DNA of 64,000 nt from Andalucia godoyi And28 (taxonomy: Eukaryota > Protista > Jakobida): the NCBI GenBank assembly GCA_009859145.1, contig VRVR01000028.1, positions 98,438 through 162,437 of the forward strand, in the 5' to 3' direction. Both the position numbers and the translations under genes were made by a program. A model generated the notes under the pieces. It was given only the letters and a program-made list of their open reading frames with translations, did not search any database and was not told where the DNA came from. Each line of letters begins with the position of its first letter. Position 1 is the stretch's first letter. Positions 1 through 64,000 of this stretch are shown one piece after another.

Positions 1-1
1 A

Positions 2-1522
2 AATAAGGAAACTGCTTTCGTAAGCAAGGTCTCGCAGCTGTCGGAGGCAAATAAGGAGAACGAGAATGAAAGGGCAGAGCACGAAGCAAAAGAAAAGGAG
101 CTGCAACGACAATTGAAGCAGTTGCGAAAGTACAACGGCGATCTCGAGAGAAGGCTCAAGAATGCAGAACACAATAAGCAGGCGGAGTTGGACGCAGTGC
201 AGATGCATATGGAAAATCAAATGAGCCAGTTGCAGGAGCTGATGGCGGCTTCTGAAGAAGAGCTGACTCAAACAAGACTGCAATTGAGAGATTGCGAAGA
301 TAAACTGGAGAATATGCAGGTCGCCGAACTCGAGAGAGCGCCAGTCGCGGTCGCAAATGCTTCAGTGAACACGACGCCGGTTCGCATTGTCGATCGAAGT
401 GTGGCGCAGTGGAAGGATTGCGCAACGCAAACAGTTGTTTTCCAGAACTCACAGCCATCGCCGCAGTCTCCTCCTTTGCAAGCCGTGGCAGGACCGTCCG
501 CTCATGATGTTTCTACGCAAATGCAGTCGACCATTCGGAGGATGGACGCTGAACTGGATCAGCTTCGAGGAATGCTAGATTCTCGTGCAGAGGAAGTGGC
601 TGCTTTGAACAAGGCACTTTCCAGCAAGCAGGAAGAAGCGAGAAGTTTGGAGTTCATGATTTCGCAGCTGGAGGATCGATTGCGTGACGAGGTGAATGAA
701 AAAAGCAAGATTGTCTCGCAGATTGAAAGTGAAAAGCACAAAGTGGACCAGACGAGTTCCGAATCAATGCTGCTGAGGCACGAGAATGCGAAGCTTCAAA
801 AGGAACTTGGTCGGGCTGTCGATGATGTTCAGAGACTGCAACGCGAATGCCAGGTGCAGCATGAGCACTTGCAACGTCTGCTAGCACAGGAGAGTGTTAT
901 GCGCGCGGAGATCAGAGACCTGACTGACGAAAAGATACGGCTCCGACAGGATCTCGACAAGAGCCAGATGGAGTGGAAAGATTTGATCGCACAGCAGAAG
1001 ATGCTGAGCAATTCTGCCTCCGGTCTCAAAGCAGAAAAGGATGCGCTGGAGCGTGCAATCCAGGCGATGAGGGAAGGCATGCTATCTCTGGAGCAAGAGA
1101 ATAGTACGTTGAAAGAGCGGTTCAAGATTGCAGAATCGGACGCACTGCGGTTCTTGCGAGACGTGAAGGACTATGAGATGCAGTGCCAGACGCTTGCGCG
1201 AGCCTGTGAGAGCTTGTCGCGCAAGTTGCAGGATCGTGAATCCGACGTTAGTAAGGTCAAAGAACAGGAACGAAACGCCAAGTTGAATCTGGGCACCGCT
1301 CTGGATCGTACAAATCAAGTACTCCGCGAGCTTGGTGTGTTGCAAGTCGAGTGTGAAGGATGGAAAAAACGCGTTGCAGAAAGCGCCAAGGAAAAGCAAG
1401 ATCTCGAAAACCTTGTGCGACATGAGCAGGGTCGTGCGGAGGAGCTCGAGCGAGTCGTTGAATATTTGCGAGGGCGTGAATACGAACTGTCGCGGCAGGT
1501 CCAAAGTTCGTCGTCGTCATGA
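2..1522 (+). CDS. Long coiled-coil protein, 5' partial (possibly centrosomal, CEP135/TSGA10-like)
   Basis: Frame open from base 2 to TGA at 1520-1522; E/K/Q/L-rich heptads throughout. The family guess is weak. Confidence 0.7.
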   Translation, partial: NKETAFVSKVSQLSEANKENENERAEHEAKEKELQRQLKQLRKYNGDLERRLKNAEHNKQAELDAVQMHMENQMSQLQELMAASEEELTQTRLQLRDCEDKLENMQVAELERAPVAVANASVNTTPVRIVDRSVAQWKDCATQTVVFQNSQPSPQSPPLQAVAGPSAHDVSTQMQSTIRRMDAELDQLRGMLDSRAEEVAALNKALSSKQEEARSLEFMISQLEDRLRDEVNEKSKIVSQIESEKHKVDQTSSESMLLRHENAKLQKELGRAVDDVQRLQRECQVQHEHLQRLLAQESVMRAEIRDLTDEKIRLRQDLDKSQMEWKDLIAQQKMLSNSASGLKAEKDALERAIQAMREGMLSLEQENSTLKERFKIAESDALRFLRDVKDYEMQCQTLARACESLSRKLQDRESDVSKVKEQERNAKLNLGTALDRTNQVLRELGVLQVECEGWKKRVAESAKEKQDLENLVRHEQGRAEELERVVEYLRGREYELSRQVQSSSSS

Positions 1523-1663
1523 GCGGCTCACACGCAAGAACCCAATCCCCACCATCACCGTCCCTCCTCCAAAACAAAAACAAAAACAAAACGAAAAAAA
1601 AAGACAGTAACAAGAACAATTCGTTCACATGGAAGAAAATTTATTCTGTACAATTTCCCCGAA

Positions 1664-2869
1664 CTACTTCTTCTTCTTGCCACCTTTTCCCTTTCCACCC
1701 TTTCCTTTGGACTTTGATTTGGCACCGAACGCAGCAAATCCAGCATACACCTCTTTGGGAAGCGTTTCTGACACTTGAATCGATCTCCACCCGCTGTTAG
1801 CAACGGTGTGCTTCTTGCAGGATTCCAGAAGTGCTGTAGCTGCTTCGGCAGGAAGCTCGTTGTACGCAAGATCCAAGACCTCGAGCGATTGGTTACGTTC
1901 CACGGCTCGTCCGAGAGCTTCGATGCCTGCAGAATCATGGCCCACAAGCGTGTCCTTCAGCAAGAGCTCGACAATCGTAGTATTTCGTGAGAGTCCATCA
2001 GCAATGCCCACCAGCCCCGTGGAAATTGGGTTTCCCTGCAGATCCAGCACTTTCAGCCGAACGTACACTCCGAGGATGCACTCGCCGATTGCAAGTGCCC
2101 CCTTTGGTCCGATTCCGCAGAACTTGAGAGACAACGTATCGATGTTGCACTCATTGATTCTAAATGATTCTGCCAGCGTGATCGCGCCCTGGTCGCCAAG
2201 TGCGGCGTTGTAGTCCAACTCAAGACGGGTAAGTGTGTCATTGACCTTTGATCCGGAGCCAAGGCAACTGCTCAGGAACAAACATCCGCGAGGAGAAATT
2301 CCACAGTCCAACACGTCAATTCCCTTCAGGTGTGTGTCCATCTTCAAAAACTCAGCCAAAACATGCATGCCATCGTCTCCAAGCTGGCATCTCCAAAAGT
2401 GTAGGCTCCTCAACTCAGTATAGACACCGGGCGTCTGTCCGCTCCCTGCAGCCGCAGCTCCTCCTTCGCCGCCCTTGTCTTTCCCTTCTTTTTCCTTCCC
2501 ATCGCCCTTCCCACCCTTCTTTTTATCGCCTCCACTCCCACCTTTTTCCGGCTCAGGCAGCGAAGTACTCGATGGTCCCGCAATCCCAAGAGCTGTCGAA
2601 AGATGCGCAACGTTTGTGTCATTGCAGCATTCAAGCAATGCAGAGAGCTGTGCCGGAGAAAACACGTCGAAAAACGTAAACCTCCGAACCAGCTCTGCAC
2701 CGTCCTCTTTCTCAAGCGCGGCCTTCACCTGCTTCAGAACTGCATCAATCGCATCCACTTTGCGATTGACGCACGTCTTCTTGTACCATTTCACAAACTC
2801 GTTCAGAATATCCTCGGGTGTTTTCTCCCCATCCGCCCCCGCTTTCTTTGCTGCTTTCTTTGGCGGCAT
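1664..2869 (-). CDS. RNI-like leucine-rich repeat protein with Lys/Gly-rich termini
   Basis: 401 aa; repeats such as LRSLHFWRCQLGDDG, LTRLELDYNAALGDQG, LKVLDLQGNPI, LEVLDLAYNEL; MPPKKAAKK start and KGKGGKKKK end. Confidence 0.85.
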   Translation of the reverse strand: MPPKKAAKKAGADGEKTPEDILNEFVKWYKKTCVNRKVDAIDAVLKQVKAALEKEDGAELVRRFTFFDVFSPAQLSALLECCNDTNVAHLSTALGIAGPSSTSLPEPEKGGSGGDKKKGGKGDGKEKEGKDKGGEGGAAAAGSGQTPGVYTELRSLHFWRCQLGDDGMHVLAEFLKMDTHLKGIDVLDCGISPRGCLFLSSCLGSGSKVNDTLTRLELDYNAALGDQGAITLAESFRINECNIDTLSLKFCGIGPKGALAIGECILGVYVRLKVLDLQGNPISTGLVGIADGLSRNTTIVELLLKDTLVGHDSAGIEALGRAVERNQSLEVLDLAYNELPAEAATALLESCKKHTVANSGWRSIQVSETLPKEVYAGFAAFGAKSKSKGKGGKGKGGKKKK

Positions 2870-3217
2870 GTTCTTGATTTAGCTCAGAGATTGTCGATTG
2901 ATCCGCTGTGCTTACTCTTTGGAAAATGAATCTGTATGCCTAGCTATCCAAAATGCCAAACACGAAATAAGAAGCAAAAGACGTGCGTATATAGTAAAAA
3001 GAAAAAACGAGTCCCTTTTTTTGTCAACGGAAAATGGCGCAAGCATCAAGCGGGGCCAGCATCACTTTCAAAGTGTGCATCAAGCGCGCCAAGAAAGATC
3101 CAATTATCATTCATTCAAAGGGATCATTATTTATTATTTTCTTAACGTATCTTTTTTAATTTATTTTTTTTTATTTATTTTTTTATTTTTTTATTATTTA
3201 TTTATCTTTTTTGCGAA

Positions 3218-3577
3218 ATGTCAGAGACTCAGCCTGCGCTGTCGCGTCGCATGGGAAGCGGGCGGTTTCCAGCGGCACGCATCAAGAAAATCATGCAAGA
3301 AGACGACGACGTGGGGAAAATCAGTGCTGAAGTTCCGGCAATGGTGTCCCGGGCAGCGGAGTTGATGCTTCATCAAATCGCGATCAAGTGCGCCGAATAT
3401 CTGCAAGACCGCGCCGTCAGCACCATCACTCCAGCGCACGTAAAGGCCGTCCTGGAAGGCGACTCAAAATTTGAGTTCTTTGCCGAGCGGCTGGTCGACA
3501 TCGAAGAGGACAAGCAATCGGAAGCTCCTAAGCGAAAACGATCCAGAACTACGGCCGCCGTCCTCGGTCATGAATAA
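3218..3577 (+). CDS. DRAP1: Negative cofactor 2 alpha subunit (histone fold)
   Basis: RFPAARIKKIMQEDDDVGKISAEVPAMVSRAAELM...TITPAHVK...KFEF is the DRAP1/Bur6 signature. Confidence 0.92.
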   Translation: MSETQPALSRRMGSGRFPAARIKKIMQEDDDVGKISAEVPAMVSRAAELMLHQIAIKCAEYLQDRAVSTITPAHVKAVLEGDSKFEFFAERLVDIEEDKQSEAPKRKRSRTTAAVLGHE

Positions 3578-3729
3578 TTTTTTTAAAAAACACCTTTCCT
3601 TTTGTTTCCTTTGCTTCTGGTTTCCGTATTTCTGTCTTTCTTTCTATTTTTTTATTACTATTATTATTTTTTTTTCCTGTTTTGCTGAAAGCCTGAGGAG
3701 GAGGAGGAGCCTGGGATCTACTTGCGAGT

Positions 3730-4548
3730 ATGGAGACGGTTCACAGACTAACTTCTGCGGACACGATTCGCGAGTTGGAGCCGATGTTTCGAAAACCGCG
3801 AGCTTCGTTTCCGCTTTCGCTGTTTTTTGGAGTTTCGGATCAAGTGTACTACTCGAAGCTTGAGGAGTATGTGATTGCGTTGATGGCTGCAAAGCGGGTA
3901 GACGAAGCAGAGAGAGTTCTGGAGAAGCATCTGTATCCACAGTTCCCGCCTGCATCGTACAGTCGATCGAATATACTGAAAGGCAGGGTTTTCGAGGCAA
4001 AAGGAGAGTATTCTGAGGCATTGAAGCTGTACGAAGGGATTCTGAAGGAGGATCCATTTCATCTTGGGGCTCGCAAACGAGTGTTGGCTGTGTACGCAGA
4101 ACAGGCCAGCTTGGATGCGCCGGGCAGTGGTCAGAAAGAGCTGCTGGTGAAGGCGCTTAGCATGGGAAATAGCATTTTGGACCTGACTCCTGATCGTGAC
4201 GTGATGCTGGTGATGTACGAACTGTATATTAGAGTGGGTGATTTCGAACGATCGCTGTTCTGCGTGGAAGAAGCGCTGCTGCTGGAGCCCATGCATCCTA
4301 TGCTGAATTGCTTGGCAGCGGAATGCTGTGTGTGCATCGGCTCCGTCGATGCTCTGCGAACGGCGCGAAAATATGCTGCGAGGGCATGTGAACTGACAGA
4401 CGGGGAGGATACCAGGTGTTTGGCCGTGCTTTCTGCGATTGTGGACAAGTTGATGGACCAAAAGTGTAAGGACGAAGTGAATGAGCAGCTCAAGACATGG
4501 GTTACACACGCTCTGTCTGCGAGATCGCCGAGCAGCACTTTGCAGTAA
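3730..4548 (+). CDS. EMC2: ER membrane protein complex subunit 2 (TPR)
   Basis: 272-aa TPR protein; LKGRVFEAKGEYSEALKLYEGILKEDP...ARKR and FCVEEALLLEP match EMC2/TTC35. Confidence 0.82.
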   Translation: METVHRLTSADTIRELEPMFRKPRASFPLSLFFGVSDQVYYSKLEEYVIALMAAKRVDEAERVLEKHLYPQFPPASYSRSNILKGRVFEAKGEYSEALKLYEGILKEDPFHLGARKRVLAVYAEQASLDAPGSGQKELLVKALSMGNSILDLTPDRDVMLVMYELYIRVGDFERSLFCVEEALLLEPMHPMLNCLAAECCVCIGSVDALRTARKYAARACELTDGEDTRCLAVLSAIVDKLMDQKCKDEVNEQLKTWVTHALSARSPSSTLQ

Positions 4549-4595
4549 ATTTTTTAATTCCGACATCAACTTCTTTTGGCTAAATGTTCAATGCT

Positions 4596-4635
4596 GATCT
4601 GATCGGATCGGATCGGATCGGATCGGACCGGATCT
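4596..4635. repeat. (GATCG)n pentanucleotide tandem repeat
   Basis: gatct gatcg x5 gaccg gatct between two convergent 3' ends. Confidence 0.9.
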
Positions 4636-4759
4636 GCACGGCTTGCCCAATCGAAGTCGCGTGGGTCGAGAAATTCGTGTGAAACGGCCAAGTCTCGACG
4701 ACGCTGCGTGCATCCAGTGACCGTCGCTTTTTGAAGCAAGAGACCAGAAGGCTCGCAAT

Positions 4760-7700
4760 CTACTGCACCCAACATCTTTCATTGTCCAAGATTTCTTCCT
4801 TGAGCTCCAGCGGCAGGGAAGAAGGATCCACGGGCTGCAAACACGTCTTGGTTTTCTCGAAGCCGTTCACAGACGAAAGCATCTTCTCCAATGCCTTCTT
4901 TCTCTTCTTTTCCTTGTATTCCTGCTGAAACCAGCGAAACAAAAAGCGAAAAGACCCTCTAGAACTGCTCAGCAGAAATGCCGTCGATTCCGCAGAAAAA
5001 TGGATCACAGAAGGATCGTTGACAGCAGAAAGACCTGCAAGAACATCCAGTGTTTCGGGTGAAAGGAAGAAGATGTGAAGAACACTGGATTTTGTAAAGT
5101 TTCGAAACGCCATGGCAACCAAGCGTAGGATCGCCGTGTACTGTGTTCCGGAAATCGACTTTGGGTCCTGAATAGAGGAGAGCCGTAGGATGCACGTTCT
5201 GTACAGAATCCTGAGAGTCTTGACGATCGTGATGGATCGGAAGCACAACGGGCCCAGAATCTCGTCTGCCTCGATTCGCAAGGAGACGTTTGCCAGCGTG
5301 CCAGCACAATACAGCAGAACGCTGTGGTCCGCCTCTCGATCTGTGGAACAGTTCAGGATCACATCGAAAAATGTGATCGTAGAACACCACCTACGAAGCG
5401 CCGGGGCGTCCGCTGTTCCCACAAGGTTCGAAATTGCGCGAAGACACTGCTGGCGCATAAGTCTTAATTGTGAGGGCTTCATGCTGCTCTTTGACACATC
5501 TGGAATATGAAGAAAGAACTTTTCCTTTTCAGCCAGCTTCCTTTGCTGCTCCCTGTGATGTTCCGTTTCAAGCTCCTTGACCTTGTCTTCCTGGAGATTC
5601 CCAGTCAAAATTCCACTTTCTGGCTTCATCTTTTTTTTCTCGTTGGTGTCTGCGTACCGCAAAAGCAGCGGGAGTGAATTCAGGCGCTCAAGCACCTTCT
5701 CTGTTTCAGGAGTCATCGCAAGGTTGGCGATGATAGCGGCAGCTTCGACGTGTGGATACTTCCTCATGCCAATCTCAATAATTCTCGAAATCGAATCCTG
5801 CTGGAGAAAGAACAGAGGACACTTTGTTGACGCGGAAACATTCGACAAGAATCGCAGCCCATATTTGATGCAAGACGGTGGAACAACTTCCAAGAACAAC
5901 GTAAAGATGCCGATAAGCTGAGACATGAATGGATCTGCGGACGAAAGCCCAGCAGCTGACGAAGCTGCCGTATCGAGGAGATCTTTCTGAATTGCGATGT
6001 CCTCAAAACTCGAGATGCAAAACAAGTTGGCAAGTAATGTGGAAGCGGTGGTCAGAACGCGGGCACAGCAGTACGCAGCGACGCCTTGTTTGGACGGGGT
6101 TGTGAAATCCTGGATCCGGGAGATGTCTCCCGAAGGACTGGCCTGAAGAAGCCGTACGGAAAATACGGTATCCCCAGAACTTAAAAGACTCTGTTTGGCG
6201 TAGCCGACGGTTGCCTCTAGCAGAGTCTTCAACGGCACCAGCAATCGCACCAGAGAAGACGCATCGGGAATCCAGTTTCTCCAAACAGTCAGAGGAAGAG
6301 GAGCAGAGGCCTTTAGTGTCAACGGCAGTCTTGGAATCGAGATAAGAAGGTAGCAAGAAACCAAGGAGAACAGACGAGAAAGCTCATCGACGGTGCCGAG
6401 AAGAACGAAAACCGTCTTTCCTCCAAGGCCTCCGAATTTCACCCATACGTCAAAAAGAAACGACAGAACAGCAAACTGATGCATGGAAAGCAACCCTTGC
6501 TGGACAGAAAACTCTCCAGAGAGAGAAGTGGCAAGTGTTCTTTGGGACGGGGGAATGGCAGAGAATTTCACAAGAGAGTCAATCAGATTCGAACAGGACC
6601 GGATACAGTTCCTCATGGTGTGAAACCCAACCCAGTCATCTGGACCAGCCATGTTGAATACACTGAGAGGCGAGTCCATGTCCTTGTCTTCGACGAGAGA
6701 CTCTAGGATCTCCTCCCCCCACAAGCTGCTCAACTGATTCTGTCTGTCAGGAATCAGCAAGGAGAAGATGTTTTCTTTGATGAAGTACAGAGCACACTGG
6801 TCAAATCTTGAGCACCTCGCAATAAGCGAAGAGACAGCAAACATTCCGAGTCGGCAAAACTCCAGTTCCTCTCGACCAGCATGCTTCGAAGAGAATCGCT
6901 TGTGGTGACAGAATCCGATGAAGTTGAGAATACGAGTCCATGCGTCAGCCTCCAGAATCCGCAAGCTGTGATGAAGAGAGCGAGAAATGTTGGAGAGTGT
7001 CATAACTGCACAGACGCTTACAAAGAGCGGTTCTTCTCCGACGATTCCAACAAGAACATGCACGAGCCCGACCTCTTCCACGCATTCGACAACAGTCCTC
7101 ACCACTGAAGAATTCTCGGCAGACTTTTCTACGACGTTGCTGCTACTGTCCGTCTCTTCCTGCGCGACAAAGGCAAGATGCGTGAGCCTCTGCAGAATGT
7201 GCAAGACCACAAATTTCGTCATCGACGAGCAGTTTTCCAAACGACGGACGAGTTTCCTGAGAAAACCTGGTCTGCTGACAAAGCCTTCCACTTCCCTCAG
7301 GATCTCAGTGTCTTTGAGGGAGTAAGCCTTGAAATAAGAAAAGTAAACTAAAAATAAGCAACACTCATGGCTGTCAACCTGATCAACGTACCAACTGATC
7401 ACAAGAGTACTTGGGAACCAGGATCCGCGATACATTGCCGACAAAAGGAAAACGTGATACTGCCATACCAATGCGAATCGCTGTTCCCCAACAGCAGATT
7501 CTGTTTGCGAGGCACAGTATTCTGAAATCATTGTTCTTCCAAGTTCCTCGGCGTCCTTCCACGGAATTCCAATACCACAAGACGCAAGGTAGGACAGTGC
7601 ACGGCAGTGCTGAATGTTTTCTGCAGTACGGGATGCCGTTGAAGAAATTAGTCGTCGCTGGAAGACTGCAAACACGTTCTTCGCTTGCTTCTGCACAAAA

Positions 7701-9364
7701 AACAGTGTGTCCTTGTTTGTGGAGTCCGCATCCATGGCCTCTGCATAGTACGCACATATGTTCGCTATCAGTGTGCACAGTGAGACGGACGTGCTCTCCG
7801 GAAGGGGCTGCTTCTCCGTGACGTCCAGAAGAATGGCGACGTCAAAACTGTCCAATACTGTGCAAGCAAGCTCTCGAACAGATGCCAGGTTCGCTAACGC
7901 AGCAGACAATACGTCTCTCAACAGTGCTTGGCTTTCGGTGAGCGAGCTTGAGCGAACCACCAAGTCTTCAAACAGTTTCAGAAGCCAGTACAATTCCATG
8001 TCTTCCCTTAACGCAATCCCGTCTGCAGCGCTCCAGTCGTTTTCATTAGAAAACGCACTGACAATGCATGCGAGTGCCTGAATGCGGACGTGAATGCGCG
8101 AATCGTCTTCCCATCCTGCGACCAGTCTGGCGAGAATTTTCACACCTCCGGCATGAATCAGAAGGCCGGCATCTCCTGCATCGACGAGCAAACTGCTGAG
8201 GAAATTCAGGAGTCGCTCAACCCAGAAGCTGGCGTTTCTTTGAAGTGCTGGCTCGTGCGATTCACAGACGTTTCTTATCCACTCCAGGATCCGGTCTACC
8301 AGATTCCAGCTTCTTTTCCAAAGCACACGAAGCGATTTGTTTTCACACATCCTGACTATCAACGACAGAACAGCCCAGAATCTTCCAGACTCAGGGTCCA
8401 GGCTGTCGAGCAGATCTGATAAGTACGAAACGTCCAACTGCTGTGCGACGTTATCAGGAATGGACGAGTAATTCAGACGACGAAGAACAGCCAGGCAGGC
8501 AGGCTTCCAGCATCGCCGAATAGCAACCGAAGCAAATATTAAGATGGCTGCATCACCGCAAACCTCAATGACCGGAAGATATGTCTCCAAGACCTCTGCC
8601 GCAGTAGTAGACGTCATAACGCGTGCGACTGATTTGAGAATACTTTCTGTAAGGGCTGGGATCATGATTGCCAAGGAACGGAGGCACTGACTGACTGCCA
8701 GGCATGCATGAAGCGAGAGCGAGGAACTGACACCGACGAAACGAAACAGCGTCTCTGTCAGCGTCATCAGTGTCTTCTCCGGTATCACTGGAGCAGTGCG
8801 CGACGAGCACAAGAAGGCAAGCCAGGAGGACAGGCAAGCGAGACACACCGCAGTAACCTGCGTATCGCTGACAGTCTTCGTAATAACCAGCAGTAAATCT
8901 GTGTCGGCGTGGACATTGTAGAAGTGCAGCGTGTCGCGCACCGGCGCAGTCGAAAAGCTTTCTGTGACTGTCGATGCGTGCTTGCTTCGACTCGCCATCG
9001 CAATGTGCTTGAAGAAGAGATCAAACGACACCTCTTCGTACAGTACAGACAGTCCCAGCAGGCAGTGGACAGCCATCTGTTTGGCCTCTGCAGAAGAAAC
9101 GGTGAGGGTGAACTTTCGAGTCAGGATTTCTCGAATGCGAATGTACATTTCGGCAATTTTCGGGTAAGCTTCTTCCATCATGGCGAACTCGTGAATCCGG
9201 AGGCAGGAGAGTGCCTGGAACGCCGCGATAGTTTTGCTGGTATTCTGCGACATCAGCATGACACATATTTCCTCGAGGTTGAGAAGCGTAACAGATCGGA
9301 ACAGCTCTGTTGTGCTCTGTCCTCCTTTGCTCCGCGTCGTCCGCTGCGATTTCGATGCCAACAT
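4760..9364 (-). CDS. Large ARM/HEAT-repeat protein
   Basis: 1534-aa ORF from ATG 9364; armadillo-like helices (AAAIIANLAMT, CLRAISNLV, CAGTLANVS, AVMTLSNIS). The extreme C-terminus may contain an unresolved intron. Confidence 0.8.
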   Translation of the reverse strand: MLASKSQRTTRSKGGQSTTELFRSVTLLNLEEICVMLMSQNTSKTIAAFQALSCLRIHEFAMMEEAYPKIAEMYIRIREILTRKFTLTVSSAEAKQMAVHCLLGLSVLYEEVSFDLFFKHIAMASRSKHASTVTESFSTAPVRDTLHFYNVHADTDLLLVITKTVSDTQVTAVCLACLSSWLAFLCSSRTAPVIPEKTLMTLTETLFRFVGVSSSLSLHACLAVSQCLRSLAIMIPALTESILKSVARVMTSTTAAEVLETYLPVIEVCGDAAILIFASVAIRRCWKPACLAVLRRLNYSSIPDNVAQQLDVSYLSDLLDSLDPESGRFWAVLSLIVRMCENKSLRVLWKRSWNLVDRILEWIRNVCESHEPALQRNASFWVERLLNFLSSLLVDAGDAGLLIHAGGVKILARLVAGWEDDSRIHVRIQALACIVSAFSNENDWSAADGIALREDMELYWLLKLFEDLVVRSSSLTESQALLRDVLSAALANLASVRELACTVLDSFDVAILLDVTEKQPLPESTSVSLCTLIANICAYYAEAMDADSTNKDTLFFVQKQAKNVFAVFQRRLISSTASRTAENIQHCRALSYLASCGIGIPWKDAEELGRTMISEYCASQTESAVGEQRFALVWQYHVFLLSAMYRGSWFPSTLVISWYVDQVDSHECCLFLVYFSYFKAYSLKDTEILREVEGFVSRPGFLRKLVRRLENCSSMTKFVVLHILQRLTHLAFVAQEETDSSSNVVEKSAENSSVVRTVVECVEEVGLVHVLVGIVGEEPLFVSVCAVMTLSNISRSLHHSLRILEADAWTRILNFIGFCHHKRFSSKHAGREELEFCRLGMFAVSSLIARCSRFDQCALYFIKENIFSLLIPDRQNQLSSLWGEEILESLVEDKDMDSPLSVFNMAGPDDWVGFHTMRNCIRSCSNLIDSLVKFSAIPPSQRTLATSLSGEFSVQQGLLSMHQFAVLSFLFDVWVKFGGLGGKTVFVLLGTVDELSRLFSLVSCYLLISIPRLPLTLKASAPLPLTVWRNWIPDASSLVRLLVPLKTLLEATVGYAKQSLLSSGDTVFSVRLLQASPSGDISRIQDFTTPSKQGVAAYCCARVLTTASTLLANLFCISSFEDIAIQKDLLDTAASSAAGLSSADPFMSQLIGIFTLFLEVVPPSCIKYGLRFLSNVSASTKCPLFFLQQDSISRIIEIGMRKYPHVEAAAIIANLAMTPETEKVLERLNSLPLLLRYADTNEKKKMKPESGILTGNLQEDKVKELETEHHREQQRKLAEKEKFFLHIPDVSKSSMKPSQLRLMRQQCLRAISNLVGTADAPALRRWCSTITFFDVILNCSTDREADHSVLLYCAGTLANVSLRIEADEILGPLCFRSITIVKTLRILYRTCILRLSSIQDPKSISGTQYTAILRLVAMAFRNFTKSSVLHIFFLSPETLDVLAGLSAVNDPSVIHFSAESTAFLLSSSRGSFRFLFRWFQQEYKEKKRKKALEKMLSSVNGFEKTKTCLQPVDPSSLPLELKEEILDNERCWVQ

Positions 9365-9914
9365 TCTTATTTCCAGGATGCTTCATGACACTGCACCATT
9401 TACTCGTTTACTAGGATAACGATGCGGAAGAAAGATAGTGCGATGCGAATGTTGTCGGGTGCGGACGCGTTACTGCTGCGGATCGCCGTGCCACAGTGAC
9501 GCTTCGCAAGTAGTTTCTGCTTTGACGAAAGCCTGAGGGGGCGGGGGTTTGTGGGAAACTCTCGGATATTCCGTGAAAATGTCAAATTCGTTTTTTCCAC
9601 TGTACATCGTCGACAACCGAGTCCATTATTAACGGTGCCACATCCTTGCTGTGGAAGAAACTGTTGTACGAAAGCCGTCCCGCCAACCAGAAAAGCTGCT
9701 ACACACCGGGCGAGCATAGCGATAACAACATCGTTTCTACGCCCCGAGCGCCGAAGAGAGAGGCCTTTTTGAAAAAACCACAAAACAACCACACAAAACT
9801 TTCATATTCAAAAAGTCACCCTTTCTTACGCCTCTAACCTTACCTTACTTTTTGTGTTTGTGTGTGGTGTTTTCGCACTCTTACTTTTTTGTTTTCTGTT
9901 CTGACTGACTAACA

Positions 9915-11153
9915 ATGACCGACCCAACTCAAACGGTGGATACTTCGACTGTGGCGATTGACTCTTCGATTCTTTCTCGTGCACTGGATGATGCGGTAAA
10001 GCGAATTGTTCTCCCGGAAATTGCAGCTTTGCGTTCCGAGGTTCTTGCCCATGTGACTTCGCTTCTCAATGGCGGCGACAAGTTCGTGCGTGCGTCGCAT
10101 TCGATTGTGGCGGCGTCAGGCGCGGGTTCAGGTTCAGGCGCAGGCGCAGGCGCAGGGCAGGGGTCAGGCTCCGGATTAGGGCAGGGGTCAGGCTCAGGGT
10201 TGGTGCAGGGGTCAGTGTCAGTGTCCGGTATGGCCAATCCTGCGGCGTCTTCGGGAACTCCCACTTCGACGTCCTCGACGAATCCAAACGCAAACAAAGG
10301 AAGGGGGAACTCCGTGGGACCTGCAATGAAGCGCCAACAGCCTACTCCCCCTGCACATCTTCACCAGCCTGCACACCACCACCATCACCACCATCCGCAT
10401 GCTGAACCCGATGATGCGCCCGGTGATGTGCCTCCTGCGGATGACGAAGTCGTGGACAGTGCTGCGCTAGGACACCACGGACTGCATCATCACCATCCTG
10501 CGCACCACCATCACCAGCATGCTGCCGCTGCGGTGCATCATCCTCATCATCAACACCACCATCATGCCATGCACCATCCTCACGATCAAGAAGACAGTGA
10601 TGACATCCATTCGGAAGCAAAGAGAGCGCGGCTGATGAGTGGAATTGTGGATGCAGAAGTCACATCGTCTTTTGCAGAGGAAATTGAATCGAGATTGTTT
10701 GGGACACTGAATGTGACGAATGAATTCCGAAAATTCCGTGAGGAGCGAGGATATGATTTTGAAGGAGGAGCACATGCCACAAAGGTCTTTCTGGAGGAGT
10801 ATCTCGAAATTATGAAATCTCCGAGTTACGATCAGGCATGTCGAGAGTTTGGACCGGAGAATGTTCGCAGGACAATCGAAGCCAAGAAAATCAAACTCGC
10901 CAATGCGTACAATACTGCGATTAGTCGGAGTCGACGTCGCACTACAAAGCAGCAGCTGCACGGCGCGGGTGGTGGAGTCGCACAATTGGAGGCGCATCAT
11001 CACCACCACTCCCTTCCTCATTCGCATGTTGGCTCCCACGCACAACTTGGATCACATGCGCACCACCTCGGGCAGGACGACACGACGACCGAAATAGATG
11101 AGCAAGGGGTCCAGGTTCCGGTTCCTTTGAAAGATGACGGCAAACGAGGGTAA
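9915..11153 (+). CDS. His-rich protein of unknown function with a central helical domain
   Basis: 412 aa; Gly/Ser repeats, several poly-His tracts, ordered segment FAEEIESRLF...LANAYNTAISRSRRR. Confidence 0.75.
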   Translation: MTDPTQTVDTSTVAIDSSILSRALDDAVKRIVLPEIAALRSEVLAHVTSLLNGGDKFVRASHSIVAASGAGSGSGAGAGAGQGSGSGLGQGSGSGLVQGSVSVSGMANPAASSGTPTSTSSTNPNANKGRGNSVGPAMKRQQPTPPAHLHQPAHHHHHHHPHAEPDDAPGDVPPADDEVVDSAALGHHGLHHHHPAHHHHQHAAAAVHHPHHQHHHHAMHHPHDQEDSDDIHSEAKRARLMSGIVDAEVTSSFAEEIESRLFGTLNVTNEFRKFREERGYDFEGGAHATKVFLEEYLEIMKSPSYDQACREFGPENVRRTIEAKKIKLANAYNTAISRSRRRTTKQQLHGAGGGVAQLEAHHHHHSLPHSHVGSHAQLGSHAHHLGQDDTTTEIDEQGVQVPVPLKDDGKRG

Positions 11154-11272
11154 TCTCGAATCGTTCCTGGGCTTTCTCACACTCCGTTGTTTATTATTAT
11201 TATTTTTATAAATTTTTTTTGTATGTAAAATCAATTTCATGTGCAAGTTTTATTCTTGAAAATATTTAAAGG

Positions 11273-11703
11273 ACCGTTGAATAATAGCACGTCGTTGTCA
11301 TGCATACGGAAGGAAGTATGCATAAACAGACATGGTCAATACTGGTCAACACTAGCGCGTTTGCTTCACAGGAATTCGTGCTTACGCGTAGCCATCTATC
11401 ATTCGTTCAGCGCACTTCCAAGACACGATCTCGTATCTCCAGGTGCATCAATCGCTGCAACTGAGGACACGAAAGCGCCTGCTGCCAGGGCCGTCAGAAT
11501 CAAAAAAATGCACCCTTCTCAGGAACACCGTGTCACGCTGAGAAAGTGGCTCACCGATTGATCGAGATTGGGAACGGAGCGCGGGACATTTATCTGAAGA
11601 ACGCCGTGAGGCGTGTTGGGGCCGATCCCCTTCCAGCCAACGGGATGCAGGATTGAATATGCATGTCTATTCGTAGATATGCATGTTCACTGTATAATGT
11701 AGG
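11273..11703 (+). mobile_element. Non-autonomous TnpB/Fanzor2-derived element, copy 1 (heavily deleted)
   Basis: Colinear with 56595-57288. Keeps WED-like RAVRIK..HPSQEHRVTLRKW joined to PIDRDW/NGARDIYLK (RuvC-III motif), then the right-end hairpin and TATAATGTAGG. Ends uncertain by a few bases. Confidence 0.85.
11575..11703 (+). ncRNA. Putative omegaRNA scaffold, copy 1
   Basis: Overlaps the 3' end of the TnpB remnant; GGGG-ccgat-CCCC hairpin and 16-bp stem with TTCG loop at 11654-11689. 5' boundary and expression are inferred. Confidence 0.6.
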
Positions 11704-11763
11704 CGCTCACTCTAGTACATTGGAGATCTTTACTTCATTCAAGTCAACGTGTGCTGGACGCGC

Positions 11764-13761
11764 TTAGCTGGATTGGTTCCAGCCCTGACCATGCTGTCCA
11801 TATCCACGCTGCGTGCCACTCTGCTGGTATCCTCCCATGTTGTGGTGGCTGTGGTGAGCATGGTACTGCGGGGTTTGCTGGGGCTGGCCTTGCGCAGACG
11901 ATCCGTAGTAGTCATTGCTGGGAATAACGCCCATGGAATTCTTAGAACCTTGCATTCCGGCAGCAGAACCCTGCATCGAGTTCGGGTAGTAGTTCTGGTA
12001 ATCGTGGTGCTGATGACCGTGATGACCGTGATGACCGTGATGGTGTCCCTTGACACTTCCCTTTGCGCCAGCGGCGTTCATCGAACCATCAACCATGGGC
12101 ATGAAGTACTGAGGCTGTTGGTAGTAGTCGTAATCATATCCGTAGTACATCGGAACAGGAACCTGCTGGGGAACGCCAGCTTGCTGGGATTTTGCATCCT
12201 TGTTCTGCGAAGCAGCTGCACCAGCGGCTACGCCTGTCGCGCCTGTCTGGGAAGCTCCAGCTGCTCCAAAAGGAACAGGTGCTGCGCCAGGATGATGGGG
12301 CATCATATACTGGTACTGCTGCGGGTAGTACGGGGGATAGAAAGACGGGTGGTAGTACGCGGCAGGGTACATCGACATAGGAACAGCCTGCGGATGGTTT
12401 CCTCCAACAGACGAAACACCTTGCTGGGCATATGGTTGTTGCTGAGCCTGCGCCTGCTGTGCCTGTGCGGACTGCTGGGACGCAAGATGCTGTTGCTGTT
12501 CCTCGGTGAACCCGGAATTCTGCATCTGGTAACCAGAGTAGCCATAGGTGGTGTCGGCTTGTTGAGGGGCCTGTGCTGGTGCAGACTGCTGCTGAACAAC
12601 TTGGGACACAGTTTGCGGAGTTTGTTTCTCGATGGGTTTGGATTCTGCAACGTCGATCGGAGCTGCAGCGGCAACCGAATGCTCGGTCTTCTTCGATACA
12701 TCAATGCCAAACGTTCCGAATTGGAATTGGAGATCCGGAATCTCTGAGAGGCCTGGAATCTGGACGGCCTCGTGAGGGATCAATGGCTCCTCACGAAGGG
12801 CAGCCGGTGCAGATGTGACAGTCGGATGCGGGACGGCAGTCGGTTCTGGTTGAGGGACTGGAGCAGGAGCAGGAGCAAGAGCAGGAGCAGGAACAGAAAT
12901 AGGAATGGGGACTTCCGCAACAATGGGCGCAGCAGAGACCGCAGCAACGCCAGAGTCCGGTGACGAAACAGGAGTTTCCGCTACAGTAGTTGTTTCCTCT
13001 CTTTGGTGTGATTCGTCCCTCTTTTCCTTGTGGTGTTGCGGGCGAGGCTCCTTTCGTGGAAGGCTCTTCGTGACCGGCGCTGCGGAAGAGACCGCAGGTT
13101 TTCTCTCTTCAACTTTAAAAAGAGATGCCCAGGTGGGCTTGGAGGGCGCGGGAGGTGCGGCTTGAGCGGCTTGCGCTGCAACTGACTCCTCTACCTTGGC
13201 TTTGGGCTTCTCTGCGTAGCTTTGGTTCTGATATCTGGATTGGCGTGCTCGAGTACTGTCTCGCATGGTAGGAGCAGCTGCAGGCTGTGGAACTGAAGAC
13301 GAAGAAGACAAAGAAGATGTAGAAGCAATTTGGGAGCTGCTTTCGCTGGATACAGGAGCAGCCACGGGTTTGTTTTCAGATGCAACAAACTTGCAAGGCG
13401 GGCGCTCGTGCCTCTCACGGGGAAGTGTTTCTGTTTCCTTTTTGTACTCGTCCTTCTTCTTCTGTCTGGAGATCACATCCTCCCAGCCAGCATCCTCATC
13501 CACATACGCCCCTTCCAGATACGCATTGGCAGCTGCATTCACGTCCATGTCGTACTTTGCAAGCAGTTCCGACAAGACCTTATCTGAGACATTCGCACCA
13601 AGGAGTTCGTGGAGATCCTTCATTGATTTTGCGTATTTTTTGGAAGAGACCTTGACGACTTTCTTGTCCGCATCTGCAGGCTTCGACCGCGAAGAAGCCG
13701 TTTCGGCGAGGATGGCATGCAAATCCACCGCTCGTTTGAAGTCAGCGTTGACAGAGCTCAT
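11764..13761 (-). CDS. UBA/CUE-like domain protein with Q/Y/P-rich tail (UBAP2/Def1-like)
   Basis: From ATG 13761 (MSSVNADF); VLSELLAKYDMDVNAAANAYLEG followed by GWEDVISRQKKK; FQFGTF motif; low-complexity Q/Y tail. Confidence 0.75.
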   Translation of the reverse strand: MSSVNADFKRAVDLHAILAETASSRSKPADADKKVVKVSSKKYAKSMKDLHELLGANVSDKVLSELLAKYDMDVNAAANAYLEGAYVDEDAGWEDVISRQKKKDEYKKETETLPRERHERPPCKFVASENKPVAAPVSSESSSQIASTSSLSSSSSVPQPAAAPTMRDSTRARQSRYQNQSYAEKPKAKVEESVAAQAAQAAPPAPSKPTWASLFKVEERKPAVSSAAPVTKSLPRKEPRPQHHKEKRDESHQREETTTVAETPVSSPDSGVAAVSAAPIVAEVPIPISVPAPALAPAPAPVPQPEPTAVPHPTVTSAPAALREEPLIPHEAVQIPGLSEIPDLQFQFGTFGIDVSKKTEHSVAAAAPIDVAESKPIEKQTPQTVSQVVQQQSAPAQAPQQADTTYGYSGYQMQNSGFTEEQQQHLASQQSAQAQQAQAQQQPYAQQGVSSVGGNHPQAVPMSMYPAAYYHPSFYPPYYPQQYQYMMPHHPGAAPVPFGAAGASQTGATGVAAGAAASQNKDAKSQQAGVPQQVPVPMYYGYDYDYYQQPQYFMPMVDGSMNAAGAKGSVKGHHHGHHGHHGHQHHDYQNYYPNSMQGSAAGMQGSKNSMGVIPSNDYYGSSAQGQPQQTPQYHAHHSHHNMGGYQQSGTQRGYGQHGQGWNQSS

Positions 13762-13912
13762 TGAGGAAACTTTCTTTTTTGATTTGGCTGGAAAAAAGGG
13801 GAGGGGGGAGAACGACAAGGTGCCTGTGAAGAAGAGAAATTGGAGAAAACCCACACAAGAAAACAGAGAGGAAAAGAGGAGCAAAACAAAGAAAGGAAAA
13901 GACGAAACAGAC

Positions 13913-13916
<4 letters not shown>

Positions 13917-13944
<28 letters not shown>
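13917..13944. repeat. (GA)n microsatellite
   Basis: Direct reading. Confidence 0.95.
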
Positions 13945-13948
<4 letters not shown>

Positions 13949-16804
13949 AAATGGAAGACCGGAAAAGCCCCACGAGTTGAATTGCAATGACGTCCAAATC
14001 ACTCAACAGAGTTCCTGACTCGAAGGAATGGGCATGCTTTTTTTGTCAGGATGAGCGACAAGAAGTGTCAGTGATTTTGGCGGTCATTTTTGAATTCAGG
14101 TGCAGTTTCCAGCATCAATCAGAAAGCTCAAAGAAGCTGAAGGAAGAGGACTACGGCAGTTGGCTTGATATTTTTGCGGACCACTGCTGCTTTGAATGGT
14201 TAAAAAAAAGCGCCCCCGGTCTTCGCGAAGAGATTTTGACGGTCTTCACACGCATCAGTTCGACTCTGATGAAGAGATAACGCGAGAAGACAGGTTGCCG
14301 TCTTTTGTTGCTCGAAAATGGTGAGCAACATTTTCCTACAAAGAAAGGAACAACTCGAGTGGTTCCCCACGGAACAACACTCGATTCGCGAACAACCCAC
14401 TGAACAGCTGGTCGCCAGACGGTGACAAGCGCAATCATCAGAAGAAAGAAGGTTGTGCACAGGAGACGTTGACATGCAGGAGAGAGTGCTGTGACCCCCC
14501 GAAAAAGCGCGGATTTTGATGATCAGCGTCCCACAAAGTGTGGAGTCCCTCCTGATTGCAGCCGGAGGAGGACAGTCTTTCTGGGTAAGGCATCCGATGT
14601 CTGATGACGATTCTTTCTGACTGTCAGATTCACCGTCTTTGGACAATCGGAAGATACCTTTGCAACAGACTCTTTCAAACCAAAGCTGGAGCCCTATCGA
14701 ACACATGTTGCAGGACATAAAAGGACAACCAAGTGAACAAAAGACCGGCTGGCAAAACGGAAAACGTCGTCAAGAATTTAAGAGGAAACGCCGGGCATAG
14801 AATGGGCAGCCAGCAGAAAATGTATCACAGCGCTGTGCGAGTCAACAGACTTATCAACGAACTGGCATGTCTACTGGTTTCGGAAGCCAAGAAGAGGCCT
14901 TCATCCAGCACAACAAGTTGCGCCAAACAGCGGATCACGCGAGAGGCGTCGAGCGGGTTGACAGAGTATGGATAGAAACAACGACGGCAGACTGATTTGC
15001 AAGCGCTTCTGCAAGAGCTGAAACGCAAAAAGAACAACGGTTAACGGCGGAGATGAGTGCTTGGAACCAAAAAAAGTAATTGTAGGCCATTATGAGAAAC
15101 GATCATGTGCGCCAATTCTCTTCGATGAGTTAGTTGCAGATTTCGTCATATTACCGACGCTCACATGAAGCAGCGGGGGGCTTCAGACCCCGTAACTTTC
15201 AAGACCATAGAGCAAGCACCCGAAATGCTTGTAAGAACTTTGAGAACATCGCGCCCGAGCTAATTGGAAGCCGACGCTTGTCTCAGTACCCCAGAGGAAA
15301 GAAGTTCCCCGAAACGTACGGGAATGAAAACATTGGGACGACCTCGCAGATGATGATGAAATGACTAACTCTGACTATGTACGGAAAACGAAAACAGAGT
15401 GGACACCAGTTTCTTCATTTCAATCCACTGCATGAGTCTCTGTCACCTAAAAATTTATAACTGCGAACCATGCATAAAAACATCAGATAATCTTGGCTGC
15501 TCGTCATCAGTTCTGATTCTCTTATCTTTGCTCACCGCTTTCTGTGCAGCATGATCTGCAAGGAATTGAATTTTGTACGAGGGCAGAGACGGGTTGTCTG
15601 CACTATGTGACAAATGCATTCATATAAGGCCAAATTTACGATAATTGCACAAGGATAGTACGAGTTTGCAGTTAAATTATACTGTCGAAAAACGAGGACG
15701 CTTCTAGCGGATACCGTGATGATTACAAAGGAATCACTGAACAAATATGATTCCTGCTGTTACCGAGAATATCTGCCATGCAGAAGATCTTTTTCAGAGA
15801 TGCGGTTTTTGATTCTAACTCTCTTGCCCTCCGCAAACCGTTCAATATTTATACGAGTTGCCTTTCGGAAGAAAAACTCTGCGTGTCTTTTATTCTTTCT
15901 TGGTTCGCATTCTATCGGTTTTCAAGATTTTCCACAGCGACGGATAAGTTTTGCGAGGATCTAGAATCTGCTGTCATCAACGTGCTCTGCTGAATGGAGT
16001 ACGGCTTTCCGTTTTCGGGTGCTTTTGTTTTGCGTGCTGCTTTCGACGGTGCCGTTAATCGTTTATTTGTGGCTTTTGGCCACTGTTCTGAATGGTAATC
16101 AATTGCTGTCGGGGAGTTTACGCTGTACATTTTCAAATCGCAGTCTTCGTTGCAACGCAACCACTGTTACGATGTGATCAGCTGGAGAATGAGCAGAATT
16201 TCTGGAAAGGGAGCTGTCAACGTTCTCCCCTTCCAATAGCAGCGGGTACAATGTTGAAGTTTTTTAAAAGCGCAAGATCTTAAGTTTGTTTGAATGTCCA
16301 GATCTGGTCATCCAGAGGCGTTGGAAATGCAAGTCCTCCAGCTTGCTACCGGTTGGTGATTTTTTTTTTTGTGAAAGTGCTGCCTGTTCAGTATGTTGCA
16401 GAAGTTTTTAGTCTTTGGACTCTTTTCGTGTTGTTTCTGAACGGTAACACTCATTACAACGAATCTTCGCAACTTTTCTTAAACGGAGATTTCTTTTCCC
16501 ACTCTCCGAGTTTTCAGCAGGGACAACATGATTTTTGAACGATAAAATGCACATCTTTGTACATAGATCTCTGAATTGTTTGCATGGGTTTGTGAGAAAC
16601 GCAACTGACAAAAATTTCTCGCACTGCAATGGTGTTGGAATGTTCCCAGCCTTTCAGCCATCGCTGAAGTATCCTGCCAGCTGTAAGAAGTACATTATGC
16701 CCGCCTCGCTAATTGTGGACGACATCCAAAGAAAACCAGGTTGTCCGCACTTTGTTCAAAAGCATTTTCATACTAATTTCCACACTAATTTCCACGACTG
16801 CAAA

Positions 16805-17726
16805 ATGCCTCTGGACACATCCTTTTTCAATCCTTCATCGATCATTATCAATGAATGCTGCTCTCGAATTCGCGATTGTTACGTGTCTTCATACGGCACT
16901 TTGCACGGAGAATACGGTGAAATTCTCCAGTGGGTATGTTTCTCCCCTTCAACGCCGATAATTATTCTCCTCATGAATGATCAGTCTTTTCACGTTTCGA
17001 CAGGCTGGCTCTATGGCCCTTGAAATTATAGCCGGATCGGATGCTTTATATCATAATGTTGAGCATACGTCGTTTGTGACCCTCGTTGGTCAAGAAATTC
17101 TGCGAGGCCGACACATCAAAGAAGGAGGCGTCACTCCCGAAGACTGGCTGCACGTCATGATATCTCTTTTATGCCACGATATTGGATATTGCAAAGGGGT
17201 CCTTCGAAATGATAGACCGTCCGAGAACATGTTTGCAACAGGCATTGGATCTGAAATGGTTTTCATCGCTCCGGGACGAACGGATGCTGCGCTTACGCCT
17301 TACCATGTAGATCGTGGCCGTCAATTTGTCATGGAACGCTTCGGCGGACATAAGATTATCAATGCGGAGATTATCAGAAGAAATATTGAACTGACTCGGT
17401 TTCCAGTTCCTGATGACGATGACCATAGAGACACGTTAAATTATCCGGGACTCGTGAGAGCTGCCGATCTGATTGGTCAATTATCAGACCCTCGTTATCT
17501 CTTCAAAGTCCCAGCGCTCTTTGGAGAATTTCAGGAAACAGGGACTGCACAGCGTCTGGGCTATTCAAATCCAGGCGACTTAAGATCCTCCTATCCGAAG
17601 TTCTTCTGGAATGTTGTCTCTCCGTACATCTCCAAAGCGATTGATTATTTGAAGGTCACTCAAAACGGCCGTCAAGTGGTTGCTAATTTGTATTCCAATG
17701 TCTTCATGGTTGAGCACAATTGCTAG
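16805..17726 (+). CDS. HD-domain metallo-phosphohydrolase of cyanobacterial type (Npun_R2479-like); join(16805..16933,17004..17726)
   Basis: YHNVEH, CHDIGY, LTPYHVDR, RAADLIGQLSDPRY, ANLYSNVF motifs. A 70-nt phase-0 intron (GTATGT...CAG) restores ILQW|AGSMALE; 283 aa. Confidence 0.9.
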
Positions 17727-17795
17727 CGCATTTTTCATCCCACTTTTTGCTCGCTACAGTAACCTCCGTCGGATTTGAACCAAATAAAATTTATT

Positions 17796-20112
17796 CTACT
17801 CGCAAACTTGGTGTTGTGACGGCGAAGGACCGACCACCGTCCACTTGAAGATTGCTGAATCCCGACTTACAGAATACAAGAACGATCCACACGACGACCA
17901 AGAAAGCGCACAGATTGCGGTGCTGTGGCCATGATACTCTCGAAACATGGCAGGAGTCTTCATCTTCCAGCTCTGCAAACTAAAACCGGAGCCAACGCAC
18001 GGGGAGCCATACAGCGCCAACGCACCGTCGCGACGACCGACTGCCAGCAGCGGATATGCGGGATTTTGTCTGACGATTGGAGTCTGCGAGAGCTCAACCG
18101 GTTCTGAATCCCATAGCCCTTGAACATCCCAGCCAAAAGGGCAAGAGTTCTTCGCCCACTGCACATTCTGAACATCATGCAAAGATGAAACAGTCCTTCC
18201 GCAATGCAAGTCCCAAAAGAGCAACTCAGAATCTTCTGAATTCGTCCGCAGAAAGTGAGAGTCTTGCGAAAAATCGACGTACTTCACAGCAGATGAATGT
18301 CCTCGCAAGCGAAATAGCAGACTTCGTGAAGACCAATCGTACACATACACATACTGATCTGCGGATGCAACACAAATGAAAGACTTGTCAACTGCCACGG
18401 CCACGCAATTGATCATTTCACGCGCATCATTTGATCTCCATAGTTCGGCATGGTCGAATGTTCTGTCCTCAAATTGATAAAGCGTCACTGATCCCGATTT
18501 GTCACCCAACAGCACTCCACTCGGTTCCAAAATACAGCCTGCAGTCGCACAAGGATCGCAATTCCACGAAGCAACTAGACACAATGTCTTTGCATGTAGC
18601 AGACTCACTGTGGAGCCCACACCTCCACATAAAAGTACATCAGTACCGCAGATGCTGCCAAAAGCAAGGAAGCGGCTCGTGGGTCCAGATGTTTTCCGAA
18701 GATCCCCACCGTACCCAGTGAGAAAGCGTACCGGTTTGTTCAGAACAGTCGCTTGCGGACGATCCGGAAAACACGAAAAAACTTCTCCAGCATTCGTGGA
18801 TGTCCACACGCCACCGCATTTAAACACAAGCTCCAGTATATCATTGCTGGAATCACTATTCGGAGCGTCAAAAATGCTGACCGAGCGCAAGGACGCGGAG
18901 GTCCCGTGATCATCCAAAATCGTCCAGCTGTGCACCAACGAGAACTCGCTCTCATCGGCACGGAAGTGCCATAGACAAAGCTTTCCGTCAGATGCACATG
19001 TCAGAAGACCACTGTCTGCAAATGACATGATATGATTTATAAATGCATCATGACACTTAAAAGTCCACAAGGGGTGCTGCTGACTGCAAACCAGCACATA
19101 TCCCGTGGATAGTCCAAAAACAACAAAACTTTGCAGGAAACAACACGAAGTGACAAAGCATTTTGCGTCCGGTATAGAGAACGATTGTTGAAGGACCAGC
19201 TCGGCCTTTGAAATGTTCCAATAGCATAAATGATTTAATCCGCCGGACACAAACGAGCTGTTATCTGTATCGTGACCGCAGACGAAAACGGGAGATGCAA
19301 ACCGCGAAGGGACAGACAAACAGGCCACTTGGGCGCCAGTGGAGGCTTCAAATACTTTGACGGAACACAGGCTTCCAACACCAAGTACAAACAGAAAATC
19401 CCCTGCAGAAGAAAAAGACATACTCTTGACTGTCTCGTCGTGTCCAAAATGGAGCGTGCAGAGGATTGCAAACGTCGAAGCATCCCAGACAAGGACGATT
19501 CCGTTCTTTGCCTGCGATGATGCGATGGTGTGTCTTTGGGGATGATACGCCATTGCGGTCACAGTCTCTGAATGGCCAAAGAAAAACCGCTGAGACTGAT
19601 TGTCAAGTGTCGACAGAATGCAAACCACGGTATCACAAAAGAACGCCAGCTCTCTGGATCGTAGAGAAATCAAATTTCCTCGACAATCATGCCCACGAGG
19701 ACCAGACACCATCGAGAGCGCTGCGTGATACGGAGGAGGACAGAACAGACGTGATCGGTCTTCACAGAAAACAGGAGCATTTGAAGGCGGAACAATTCCC
19801 GAAAAAAAGGGAAACGGAGGAACGACATCCGCAGGAAGCAACTCCGTGGCAAAATGCTCCAGCTGAACGGGCACATCACGATCTTTTACAAGACTGACAC
19901 TCTCCTGCTTCGATGCGGGACTGCTAAACAAGGGTGATTCCAATTCCAGTGCGAACAGATCATCCCGAAAGGACAACTCGAATGCCGCTGCGAAGGACGT
20001 ACAGTGAGAAACATTGTCAGAGTGCAATCAAGAAAATCGAGGACATACCGTGCTCCAAATGTGGAAACGATTCAAAATCCGATTTCTTGCGCTTCGAAGT
20101 GCCACAACCCAT
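17796..20112 (-). CDS. EML/EMAP-like WD40 protein with MGCGTS acylation motif; join(complement 20049..20112,17796..19987)
   Basis: HELP-like GPRGHDCRGNL, RFFFGHSETV, RGHSSAVKYVDFSQDSHFLRTNS. A 61-nt GTATGT..CAG intron (20048-19988) supplies the missing ATG in the correct phase. Confidence 0.8.
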
Positions 20113-20458
20113 CTTATTATTATTATTATTATTATTTTTGGTTCCCACGATTCACAGTCCACTACGCGCAGTCCACACGAGAGTGACGCTGGTGGGGGAA
20201 ACTGGTTATGTGGAAATCTGCACTGAGGCTACAAAAAAAAATAAAAAAAAGACGATCAATCTCAATCTCGCGCACTCAAGCATTTCGAGTGGGAAAGCAA
20301 AGTCCCCGACATCAGAATGCAACACCACCACAAAACGACGAATCGTGAATCCCTGGCTGTCACTCGACTCGTCTGACTGTGTTCATGTTCAAACGGGACT
20401 GTTTGTGTCACCCCGCGACGCATATACCGCCATCATCAAACCCCGCATCCAGCATTCG

Positions 20459-21071
20459 ATGAATTTTCTTCAAGAATTCACTAATATTCCCAAGGAATTC
20501 CTTCGGGACTCTACATCAAAGTATGTCGGATTCTCCCCTCCCGATGTTTCGCTGGCGTCTGACATAGTACTGAAAAACCTCTTTTTTCTTTCTTTTCTGT
20601 CGCAGTCTTGGTGAGGAGTCTGCCAAAATAATGTCGTCTGCCATCCTTTCGTGTTCCACATTGTTGAAATCCGGAATGAAAGAATCTGGTGATTCTGTTG
20701 CGCGTGAAATCCGAATGTTCCAGGCTTGGCGCTCCGAGTTCCGGATACTGGTTGCTGCTGTCTTTTCTCTTGCGTTCGTTTTTGCGTTTTGGAGTGGTCT
20801 GGTGAGTGCATTTGCACAGTCAACCTTTGTTCTCAATGCTTCCGGCGCTTTGGCGATTTCATTGTACACTTTGGACGCAGATTTGTTCCGAGCCCATGCT
20901 CTTTTCCCTTTCACATCGGCCTTCGTAATGTTCTTGATTTGCTTTTGGCACAGTATTCATATCAGCTGGTTCTTGGTTCCGTTTTCTTGCGTATGGGCTT
21001 CCGTTTGCGGAATTGAGTATCACAAGCATTATGCTTCCAAAGCAAGCAGGCGAAATGCGAAAGAAGCGTGA
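20459..21071 (+). CDS. Small multi-pass membrane protein; join(20459..20520,20606..21071)
   Basis: 85-nt intron GTATGT...polypyrimidine-CGCAG joins two ORFs in phase (175 aa, 3-4 hydrophobic segments). Start codon uncertain. Confidence 0.55.
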
Positions 21072-21522
21072 CGTCCGGACGGGACTTGTCGGTCACGGTG
21101 TTCTGAATTCGCCGCCAACGCCGCAAAAAAGCCAGACACTCGCCTGCACCGCTGACCTCACGACCTCCAAAACGACAGGAAAAGGACTCTCTGCTGCCGA
21201 TGAATCAGATTGCGAATCTGGATTCGGAGCGGACCATGCTGGGTTTTTTGTTGAGTGCCGACGGGTCTCACGGGGAATTTGATTCTCCAGTGGACGACGA
21301 CGTCGAGAAGGAGCGCGCGTCCGTCATCGTTCGTGTACATTGTTGGGGTCTCTCAAGAGACAGTCATCTGGGGATGCAGGACGATAAGAAAATGAGTTTA
21401 TATAAGTAAGAAAGCATACAAACAAACACTCGGCGAGCTTAGCCCTCTAGAGTGGAAGAAACGGGAGAAGGTAAACGAAATTGATTCATGACAGAAGAGT
21501 TTGGCACCAATGCATTGTTTGT

Positions 21523-22134
21523 TCAGCAGCAACCTTTCTTCTTCTTGTTTTGACCTTCGTTGACGTCGATAGTATCCGGTACGTAAATATCCTCATCCAC
21601 CTCTTGCTTCAAAGCATTTCTCGCAACAACTTGGAATGCTTGTTCGACGTTGATCGCCTCCTTCGCAGAAGTCTCAAAATACGGAATGTTACCCTTTGAT
21701 TGGCACCATGCAAGAGCTTTCTTGTGCGGGACAACACGGTTCGATTCTACATCAATCTTGTTTCCAATGACAATGAACGGGAAGTTTTCCGGGTCCCTGG
21801 GTCCAGCCTGGATCAGGAATTCTTCGCGCCAGGATTCAAGGTTGTCGAAGGACTTCGCCGCAGTAACGTCGTAAACGAGAATGCACGCATCAGCACCTCG
21901 GTAGAATGCAACTCCCAAACTCTGGAAGCGCTCTTGACCGGCAGTATCCCAAATCTGCATCGTCACAAGTCTGTCGTCCACCATCACTTCCTTCGTCAAG
22001 AAGTCAGCACCAATGGTTGCCTTGTATTGGTTGGAGAACTTCTTGTTCACGAACTGGTTCATCAACGAAGTCTTACCGACCCCTGAATCTCCCAAAATAA
22101 TTACCTTCAACAGAACCTTTTTGCGGGACGCCAT
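21523..22134 (-). CDS. RAB7: Rab7 GTPase
   Basis: [55 protein letters not shown]-terminal GCC; 203 aa. Confidence 0.97.
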
Positions 22135-22452
22135 ATGTGATGCAAAAAATGAGTGCGAAGATGCGAAGCAAGCAGGAAAACAGAAAGCAGAAGAGGAAAA
22201 GAACGCAGAAGAATCAATGTTTTTTACCAGTCGGAGGAAATGGATGACGATTTCCCCCTCCTTTCTCTCCCCAATCCTCGGTGGCCATAACCCAAACAGA
22301 AGAGGCTGACAACTGACATCCTCTGACACTCGTTTTCGGGAAAAGCCTCTTTCTTGTTTTTGTTGTTGGTGCGTTTCCTCGGTTGTAGTTGTTTGGGTAA
22401 TCATCAATTAGGCGGGGGCTCGTCAGTTTCGTCTCCAGCAGGTTTGTCTTTC

Positions 22453-22472
22453 CGGAACCCTAAGCTAGGGTT
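22453..22472. promoter_or_regulatory. Palindromic double telo-box upstream of RPL32
   Basis: CGGAACCCTAAGCTAGGGTT, 19/20 identical to 46089-46108 upstream of RPS28; 200 nt before the ATG. Confidence 0.7.
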
Positions 22473-22671
22473 CTGCTTCTTGGCCATTTTCTCCCAATTC
22501 CCCTAATTTCCCGATGCTGCAGCCTCGTTTCAAAAATTCATTTCGTTTCTCTTGGTGTCCAATCCATATTTTTAAGTACAAGGTTTGTGTTGCTTTTATC
22601 CATCCTTCTGTTTGGCAGTGATTTTGTGAAGAGTTTTACTGAAGTTTTTCTTTTTTCAACATCATCCAGAA

Positions 22672-23091
22672 ATGACGGCCGTGACCAAGGTAAAGCCATT
22701 GACATTCAAGCGTGTTACACACAAGCGCTCGAAGAAGTTCATGCGCCATCATGCAGATCGCTATGGACGTCTTTCTCGCACTTCGTGGCGCTGCCCGAAG
22801 GGTATTGATAACCCCGTTCGCCGACGCTACCGTGGCATGCTCCCCCTTGCCAATGTTGGTTATGGCACCAAGGTGGAGGATCGCCATGTTTGCCCCGACG
22901 GCTTCGTCCACTTCCGCGTCTTCAACGTTAAGGAACTTGAGGCACTCATGATGCAGAACCGGAAGTATGCCGCGCTCATTGCACACACTGTCTCTGCCCG
23001 TGCCCGCAAGGAAATCATCGCCCGTGCAGACGGTCTGGGCATCAAGGTTGTCAACCGTGCCGGACGTCTCCGCTCCGAGGAAAGTGAGTAA
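22672..23091 (+). CDS. RPL32: 60S ribosomal protein L32 (eL32)
   Basis: HKRSKKFMRHHADRY..SWRCPKGIDNPVRRRYRG..NVGYG..FRVFNVKELEALMMQN. Confidence 0.97.
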   Translation: MTAVTKVKPLTFKRVTHKRSKKFMRHHADRYGRLSRTSWRCPKGIDNPVRRRYRGMLPLANVGYGTKVEDRHVCPDGFVHFRVFNVKELEALMMQNRKYAALIAHTVSARARKEIIARADGLGIKVVNRAGRLRSEESE

Positions 23092-23378
23092 TTGTTCATG
23101 TGTTAGAACCCCCCAAAACATAAAAAGACATACTGTTTGGAGTGTGGGCATCGTCCTTCCTTTCTGGTGTTTTGTGCACAGTCTCCCTTCCATCTGCGGA
23201 TCGTTTTTTTCTTTTCAAAAGCACGTCCTCTGTGTGCGAAGACGAGACGAACAAATCAATCTGCGCCCGTTGGACGGACCGCAATCGGAAGCGACGTATG
23301 CTGGATCTTTTTGTTTCTCGATCACACCAAAGAATAAGGCACTGAAAAAAAGTGTCTTCTTCTTCTTCATTTTTATGC

Positions 23379-23861
23379 TTACTCTGTGCGTTGGATGACA
23401 TGCACGCCAGAATCGGTGAAGACCGGCTCCGAGATTTCGCCAACCTTCAGGTTGAATGCAACATCCTCGAAGGCCTTTTGCATCTGTCCTCGTCCAAAGT
23501 GGCCAAGATCTCCTCCACGTGGGGCGGTATTGCAGTCTGACTCTGTCTTTGCCAGTTCCGCAAGAGTGGCTTCTCCGCTCTGGATTTTTTGTCGGAGGTC
23601 ATTGACGATGGCCAAAGCTTCTTCTTCGCTGCGAGTGACATGTTCCTCACGCCATGAAGATGGGCGGCGAGACTTGGCGTGTTTGACGACAATATGAGAA
23701 CAGCGGATAACTTCGGGAGCTTCCCAGCGGGTTTCTCCAGTCTTGGCATTCACAAAGTACCAGGTTCCGGGACGAGACTTGGACTCCTTGCATTCCCAGC
23801 CAGGCGGCAGAGTTACCTTGGGAGGAGGGTTCGAAGATGGGGTTGTCGGCTCGTCAGACAT
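23379..23861 (-). CDS. PIN1: Peptidyl-prolyl isomerase Pin1 (WW + parvulin)
   Basis: LPPGWE..YFVN..TRWEAP; CSHIVVKHAKSRRPSSWR; SDC; GDLGHFGRGQMQKAFE; SGVHVIQR. Confidence 0.97.
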   Translation of the reverse strand: MSDEPTTPSSNPPPKVTLPPGWECKESKSRPGTWYFVNAKTGETRWEAPEVIRCSHIVVKHAKSRRPSSWREEHVTRSEEEALAIVNDLRQKIQSGEATLAELAKTESDCNTAPRGGDLGHFGRGQMQKAFEDVAFNLKVGEISEPVFTDSGVHVIQRTE

Positions 23862-24473
23862 TTTTGATATATGGCAATTTAGTGGATTTCAACAAATAAA
23901 AAAGAAAATTTAAATAAAAAAACAAATGAAAAAGAGAAAACGGAAACGACGAGGAGATCATCGAGTAAGAGAGACTTGCAGGCCCAAAAAACTGGGCCCA
24001 GATTCGAGTTTGGGGGGGGGGAGGGGTTTGTGAGAATCCAGACAGAAAAACCAACAAAACCAACAAAACCACAAGGGACTTCGAAAATCAAAAGCTTACG
24101 CCTACGGCAGGCAAAACTGCTCGATACCAGCTTTGGATGTTGGTGCAGGCTTGACAGGCGTGCATGAGATACAGTAACTACACTGTTTGGACACTCAGAC
24201 CAGGAAAGAGCAAGAGAAGAAGGAAAATATAAAATACATTCATTCAACACACCAGCGATCCATGCTGCCCAAAATGCAAATGAGGCGGCACAAGATACAC
24301 CGCATTCCATCGATGCATGGACCCACGAGTCCCCAGCATAAAATTGCGCATACATCGCATGCCGCATCTACAAAAAATAGATATCAGCATGTCGTCCGAG
24401 AGAGTGGAAGCTCAATCGTACGCAGCCACGCCTCTGCAGAAAACAGTGAATCAGAGAAAGTCCAGGATATGAA

Positions 24474-25300
24474 TCACAAAACATTTGCCTCGGAAGAAAT
24501 GTAGACAATCTCATTTTCGTCGTTCAGGAAAGCAACGACTTCTGCATCTGGAACCGCTCCCTTTGGTACTTCTTCGCATACCGAAAACAAGCCACCGATT
24601 GCGACAATTTCTGGAGAAAATCGAGCACAAGAAACGCACAAGTGCCGAGCAGCGTGTGCCGAATCTGCATGCACTCCTGCAATGGCTCTCCCCGCAAGTT
24701 TTCCGAGCACATGGATGCTCCCGTCTGCGATGACTTCTGCTCCTGGATGGACGTTTCCAATGACGATCAAGTCTCGACCTTGTGCATACAGCATCTGTCC
24801 GGATCTAACATGACCCGTGTGAACCATTGGCGGACTGGTCAGCCGAACGGAAGATCGGCTGCCGTGGCTGTGCTGGTCTTCCCTGGATCCGGCAGCCGCT
24901 GCAGATCCGACTCCGGTGGCTTGGACATCGATTGGAATGACGCCAAGAGAGCGCATGGCTTCAAACAAGGCATGCCTTTCAATCTGAGGCGCATTCACCA
25001 AAGAAGTTCCATCGACGACCATTGGGGAGCCGCGGAAGAAAGAAGCCTTGTTGGTCAGCGATGAAACGACAGAAGAAAGAGTGCATGACGACGTCAGGCG
25101 CAGCGTCGGAAGTATGTACGTCTTTGCAATCACATTCATTGTTCCGCTGCCCACTGCCAACTGTTCGCTTGTGGAGTTTACTTTCGGCGCAATGACTTTG
25201 ACTGCCACCTCGACTCCCGAATCTGAAATGATATTGCTGTTGTGTGGACTGTGGAGGACTCTCCCGAAAGGTTTCCACAACGCAAAGAAAGGGGGCGCAT
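24474..25300 (-). CDS. minC: Septum site-determining protein MinC, probably mitochondrial
   Basis: VRSGQMLYAQGRDLIVIGNVHPGAEVIADGSIHVLGKLAGRAIAG is the MinC C-terminal signature; N-terminal extension present. The ATG at 25300 is one base out of frame, so the start is unresolved. Confidence 0.88.
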
Positions 25301-25502
25301 GTCTTATCTCGTTCTGTTGTGTTGGTTGAGGATTTGAGGCTCGGCAATCTTGCGGGAAAAGAAAAACCCGCGTCCAAATTCTTCCTCCTACAGACGTTCT
25401 TGACTGTAAGAAGGTTCCAAGCTACCGAGAAAAGTAATCCTACACTTGTATTAGGTACATAAGAAAGACAGAAAAAGGTTTCACAAGGATTGAGAAAGTA
25501 AA

Positions 25503-26297
25503 TCAGACAAAATAGTCATGAACAGCCTGCGCATAGTCATCCAGAGAGGCGAATCGGTCTGCGGGAACAACTTGGTTCTTCCAGCTCAACGCATCCGTTT
25601 CCTTGACAGCTTTGCATACCCAAAAGTCGTATCCGAGTTCCTTCCACGGAGACTGTGTGAACACATTGGCCGCAGAGGACGAAGTCAAAACCACTACCGC
25701 GCCTGCGTTCCAAAACGTTGAAAAACGAACGAATCCAAACGGCGCACACAGTGCCTCGATCTGTGCTGCCTCCAGCGGCGCTCTTGGACTCCAAGTTACA
25801 AGTATACAACATCGCAAATCCGTTTGCAACCTTGCAGTTCTCAAAGTCGCATTCGAGTCTTTGAAGATCTGGTGCTTACGCGTGTATTCTTCTGCGAACC
25901 TCCGGTTAGCCTGCGCAAGATCATCCAATTCCGCAGGAGTAAATGACTTTGCTTTCGAAACAGATACGGTCTTCTTGATCTCGTGCGCCGCCTCTCTTTC
26001 TTCAAGATCTCGCTTCAGCCGTTTCTGCACGTCGGATCGCAGCTTTTCCTGGGCAGCTGCCGCCGCATGCTGCTCAAGCCGAGCGTCAATCTCTGCTCTG
26101 CGAACAGGATCGCAAAGGACGCCATATGCTTCCACTATCTTTTGGAATTCGACTTTCGCCCATTCCACGCGATCTCGGTTTTTGTCTGGATGAACTTCTA
26201 ATGACCGCTTTCGATACGCCGAAGATATGACAGAATCTGTCGGATTCGCATTAAACGAGAGGCCTAACACTTGGTACGGATCTACGACATTGTTCAT
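25503..26297 (-). CDS. J-domain protein, DNAJC17/Cwc23-like
   Basis: DPYQVLG..AYRKRSLEVHPDKN..AYGVLCDPVRR, then KRLKRDLEERE and an RRM-like tail. Confidence 0.85.
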   Translation of the reverse strand: MNNVVDPYQVLGLSFNANPTDSVISSAYRKRSLEVHPDKNRDRVEWAKVEFQKIVEAYGVLCDPVRRAEIDARLEQHAAAAAQEKLRSDVQKRLKRDLEEREAAHEIKKTVSVSKAKSFTPAELDDLAQANRRFAEEYTRKHQIFKDSNATLRTARLQTDLRCCILVTWSPRAPLEAAQIEALCAPFGFVRFSTFWNAGAVVVLTSSSAANVFTQSPWKELGYDFWVCKAVKETDALSWKNQVVPADRFASLDDYAQAVHDYFV

Positions 26298-26600
26298 CCC
26301 TCAAAAAAAAAGCGACGGGGCATCTACCCAAAATTAAAGCGGCGTTATTATCCTTCAGTAGTAAAATCCCCATGCGGTGCACTGCACAGCTTCAGTGGAT
26401 TGGAGAAAACGGATGAAAAAAGAACAGGAAGAATTGAAAATCGGATTGGCTTTTGGTGTCGAAAACCATCGACTGAAAAAAGCACAGCAAAAACAAGAAA
26501 GAAAAAAACCCAGAAAAAACAAAACACCGCACAACAAACACTGAATTAATGGTTTTAATGAGCTCCAGAATATCACATAAGACAATTGCTGCGCAAAAGA

Positions 26601-28271
26601 TTATGCAAACGGATTCCATTCCTCTTCCTTCTTCGCGGGAGCATGGGTCTGAGCCGGGGCGGAGACCGGAGCCAGTGCGGGACCTCCAAAGGGATCAAAT
26701 GGATTGGGTGCTGCGTGCGTATGAGAAGCAGGCGCAGGAGCGAAAGACGGCTGCTGCTGCTGCTGAGGCTTCGGCTTTGCTCCTCCAGAGCCCATGAGCC
26801 CAGCAAATGGATCTGGTTGAGCAGGTGCTGTGTTGACCGGCGCCGCTCCAGGCATAGGACCTCCCATACCGGGCATCATGCCAGGCATCTGCTGCTGGTG
26901 TTGCTGAGGCATTCCCATTTGTTGCTGGGGCATTCCCATACCCATACCCATACCCATTCCCATGCCGGGCATCTGCTGCTGCGGCATCATTCCCATACCT
27001 GGCATTGGCTGCATTTGTTGCTGCGGCATCATTCCGGGCATCGGTTGTTGTTGTTGTTGCATCATTCCCATATGCCCCATGCCGCCCATCATCATGCCTT
27101 GTTGAGGATATTGCTGTGGGACTTGGTGTCCTCCAAATCCGTCAAACATGCCTCCCATACCTTGTTGTCCCATCTGCGGCCTGCCTCCCATTCCCTGCTG
27201 ACCCATTTGGCCCATACTACCACCCATCATACCTTGTGGGGGTTGCTGACCAAATTGCTGTTGCTGTCCTCCGAAACCGTCAAACATGCCCCCCATACCC
27301 ATTTGTCCCATACCTTGCTGGCCCATGCCTCCCATTTGCCCCATGCCACCAAACCCTTGCTGAGGATGTGGCTGCTGCATTCCGCCGAACAGGTCGTGGA
27401 CATCCAAAGCCTTTGCAGGTGCTGGGGCTGGCGTTGGGGTCACCGTAACTGCAGATCCACCACCGTCTGCGAATGAAGCACCCGCAAAGAAATCTTCCTG
27501 GGGGGCCGCAGGCGCTGTGTGCTGAGCAGATCGAGACGACGCCGATCCCCCAAACGCATTCTGAGCTTCCGAGGCAGCAAACCAATCATCTTGGGCAGGT
27601 GCATGGGAAGCAGAGGCAGAAACTGGAGCAGGAACAGCAGCGGGAGCCGGAGCATCAAAAAAGTCCAAGAGGCCATTGTTCTGCGAAACAGCAGCAGCAG
27701 CAGCCGCCTTGGATCCGGCAGCCGCCTTTGGGGCAGGAGCAGGCGCTCCACCACCTGGAGGTGCAGAGATTGCCGAAGACGCACGCGGACGTCCGACCTG
27801 CAATTTTGGCGTGTCCTGGTCTCCAATGAGGTTCGAAAGGGGTTTGGGAGTGGGAAGCCCAGTAGAGGGCGAAGAAGACTTTCCAGAGGATGCAGATGAA
27901 GAGGATACGACGTACTCCTTTCGTTCAAAGACAGATTCAATGAAACTGACAACGCGACGAGAATCATCGGTTGCCGGCTTGTCCAAATTGAAGCGCGCCA
28001 GCCAGTAATCTGCAGCAACCTTGTTTCCGTGAGCTTCCAAGAACAGAACTTCCTCCTCCGTGAACTTGGACATGGAAATTCCCTTAATCTTGTGCTGCTT
28101 CGATCGATGATGGCCCGAGCAGGACGTGCAGACAAAGATACCAAAGTCCATGACAACATAGTTGGTGCTCTTCAGAGGACAATCAAAGCACACGCGGTTG
28201 TCATTTCGATGGGAAAGAGTACGGACTCGCTCGGCCAGTTTCTCTTCAGACTTCTTCTGAGCTGCAGACAT
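26601..28271 (-). CDS. ArfGAP-domain protein, AGFG/HRB-like
   Basis: NRVCFDC..FVCTSCSG..IKGISMSKFTEEEV zinc finger; DLF/DFF and NPF motifs; M/Q/G-rich tail. Confidence 0.9.
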   Translation of the reverse strand: MSAAQKKSEEKLAERVRTLSHRNDNRVCFDCPLKSTNYVVMDFGIFVCTSCSGHHRSKQHKIKGISMSKFTEEEVLFLEAHGNKVAADYWLARFNLDKPATDDSRRVVSFIESVFERKEYVVSSSSASSGKSSSPSTGLPTPKPLSNLIGDQDTPKLQVGRPRASSAISAPPGGGAPAPAPKAAAGSKAAAAAAVSQNNGLLDFFDAPAPAAVPAPVSASASHAPAQDDWFAASEAQNAFGGSASSRSAQHTAPAAPQEDFFAGASFADGGGSAVTVTPTPAPAPAKALDVHDLFGGMQQPHPQQGFGGMGQMGGMGQQGMGQMGMGGMFDGFGGQQQQFGQQPPQGMMGGSMGQMGQQGMGGRPQMGQQGMGGMFDGFGGHQVPQQYPQQGMMMGGMGHMGMMQQQQQPMPGMMPQQQMQPMPGMGMMPQQQMPGMGMGMGMGMGMPQQQMGMPQQHQQQMPGMMPGMGGPMPGAAPVNTAPAQPDPFAGLMGSGGAKPKPQQQQQPSFAPAPASHTHAAPNPFDPFGGPALAPVSAPAQTHAPAKKEEEWNPFA

Positions 28272-28615
28272 TCTTGTGAGGAAAAACACACTCCAAAAGA
28301 TGATATGGATATTCTCGAAGAAACTAGAGGATTCGAAAAAGTGGAAATGCTGGCTGGCGGTGCAAACACACCCAGCTCGACGCCTCTCGTGGCGGCTGAA
28401 TTGTGTAAGACCAAGTCAGCACTCTGACACTAGTGGCAATTGAGGCTACAGGAAAAAACGGCAGCGGGGAGGAGGGAGCGGGGAATTTCTCCTCCTCATT
28501 TTTTCTTTTTTTGGGCAAGACGAGGAAGCATTGAAAAACGAAACAATGAAAGGGAAAAAAAAAAAAAACACGCTGCAATTCGAGTCTTTAATGGACTTGT
28601 AGTTTGCATTGGAAC

Positions 28616-30232
28616 ATGGGATTCAGATTGGAAACCGGAAGCGGGCAAACTGCTGTTGACTATTTCCGAGTCGGATTCTCAGTACTAGGCTTCTTGATGA
28701 TTTCCACGCTTTTAATTTGTTCTAGATGGAATCATCGTCGGGCAAAATCACACAATGACAGTCTCGATGCATCTCGGGCGCGAGCGCCTGCCCGAGCATC
28801 CAGGAATACACGTCCTGCAGATGCATTTCTTGATGAAAAATGTGAACTGCACGAGTCGCTGATTGCTTCTCATCGTCAGAGACCATCTAACACTGCGTCC
28901 AGTGTGGTGGATGCGCATGCCGACATCTTGGAATTGAGCAAGTATCATGAGATGGTTCTGGATCGGTTGGTCGACTTACCACACCTCCCACAACTGATGC
29001 TGCAAATGACTGGGTACTGGTGGGTGTATCGATATTCAGCTACCAAGTATACCAAGCGTGCAACTGTGTATTCTCGATTGGCAGTTACATGTGCATTCTT
29101 GTTCATGATCGTGATGCTTGTGTTTCCCGGTCTTGCGCAACGAACTGGAAAAAGCATCGTGAACGCAATACTGCTGTTTGTCGTGTTTTCTTTTGTGTTT
29201 GCGTTTCTCTGTCAGTCATGGAGGTGCTTCTCTAAGCTGGGTGCATTATTTTTTGTGGCCTTGCCGTCTGCAAAATCGTCGCATTTTGCAAGGGTTCGAA
29301 GTGTTTGGAACTGGGTTTCGTTGGTTGGATTCATCATGAGCATTGTCCTCGGTGGTTCTTTTGCGTTCATTTGTTCCTTTTCTTCGAATGATGACAGTGC
29401 CTCCGACGGCGCATATACTGGCCATTTTATCGTTGAGCTATTTGTGTTTTTGTTCTTCATTGATTTTATTGTTTTCTTTGCGATAAGCAATTCTCTGACT
29501 GCGTTAGCAGCCACTGGCGCTGTTACCCAGGTGATGGGGTCCATTATCAATGGCAAATTGGTGGAATGCTGCTCGGGATCGAAGGGGCGTTCGCATTCAC
29601 TGTTCCGATCAGTCGTCGGAAGCTTCTCTCATTTCGCGTATATGATGCCGTCGATCACAACGTCTGCATCGTATCTTCTCAGTCCTTCCTTGATCATGTT
29701 TAGTTGGCTCATGGCATTCGGCATTTATTTCCAATTTGGACGATCACAAGCTGCTGTCACCAACTCAGATGACATTCCGTTCTTTCTCCTTTTTTTCATT
29801 TCTTCATTTTGCACGTTCACAATGATAATGACAGCGTTGATCCCTTGTGCATTCTCGTCTGAGCAGTTCAGGCGATACAAACGACTCCTCTCGTATCTTT
29901 TATGCGGCTATCGGGATTTTCACTTCAACATGCTTCGTCCACATTCGAAAGCGTCTGGTCGACATTGGACAGCGCTGTGCGTGGATCTTTCCGACAATCC
30001 ATCCGTCACTGCGAACCCCGATTCGCTGGGGGACTTTTTCGCAGATCCCGCAGAGAGGAGTGTTGTTCGTGACGCCTTTCTCTTTGCGTCATTCAACGAC
30101 GTGTCTTTTTCTGTGCTGAATACACGCATCTCGATGTCTACACTAGGCACACTGACTTCCGCCTATGTGACAATTCTCCTCATTTCCGTCCAGGCGTACA
30201 GCACGGAGTCGTTCTTGGGGTTCACGCTGTAA
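28616..30232 (+). CDS. Seven-TM membrane protein, candidate gustatory-receptor-like 7TM ion channel
   Basis: About 538 aa with seven core hydrophobic segments; pre-TM1 LQMTGYW; C-terminal FSVLNTRISMSTLGTLTSAYVTILLISVQA resembles GR TM7a/7b (TYhhhhhQF). The ORF is solid; the family call is inference. Confidence 0.6.
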   Translation: MGFRLETGSGQTAVDYFRVGFSVLGFLMISTLLICSRWNHRRAKSHNDSLDASRARAPARASRNTRPADAFLDEKCELHESLIASHRQRPSNTASSVVDAHADILELSKYHEMVLDRLVDLPHLPQLMLQMTGYWWVYRYSATKYTKRATVYSRLAVTCAFLFMIVMLVFPGLAQRTGKSIVNAILLFVVFSFVFAFLCQSWRCFSKLGALFFVALPSAKSSHFARVRSVWNWVSLVGFIMSIVLGGSFAFICSFSSNDDSASDGAYTGHFIVELFVFLFFIDFIVFFAISNSLTALAATGAVTQVMGSIINGKLVECCSGSKGRSHSLFRSVVGSFSHFAYMMPSITTSASYLLSPSLIMFSWLMAFGIYFQFGRSQAAVTNSDDIPFFLLFFISSFCTFTMIMTALIPCAFSSEQFRRYKRLLSYLLCGYRDFHFNMLRPHSKASGRHWTALCVDLSDNPSVTANPDSLGDFFADPAERSVVRDAFLFASFNDVSFSVLNTRISMSTLGTLTSAYVTILLISVQAYSTESFLGFTL

Positions 30233-30424
30233 CCGCCTCTCGGGGCTGGACGATCACCTTTCCTTTTCCTTGCTGTCGTAGTGCTTGGGATACAGCAGTT
30301 TCTATCTTTCGAGGCGGATTTCCTCTCGAGGTGCTTTCACAAAATTTAAACAAAATCCGTTTTCTCCTTTTCTTTTGTATTTCGCAACGTTCATTTTTCA
30401 TTTTAGTTCAGTAAACGTATTAGG

Positions 30425-33400
30425 ATGGCCAAGAAGAAGCAAGTCGTACCCGCCGTTTCTTCCGACCAAGAAGATGGCCACGGGCAGCATCCACCATTGT
30501 CCGACAGGTCTTCCTCCAGTTCTTCCGGCTTTTCAGCAGGAGAAGCCGAAATTGAAAGACTGAAAGAAATTGCAAAAAAAAGTATGTATATCAGATTCAA
30601 GGTAATTTTCGAAGCAGGTTATCTTATTTTTATTTTTTAATTAATCAAAATAATCATAATCATAACCAACGTTCTTTGTTCACGTGCTGACAATTTCGGA
30701 GCGATTTTCCTCTTTTAATACATACGTTTTTGAATAGGAAGGCAAAAGAGAATTGATGAAGCACGTGCCGCCGCACAGGAGGAAGCAGAAGCAGCGCGTC
30801 TTGCTGCAGAGTCTAAAAGCAAGCGCAACTCCAGTATGTTCTTCCCTGTTCTGCCTGTTTCTTCTTCTGGCGTCCGTGCTAGCAGAGAATGACTAATGAC
30901 GAATGACTGAAAAATGATAATGGTTCCAGGAAACAAATCACGATCTGCAACTGGTTCGCGCGGCCACTCCGCTGGCATCGGTCGCGACACTCCCTTGGAC
31001 GATCCAGAATATGAAGAAGCGTTTCGGGCAGCGCGTCTCCAGTCACAACTCGAGGACCTCCGTATGTTCCTCCGCCTTTTAATTTTAGTGTTTCGGTTTT
31101 TGCCGGATATCTAACTGTTCATCTGCAGGGCTCAAACGAAAATCAAAATCACCGAAAGATGGGACACTGTCGAAGGCATTCATTGATATTGAGGATCCCA
31201 TAAGAGAAAAGGTCCATGCTGGTTTGCCTGTGAATGACCATGAGATTCCACCACATTTTCGAGAATATATGAGTTATGCTCGCGCTGCAGTGTTCATAGT
31301 GTTCGCTTCCATTGTCTGCATCACGTTGATTGGTTACCACGCGTACTTTGGAGGCGTTCTCATGATCATGAACACCGAGTATCTGAAAGGTTTCTACGTA
31401 TTCCGTCAGAGCGATGACAGCGATGTTTCACTGTTTGTGCATCACGACGGATCGGTGGGCCTTTTCACAAAACCAGAGTCTCACGAAATTACAGAATTCC
31501 AGCTGTCAGACGAAATAGATCGGGTACTTCGTTTCAGCGGAGATGAAGGAACTGAGGCTACTGTTGGGAAACTGTCGCTGTACACAGCGCAGGACTCGGT
31601 TACCGCCACCCTTTCACCGTCTGTGAATCCTGCTGTTTCATCAGTGAGCATGAATTTTTATACGAAGCCGAAAGGGAATTTCTCTGACGGACTGTTACGA
31701 GAATCTTCTGCCACTGGACTTGTAGAGGTTTCGTCCATTTTCGATGTTCAGAGTGTCGGTACTGTGAATGGTTCAGCTTATGTTGTCGGCCCGTTCACCA
31801 TCTATGGCAGCGGAAGAGGTGCTGTCTGCGATTATTCAGGCGACCCAGGATGCGTGGATTTCCAGTTCGTGCATGGCGAAGATGGAGGCTTCCGCATCGA
31901 CCGAATTAACAATTATTACGCAAAGGACTCGGATCTGCAGCGGTCCATGCTGATCGGAGTATCTGCTGCAGGAGAACTTGCGTTCGACGCTGTTCTGAAA
32001 GTTAATCTGGAATCCCGAGTCAATTACACCATTAGCAGTCACTACATGTCCGTTGCTTCTGCGCTGTTTCGCTCCGTGGACAGTCATTCGATTTTCGATC
32101 TCTACTCGTGGAACTTTTCAACCTACTGGAGTTTTGAGAGGGAGCTTGCTTCTGACAGCAACCAAGCCTCCAAGTTCACCATGTACGCTGATCATCTTCG
32201 GCAAAACCTGCGGTTTCGGAAAGGGACGGCGGATGATCTCGTTGTGTTTCAACAACCGCTTCCAGCCTCTTCTCTTGCTGCACGCACCCCAATGACAATG
32301 TTTGTGTACAACACTCCGAGAATGGTTTTCTCACAAAGCGACAAATTCTTGTCGACAACGAAAGGCATTTCAACCGAGTTTGGCAGCAACACCAAATCTT
32401 CCACGATGTTCCTAACCACAAGAAGAGAGGAGCGCCCATACGTAGAAATAGCATCCGGGTCATCAAAAACGACAATTTCTCACAACATCAGAGACATTAA
32501 CCCTTTTCTTACGCGGTACCAGTTTCTTCTTACAGGAAAGCCGTATTCTGCAACTGGGGATTTTGTGTTTGAAACTTCGGAGGACATTTCTCTGGGGAAG
32601 GCATTTCTCGTGAAGAAGACCGTCTTGTCGATCATCTCGGGTTCTTTCAGCAGCTCGGCGTATCTTGGGTCCCTTGCCCAGAGGACTGTTTTGAATTCGC
32701 CGGGCAATTCGACACTGCTGGTGTTGTGTTCTCATGCTTCTTCTCCTTGTTCTGTTGTATTTTTCACTCTTTGGGGGTCGTTTTCGCTCAAAAGCAATGC
32801 GTCTGCAGCAGACGGAGTGAGCTCCTTCACTGTTTCAGCGATCCCGTTCGGGTCAAGCTCGAAGGACGTGCTGCAGTATCGTCATTCATCCCAGGATCGA
32901 ACGCTTCGCATGAGCACTGTGAATTTCATTGTCCAAAACGTCTTTGGAGACTTTGCCAAGACTGCGATTACTGGGTCATCGGCATACGTATCGCTGGCTG
33001 CTCCCTTGGGCGATGCCGTGGCAATACTGTCGCTGAATCAGACCGATATTGGATACTCCTTGGGTTCGTCGAATTCTTCCTTGAACATCGAATTACTCAG
33101 CAGATCCGATCCGACCAGATCGTTTTCTCACATCCGCGTACTGGATCGAACTTCGGTATTCGTGCACTCCGCTTCCTGCAGCCTCGCTGGCTCGATATCT
33201 CAAGACCCGTTTCACACGGATCCTCTGATCACCAACCGCGGGATCTTCAACTCGACCGTGCACGTGCTGAGCGGTCTGAAGTTTTACCGTGATGCCTTTT
33301 CCATCATGACCATGCAAAAAGTGTCTCCTTTTGCAAGTACAGTCTTCAATCTTCCCAGTGCTCTAGTACTTGGAGCGGCCAGCTTTGCGGTTTCGAAATC

Positions 33401-35074
33401 CCTCCTCGTTGAAGGAGTCGGCTTGATGGGCTCTTCTGCGTCCATTATACGTATGGTTTTTTCTGATTCTTCTTTATTTGTTTATTTGATTATCCAGTTA
33501 GTCGTTTAATTTTAATCTGTTGTTGCTGCTGTTGTTGTCGTGGTGGTGGTGGTGGTGGTGGACTCGCACGGTTCTAACAATATCTTTATCTTTATTCTTT
33601 TTGGATTGTAGGAGATTTGGAGATACGGAATGGCTCCTTGTTCTTCGGTAGCGCTTCGGATTTGCGAATCTACGTGCAGAATTCATCTGTCATAGTCTTC
33701 AACTGCAGCGTACTCGTCAAAGGTACATTGACAACGGACATTGCTCGCTTCCTTGGAGTCCTGAAGGTTGACGGAACCGAACTGCGCATACCAAAGGACG
33801 TTTCTGCAGGAAAGACTGCAATCATTTTCCGCAGCTTGTCTGCGTCTCCAGCTGTTCGTCCGGCGCTTACCCATTCCGGTTCGGAGCTTGCCCTCAATGC
33901 CTCACTGTTTCGTTCCCTGCGCAATTTAAAGATCGCCAAAGACTTGGTCGTTGTTGGCGATGTGCAGGCTTCTTTTTCGACAAATCCCGGATTCGGAATG
34001 TCTTTCCTTGATTCTGGGACTGAGACTTCTCCTCCTCAACGAACGGGGATCTTCATACACCTAATTGTTGGCAATGATGGAAGATTTATTGCAGCCTATA
34101 AAGAAGGCCAGAACGGGGCTCTGAAAACTTCCTATTGTCAAGACTCGCTCTGCAGATCCGTGAAGATCTCCAAGATTGTTCCAGACAAGGTGGTCGGAAG
34201 AATCGGCTTCTGGGTATCCCGTCGTGGCTTCCCGCAAATTGTTTACGCAGGAGAAGATAATGCGCTTCGAGTTGTTACGTGTGCTGACTATGCGTGTCTG
34301 ACGACGCTTCCTATTCGAAAAATCGCAGATTGCACATTTGGTGATACAATCAGTGCCATGATTGGCGCACACGGATTTCCGATGATCGCACATGTCGGTG
34401 CTTCGTCAACTGTCGTTACGTATTGCAGCGACGATCTTTGTGATACGTTCGCGTCGACTGTGATTGATATTGGAAAAGCCGCCTACATCAGCATGGCTGT
34501 GGGGCCCGATTCTTTTCCGCTGATCGCTCTGTATTTTATTGCGTCGTCTTCCATCAAGGTTGTGAAGTGCGGGGACATCCGGTGTGCGGACAGTTCACGA
34601 TTCAGGTCCGTTGCCGTGGACGGTTCCGGAACGGTTGCAGGCGCGTTTGTGGATCTCAAGTTTGGAAACGATGGTCTCCCGATTATGTCGTACCAGCAGG
34701 AGAACGCCCTCCGTATCGTTCACTGCCGTTCCCAGGACTGCTTTACACGCGACTTGACGACTGTTGACTCCAATCCTGACGGAGCGTCCACTGGAGAATG
34801 GACTTCTCTCCAGTTCGGTGTGGACGGCATCCCAATTGTTGCCTTTTACAATTCCGCAGGCCGTAATCTGCGATTCGCACGCTGCAGGGACGAGACATGC
34901 GTGACTGGAGCGTCTGTTGTGACTGTCGATGACTCGGGAAACTGCGGCAAGTATGTTTCCTTGATTCTGGGTCCAGATCTCGCACCAACAATGGCTTACT
35001 TTGACGAATCTGTTTCCCGTGCAAAGTTCCTGCACTGCTCCAACCCGTTCTGCATTCCCTATGCTCGGTTTTGA
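30425..35074 (+). CDS. Type II membrane protein, 1389 aa, beta-rich ectodomain and C-terminal 7-repeat Cys-paired propeller; join(30425..30581,30738..30833,30930..31061,31129..33450,33612..35074)
   Basis: Four GTATG..AG phase-1 introns join the ORFs into 4170 nt (1390 codons). Single TM (AAVFIVFASIVCITLIGY), many N-x-S/T sequons, seven G.P.I.Y...C-x4-C repeats. Confidence 0.82.
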
Positions 35075-35536
35075 AGCTGCATTTTCTCTTAAATTCAGAA
35101 ATGAAAAGGGAATCGGAAGGAAGGAATTCTCTCTGCACAACAACAAGAGCACCATCGAAAAATTCTTATTATTTACTTCCTTCTTCTACGCTATCAGAGT
35201 GTCCTGGCAATTCGAAAACGACGACGTGCGACGCCTGGATTGGGGACACCGTCACGGTGCTTTGTTTTCCCAGCAGCAAGCGGCAACCAAGATTATCCGG
35301 ATCCGCGGCGAGAGACAAGGACATAAAGGGGAAGCCCGAGGCCAACTCCGAACATTGCTGCAAAGAACACACGAACGGATCCAACAGAAGGTGGCGCGTT
35401 TCCTCCATCAAACAACAGAGGCTGTATTCAATATTAGTATCAGTGGTCAGTCAGAAAAACACCATGAACGAAATAGAACAAGAACAATGACGATCGCCGC
35501 TTTTGTTTCCTTCTTTGCAAAATCGACAAGAAAACC

Positions 35537-35543
<7 letters not shown>

Positions 35544-35579
<36 letters not shown>

Positions 35580-35591
35580 AATCAATCAATC
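35544..35591. repeat. (AC)n followed by (AATC)4
   Basis: Direct reading. Confidence 0.9.
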
Positions 35592-35942
35592 CATGCAGAG
35601 AAAGAAAACATCTCGCCAAGAAAATAGTTCGGAACCTAAAACAACATACAGGGTTGTGGCTCCCACGAACCACGGTGCGTGAAGCATCAAGAAGGCGACG
35701 AGAAAACATTACAAACTGAAGCTACGAGCTACGAGCAACGGGCAACGGGCAACGGGAAGATGAAAGGCTATGCAACGTAAGAAAAAAAAAAAAGAAAAAA
35801 CAAAACACACGTGTGAAGAAAACGACTGAAAAACCAAACAAGGAGTCCGACTTCTCGAATGCCCCAGCGATTCCCAAAAATACGTGCGTACGCATAGATG
35901 GTACACACGCATAGGAGTCACGACGCCCGGAAAAAGGTCCCA

Positions 35943-36383
35943 CTACAGTCGCGATTGCACCTGCATCTGGGGTTGCAGAACATTGCATTTGCCCGAGGTG
36001 TTTGCGGCGCGGATGTCCATCGGGGAATAAGCACGACGCGAGAACACGTCGTCTTGCATGGCCGACTCTCCGGCAATGCGGTTCAGCACTGGATGATTGA
36101 TTCTGTGTCTGAGCTGTGTCAAGTCGTCCTCGGCTACCTCGACAAGCTGGAACTCGAGCTGGAGCATTTGCGGCGGGGTGTCGAGCCGCAGCAGAACTTC
36201 AGAGATCCGCTTCATGTATGACGGACGCGTATGGATGCAGAGCAACGGACGCCCGGGCTCGTCACCTCCAGATCCACCGTCCGTCATCGAGGGCGGCACA
36301 TACGCCTTCACAGAGGACTGCAGCAATGGAAGTGGTGTCGACAATGCTTCGTGGCCCCCGCTCGAGCTTCCGTTGCTCGTCAT
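35943..36383 (-). CDS. Hypothetical protein
   Basis: 146-aa ATG ORF with protein-like composition; no motif recognised; 3' end uncertain. Confidence 0.4.
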   Translation of the reverse strand: MTSNGSSSGGHEALSTPLPLLQSSVKAYVPPSMTDGGSGGDEPGRPLLCIHTRPSYMKRISEVLLRLDTPPQMLQLEFQLVEVAEDDLTQLRHRINHPVLNRIAGESAMQDDVFSRRAYSPMDIRAANTSGKCNVLQPQMQVQSRL

Positions 36384-37208
36384 TCCATAATCCTCTCCGC
36401 GAAAACTCCCCCCTCACAAACAAACAAACAATAGCTTTCTCCGTCTCTCGGCGTTCTTGAAACCAGTATTTGTGCCCCACCTCAAAAAAAAAACAACAAA
36501 AAACAACAACAAACTGACTGCTCAACCATCATGCCAACCATTCGCAAGCGAGTGAGTCCTTGGCATCCACCGTATAGCACGCATAGTTTACCTCGCTCAT
36601 CCAGAAATTTCAGATAGCGTTCTTCCGCTCGCCTTTTTTCATCCATGCCAGTCCATCGTCATCCCGGCACATCTGGATCGAGATGGAAAAAGATGACACA
36701 GTACGGGCCATGTCTGTTTTTGAAGAACGCTTCGGAGCTGAATTCACATTCGGTTCCGATGCACGACTGAATGCAGACGGCCAGCAACGATCAGCCATGC
36801 AGCATGCTGAGTGTGTGAGGATGCAGGACTGCATTGCGAGCTGCGACGTTGGGCCTTGAACAAGCTCCACATTGGAGCCCGGTATGGAGGGTACAAAAGG
36901 GTCGCTCCTGCGAGCTGCTGCCATTCTGGTCTCCTGATGTTTAGCAATTACCTGCTGCCAACGTTCTGGAGTCGACGCGAGGGTGCCTTTTTTAATTATC
37001 CGATTGTCATGCATCGCTGCTGCAGTGTACGGACCAGCGTATTCACAACTGGGAGCTATGTAGAACGGTTAAAAATGTGGGACACATGAATGTACAAAAT
37101 ATTGAATACAATGCGTTACAACAACACATCCATAAAGGAAGGAAAGGGAGGAAGAAAGGAAACAGCGAGGGGAAAAAGAAAAAAGAAAGGGGGAAACGAT
37201 AAAAGGAA

Positions 37209-40200
37209 TTACTGAAATTCAGCAATGAGTTTGAGAGCTTCTTCCAACTCGCGATCTTTGGAGCGCAGACGATCTTCATAGGAGGACGAATCACGTCTTA
37301 GATCCTCCATTTGAGAATGCAACGCTCGTCGGATCGCCTCTGCAGACTGCCGTTCTTCTTCGGAAGCGCGATACTTGGCTTCAAGCATAACCGCTCGAGA
37401 ATGTTCATCCTCCCAGCGCATCTTTTCCACTCCGACAGCCTGCTCACTTTCTGACGCCCTACGCTTCCAGAACTCCAACTGGGTGGCTACAGCCTTATGT
37501 CCAACATCCAGCTGTGACACCCGATCGGACACCGAAGAATACATGCCCTGCAAGGAAGAGAGTTGCTCCGAAACAACCTGCAACTCAGAGCGCAGCCGCC
37601 GCGATTCATCGTCCGATGCTTGCCGCTCTCTTCGCTCAGAATCAAGAGCAGCGTACGCATTCTGGAGATCATGACGAAGACGACGCGCTTCCGCCTCAGC
37701 CGTCAGCAAAAGCTCAGTGTTTCTGGTCAATTCGCCCACAGTGGATTCAAGCAACTGCTCAATTTCGGATTTGTCCTTCACTGAAGCTTCAGCAGCTCTC
37801 CACTTCTCTTCCACACCTTTCATGGAGCGCAACTCGGCGTCAAATCTCGAACACTGCGCTTCGGCGCGCTGCAGAGACACACGCTGCTCTTCTCCTTTGC
37901 GCTGCAATTCCACAATGACCTGGTCTCTACGAGATAGCTCCGTCTTCAGTTGAACGATTTCCCGAGCAGATTCATCCACCAGTGCAGAGTGCTCGGCGGT
38001 GACCGAAGTATTTCGAACCGCCAGCGCACGACATTCTCTTTCCTTTTCGGTGCCAAATGACCGGAGAGAGTTGCATTCATTTTGCAGCGTTTCCAGCGCA
38101 TTTTCCAACGCCAACCGTTCGTTTTCCTGGACAGTAAACGCTTCTGAGATTCTCTTCATTTCGCGGTTCGACGCTTCCAGCAGATGCGACAGTTCGGCAA
38201 CGTGTTTTTGGGTTTCCGCAAGCTGAACAGTGCAGTCGTCATTGTGCTTGATCTGACTGGAAAGCTGTTGCTCACGCGAACGCGACTGCTGAAGTTCTTC
38301 CAGGAGAGTTTCATGTGCGGACTTGAGATCATCAATTGAGCGATGTGCCTTGTCGAGCTCGTCTAGACGAGCTCGATACGACGACTCGATGCGTGCCCGT
38401 TCAGAAGACGTCTGGCGAAGGCGATCTGACAACAACTGAACAGTGGCTCGAGAAGACGTGATCTTCTCTTGTGCAACGGCCAATGCAGCCCCATATTCAT
38501 TCATCCTATGCACAGACGCATGAAACAGAGAGACGAGCTGAGCAACCTTTTCGTGAGCACTGAGCGATCGGCTCACGGACAGACCATTGCTTGAAGAACC
38601 ACTCAAGGACTGGTTCTCAGGGAGAATCAAATCTGATTCTAGAATCTCTCGGCAGCGACGGACGAGATCTGCATGATGCACTCGAATGACCGTTTCTTCG
38701 GTTCCATTCGACTCACCTCCCGAGTTCACAGATTGCTGAGGAGAGAATAAGTGCTCGAGATTATTCAGATTGATACCGCTCCCATTTCCCATCCCAGAAT
38801 TTCCAGACGCTCCCCCGTCAAACTTCACATTCTTGGTACTATGGCGGGGAGAAGCAGCACTTGGATGGTGCGCATTTGAGGACGGAGGCGGGAGATCAAA
38901 AATATCATTCATACTACCTGACGAAGAAAGATTGCTGGATTGACGAGCATTGATGGACTGACGGGGAGAGGAGAGAGGGGCATTTCCAGTCGATGGTTGC
39001 GCTACATGCTTCAAAGAGGGGCTCGAGCGATTTGCACTTGGTCCAACCGGCTTAGAATCGTCAGTTCCAAAGCGGGGCGTATGCACCATATGTCTCTTGA
39101 TATTCTCTGAGATTCCCGTGGCAATCGCTTCCTCCTGTGCTTTCGTAATGCTGTTGTGACTGACATCCAATGTATGAAGGACTGCATTCGAACGCAACAT
39201 GTCTAAAAACCCTTGGCCAGCACGGAAGCCAAGCATGTTCCGAATAAGAGACAAGCGCTGCAACGTTCTGTTCTTATCCCGCAGGACTTCAGCAAGGGCA
39301 ACGCCGCCTTTATCCGCGATTCTGTTATTGGAAAGAATCAGCGTCTGCAATGAGCGGTTTGTCCGCAACGAACTGGAAAACGCAAACGCAAAGTCATTGG
39401 CAAGCTTGTTCGATGAAAGATCGAGAAAAACGAGTCGTGAACCCTTGGTTGGCAAATGGCCATCATAATCGTTTCCATCAAGATCAGCGCTATTCAGGTT
39501 TCCTAGAGCAAGAGCGATTGACATTCCGCCAGCATCGGAAACATGGCAATCTTCCATCGACAGCGAAGACAATGAAGGCCATTGCTGCACAAGATTTGCA
39601 ACCTCTTGCGCTCCAGCATCCCCAAGAACGTTCCCGGATAACACTAGCGAGGAGATAGTGAGGCAGAACGGCAAGCAGGCGCACAAGCAACGTAGGTCCT
39701 TCATTTCAAGGCCAACATTTCCCAAATTCAATGAAACCCCAGAGCGAGTTCCAACTGCACTCGGCGCAAGCTGGGAGACAACATCCGCAAGCGGATTTAG
39801 CGCGGAAGCAGCACATCGCGCCTTGTAAATTTCAAGGAACGATGCAGTTGACCCATCGGCGCGATCCACTGCAAATTGATAAGCAGACGAAACCGCATTA
39901 CTGCTTCCACCGGCCGCAGACGAAGACGCGGACGACGAAGCGGATGTTGCTGCGGCTGTTGTTTGGGGAGGTGGCGGGAGGCTCCCCAAAGGCATTCCAG
40001 TGGAGCCACTCCGAACGTCCCCAGTGTCAACATAATAATTATCATTATTATCATTATTATTATTAATATTATTATTGTTGTTGTTGTTATTCTTGTGATT
40101 GTGATTGGTACCGCTGCTGTCATCATTCGCGCTGGAATGCTTGCCATTCGTAGATGTGCTGGCAGTGTGACGAGGAGACGCACCAGCCGATGACCTTGCT

Positions 40201-40262
40201 TGAGCAGGGGTCTTTGACTTGTGCTGCTGACTTTCAAATTTGTTCCGATACGACGAGCTCAT
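37209..40262 (-). CDS. RNI-like LRR plus long coiled-coil protein (LRRC45-like architecture)
   Basis: From MSSSYRNK (ATG 40262); poly-Asn; LVLSGNVLGDAGA, LDLSSNKL, LILSNNRIADKGG repeats; about 400 aa of C-terminal coiled coil. Confidence 0.85.
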   Translation of the reverse strand: MSSSYRNKFESQQHKSKTPAQARSSAGASPRHTASTSTNGKHSSANDDSSGTNHNHKNNNNNNNNINNNNDNNDNYYVDTGDVRSGSTGMPLGSLPPPPQTTAAATSASSSASSSAAGGSSNAVSSAYQFAVDRADGSTASFLEIYKARCAASALNPLADVVSQLAPSAVGTRSGVSLNLGNVGLEMKDLRCLCACLPFCLTISSLVLSGNVLGDAGAQEVANLVQQWPSLSSLSMEDCHVSDAGGMSIALALGNLNSADLDGNDYDGHLPTKGSRLVFLDLSSNKLANDFAFAFSSSLRTNRSLQTLILSNNRIADKGGVALAEVLRDKNRTLQRLSLIRNMLGFRAGQGFLDMLRSNAVLHTLDVSHNSITKAQEEAIATGISENIKRHMVHTPRFGTDDSKPVGPSANRSSPSLKHVAQPSTGNAPLSSPRQSINARQSSNLSSSGSMNDIFDLPPPSSNAHHPSAASPRHSTKNVKFDGGASGNSGMGNGSGINLNNLEHLFSPQQSVNSGGESNGTEETVIRVHHADLVRRCREILESDLILPENQSLSGSSSNGLSVSRSLSAHEKVAQLVSLFHASVHRMNEYGAALAVAQEKITSSRATVQLLSDRLRQTSSERARIESSYRARLDELDKAHRSIDDLKSAHETLLEELQQSRSREQQLSSQIKHNDDCTVQLAETQKHVAELSHLLEASNREMKRISEAFTVQENERLALENALETLQNECNSLRSFGTEKERECRALAVRNTSVTAEHSALVDESAREIVQLKTELSRRDQVIVELQRKGEEQRVSLQRAEAQCSRFDAELRSMKGVEEKWRAAEASVKDKSEIEQLLESTVGELTRNTELLLTAEAEARRLRHDLQNAYAALDSERRERQASDDESRRLRSELQVVSEQLSSLQGMYSSVSDRVSQLDVGHKAVATQLEFWKRRASESEQAVGVEKMRWEDEHSRAVMLEAKYRASEEERQSAEAIRRALHSQMEDLRRDSSSYEDRLRSKDRELEEALKLIAEFQ

Positions 40263-41112
40263 ACTTTGGCTATTTTCATCAATCAACGAAGGAAACCACA
40301 GCAACCCTAACTGACAAACGTAAAAATACGTTAAAAACAAATTGCAATAAATTCAGATGAACAAAAGAACAAGAAAAAGACAAACACGAAAAAACTGAAT
40401 CGAAATGATTGTTTTAAAGGATGAAAAGATCGTGCGGTCTGCGGAGGGCGCTCAACGAACTTTTTGCAGGGAAAAGGGGGGGGTTGTGTAGAAAAGCGGA
40501 GCCGAATAAAAGAAATCGGACGCGTTTTTCTTTTCGCTCGGTGTTACCCTCCAACACAAAACATTTGGCTCGCGTATGCTGCGCCTCAAGCAGATTATTT
40601 GGCGTAAAAAAACGGGACTTTTTTTTTTTAACAGTCAGCATCAGCGCCCATCATCGATTACAAGGAATCGGTTGTCAGTATTCGACAGTGTCTCTCGTTG
40701 GGTCTCGACCTTGCACATCTTCAACCATACCCTATCTGGTGATATTCACCAGGCGTCTCCACCAGGCGTTTGGGTTGGAGGGTTCTAAGAGCACAGCATG
40801 CTTGAGTCGGTGCGGGGTAGTTTTTCTTCTGGTGAAGAAGTGGAAGTCCGGCTTAAATTAAATTAAAATAGAAAATCTCCGACAAAATCCTATTTTGGGA
40901 AGTTGTGACGTTGCACGCTATTTCGCAGCTTCTGTTCTCTTTTTTGTATCACGAAATGTCTCCTCTTTCTTTGCTTATTATTTCAAGAGGAGGGCTTTTA
41001 TAGGCTTTTTTGTTTTCTCTTTCTTAATTCTTCCGAATCACGGTGAAAGAAAAAAGAGGATCGCCACATTCGTTTTTTCGATTCTTCTTGCAATTGCAAT
41101 TTTCATTCTTGT

Positions 41113-42072
41113 ATGGGCGAAGCGATATCCACGATGAATGAAAATGTGCGTCGGCAGAGAGAGCGATACTTTTCCTCGCTATTCCATCATGGCCAACCAG
41201 AGTCACAGACAGAGACACAGCCACGGATGGCCAGTCAACCTCAAGCGTTGAGCAGCACAGGGCTGGCGTCACATGCGGATGATCAGAGGGACAATCCATA
41301 CGCTCGAGAAGCGCAGATTATTGATGATGAGCAGCTTGCACGGAGGCTTCAGGAAGAAGAAAACCAGGGGATGGCTGAAGAGCAGAGAGGGCCTCAGGCT
41401 TTGGCTGGTCCGCGCGGCCCTCGTGGATTTGAGAGGAGCTTGAACCGTTCGTCTGTTGCGGGAGGGCAGTCCGGGCCAGCGGTGCTTTCTGAATCGGATG
41501 ATGAAGAGGATCCAGACATGGTTGTTCTTCGTCCGTCCCGCCGATCGCAAGACCCCAGAGAGCGAATGATGATGTCGATGATGTCCAGCGGGTCGCCTTT
41601 TGATTTCTTACTGCGACAGCTGCTCTTAGGAGTTCCTATGGCACAGATGTATCCTCGCGGTGGAAGAATGTCTGGCGAAGCGCAGAGAATTGCAATGGAT
41701 GATGAACCCTCGTACGAAGCTCTTCTCCGATTAGGCGACTTGCTAGGAGAATCGGTGGACAGGGGAGCGACAAAAGAGGCAATCGATGGGCATTCGCTCA
41801 AGTTCAAGGTGGATTCAAAGTCTTCTCTAAAGAACCAGGATTGCCCAGTGTGCCTGGACAAGTTCCAAGAAGGACAAGAGGTCCGAACCCTTCAGTGTTT
41901 CCATTCTTTCCACGCAGATTGCATTGACCAATGGCTGAAGAATATCAAAAATTGCCCAGTATGCAAGGTCGACATTGATGCAGACTTTTCGTTGGAGAGT
42001 GACCAGCCGCACCAACATGTGTCTTCTTCTTCCTCCTCCTCTTCGTCGGCTGCTGGCCGTCAACGAGCATAA
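41113..42072 (+). CDS. RING-H2 E3 ubiquitin ligase with UIM-like motif
   Basis: DDEQLARRLQEEE; YEALLRLGDLLG; CPVCLDKF..LQCFHSFHADCIDQWL..CPVCK. Confidence 0.92.
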   Translation: MGEAISTMNENVRRQRERYFSSLFHHGQPESQTETQPRMASQPQALSSTGLASHADDQRDNPYAREAQIIDDEQLARRLQEEENQGMAEEQRGPQALAGPRGPRGFERSLNRSSVAGGQSGPAVLSESDDEEDPDMVVLRPSRRSQDPRERMMMSMMSSGSPFDFLLRQLLLGVPMAQMYPRGGRMSGEAQRIAMDDEPSYEALLRLGDLLGESVDRGATKEAIDGHSLKFKVDSKSSLKNQDCPVCLDKFQEGQEVRTLQCFHSFHADCIDQWLKNIKNCPVCKVDIDADFSLESDQPHQHVSSSSSSSSSAAGRQRA

Positions 42073-42349
42073 ATGTAAACAGCACCGACTCCATGTGCAT
42101 CACACCCGAATATTCTCTCAGTTTTCACAAGGCGATGATAACGCCAGAACGAGCCATTAAAAGAAAAAAAATAATAATAATAAAACATTAAGAAAAAAAA
42201 ATCAACAACATAATAATAAACGATAATTCATTTATGGAAGTCAAAAAACCATTTGATCTAGTTTCTTTTACGTGTAAACAATAAATACAAGGGTGCGTCC
42301 ACACCGAAGCTTTCTCTTATTGCAAACAAACAGAAGCAAGTTCGACGCT

Positions 42350-44077
42350 TCAGTGAGACTCGGAGGTTGGCAGCGGCAGAGTTTCGTACCGTGTTGAGCT
42401 GTTCCCATGTCGTTGCACGAACGCCTTCCTCTTCTTCCACAGACAGTACCCACAGAGCAACCCGCCGCCGGCGCAACCAAGGCACAGCACAACAATCATA
42501 ACGACGATTCCAGGAGAAAGCGACTCGGGTTGCGTGTCCTTTTTCGGAGTAGGCTCCAACTCCTGCAACGCAGCGTCCAACCGCGCTAGAATGACGGCAT
42601 GTGCTTTCCGGACATCGGATTTTGTCTCAGCTGCTACATTATCCATTGCAAGAATGTCCGCATACACATCCACGCTGCGGTCTGTAATGGTAAATGCATC
42701 CTGTGTGGTAGAAAGAGAGCTTTGGATCTCCAATCCGCGAGTCATCGAGTATTCCGATCCAATAAAAACCATGTTCGTACCGTGGGGTCCCGGGCACGAT
42801 GCGCCGCCATTGAATTTTGTGTTGAAGAGTTCGACTGCCGGCACACTTCCATATCCCAGAATGCGCTTACACGCATCGAGATACCAAATATCGTCCAGCA
42901 TTGTTGAATAAATGGACCGATTCGTCGCAGTGCTCGTTTGGAACTGCGCCAAATGGGCGCACTTCAATGCATAGACGGTCAAGAAACTTGTCGCGGGTGG
43001 TGCGATGCTCCGACTATTCGCAAACACATTGTATGCATCAAACAAGCCGGGGGGTACATTTTCCGCAAAAGCATGTGCAGCCATTGAGCTGTTTGCAGCG
43101 CCAATCACATCTGCGCACAATTTGGCGCCTGGTAGATAATTCACGAATGCTTCACTCATTCTCGAGACGACATACATGACATCTCCCATCCCGGACAGTC
43201 CATTTTTTTGTGATTTCGTTCCCTTCAACAGTGCAACTGCATCTGTGTACATGGACATGGATGAAATGTACTGGGCAGCATTGTGAACAGCAAAGGCGCA
43301 GCCAGGTTGGATGGCATCGAAAGCATCGGACAACTTCAAATCATACTCTGGATAGTGCATTCTGGCGAAGATGGGCGCTGCAATAGAAACGGACATGAGG
43401 GACCCGACAGCATTCGTTGCGCGATGCCACGCCACAAAATTGCCATCGAATGCGACTCCAAACCACACCCAGATCGGCTTCCTACCATCCGTCGAACTCG
43501 AAAGGTACGAGGTATTCTGCGAGACAAACAGCATGTCATTCAGGTTCTGTTCAATGGTCTGATAGCGCTGAACATTGGTGTCCGTAAGATTCAGCGTTGG
43601 ATACGATGATTGCGTGTACCGCTGTTGGACTGCAACAACACCTGCCCTGTACTTGCTGGCCCAGACGCGAAGTGTGTGCGAGCTCTTTTCAATTCCAGAA
43701 GAAAAGCTTGTCAAGTATCCAAACACGAGTGGCGGGTGTCCCTTTGGATCCGGATCGAACGCATCATCACAATATGTAATATACTGTCCGGATTCCCAGT
43801 ATCCATCCGCCAGCGCGACATTGTCCTTGTACTAAGCAAAAAGATGATGCAAAAATAAAAAGAGGAAACACACAAGCATGAGAATCAAGACTTCAGCAAA
43901 TGAAAAACAAAACAATAACAACAACAACAACAAAAATAATAATAATAATGATAATACCTGTTTGAACACCGTCGTTTTGCAGTCCGCTGCAACGGTTGTT
44001 TGTAACATAAACAAGCAGACCACAACGAGAGTTGGCAGCAAGCAAAGCCCGCGACTTCTTGATCCAAGTGCGCTCAT
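42350..44077 (-). CDS. Type I membrane protein of unknown function; join(complement 43958..44077,42350..43831)
   Basis: Signal peptide (LCLLPTLVVVCLFMLQTTVAA); 126-nt phase-0 intron GTATTA..TAG; C-terminal TM, KKRK stop-transfer and YETL motif; 533 aa. Confidence 0.8.
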
Positions 44078-44403
44078 AATGACAATCACAAAACACACTT
44101 TTCCCTTCTTCTTTCGTGCATACGCACTTTCATTATTCTAAAGACAAGGGAAGAAAGAGTGTCATTGGAAAAAAAAAATAATAAATAAAAACCAGCACAC
44201 AGAATTTGAGATTTGGTTTTTTCGACTTTCCGCATCCGAGTTTTCGGAAGGAAAGCACGGAATGGGGCGGTAGTGAAGGACGGAAGACCACTTTTGTATT
44301 TTGAAGACTCGAGTGCTTTCTGCCGGACTTCTCGAAAAGTCCCCGACATTCCCGAAAGGCCCGAGATGTTTTTGGCGTTTCGGGAAACCTCTGTAGCATT
44401 CTG

Positions 44404-45936
44404 ATGAGCAGTACTTTCGAGCAGTACTTCCGAGAGCGCGCTGGATCCCCGAAGGTGAGGAGGCTTCATTGGGCCGACATTACGCACAAGACAATGGTTA
44501 GGATGCGTCGAATGCAGTACTATTGCCGACTGGGATTGGCGTGGATGCAGGCTGCACATTCATCATCATCATCAGCATCGTCGTCGTCGTCGTCGTTGCT
44601 GTTTTTTAGTACCACATGTAGCAGCAGCTTCTCAACCTTGGATTTCAAAAACAGACTGCCCGGGAATCATGTTTGTCGCTTCTCTACCACCTCCTCGTCG
44701 TCATCATCCGCTGATCAAAATGGGAATGCGTCGAGTAGTTTTGACGCTGCATTGTTTTCACAGAATGTGCGAAAAGCCTTTGCAAAGCTCGATGACGTGT
44801 CTTCGTTTTACTCGTCGCAGGATTTGTTTCATAGACTGGAAATGCTGTCCAAGCGGATCAGCCAAGGCAGCCAGGAGGATCTGTGGAAAGATCCTGAAAA
44901 GGCGCAGGAAACCATCAGAACGCATGCACAGCTGGAATCACAAGTTCGTCAATTGGACAGCTTTTTCGCCGAGCTGACGGAAATCCAAGAAATGATCAGC
45001 ATGATTACGAGAGAGCAGGATGCATCGCTGGAGGAAGCGTCATTGTTGGTTCAGGAACAGTTGGACAAGTTTCGGAATTGCAGTCGGGGTATTGATCAGC
45101 TGCACGTCCAGACGCTTCTGACAGGACCGTACGATCTCCTGCGCGGCTGCTTCTTGGAGATTCATGCAGGGGCCGGTGGTACCGAGTCGTGCGATTGGAC
45201 CGAGATGGTGTGCAACATGTACCAGCAATATTGTGGAAAATCAAGGCGGTTTTCTTGCTCAATCGTGGACCGGCGCCCTGGAGAAACAGCGGGCATCAAG
45301 TCGGTCACGTTGCATGTGGAGGGCGAGTGTGCGTATGGGTTCTGGAGACAAGAAGAAGGAGTCCACCGGCTAGTGCGAATGTCCCCGTTTGATTCTTCCG
45401 GAAAAAGACATACCTCATTTTCGTCCGTCTCTGTCTATCCAGATCACACTTCTTCATCAGCCCCGTCTCGATCGTCGTCCTCCTCATCCTCAACGGCACC
45501 GACACCCGGTTTTGTGCAGGTTCCGCAAGTCCAAGAATCCGATCTGCGAATTGACACATATCGTGCAGGAGGCGCGGGAGGCCAGCATGTCAACAAGACC
45601 GAGTCTGCGGTTCGAATCACCCACATTCCGTCTGGTCTTGTGGTGACCTGCCAGAATGAACGTTCGCAGCATCGCAACAAGGCAACCGCAATGGCAATGC
45701 TCCAGTCTCGACTGCAGAAACTCAGAGACTGCCAGGTCGCATCAGCAAAACAGCAGCATGCTGCTGAATTGGGAGACAATGCATTTGGCAACCAAATCAG
45801 ATCCTATGTCTTGGCTCCGTATCGACAAGTCAAGGATCTTCGAACGGGTGTCACCATCACCAATCCACAGGCGCTTTTGGACGGCGATCCCGAGCTCCTC
45901 GAATCGCTTGTCAATGCGGCCATGAAGGAAGGCTAA
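44404..45936 (+). CDS. prfB: Bacterial-type peptide chain release factor 2, probably mitochondrial
   Basis: AGAGGTESCDW, RMSPF (RF2-specific SPF), GAGGQHVNKTESAVR, NERSQHRNK, FGNQIRSYV; Arg/Ser-rich N-terminal extension; start ATG uncertain. Confidence 0.93.
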   Translation: MSSTFEQYFRERAGSPKVRRLHWADITHKTMVRMRRMQYYCRLGLAWMQAAHSSSSSASSSSSSLLFFSTTCSSSFSTLDFKNRLPGNHVCRFSTTSSSSSSADQNGNASSSFDAALFSQNVRKAFAKLDDVSSFYSSQDLFHRLEMLSKRISQGSQEDLWKDPEKAQETIRTHAQLESQVRQLDSFFAELTEIQEMISMITREQDASLEEASLLVQEQLDKFRNCSRGIDQLHVQTLLTGPYDLLRGCFLEIHAGAGGTESCDWTEMVCNMYQQYCGKSRRFSCSIVDRRPGETAGIKSVTLHVEGECAYGFWRQEEGVHRLVRMSPFDSSGKRHTSFSSVSVYPDHTSSSAPSRSSSSSSSTAPTPGFVQVPQVQESDLRIDTYRAGGAGGQHVNKTESAVRITHIPSGLVVTCQNERSQHRNKATAMAMLQSRLQKLRDCQVASAKQQHAAELGDNAFGNQIRSYVLAPYRQVKDLRTGVTITNPQALLDGDPELLESLVNAAMKEG

Positions 45937-46088
45937 GGATGTTTTTCCTCGTAAAAAACTGGTACCGGAATCGTTCACGCTTTTCACAGCACCAACGTTC
46001 GTAGGCGGGGGGTTATGATCATCTGTTGTAAAAACCAAAATGGCGTTTTCATTAGCAGCGGCTCATTAAAGCGGAAAAAAAAGGGGCT

Positions 46089-46108
46089 CGGAACCCTAGG
46101 CTAGGGTT
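46089..46108. promoter_or_regulatory. Palindromic double telo-box upstream of RPS28
   Basis: CGGAACCCTAGGCTAGGGTT, 19/20 identical to 22453-22472; about 137 nt before the ATG. Confidence 0.7.
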
Positions 46109-46244
46109 GCTTTTGATTGCAGACCGCCACGATAATTCTCCTCGACTAAATGGAGACGGCCGAGGAAAAAAACCAGCAAAGAGGTTTCAATTTCTGCGTT
46201 TGTTTTCTTCCTAGCTTTGTGCATCGTTCTCCCTCACACAAACA

Positions 46245-46445
46245 ATGGAAAACCAGCCAGCCAAGTTCTGCCGTGTCGTCAAGATCCTCGGCCGCACCGG
46301 TTCTCGAGGTGGTGTCACCCAGGTCCGTGTCCAGTTCGTCGACGACGCATCCCGCTCTATCATCCGCAACGTCAAGGGACCGATCAAGGAGGGAGATGTT
46401 CTCACTCTGCTCGAAACTGAGCGTGAAGCCCGCCGCCTCCGCTAA
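46245..46445 (+). CDS. RPS28: 40S ribosomal protein S28 (eS28)
   Basis: [21 protein letters not shown]...[26 protein letters not shown]. Confidence 0.98.
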
Positions 46446-47017
46446 GCCCCCAGACTTGCAGGCACATTATTCGCGACACTTCGATTTCTAGATGTTTTGT
46501 TCGTTGGTGTACAAGTTTGTCGATATTTTTGTTTTGTTCATTTTTTTATATTAATCATGTTATTTAATATCAGTATCCTCCATCGCTTTTCTTTTCCTGT
46601 TTTTCATCGTGGTTTTCGGCGTATTTCTCTGTGGTATCGCGCAGTGTTGGTGCTGCTGAAGAGGTTGGAAGACCGTTTTTTCCCCATCTCCCCATGTTGA
46701 CGCGTTTTGGTTGTGCTGTCGCTGAGTCGCTTGCTTGTTGTCATCCGATGGACTTGTTGCATTCATGCATGGCTTTTCTTCCGCTCTTGCATGCAGTGCT
46801 TCGTTAATTGGAGTGTTGCAGACTGAGAATCACGTCTTTCCCTTGGAATTCTGCTCTCTCCTTCCGACTTGCATTCTGTTCTCTGCACATCCACGAAAGA
46901 ACACACAACACACACGATACTTGACACACGACATCTATTCACACGAAAAAAGCATTGCTCACCAAACCAAAAACAAAACAGACAAACAAACCAAAAAAAA
47001 AACACTTTATAAACACA

Positions 47018-50000
47018 CTAGGAAAAACGGGCCACCTTGGAAGCTGGACCCGACACTGCCGAGTCCTGTTCATCGAGAGGCCGCTTGCGATCTGCAATCC
47101 GATCCTCGGGTGTTTCGGCAGGTTTGGGTGTCTTAACGGTGCTCGCTGGATCAGGATCAGGATCTGCAAAGTCAAGATCGACAAATCCAGTCGCCTCGTC
47201 TTCGTCGTTGGCGTCACCGAGCAGAAATTCAATCATTTCGCGCTTTCCACTGGATTCCTCTCGTGTCTCCACTTGCTGTGCCTTGCCAGCGTCGTATACC
47301 GCTGCTTGAACCATGCGTTTCTGCCTGGCACGTAGCATGACCCGCTGTTCAATGGTTCCGCGAGCAACAAGTCTGTACACAGTAACCTGTTTCGTCTGGC
47401 CAATACGGTGCGCACGATCCGTCGCCTGCTCATCGCTTGTTGGATTCCAATCGTGATCAAAGAATATCACAGTGTCGGCCGCAGTAAGAGTGATACCTAG
47501 GCCTCCAGCGCGTGTGGAAAGCATAAACAAGAAGATGTCGTCTCGAGTCTGGAAATCATGCACACGATCTCGACGCTCCGAAACCGCAGTGGAGCCGTCC
47601 ATGCGAAGGAAGACATAGCCTCTTGCGTGAAAATAGTCGTCCAAGATATCCATCATGCGAGTCATTTGGCAAAAGACAAGAGCCCGGTGACCTTCGCGCG
47701 CAAGTCGAAGCAACAATCGATCAATCATAATCATCTTACCAGAGTAAAAGATCAGCTTTCGCAGCGACGGAAATCGAATCAGATGCGATCGACGATTCAG
47801 CACTGCGGTTGCAACTCGACAGCCCAGCGCGACTTCAGGCCATAGTGATTCCACTGCAGTGATGCGATCCTTGTGAGAGAATGCAGCATCCCGGTAATTC
47901 ACTCGGAATGTGCCACCATATGGAATCAGCGAAGACGTCAACAGCGACAGCATGAATGGATGCTGCTCCAACCAACACGTCGATTGGACAAGAAATCGCC
48001 GATCCGAAACGATCATCCGAGCCGGATACGCTTGCACTTTCGGAGTGCAAAGATGAGTCAGAATGTCATCGCAGAAAGAAAGCGCCTCCGCCCGCGCTCG
48101 CTTTCGTACGCCAATTGTGGAGGGTCTCGTGGTATGCTCCTCAATCCATGCATCCGCAACGAACAGCAAGTCTTCATACATTGCACGAGTTTCGCGTGTG
48201 AATGAAATATCGGTCGCCTTGGAGCGAGACAGTCTCAATGCTGGAAGCTCATCTCTTCCGTTATCCGAACGCGTAGACATCATCTTGGCGTTCTTGCGAG
48301 CGTAGCTGACAAAGGATAAAATCTGCAATCGGGGATCCGAAATCTGAAGACAGCAGTCTTCAATGCAAACTCTGTGACGAACATAGGCGGGCGGCATACG
48401 ATAGGTTCCAAATGCACTTTCTGCAGGCGGCGTCGACAGACGACGAGCACGAAAGAAATCGTACGGAGAAATGGAAAATAGACTGTCAAAAGGGGTGAAC
48501 ATCGTACTAAATTGCAGGACAACAGTTCGCGGGACCAGCAACTCAATCTTATCGTCACTCTTTCCCATGAACAATGGAGATCGTACTGGCTCGTGCTCGA
48601 ACAGTGAGGGGTGGTTGCACACCTTGCGTAACTGCATTACCATATTCATCAATTCGGAGTCCTTTTGTGCAGCAACAGTAACCTTTGACTGCATCAAAAT
48701 CCTCTTCTTCAAGTGCTCGTACAGCGCAACCTGCATCGGGGTCAGTTGGCACGAAACTTGCAATTCCACCTTCGGCGCCATCTCAGACTCGACATCGCGC
48801 TTAATGCGGCGAAGCATAAACGGCTTCAAAATTGCCTGCAATTTTTCAACCTGGTCTGTTCTGATTTTCGATGTTTTCACGGCTTGGGCTTCAATGTCTT
48901 TTGCAAACCACTGGGCGAACTCATCGTGCGATTCGAACAGCGTTGGCATTATGAAATGCAACAAGGCCCACAGCTCAGCCATGTTGTTTTGAATGGGAGT
49001 GCCCGTAAGCAGCAAGCGATTTCGAGAGTGGAACCGCAGAAGGGTCTGCCAACGTTGTGAGGCAGAGGATTTGATGGCATGCGCTTCGTCGAGCACAAGA
49101 TACTGCCAACCAAGTTTTCCGAAGTACTTGTCATCATCAACAACAATTTTGTACGATGTGATGACAACATGAAAAGGAGAATTACGTTGGTGAAGACGCT
49201 CGTCATTCCAGGACCTTCGAAGAATCTTCCGATCGCGAGCAGGTCCCCAGTACGGCAGAGTCCTAAGAGATGGACAGAATCGCGCGAGCTCCTGTTGCCA
49301 GTTGTGAAGCGTCGCCGTTGGAGCGATGATCAGGAACGGACCCCAGAGGCCTTTGACGGTTGCCAAATGATTCAGGAAACAGATCGTCTGAATTGTTTTG
49401 CCCAGGCCCATTTCATCTGCAAGGATACCATTAATGCCTTGGTCATACAAAGAAACAAGCCACTGAACTCCTTTTCGTTGATACGGCTTCAGCTCGCCTT
49501 TGAAATCCCCTAGACTGATTGGGGCCATATCCGGTTCTTCCGGTTCAATGACAGCATGTTTGGAGTCGTGCGGGTCCAGCGGCTTCTCAGCATACCCATC
49601 AAACTCTTCCAAATGTCCTATGTGATTCTCAATGATGCGCGCAGCTTCCATCTGTGCCTCGGCTTCATCGGTTCCTTCCAGTTGCACAACACCACTAACC
49701 TGGCTTCCAGCAGAGGCTCCAACTTTCTTTGCCATGAAATGTGAAAAAATCTCTGTCTGTCTAAGCAAGAAATTGAGCTTCTTTTGCTGTCTCGTCGCTT
49801 CGCGTTCTTCTTCTTCACGTCGCATTCGGTCTGTGGTTTCCTTGTCCACCTTTCTCTGGGCCTCTGCAGCAGACTTTTCATTCCGCTTCCACGCAAACAC
49901 AAGATCCCTGGCGACTCTTTTGGCGCGCGTAACTGCATCCTTTTGGGCCCTCCTAACATTTGTTGCTCTCTTTGACTGCTCTTTTCGAACATTGTGAGCG

Positions 50001-51517
50001 GTCCGTTTGGCGGCGGCCAACATATTCGAATACCGCTGAAAATTCGACTTGTACCAGTTCGGAATCTCAACGCTTGCAATGAGTTTCCACGACGCGGAGA
50101 CGCGCGCCGCAACGGACTCGAGCTGTCGAGCCCTGAAACTGCGGATGTCGTCTCTCATTGCCTGGGTGCTTCTCTTTGCTTCCGCTTCCATATCAGCAAT
50201 GGTCAACACGCTGTTCGGAGTACTGTTCCACAGATTCGGCAAGGCTTCGACGCCCAGCTTCGGCCCACTACGCGACAGAGGTTGCAGATGGGAGCGCACA
50301 GCCTGTTGCACCGAATGGGATTGCAGCAGCGAAAATTCCAGAGCAAACGAGTCCCAGTGATACGCAGCAGGCAACTTCCAGTCCACCGATCCCAACTGAT
50401 CCCACAGTCCAGATGAAACTGTGGTTGGCCACGCAGAGGGCAGTGCGACGGGCACTGTGTCGGATCCAAAATAAAGCTGCATCCTCGTTTTCCGGCTTGC
50501 ACCAAACATTTTTTGCCGGCCTGCATTCAGTCTTTTCAGTCGTCTGATCTTGTCCACTGCCGTCACAAGATCCTTGAATTCGAACTTCAAACTAGGCTTC
50601 TTGTCTGCCTTTTCAGGCTGATTAGGGTGTGACTGCTGCCTCTCGTGCTGCTGCAGCACAATTGCCGCAGTTCGATCCACCATCCAATTGTAATACGATT
50701 CCAAGTCCGCGTAGTAGCCTTCATTTGTTTTCGCAGCAATAAAACCCAACCAGTTTCGATACTCTTCTTCGTCGCTGTCACGCGAAGCTGGCTTTTCCTT
50801 CTGTTCACTCCACAGCTGAGCAACGAGTGCATTTCCATCCGAACCGAGCTGAGGAACACTTGTTGAAACCGGTTTCCAATCGTCCTTCCGCACAGCCAGC
50901 AAGATGCCATTCTTTGAGAACCCCGGTCCGTACCCCGCATTTCGCTTCCCGCCGCCATCCATTCCCTCATCGGATGCTGTCTTTGGCGCTGACCCCGCAG
51001 CACTGCTGCCGCCTGCGCTCGCACCTTTCCTCTCCCTGCTTTTAGAAGGCGCGTTCGACGCCGAGCCTCTCAAATGCCCAGCAGAAGGCCCCCCTGCCTG
51101 ATGACCGTTACTTGAACCAGCGCTGCTGTTCTTGGCACCCGCATAAAATGCGTTCGCCGCAATATTCCTTGATTTCGGCACGGGTCCGAGGTGGTCTGAA
51201 GCATCATCACCACCACCACCGCCACCACCACCGCCACCGCCACCGCCACCGCCGCTTCTGCCATTTACGTGATTTGCAGCCGTGAGACTATGCGACAGCG
51301 AAGACTGAGAGTTGGAGAGCAAAGAACGGGCAGTCGGCAGCGTGCGAGAACGACTACTTTTTCTCGAAGACGTCTGCACCCCTCCACCACCAGCAGCAAG
51401 AGTAGGAGCAGGAGGAGTAACCACCGAAGAAGACGAAGAAGAAGACGAAGAAGAAGACGAAGAAGAAGAAGAAGAAGAAGGAAGGGCAGTCACCTCCGTT
51501 TGATTCGTTGTCGACAT
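47018..51517 (-). CDS. INO80: INO80 chromatin-remodelling ATPase
   Basis: DBINO domain (RAKRVARD..WKRNEK..EEEEREATRQQKKLNFLLRQTEIFSHF), GILADEMGLGKT, DEAH, split ATPase, QATDRAHRIGQ; 1499 aa from ATG 51517. Confidence 0.95.
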   Translation of the reverse strand: MSTTNQTEVTALPSSSSSSSSSSSSSSSSSSVVTPPAPTLAAGGGGVQTSSRKSSRSRTLPTARSLLSNSQSSLSHSLTAANHVNGRSGGGGGGGGGGGGGGGDDASDHLGPVPKSRNIAANAFYAGAKNSSAGSSNGHQAGGPSAGHLRGSASNAPSKSRERKGASAGGSSAAGSAPKTASDEGMDGGGKRNAGYGPGFSKNGILLAVRKDDWKPVSTSVPQLGSDGNALVAQLWSEQKEKPASRDSDEEEYRNWLGFIAAKTNEGYYADLESYYNWMVDRTAAIVLQQHERQQSHPNQPEKADKKPSLKFEFKDLVTAVDKIRRLKRLNAGRQKMFGASRKTRMQLYFGSDTVPVALPSAWPTTVSSGLWDQLGSVDWKLPAAYHWDSFALEFSLLQSHSVQQAVRSHLQPLSRSGPKLGVEALPNLWNSTPNSVLTIADMEAEAKRSTQAMRDDIRSFRARQLESVAARVSASWKLIASVEIPNWYKSNFQRYSNMLAAAKRTAHNVRKEQSKRATNVRRAQKDAVTRAKRVARDLVFAWKRNEKSAAEAQRKVDKETTDRMRREEEEREATRQQKKLNFLLRQTEIFSHFMAKKVGASAGSQVSGVVQLEGTDEAEAQMEAARIIENHIGHLEEFDGYAEKPLDPHDSKHAVIEPEEPDMAPISLGDFKGELKPYQRKGVQWLVSLYDQGINGILADEMGLGKTIQTICFLNHLATVKGLWGPFLIIAPTATLHNWQQELARFCPSLRTLPYWGPARDRKILRRSWNDERLHQRNSPFHVVITSYKIVVDDDKYFGKLGWQYLVLDEAHAIKSSASQRWQTLLRFHSRNRLLLTGTPIQNNMAELWALLHFIMPTLFESHDEFAQWFAKDIEAQAVKTSKIRTDQVEKLQAILKPFMLRRIKRDVESEMAPKVELQVSCQLTPMQVALYEHLKKRILMQSKVTVAAQKDSELMNMVMQLRKVCNHPSLFEHEPVRSPLFMGKSDDKIELLVPRTVVLQFSTMFTPFDSLFSISPYDFFRARRLSTPPAESAFGTYRMPPAYVRHRVCIEDCCLQISDPRLQILSFVSYARKNAKMMSTRSDNGRDELPALRLSRSKATDISFTRETRAMYEDLLFVADAWIEEHTTRPSTIGVRKRARAEALSFCDDILTHLCTPKVQAYPARMIVSDRRFLVQSTCWLEQHPFMLSLLTSSLIPYGGTFRVNYRDAAFSHKDRITAVESLWPEVALGCRVATAVLNRRSHLIRFPSLRKLIFYSGKMIMIDRLLLRLAREGHRALVFCQMTRMMDILDDYFHARGYVFLRMDGSTAVSERRDRVHDFQTRDDIFLFMLSTRAGGLGITLTAADTVIFFDHDWNPTSDEQATDRAHRIGQTKQVTVYRLVARGTIEQRVMLRARQKRMVQAAVYDAGKAQQVETREESSGKREMIEFLLGDANDEDEATGFVDLDFADPDPDPASTVKTPKPAETPEDRIADRKRPLDEQDSAVSGPASKVARFS

Positions 51518-51558
51518 GGACTCCTTTTTGCCGTCCTGTTTGTTGCCTGTGCGACGAC

Positions 51559-51560
<2 letters not shown>

Positions 51561-51592
<32 letters not shown>

Positions 51593-51611
51593 GAAGAAGA
51601 AGAAGAAGAAG
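51561..51611. repeat. Compound (AAC)10(AAG)7 microsatellite upstream of the INO80 start
   Basis: Direct reading. Confidence 0.9.
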
Positions 51612-52080
51612 AAAAATGAGAATCAACCAGGAGCAAAAGAGGGAACACACGAAAGAAGAAAGAGAGAAAGAAAAGGGGGAAAACAAAAGAAAAGAAAAAG
51701 AAAAGAGATGGAGCGAGTGTTAGTTTGAGAGAGAAGATGTGAATAAGGATCGGAAAAAAAAAAGGAATCGATGAAAAAAACCAATAATAATAAATAAAAT
51801 AAATAAAATAATGACCATTAAGAACTTTACGAGGTAATAATAATAATAATAATAATCTCCATTGGTGGGGGTTTGTTTTGTAATGGGGCAAAGGGAACCC
51901 AAAAGGAATCAAAAGACCAAGAGCAGGAGAAAAAACAGGAGACACAATCGAGTGCGCTGCAGATTTTTCAAATTTTAAATTAAAAAATATATAATTAAAA
52001 GATAATAAGAATAAGAAAACTGGGCTTCTTGACCCAAAAAGGCAGCACGGAAAAAAAGCCGCCATCAAAAGAAAAGCCAA

Positions 52081-52111
<31 letters not shown>

Positions 52112-52534
52112 AGATTACAGAGGGCGGGGAAAAATGGATCGGAGAAAAAAAAATAAAAATCAAAATAAAGAATTTCCCGCTCTCGAACTCGCGACCTTTT
52201 TGCAGAGGGGGAGAGACAGAGTTGAGGCCTTGAGGGTAGATATGAAAAATAAAAAGAGGCGCGCATTTCTGTTTCCCAACGATTCCTTTCTTTCTCTCCT
52301 TTCTTTCTTATTTATTAATTAATTTAATATTGATTTTAAAACATTGATTTTTCTCTCTCTCCCTCCTGGTAATTGTGTTTTTTCTTTCGCTTTTGGATAC
52401 TCGTACGTACTGTCGCGGTGTCTACTGCCCGTTCGTGCATTCGTTGGCATTCATTCGCATCAACCGCGCATCCGCTGCATTAACCGCGACAGACAAGAAG
52501 GAACAGCTGGACACGCGGGACAGGGGAAAAAAAG

Positions 52535-53110
52535 ATGAGTGATCTTGAAAGCGAATCTTTGCTGGTTCCAAAGACAACAGTGGCTGCGATTTTGAAAGAC
52601 TCGTTGCCTGAGCATATGCGCTGCGGAGGAGACACAAAGGATCTGTTGACGTTGTTATGCACACAGTTTATCCAGCAGATTGCATCCGAGGCAAATGAAC
52701 TTGCGGATAACGAAGGCAAAAAGACAATAATGCCGTCACATGTGCTGGGGGCTCTGGAATCCATGGGGTTTTCTGGACCCGACTGGGATGAAGAAATCCG
52801 GAAAGCTGGAGATGTGTCGAAGCAAGCGCATTCTATCAAGGCAAAGAACTCGGCAAAGTCGAAATGGAAGAATCAGACCATGACGCAGGAGGAACTGCTT
52901 GCGGAACAAGAAAGACTGCATGCTCGAGCATTGGCGTTCCAGAATCTGGAACAGCATCTTGGACATGGTCATGCAGCTCTCGAGATCGACTCCGTGGCCT
53001 CCTCAAGCACGACGGCTGCGGGCAAGGAGTCTGCCCGTATTGGTGGTGGTGGTGATGGTAGTGCCGACGCGGATGCAGATGGTGGTGGAATCAATTTTGA
53101 TGAAGACTGA
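52535..53110 (+). CDS. DR1: Negative cofactor 2 beta subunit (histone fold)
   Basis: VPKTTVAAILKDSLP..CTQFIQQIASEANE..KKTIMPSHVLGALESMGF and TQEELLAEQERLHARA match Dr1/Ncb2. Confidence 0.92.
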   Translation: MSDLESESLLVPKTTVAAILKDSLPEHMRCGGDTKDLLTLLCTQFIQQIASEANELADNEGKKTIMPSHVLGALESMGFSGPDWDEEIRKAGDVSKQAHSIKAKNSAKSKWKNQTMTQEELLAEQERLHARALAFQNLEQHLGHGHAALEIDSVASSSTTAAGKESARIGGGGDGSADADADGGGINFDED

Positions 53111-53207
53111 GAAGACTTTCATGACCGATCGTCCGTTTCAGGATGTTTTCATTGATCATAATGGAGAGGAGGGAGAAGGAAGCACAAGGAAGTCTGTTTG
53201 TCATAAT

Positions 53208-56200
53208 TTATTTTGACATGGGTGCCATCGTCGACGAACCAGGCATGGCAGGCATTGATATCCCCCGCCTAAGTTGCTCGAGCTGTATCTGTGTGGAGCG
53301 AAGATCGGAGATATCTCGGCACACTCCAACAACATAGTATTCCGTCTCGTCTTCGCCGAACACGATTCCAAATCTGCTTTTCTTTGTCATGAAGTACTTG
53401 TCTCCGACCTTGATGTTGCTTTCCACCACCCTGCCAGTTCGCAACACAACCTGTTCTTCTGCATCGCGGTTCAAGGCATCCAGCAAAATCGGATCTGCAT
53501 TCAGCAAAGACTGGAAGGCCTCATTGTACACAACGAGGAGATGGTTCGAGTCCTTGACGAATATCGGGTCCGGCATGTTGTCCAAAATGGACTCGAGCAG
53601 TTCGCGAGCTGCCATAGCATCTTCATGCTGCTCCTGAAGCTTCTTGTGTGCTGCTTTGAGCCGCCGTTTGACTTCCAGCAAATACTTCTTTTCATCGTGG
53701 TGGAAAGCTTCGACGATCATAGCGAGGACCAGATCAAGCACAAACAAGTCAACAATGACAAGGAACAGGATGAAATAGATCCAACCATAGGGGTATTCCT
53801 GGAGTACGCTGTTGGAGATTTCGTAGTATTTGTGACTGAACATGACAATAGAAAGCGAGAAGCAAGTCGTCGAAAACGTCCCAAAATAGTGAGGGGCATA
53901 CCTGGAGAATGCAAACGTGCCAATAATAGCAAAGATGAAAAACACAAGGAATGCCGACAAGAGTATCCAATAAATCTCGGCAATGGTGTTGCGAAGAAAA
54001 ATAAATAACCGGTTCGTTCGGACGAACAATCCAAATACGCGAAACACGCGCACAGAGAGGAAAAACCCCAGAAATGCATATGCAACCTTGCTGTCTCGGG
54101 CGTCAGTACCATATCCAAAAATTGGAAAAATAACAAATTCCAGGTACGTGTATGCGGACCCCGTGAAGACAAAAACATCAAAGACATTCCAAGCATGACG
54201 AAAGAACGACAGCGCTGCTTGCTTCTTTGAAAACAGAGTCGACTTTGTCGCAGTGCGAAAATGAAAAAAGAAATTCAGCAAAATCAAGGAAAATTCGTGG
54301 CACAACAACAGAAACATAACCACTGCAACGAAAATAGGCGGCTGTGCAGCGACCGTTGTCTCTGCCTGGTGGATCCCCTCCGCCTCATACAATGGTGATT
54401 GGAGCCACAGCACAAGCATGAGAAGCTGGAGAGCAAGTGCGAAGCAATGAAGGGAGCGTGCAATCTCCTTCTGGCTCCGTTGAATCCTGCGACGGACACC
54501 AAAACGGCTCCGACGATAAAATTCAGCAGACCCAGGCTCTGCATTTGATTCCGCAAAAGTGCGCGGCGCGTTATTGTACGCAAACAACGTGCTGTCCTTT
54601 TGCGGCGCATTGAATTCTGGCTGAACTCCTCGATCACCCACTGCGTCGCTGGGATGATGATGTTCAGCGCGGCCACTCTTGTGACGCTTTTGGCTTCCGT
54701 CCATTTCCCAATCTCCAGCAAACGAACTTGCATGTTTGCCAGAAGTGGGCGATTCCGGCTTACTGTTGTGGCTGAAATCAAATGACCAGGACTGGCCATT
54801 GTGCGGTGGGTGTCCGACGTCGTTATCATTAACAATATCAGTGGCGTCATCAGCATCATCACGATTCTTTAAACGATCACGATACTTTTCTTCATGGTCC
54901 TCATCCTGTCTACCGCGATTCGTAGCATGCGGCTTCACAGCCCGCTTGCGCATGTCACTTGTCCTTCCTGTGACGTACTTCTTGGTAATTTCATGAAACG
55001 ACAAAGAAGACGAGGGAACGATGCCGGCGCTGCTTGTACCGCCAGGAATGAGAGGGCGTGTGGACGAAACTTCCGACGGACCTAGCACCTCTGGAGATTC
55101 GTAGGCAGAAACAGAAGGAGCAGTAGGAGCCGCTGAGGCAGATTCACCTGGCAATTCAATGGGCGGCGGTCGCACGCTGACGGATGACGAAGATGCGGAA
55201 TGGCCAGAAGTCAACGCCGAGCCAGACGACTTGGATCCGGAGACGCTTCGATCCACATTTCTAGTAGAGCGGTCAGTTTCACCATGAAGACGATGATGCA
55301 GCTCCTGGTGGTCCACATCAACCCGGGCACCGTCATCAGCAACTCCAATCGATTTGCCTATACCGACTTGTTCGCCCACAGAGCTTCGCGCATGGGCGGT
55401 TCCCCCAGAGACTCCTCTCGCCTCTGCTGCAGATGCTTCAAGTTGCTGTTGTTGATGCAGTTGCAGCAAGTGTTGTTGCAGGATCGACATGCTTCTTGAC
55501 TTCAGTGGCTCTCGACTTGGTCGGATCGGAAAAGCCTTTCTCTTTGCAGATACGGAGACTCTGCGCTCCGATTCTGCAAGGGGTGGCGAGATATGGTAAT
55601 CCAGAACGCGCAGATCTTCCACAGTCGACGCATTCCCAGCCGCACCAGCCTCTCCCGCCTCTACGACACCGACACCGGCACCGGCACTCGTACTTGGGTC
55701 AGGACTCAGCTGCAGGGAAGCGCCAACCGGAAACTGCGACGCACCCAAGCTTGTGATTCTTCTCAGTACACTCGCTGGTTGAGTTGTGACTCCAGAAAAC
55801 GACAATGCATTGTGGCTACTGGAAGCACTGTCGTGCAAACCGAGCGTAGGTGCATGCTGTGGAGCAAAAGAGCTCTTGTTTGAAACAAACGAAGACGAGC
55901 GCCGTCTGTTCAAATTCTTGCCATCGCTCGCGTTTCCGTCATTTCCACCCGACTTGTAATGCGGATTATGAAGGAAGTGGGGGTTGAGACGAGGGTTGAG
56001 ATGGAGAGGAGAAGGAGGCGGAGAACGGCTGTCAGCAAAACGACTGTCTAAAACGACTTCACTTTCGTCGTAACCATCCGAATCGTCAAGATGACCGGGA
56101 GGGAGACGCTCGGAATCATCCGAGTCATCCTGGGCATTTCGTTTGGATTCGCTGCCGCCTTTGCCCTTCTTTCGACTTTCAGAAAGATGAAGGAAATCGT

Positions 56201-56390
56201 CTCGATTCCACATCAAGGATTGTCGATGAATGGAGAACGTTGCGTCGAGAGCATCGTCAATCGAAGAGTCTTCTTCAGTTTCAGTTTCCGCTTCCCCCTC
56301 TGTCTTGGAGCCATACTTCTTGTTTTGAACCGATTCTCTACGGCTGCCGCGCGCAGACGAACTGCTTGACGACAGAGACTCTGGATCCAT
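53208..56390 (-). CDS. Single-domain 6TM channel (bacterial Nav-like Ion_trans) fused to a C-terminal PAS domain
   Basis: From MDPESL (ATG 56390), 1060 aa. AWNVFDVFV (S3), VRVFRVF (S4), FGTF..CFSLSIVM (pore helix), YPYGWIYFILF..LVLAMIVEAF (S6), coiled coil, LLESILDNMPDPIFVKD..NEAF..GVCRDIS (PAS). Confidence 0.88.
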   Translation of the reverse strand: MDPESLSSSSSSARGSRRESVQNKKYGSKTEGEAETETEEDSSIDDALDATFSIHRQSLMWNRDDFLHLSESRKKGKGGSESKRNAQDDSDDSERLPPGHLDDSDGYDESEVVLDSRFADSRSPPPSPLHLNPRLNPHFLHNPHYKSGGNDGNASDGKNLNRRRSSSFVSNKSSFAPQHAPTLGLHDSASSSHNALSFSGVTTQPASVLRRITSLGASQFPVGASLQLSPDPSTSAGAGVGVVEAGEAGAAGNASTVEDLRVLDYHISPPLAESERRVSVSAKRKAFPIRPSREPLKSRSMSILQQHLLQLHQQQQLEASAAEARGVSGGTAHARSSVGEQVGIGKSIGVADDGARVDVDHQELHHRLHGETDRSTRNVDRSVSGSKSSGSALTSGHSASSSSVSVRPPPIELPGESASAAPTAPSVSAYESPEVLGPSEVSSTRPLIPGGTSSAGIVPSSSLSFHEITKKYVTGRTSDMRKRAVKPHATNRGRQDEDHEEKYRDRLKNRDDADDATDIVNDNDVGHPPHNGQSWSFDFSHNSKPESPTSGKHASSFAGDWEMDGSQKRHKSGRAEHHHPSDAVGDRGVQPEFNAPQKDSTLFAYNNAPRTFAESNAEPGSAEFYRRSRFGVRRRIQRSQKEIARSLHCFALALQLLMLVLWLQSPLYEAEGIHQAETTVAAQPPIFVAVVMFLLLCHEFSLILLNFFFHFRTATKSTLFSKKQAALSFFRHAWNVFDVFVFTGSAYTYLEFVIFPIFGYGTDARDSKVAYAFLGFFLSVRVFRVFGLFVRTNRLFIFLRNTIAEIYWILLSAFLVFFIFAIIGTFAFSRYAPHYFGTFSTTCFSLSIVMFSHKYYEISNSVLQEYPYGWIYFILFLVIVDLFVLDLVLAMIVEAFHHDEKKYLLEVKRRLKAAHKKLQEQHEDAMAARELLESILDNMPDPIFVKDSNHLLVVYNEAFQSLLNADPILLDALNRDAEEQVVLRTGRVVESNIKVGDKYFMTKKSRFGIVFGEDETEYYVVGVCRDISDLRSTQIQLEQLRRGISMPAMPGSSTMAPMSK

Positions 56391-56847
56391 ACGGAGGCCG
56401 CAGGGAAACACCACCAAGGGAAACGCAACAACCACAGCAAATCACAATGCACCCCCACACACACTCGCACACGCACAATAAAACAAAAAGTACAGTAAAC
56501 ACAAGGACACAATAAAAAAGCAAAGGCAAAAACATTAAAAAATATTAAAAAACGATGTTTTTGGGAAAAAAGAAAACATCAGGAAATCGACAGAGCCGCT
56601 GATTAATAACACGTCATTGTCGTGCATACGGAAGTATGCATAAACAGACACCGTCAATACTGGCCGACACTGGCACGTTTGTTTCACAGGGAATTCGTGC
56701 TGACGCACGCACAGGCTCCGCATTTTCGACACTCTTTAACGCAACATCCGTAGCCATTTATTCTATCATTCGTTGGTTTCACTCTTTTACTCAAATATGG
56801 GCGTGAGTGCGCTGGGATGACGCATTCGCCTACGCCTACGCCGCTCG

Positions 56848-57241
56848 ATGCCAGGGCCTCCTAGGTCCCGCAGACCTCCTAAGAGACCACGTGTCACTAC
56901 GCCTACCGCCTCTTCCTTTCGCATCTCCAGGTGCATCAATCGCTGCAACTGAGGACACGAAAGCGCCTGCTGCTAGGGCCGTCAGAATCAAAATGCACCC
57001 TTCTCAGGAACAACGTGCCACGCCGAGAAAGTGGCTTGGTGCGGAGTACACGTCCAAAACGTGCGGGCGCTGCGGTGAGATCCATGCACGTCGAGGCGCG
57101 GAAGCAGCAAAGTGTTTGCATGTCCCGCGTGTAGCTCACCGATTGATCGAGATTGGGAACGGAGCGTGGGGCATTTATCTGAAGCACGCCGTGAGGCGTG
57201 TTGGGGCCTATCCCCTTCGCGGCAACGGGATGCAGGATTGA
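56848..57241 (+). pseudogene. Internally deleted, frameshifted TnpB/Fanzor2 gene
   Basis: MPGPPRSRRPPKRPRV, frameshift, RAVRIKMHPSQEQRATPRKWLGA fused directly to EYTSKTCGRCGEIH, shifted-frame SKVFACPACSSPIDRDW, then NGAWGIYLKH..MQD*. RuvC-I/II and REC are absent. Confidence 0.88.
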
Positions 57242-57288
57242 ATATGCATGTCTATTCGTAGATGTGCACGTTCAGTGTATAATGTAGG
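57160..57288 (+). ncRNA. Putative omegaRNA scaffold, copy 2
   Basis: GGGG-cctat-CCCC hairpin; 16-bp stem with TTCG loop at 57239-57274 (15/16 paired allowing G-U). 5' boundary inferred. Confidence 0.6.
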
Positions 57289-57866
57289 CACTGTCTTTCG
57301 ACACATGATTGCGTGCAACATGCGGGCTGACAGGTCCGACATCCAAAGGCTTTTTGGGATGCGAACTCCGGGAGAAATTGCAGGTTTGAAGAGGAGTTTG
57401 TTTTGTGACAGCGCAAGCGGGAAACGTGACTTCCGTCGGTGGCTTGTCCATCAGACATCCACGAGAGATTGTCCAAGAAAGGCTATCGTGATAGCGGCGC
57501 ATCCAACCTTGTTGCCTCAACCCAGCAAGTTTTTTCTGACGACTTCTCTGGAATTTTGGGTTGGGGCCTTTTCCTGGGCCTCGTGCGCGAAACTTTTCCA
57601 TTTAAGCCACCAAAGGCCAAAATCCAACACCACCACTATCCGTTTCCCTCCCTTCTTTCTTTTGATTTCCTTCCTCTTTTCCTTCTCTCCTTTCTTCTTT
57701 CAAATACTGTTCTCCTTGTCCTTCTTCATTCTTTATTCATTCATTCTTCTTCTTCTTCTTTTCTGTTTCTTGTTGTCTGCGGAACATTGTACATACAAGG
57801 GTGGTGAAAAAACAAAACAAACAACAACCAACAAACCAGTGGGACAGGATATTGGAAAGGGAAATA

Positions 57867-60800
57867 ATGTCGTATGAAGGGTTCAATGTCAAGAGCATGG
57901 GATACTACGCCCCTTACTCCGGACCGTCGTTTCTGAACTCTATATTTGACTCGAATAATTCGTCATCTTCTTCGTCCTTGTCGTCCTCGTCTGCCTTGGA
58001 TCCAAGCAACAGCAGCAGCAGTAGTAATAGTAATAATAGTAGCAGTAGCAGTGATGGTAGCAGCAGTAGCAGTAGTAGTGGTATTAATTGCAGTATCACT
58101 GGTATTAGTACTGGTAGCAGTATTGGCAGCGGAAATGTGAATATCATTAGTAGTAATAGTAGCAGTAATATTGGGAGCAACACCAACTTTATTAGTAGTA
58201 GCAGTAGCAGTACTCGTAGCAGTACTCGTAGTAGCAGCGCAAACAGCAGTACAGATAGCTCTCCGCTGCTTGAAGCCCTCCGGAACCAGCCTTCTTCCGC
58301 AACTGGCAATGTTTCGAGTTCAGAACTTGGAGCTGGAGCTGGAGTTGGAGTTGGAGCTGCGGAGGTATACGATGTGCGATATCCTTATGGGTCCGAAATC
58401 TCGCAGCAGTTTGTGTCGTCCTTCTATCAGCGTCAACATAGCCGGAATGCTTCTGCTCCACAGTACCTACCTGCAGGAATGGATGATCAGTCGCATGGTT
58501 ACCAGCATTCCCAGCATTCCCAGCATTCCCAGCATCCCCAGCATCCCCATCATGGCCAGCGAAAACTGGTTCCAAATGCCAGCTATGAATATGCGCATTA
58601 TCCACCGACACAGTATTCTCAATATGCGCAGCAGCAGCAGCAGTTCGTTGTTCCCAATCGATCCGCAAACTCCCTTTCGGCTCCGAGTGCGAATTCTGGA
58701 TATTACCGAAACTCGGTCGATGGTTCCGATGCGTACGCAATGCAGTTTCACTCCATGCATGAGCCACAGCCAGTACAGAATTCTCTCAGACTCCGTGGAA
58801 TGCAGCAGCAGCAGCAGCAGCAGTATGGCAGTGCGGGAAACGCTCGTTTGAATACTGGAAACGGAGGCCTACTGGCACAACAACCTATGATGCAACAATA
58901 TTCTGGGGGACAAGTGATAGCACAGCATTCTTTCCATCAGCATCAACAACAGCAGCCCGTTTCTCTGGGAGTCCATTCAGGTTCGCAGCTGTCGCATCAG
59001 CAGATGGGTATGCATCTCGGTCCTCAACAACAGCGTCATCCGAATCAACACCAAGGACATCATCAAGGCCAGCCGCACCTTCAGCCGAGCCATCGTCATC
59101 AAGGTCGTCATCATGGACACCAGCATCACCAGGGTCATGGTGGGGTGCACGTGCAGCAAGCACCGCCGCAGCCACAGCCACAGCCACAGCCACAACCACA
59201 GTCACAGTCACAGTCACAGTCACAGTCACAGTCACAGTCACAGTCACAGTCACAGTCACAGTCACAGCAGTTTAAACCGGAACGTCACATCTTTTTCAAC
59301 AAGGACTTTTCAGGCTTGCTGATCAAGAATGCAAAGTTGATTGGACAAAAGTGCTCTGCGTCCGTTTGGGTTGATGCAGAAAAGGGAATCGTGACGATTC
59401 GCGGAGTAGGGGCACCGGCCGAACGTGCAGAAATAGCAGTCCGCAACTTACTTGCGCAAGCTGCGTTTCCTAGACGAGTGTTTTTCCATTATGTGTACGA
59501 CCATATTCCCGAGCACGCAATTGACGAGTCGAGTATGCTCGTTGAATTTGTTCCTGCCGGCACTTCAGGGACGGATGACTACGACTCGCTTTCTGGAAAG
59601 GTTGATTGTTTCTTGCGTTTTGCGAACCGCAATGTCTCGTTTTCAGCAGATCCGTTGCTGGACGATCGCCTTGTGGAAGAGCATGTCAATCGACGCGTCA
59701 GTGAATGTATGCAGGCGATCCAGCCTTATGCACAAGCGTTGTTCAGTGAGGGTGGAGTTGTTGGAGCGGGTGGCGCCGGAGCAAACGGTTCCGGAGGTGG
59801 CGGAATGTTTGATGACGACATCCGCACACCACTGGCAGATGTTGTGAACGTGCAGATTCGCATTGGATATCTCCGGTATCGTGTATCTCAAAACATGGTT
59901 GGGCGAACGTACACGCTGAAGGAAGTCCGCGAGCTGTTGGAACGAGACCGCCAAATTGACATGCACATTGACTACAAGTTGCGTGACAACAAGTTCACGC
60001 AGTTGCATCATTTGCTCAATACATTGCCGGATGTTCCTTCTGGCAACAATTCTGGAATCGAGGCGTCGTTCCCATTCGATACGTCAACGCTGAGTGTTCT
60101 TGCTGGACCGACTGAGCGAGATGGTCCGTCGAACTCCGATCACAGCGGGTACGATGAACCACTGCCGTCAATGCCTTATCAGAAAGGCGGTAGCCGCGGT
60201 GGTGGATCTTCCTCTGCTTCGGTTTCTGCTCCAATGCTGGAACGCCAGGGTCCTTCGATCTTGTCACACGAAAGAAAGCTTCGTGCGGGTCGGCGGTATG
60301 CCATCGAACGTGGACAGTTCGTTAAACTCTTCTTGCACCATCGGTACCGAGCCCCGCACAAGCAATGTCACATCAACTTTTCTCTTGAGGAAGATTCAAA
60401 TACCCGAGCAGTAACTCGGTGGGAGCCCATTTCGTCGGTTCCTGGTGAAGATGTTGCGCGCACATTGTTTCAGGTCTTCCATGTTCCAATAGGCGATGCT
60501 CTTGGATTGTGTGTCGAAGTCAAGGGGAAGACCCCTGGTCAGATTCACGCAGCGCAGTCATCCACAGGTCCGGTGGTTCCTTCGGGGAAGAAGGAGAGTC
60601 CACCGCCATCATCCTCGTCGTCGTCCGCGTCTGCGAACGATGCGGGTTCGGCGTTGTCTTCGAATTCCATGTTTGAACAGGCGCTGCACAGCTTCCGCTG
60701 CGCAGTCCGCTTCTCTCGAGATGGCTTCCCCGTGGCATCGCCAGACGCAGTTTTTGAAGTTGGGGCCCAGCGATCCAAGGACACGGATGCTTTTGTGAAC

Positions 60801-61049
60801 CCGACAACTGGCGTTACATTCTCGCTTTCCAAGATTCGCCAGTTTCGAGGAGGTGTGGAGGAGCGCGGACGGTGCGAAGTTGCTGGACATGCTGCATTCT
60901 TCAAAGAAGCTTGTCGATGCTGGGATGAGAACGGTGTCAAGGTCAAGGCTGAGCACTTGACAATGAGTCTGTTGATGGACTGTGTGGACAAGTGTCTTCG
61001 TGAATCGTATTCTCTTCTTGTCCGATCTGGCGATCTTCCATCGATGTAA
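57867..61049 (+). CDS. Large low-complexity protein with a KH-like domain
   Basis: 1060 aa from MSYEGF; Ser/Asn/Gln/His tracts; [47 protein letters not shown] resembles a degenerate KH fold. Confidence 0.7.
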
Positions 61050-61101
61050 TACCGCTGTATTTGATTATTTTGATTTCCCTGCCCAGTGTCTCGTGGAGTT
61101 C

Positions 61102-61132
<31 letters not shown>

Positions 61133-62061
61133 CTTCTTTCTTCTTCTTCTACTACTACTACCACCACTACCATTATTTTTACTACTACTGTCTTTCTCTC
61201 TGTCCTTCGTCTGCGTGTTCTTTGTATATGTTGCTGTTCAGTATTTGTTTAATTTGTTGTCGATGCTTTAATGTGTCGTGGAGAAGATTATCGCCGCCTT
61301 TGCGATACTGTCTTTTGAAAATGGATGAAGCTCTTTGTGTACGTTTTCGCAATGTATTGATGTGTAACTGCGTTCTTTTGTGTTGTCAAGTTGTTGGATG
61401 TTTGCTTTCGCTCTAGGTAATTTCTGTTTTTGCCTATTTGCTACGTATCTTGTGCTGATCATGTCTCTCTATTTGCTGGATCTTCGTTTTGCGATCATGT
61501 TTGTCTACTTCCCCTTCCGTTGTGTATTTGTGTATTTGTTCTTGTTCCTTCCCCTCATTCCTGTCTTCGTGACCTGCAGTTCCTGCAGTGCTGAAACTGC
61601 TTGCGTTCCTTGTTCCTGCAGATCAGTCCAACGTGGCTTTTTTTTTGGTTGCCACAGACTTAATGTATATGTTTTGCCTTCGTCTTGGTGCCGAAGCAAG
61701 AAGAAGCGAGCTGTTGTTTTGTTCTTGCGTTTTTCTCCTCGACACAACGACTCGCAAGCTTTTCCGGTTCCGGCGGCTGCATGTTTGTTTGTTCCAAAAG
61801 GAATGATGCATATATGCATGGCCTGTGTGCGTCCTGAATTTCCTCTTTTCTTCTTCATGGTAAGAGTCCGGTTGATTATGTGGTAAGAGGGAACAATAAA
61901 TGTTTGTAGAGGGGAAAAAGAGAGTAAATGTTTTTCCTGTTCGTTGTGGACGTCAAGGAGAACGGCACATCTTTTCTCCCCGTCATCTTCTTCCGTTTTC
62001 CGACACATACGTGTTCTTTTTCGAGTCTTTCTTTTACTTCGCTGCATAAGATCATGGCCGC

Positions 62062-62754
<693 letters not shown>

Positions 62755-63086
62755 TGTTGTTGGAAGTGAACTTTGAAGCAGAAACAGTGAATTCATGCAG
62801 CAGTGCGTTTCCTCAGTGCTTAAAGAGAAGGAAACAAAACGAGAAAGAGAAAACTCCCCCAATGCGTGGGAGCATTTTCTGCCGTTTCCGTTTTCCCTTG
62901 CCTAGACGAGGTTCGACTTTGTCGACGCGGCTACGAATGATTATTGTGATTCGTAAGATCGGAAGCATCAGCAGGAAGAAAAAAAGCAGCAGGAAAAAAG
63001 AAAGAGATTTACTCTGATGATGATTTTTTTCTTTGCTTTTTTGGATCACTGATCTCACATCCACGAGGAACAAAAGAAGAAAGGCA

Positions 63087-63122
63087 GGGGGCAAGGGGCA
63101 AGGGGCAAGGGGCAAGGGGCAA
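63087..63122 (+). repeat. (GGGGCAA)5 tandem repeat with G-quadruplex potential
   Basis: Five runs of 4-5 G separated by CAA. Confidence 0.85.
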
Positions 63123-63181
63123 CAACGACAACCACAGCGACAACCACCACCGCAGAGTGGTGGACCGACGGAAAGGCGTTC

Positions 63182-64000
63182 TTAGCTTCTGAGAAAGTTG
63201 AGCAGGATAGGATACTGCTGGATTTCCTGCCAGTTTGGCATACCGTGGCCGTAAACAAGCGTTCCTTGATGTATTCTCCTCGATGCAAATGCCTGTTTGA
63301 GCTGCGCAAACGTGACTGGTCCAAACTGCGCGTTTTCGTCGTCAAGATAAAAGAACTCGTCTCCTACGCTTGCAGTCGGATCCACAGCAACCGGTGCTGC
63401 TTGCTGCACAGGAACCGCCATTCTCATTGGCTGTTGCTGCTGTTGTGGCTGCTGGTACTGCTGCTGCTGTTGAATTGGTTGCTGCACTGCATAACTCTGA
63501 TTCATTCCGTAATTCATCTGCTGCTGCTGCTGCTGCTGCTGCTGTGGTTGGACATTTGAAAATTCCGAGTGCATATCTGCGAAAGAGTTTGCAAACGCAT
63601 CGTTTTGCGGATTTGCGAGAGTGGCCTCCACTCTTTCCTGAACCTGCTGTCGGACAGGAGCGGGCCGGCCTTGCGTCTGGACCGCAGTTGCAATAGGCTT
63701 CAGCTGCGTCGCTGCGCGTTCGACAAACTGTCCCATGAGACTCACGAGATCCGCAAATGTTGCATTGCACGCATCTGTCGTTGACGCATCAAAGATCTGC
63801 AGCGCTCCAATGACCTGCTGATTTTTCCTATTGTACGTGTCTCGCGTGGACGACTCCTTGATTCTGTACCTCTGCAGCTTTGCCTGATCGACCGTCGCCA
63901 TAGAACCTCCCGACTTGCGCACCAACTCTGCAAGTTTCGTCCGTCTTGCATCGTAGTCGAGCTGCGCGTCTCGGCGTTCGCGCATGTCCGTTCGGACGCG
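63182..64000 (-). CDS. BAR-domain protein with C-terminal GYF_2-like domain, 5' partial
   Basis: Frame open to the window edge; RRDAQLDYDARRTKL (BAR), Q-rich linker, FFYLDDENAQFGPVTFAQLKQAF..TLVYGHGMPNWQ (GYF_2). Confidence 0.8.
   Translation of the reverse strand, partial: RVRTDMRERRDAQLDYDARRTKLAELVRKSGGSMATVDQAKLQRYRIKESSTRDTYNRKNQQVIGALQIFDASTTDACNATFADLVSLMGQFVERAATQLKPIATAVQTQGRPAPVRQQVQERVEATLANPQNDAFANSFADMHSEFSNVQPQQQQQQQQQMNYGMNQSYAVQQPIQQQQQYQQPQQQQQPMRMAVPVQQAAPVAVDPTASVGDEFFYLDDENAQFGPVTFAQLKQAFASRRIHQGTLVYGHGMPNWQEIQQYPILLNFLRS

Follow-up and report, generated by a model that had tools for sequence, protein, structure and literature searches.

A single-domain BacNav-like channel with a histidine-bearing filter and a C-terminal PAS domain, predicted from a eukaryotic contig

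Introduction

Single-domain Nav-type channels serve as the structural reference for Nav and Cav channels in general. To our knowledge, every natural member that has been studied selects cations by means of an acidic ring. In KCNH channels (EAG, ERG and ELK), which have a GYG K+ pore and are not domain-swapped, an N-terminal PAS domain modulates gating together with a C-terminal CNBHD. In CNG and HCN channels, a cytoplasmic sensor placed directly after S6 controls the gate; CNG channels possess an S4, with voltage playing a secondary part. Outside the channels, aureochromes carry their effector on the N-terminal side of the PAS/LOV sensor, and the signal exits via the N-cap helix.

Eukaryotic single-domain BacNav-like channels have been described as EukCats and comprise EukCatA of diatoms, EukCatB of haptophytes, cryptophytes and pelagophytes, and EukCatC of dinoflagellates (PMC6509283, bioRxiv 10.1101/2020.04.29.068528). 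They are reported only in algae with red-alga-derived plastids, and in those described, filter position 0 is Glu or Asp, S4 is rich in arginine and a PAS domain is lacking (PMC6509283, bioRxiv 10.1101/2020.04.29.068528). Here we analyse a predicted protein, encoded in a 64-kb stretch of DNA (the window), in which a BacNav-like pore with His in place of the selectivity Glu is followed by a PAS domain. The EukCat and BacNav literature that we searched makes no mention of a channel with Ion_trans followed by PAS.

Results

A fused channel–PAS gene between eukaryotic neighbours

The predicted coding sequence spans 53208..56390 of the window on the minus strand, which also carries all features given below. 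It is a single exon that runs from an ATG at 56390 to a TAA stop at 53210-53208 through 1060 uninterrupted codons, and its 1060-aa product is identical to the predicted protein P0001 (sole source eukprot). The product has a probably disordered N-terminus of ~640 aa followed by a single 6TM unit of the BacNav type, which a helical linker connects to a complete PAS fold. INO80 and NC2beta flank the gene within the window, the surrounding contig is eukaryotic and intron-poor, and NC2beta also neighbours the gene of a relative on contig L001. The neighbouring INO80 shares no more than about 60% identity with any named protein; its best named matches are spread across fungi, animals, plants, Rhizaria and Heterolobosea, with no diatom or haptophyte among the top ones, which indicates that the organism lacks a closely related sequenced species. 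An Rfam search of the 64-kb window gave zero matches.

The best sequence matches for both the channel and the PAS domain come from bacteria, and the Pfam score of the PAS domain is marginal (23.3 bits against a cut-off of 22.6); both would suit contamination from a bacterium, an assembly error, a read-through that joins a channel gene and a gene for a PAS protein, or a pseudogene in decay. We nevertheless hold an artefact of any of these kinds to be extremely improbable and largely refuted. The gene sits between eukaryotic genes inside the 64-kb contig; three independent contigs of different GC content (window, ~0.49; L001, 0.60; L002, 0.49) each carry the fused ORF in intact form; the junction between channel and PAS is the best conserved part and lacks indels; and the 1060 codons are free of stops, with purifying selection evident. 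As judged from these sequences, the predicted channel–PAS gene is genuinely eukaryotic and fused, and the assignment of its product as a single-domain BacNav-like channel in a eukaryote is supported. With its INO80 and NC2beta flanks, it resembles the EukCats in being a eukaryote-encoded channel of this type.

The N-terminal region (aa 1-640, 54471..56390) is of low complexity and probably disordered. It is rich in Ser, Ala, Gly, Asp, Arg and Pro (Ser 17%), and Pfam found no known domain in these first ~640 aa. The coding frame contains no stops across the region, compared with 10-43 in each of the other five frames, which argues that the region is coding. The window protein shares a short basic motif, aa 269-306, with its relative P0151 (blastp E 0.002). 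The length that the first-pass annotation gave for the disordered stretch before the channel, ~590 aa, was slightly low.

A small family under purifying selection

In an exhaustive HMMER search over 1.84 billion representative proteins, the channel–PAS architecture occurred in only three clusters; one is that of the window protein, and the other two are environmental relatives that share 40% and about 50% identity with it. A profile search for family members returned P0003 and P0002 only. A scan of 185,579 prokaryote genomes with family-specific patterns yielded zero family members; because the patterns are specific to the family, distant BacNav–PAS fusions with another linker would escape it. 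The corresponding scan of JGI metagenome contigs likewise found zero relatives and failed to recover the contig of L002, so that collection evidently lacks it. With three clusters among 1.84 billion representatives, none in the prokaryote genomes and no mention in the EukCat and BacNav literature searched, these data uphold the initial impression that the architecture does not belong to a described family.

Between family members, differences at synonymous sites are saturated (pS, the fraction of such sites that differ, ~0.75), whereas the corresponding fraction at non-synonymous sites, pN, depends on the region, with values of 0.27-0.36 in the pore, 0.34-0.43 in the linker and PAS, and 0.57-0.69 in the N-terminus. 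Purifying selection on the channel–PAS family is evident from these values, for which the statistics are thin with three known members; saturated synonymous sites alongside a constrained pore and PAS indicate a functional gene family rather than a decayed or chimeric ORF. All three proteins keep the F-S-H of the filter, a reduced S4 and an indel-free helix from S6 to PAS, and F-S-H, an RTNR motif after S4 and D886 in S6 are identical among them at 40-50% overall identity. Since the same architecture and unusual residues recur on two independent contigs from other organisms, their combination is, on this comparison, not a chance pattern.

A BacNav-like pore with a His/Lys filter

The pore module (S5, pore helix, filter and S6) comprises aa 801-897 (53700..53990) in the alignment with BacNav. 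Pfam Ion_trans matches the window protein with E 3e-15; the PDB entry closest in sequence is 4lto, the NavAe1 pore (E 1.2e-16), and sequence matches of NavAe1 and NavAb to the window pore range from E 1e-16 to 1e-10. Foldseek, run on an AlphaFold2 (AF2) model with a pLDDT of 86, retrieved NavAb and CavAb with target-normalised TM-scores (TMt) of up to 0.77. Sequence and fold therefore both agree with the single BacNav-like 6TM unit proposed at the outset.

The equivalent of the selectivity filter, F851-S852-H853-K854-Y855, is encoded at 53826..53840, which translates on the minus strand to FSHKY, and is aligned to T175-L176-E177-S178-W179 of NavAb. In the 4lto alignment, 'qvmtleswsmgia' pairs with 'ivmfshky-yeis' of the window protein. 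HMMER and MAFFT agree on this register, with FSHKY under the TLESW of BacNav, and hence His lies on the position of the selectivity Glu. Rather than T-x-E/D-x-W, the filter has His853 and Tyr855 in the Glu and Trp columns, and the exchange of Glu and Ser for His and Lys reported earlier is borne out. Among 100 aligned pore-domain matches, His, or indeed any basic residue, stands in the E/D column in just four sequences, all of them from the family itself. The filter Lys (K854) is not invariant and is Thr in P0003. In S6, an Asn conserved among BacNav (N211 in NavAb) is replaced by Asp, D886, in all family members, and a further acidic residue, D881, is found in two of the three.

With H853 and K854 contributed by four subunits, up to eight positive charges could line the outer mouth, and this basic ring might invert or abolish the preference for cations, making the protein an anion-permeable or non-selective channel under PAS and voltage control. 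Against this reading, which we consider quite improbable, stand the replacement of Lys by Thr in P0003 and the acidic S6 residues D881 and D886, which are on the cation-favouring side. Moreover, the helix dipoles in the pores of P-loop channels are favourable to cations, and we know of no natural anion-selective member of the P-loop superfamily.

A voltage-sensor-like module with a reduced S4

The voltage-sensor-like module S1–S4 (aa 646-794, 54009..54455) keeps E699 in S2 and, in S3, a WNVFD motif with D738. S4 and the start of the S4–S5 linker (aa 768-794, 54009..54089) are placed by HMMER and MAFFT in the same register, and S4 reads KVAYAFLGFFLSVRVFRVFGLFVRTNR. In the alignment with BacNav, R1 and R2 correspond to G775 and L778, and R3 and R4 to R781 and R784; of the ~4 Arg at every third position that characterize the S4 of BacNav (R1-R4), only R3 and R4 are left. 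This is the loss of S4 charge, with two spaced Arg remaining, that had been noticed in the raw sequence. The same reduced S4, with R3 and R4 only, is seen in both relatives, the counter-charges in S2 and S3 are retained alongside the two Arg, and the RTNR motif that follows S4 (R791, R794) is invariant across the family.

The absence of R1 and R2, together with the loss from the filter of the Glu and Trp that define conduction in BacNav, would fit a pore that does not conduct. The protein might then be a tetrameric membrane scaffold or sensor whose dead pore serves only to hold four voltage-sensor-like and four PAS modules together for signalling to partners, and these partners could be recruited by the long disordered N-terminus, which includes a conserved basic motif. 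Drift is what one would expect of a dead pore, however, and conservation is among the highest in the protein at the pore helix, F-S-H and S6, in spite of saturated divergence at synonymous sites; the pore-lining S6 also has conserved polar and acidic residues (D886 in all three proteins, D881 in two). We accordingly judge a non-conducting sensor, one of the options raised by the first-pass annotation, unlikely, and less likely than a conducting pore.

A continuous helix from S6 to the PAS domain

In the AF2 monomer model, S6 runs on as a single helix (aa 867-938) with a heptad-like pattern into the PAS domain. The segment between the end of S6 and the PAS N-cap (aa 898-938, 53577..53699), delimited by the model and the family alignment, is the most conserved stretch of the family and contains no indels in the three proteins, which share VLDLVLAMIVEA.H..E..(Y/F)L..VKR.LKAAH..L.E.HEDA.AARE.LE.IL, identical except for Y/F at one position. 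Three histidines are invariant: two in the linker, His915 and His922, and one immediately before it, His897, where S6 ends. An axial 'histidine ladder' formed by His915 and His922 was considered and dropped, because both were assigned to heptad e positions and not to the a/d core.

A bacterial-style PAS domain

The PAS core (aa 939-1027, 53310..53576), defined by Pfam, AF2 and Foldseek, contains five beta strands and three short helices and opens with the motif MPDPIFVKD; a C-terminal helix (about aa 1028-1044 in the AF2 model) and a short tail follow (53211..53309). The Pfam match, marginal when taken alone, is upheld by structure prediction. AlphaFold modelled the domain with a pLDDT of 93.7 and strands at model residues 34-37, 43-46, 80-86, 89-102 and 106-117, and Foldseek returned the PAS domains of WalK, NifL, LOV proteins, BvgS and Aer2, with 23 PDB PAS matches at E<=1e-3. 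The domain thus shows the five-stranded antiparallel sheet, flanking helices and PAS-model match of the superfamily. In a PDB sequence search with the PAS domain, matches to 'Cake' repeat proteins were spurious and the match to FixL was weak.

Its nearest sequences are PAS repeats of bacterial multi-PAS histidine kinases (P0004, P0010, P0036). They share with the window PAS an N-cap and first strands of the form 'LL..ILD.(M/I)PDPIFVKD...N.AF', a 'TKK' strand and a final 'VG..RDI(S/T)' strand, and in both settings the PAS is flanked by signalling helices. Unlike these repeats, the window PAS is ~13 residues shorter, in the helical part that normally forms the ligand pocket, has an extended hairpin joining its last two strands and is attached to a pore instead of a kinase, with the effector on its N-terminal side. 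A bacterial-style PAS beyond the post-S6 helix, as originally suggested, is therefore substantiated by Pfam, AF2, Foldseek and these kinase relatives.

The Cys motif of the LOV flavin adduct is absent from the window PAS sequence; its single Cys, C1024, belongs to the last strand and is replaced by Ser in P0003. Gating by light, which had been entertained together with ligand and redox control, is unlikely as the LOV flavin-cysteine motif is missing. The position of the proximal haem His of FixL is aligned to Glu, which makes haem sensing of the FixL type unlikely on the basis of sequence, and no recognised cofactor motif was found in the window PAS. Given the shortened pocket region and the lack of such a motif, the PAS may be an assembly or interaction module only.

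Discussion

Both the sequence details and the architecture first observed at this locus are confirmed. The window protein agrees with BacNav (NaChBac, NavAb, NavAe1, NavMs) in having one 6TM subunit, a similar pore sequence, the same fold, an S4–S5 linker of equal length and a long cytoplasmic helix after S6, which in the window protein is neck- or coiled-coil-like. It differs from BacNav in its filter (FSHKY rather than TLESW, with His for Glu and Tyr for Trp), in an S4 with R3 and R4 only, in the exchange of the S6 Asn for Asp, in the PAS added after the coiled-coil-like helix and the ~640-aa, probably disordered N-terminus, and in being encoded on a eukaryotic nuclear contig. EukCats are likewise eukaryotic single-domain BacNav-like channels and carry a coiled coil after S6, where the window protein has its predicted coiled-coil-like helix; the described members, which have an acidic residue (Glu or Asp) at position 0 and many Arg in S4, are set apart from the window protein by its His filter, two-Arg S4 and PAS. 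The channel search matches include fusions to EF-hand and Castor/Pollux domains, so modular sensors at the C-terminal side have a precedent in channels of this kind. KCNH channels are also 6TM channels of the voltage-gated type that carry a PAS, but the window protein has its PAS on the C-terminal side, lacks GYG and gave no cNMP-binding match; we know of no detectable sequence relationship between KCNH channels and the window PAS or pore beyond the superfamily. The combination of a BacNav-like His-filter pore with a C-terminal PAS is not that of a described family.

We think it fairly probable that the protein is a functional single-domain P-loop channel of the BacNav/EukCat type, presumably tetrameric, that has been rebuilt as a PAS-sensor-gated channel with non-classical selectivity. 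In a model of this kind, four PAS domains would hang below the pore on a four-helix extension of S6, and a change in the PAS, brought about by ligand, redox, pH, metal or partner binding, would pass along the rigid helix to the S6 bundle crossing. Such coupling can be likened to the tuning of BacNav by neck and coiled coil and to C-terminal-domain gating in CNG and HCN channels, and the position of the sensor C-terminal to its effector to that of LOV relative to bZIP in aureochromes. For CNG/HCN channels and aureochromes the analogy is one of function only; the sensors are not homologous to that of the window protein, and the domains and pores differ. Gating would be mainly cytoplasmic, by the PAS through S6, with voltage probably only modulatory.

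For permeation, a ring of four His and four Lys would be unable to form the high-field-strength cation site of Nav and Cav channels, so the pore would not be classically selective for Na+ or Ca2+. Our preferred guess is that the titratable His ring provides a pathway that conducts protons or passes cations with a strong dependence on pH or transition metals. Taken as a whole, a channel of the Nav/Cav lineage with a four-His filter, which conducts H+ or responds to pH or transition metals by gating or block and is opened by a PAS rigidly coupled to S6, is a tentative proposal, one that we put forward as doubtful.

A conserved natural His-ring variant would put to the test how much change in selectivity the P-loop scaffold allows. 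A sensor wired directly to the S6 gate in a compact, natural protein would aid studies of gate coupling and provide a template for the engineering of ligand-gated channels. If the proposed combination of a His ring linked to H+, pH or metals with PAS gating is true, the superfamily would gain both a selectivity class and a gating mode that are new to it, and this in an orphan lineage of eukaryotes. With the predicted gene, the range of eukaryotic BacNav-like channels reaches beyond the photosynthetic lineages of the described EukCats.

Results

The channel protein is a BacNav-type subunit in which a non-acidic His filter and a charge-depleted S4 are combined with a bacterial-type PAS domain rigidly fused through S6. 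It is encoded by a single open reading frame on the reverse strand that runs from an ATG at 56390 to a TAA at 53210-53208 and specifies 1060 amino acids with no internal stop, exactly the span of 53208-56390 proposed in the first-pass annotation. A database protein whose sole source is 'eukprot' (P0001) is identical to the ATG-started frame, and thus an independent gene model likewise has one exon. An exhaustive HMMER search with residues 625-1060 against 1.84 billion 50%-identity representatives returned 1010 matches, three of them below 1e-30; channel and PAS were both covered only by the window protein and two relatives. One is P0002, a 258-aa fragment (58% identical) whose cluster includes the full-length P0151 (616 aa, JGI metagenome); the other is P0003 (701 aa, 40% identical), from the Logan assembly of SRR15116022. 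Next came bacterial multi-PAS histidine kinases, matching in PAS only and each carrying 5-10 repeats with visible H-box and G-box, and then BacNav-like channels of ~270 aa, matching in the channel part only. A profile search of a 5.8-billion-sequence collection recovered the same two relatives, and neither JGI metagenome contigs nor 185,579 prokaryotic genomes yielded further members on pattern scanning.

Among the three family members, on which all our statements of conservation rest, the fraction of synonymous sites with a difference (pS) is ~0.75, indicating saturation. The corresponding proportion of non-synonymous sites (pN) is 0.27-0.36 in the pore, 0.34-0.43 in the linker and PAS, 0.46-0.52 in the voltage-sensor module and 0.57-0.69 in the N-terminus. 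Saturated pS with low pN in both pore and PAS implies long-term purifying selection on the two, which all but excludes a chimeric assembly, a pseudogene or a contaminant; we consider an artefact of any such kind very improbable.

Pfam detects Ion_trans in the channel protein (E 3e-15), and the best PDB sequence match is the NavAe1 pore (4lto, E 1.2e-16), with dozens of NavAb/CavAb entries behind it. The PDB-search alignment pairs '...slsivmfshky-yeisnsvlqeypygwiyf' with the NavAe1 pore, and MAFFT with 8, later 57, BacNav-like sequences gave the same filter register: F851, S852, H853, K854 and Y855 fall on NavAb T175, L176, E177, S178 and W179. Nucleotides 53826-53840 (- strand) translate to FSHKY, and the replacement of Glu/Ser by His/Lys read from the sequence at first pass holds. 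The F-S-H triplet is kept throughout the family (FSHKY in two members, FSHTL in one). Of the 100 pore domains aligned from the search, those outside the family never show His or another basic residue in the Glu/Asp column. In S6, D886 is Asp in all three members, at the column of NavAb N211 where BacNavs have a nearly invariant Asn; D881, corresponding to NavAb T206 by derived offset, is shared by two members, the third having Tyr.

The S4 segment reads KVAYAFLGFFLSVRVFRVFGLFVRTNR. HMMER coordinates and MAFFT agree in placing G775 and L778 at R1 and R2 and R781 and R784 at R3 and R4, which bears out the two-arginine S4 described earlier. In the HMMER alignment, query position 206 (aa 770) falls on 3rvy chain residue 112, which would be NavAb G94 if the chain carries an 18-residue N-terminal tag. 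In an alignment of 61 sequences, the Arg columns that scarcely vary coincide with L778 and R781. Across the family, R1 and R2 are Gly and Leu, R3 is Arg and R4 is Arg or Lys. Two further arginines lie past S4 in RTNR (791-794), invariant in the family as RTNR/RSNR where the S4-S5 linker begins. Counter-charges are kept: the S3 motif WNVFD is retained, including D738 (presumably D80 in NavAb numbering), as is an acidic S2 residue (E699 in the window protein, Asp and Glu in the relatives).

An AlphaFold2 model of residues 625-1060 (61 aligned sequences, pLDDT 86) shows a pore helix in addition to six membrane helices. Its S6 extends as one helix (model residues 243-314, aa 867-938) until it enters a PAS fold of two plus three strands with three short helices; behind this lies a C-terminal helix. 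Foldseek against the PDB retrieved NavAb/CavAb/NaChBac (target-normalised TM-score up to 0.77) and, for the C-terminal part, NifL and WalK. Conservation across the protein peaks at the end of S6 and in the next helix, VLDLVLAMIVEA(F/V)H..E..(Y/F)L..VKR.LKAAH..L.E.HEDA.AARE.LE.IL...(P/A)DPI(F/Y)VKD, and from S6 to the first PAS strand the family shows no indels. Where helical register carries the signal, sensor and effector are expected to be joined by a helix of fixed length. Three histidines in this helix are invariant in all three members, H897 (53692-53702), H915 (53638-53648) and H922 (53617-53627, all - strand), and might be pH or metal sensors; our heptad assignment puts H915 and H922 at e positions, outside the core.

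The Pfam PAS match is marginal (23.3 bits against a cut-off of 22.6) and the structural evidence is strong: a PAS-only model (pLDDT 93.7) matches the PAS domains of WalK, NifL, PpSB1-LOV, BvgS, Rv1364c, SrrB and Aer2. The C-terminal part certainly has a PAS fold, in keeping with the domain read beyond S6 at first pass. Its closest sequences are repeat units of bacterial multi-PAS sensor kinases, with the consensus 'R.(F/L)L..ILD..P.PIFVKD..HR.V..N.AF ... W...K ... VG...DIT..K'. Compared with these repeats, the channel PAS is ~13 residues shorter in the helical region from which the ligand pocket is usually formed, and has a longer hairpin ahead of the last strand, and the His of the 'HR' motif varies within the family. 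Light gating had been suggested as one option for the channel, but blue-light sensing is unsupported, as the LOV-type flavin-cysteine motif is absent; the only Cys, C1024, belongs to the final strand, and P0003 has Ser there. FixL-like haem sensing is likewise not supported, the haem-ligating His being aligned, weakly, to Glu. The cytoplasmic PAS of WalK, the top structural match, has been reported to bind zinc, which serves as no more than a lead.

Residues 1 to ~640 are rich in Ser, Ala, Gly, Asp, Arg and Pro and have no Pfam match. This region is coding, since the channel frame contains no stops there compared with 10-43 in the other five frames; an N-terminal extension had been anticipated, but its length is ~640 rather than ~590 aa. 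Within this otherwise unalignable, probably disordered stretch, a short basic motif, RRVSVSAKRKAFPIRPSREPLKS (aa 269-306; 55473-55586, - strand), matches residues 75-112 of P0151 (blastp E 0.002) and might serve for phosphorylation or docking.

The window is eukaryotic and compact, with few introns. The channel gene is flanked by an INO80 ATPase gene (47018-51592, - strand) and, on the other side, by a 1082-aa frame with no Pfam domain (57801-61049, + strand); an NC2beta/Dr1-type histone-fold gene (52535-53110, + strand) is convergent with it, ~100 bp separating the stops. On L001, one of two environmental contigs bearing the relatives' genes, NC2beta is also convergent downstream, in partial synteny with 52535-53110; this homologue (NC2beta/CBFD_NFYB, 4605-5442, - strand) lies in two reading frames, reflecting an intron or a frameshift. 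GC content is ~0.49 in the window, 0.49 in the other contig, L002, and 0.60 in L001. The top named INO80 matches reach at most ~60% identity over the ATPase lobes and are spread across Mucoromycota, animals, plants, Spongospora and Willaertia, with no diatom, haptophyte or oomycete among the best 120. Other genes encode organellar RF1, an EML-like WD40 protein, a Rab GTPase, an ArfGAP, a DnaJ protein and a MinC homologue. The last, a nuclear 268-aa frame (24474-25280, - strand) with the C-terminal domain of this bacterial septum-site protein (Pfam E 2.4e-23), suggests that the lineage keeps a bacterial-type Min system for organelle division. The Ras/Rab-family GTPase (21523-22407, - strand) has a ~100-aa extension ahead of its G domain. 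Long homopolymeric and dinucleotide-derived tracts are frequent around the channel gene (47018-51592, - strand; 57801-61049, + strand; 51300-52300), encoding poly-Ser, poly-Gly and poly-Leu in the INO80 N-terminus and poly-Gln, His-rich and (SQ)n runs in the 1082-aa frame, and occurring between genes as well.

Discussion

We slightly favour a PAS-gated, conducting channel that is not selective for Na or Ca. The subunits would assemble as tetramers, as in related channels, with the four S6 extensions forming a neck and coiled-coil bundle of the BacNav kind, which in BacNavs tunes gating; PAS domains at the bundle end could then convert a signal into altered helix packing or register at the S6 bundle crossing. 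Voltage probably still biases gating, because R3, R4 and the counter-charges are retained, but its effect should be weak, because about half of the gating charges are absent. A ring of four His (plus Lys in two of three members) offers no high-field-strength carboxylate site, and so Na+/Ca2+ selectivity of the classical kind is not expected; an anion or non-selective pore is improbable, and a scaffold that conducts nothing rather unlikely. Since the His is invariant and the adjacent Lys is not, we favour, within the PAS-gated reading, a function of the imidazole ring itself as a titratable group. That ring might conduct protons, the classical precedent among tetrameric channels being the His-37 tetrad of influenza A M2, or might form a cation path under the control of pH or transition metals, with the acidic S6 residues possibly helping; we put forward a proton- or His-ring-specific version only tentatively.

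Homology makes the protein, by definition, a eukaryotic single-domain BacNav-like channel, yet the acidic filter position 0 and Arg-rich S4 of BacNavs and EukCats are both missing, and judged from its sequence it should not be counted among either in a functional sense. Described EukCat filters always have Glu or Asp at position 0, and PAS is unmentioned in these accounts (PMC6509283, PMC11085791, bioRxiv 10.1101/2020.04.29.068528). A literature search for BacNavs with PAS or Ion_trans with PAS found nothing relevant. KCNH channels likewise join PAS to six transmembrane helices, but there the PAS is N-terminal, the pore is a K+ pore and a CNBHD is present. The C-terminal sensor after S6 in CNG/HCN channels may be a functional likeness, and aureochromes seem to share the effector-then-sensor order. 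BacNav-like metagenome and transcriptome matches carry other C-terminal modules, namely an EF-hand pair, a Castor/Pollux-type module, TatD and a second Ion_trans repeat giving a two-domain channel (P0062, P0084, P0103 and P0048/P0059/P0122). C-terminal modularity is thus already a habit of the group, and the new parts are the PAS version and the His filter. If the host lies outside the red-plastid algae, BacNav-like eukaryotic channels reach beyond the distribution reported for EukCats.
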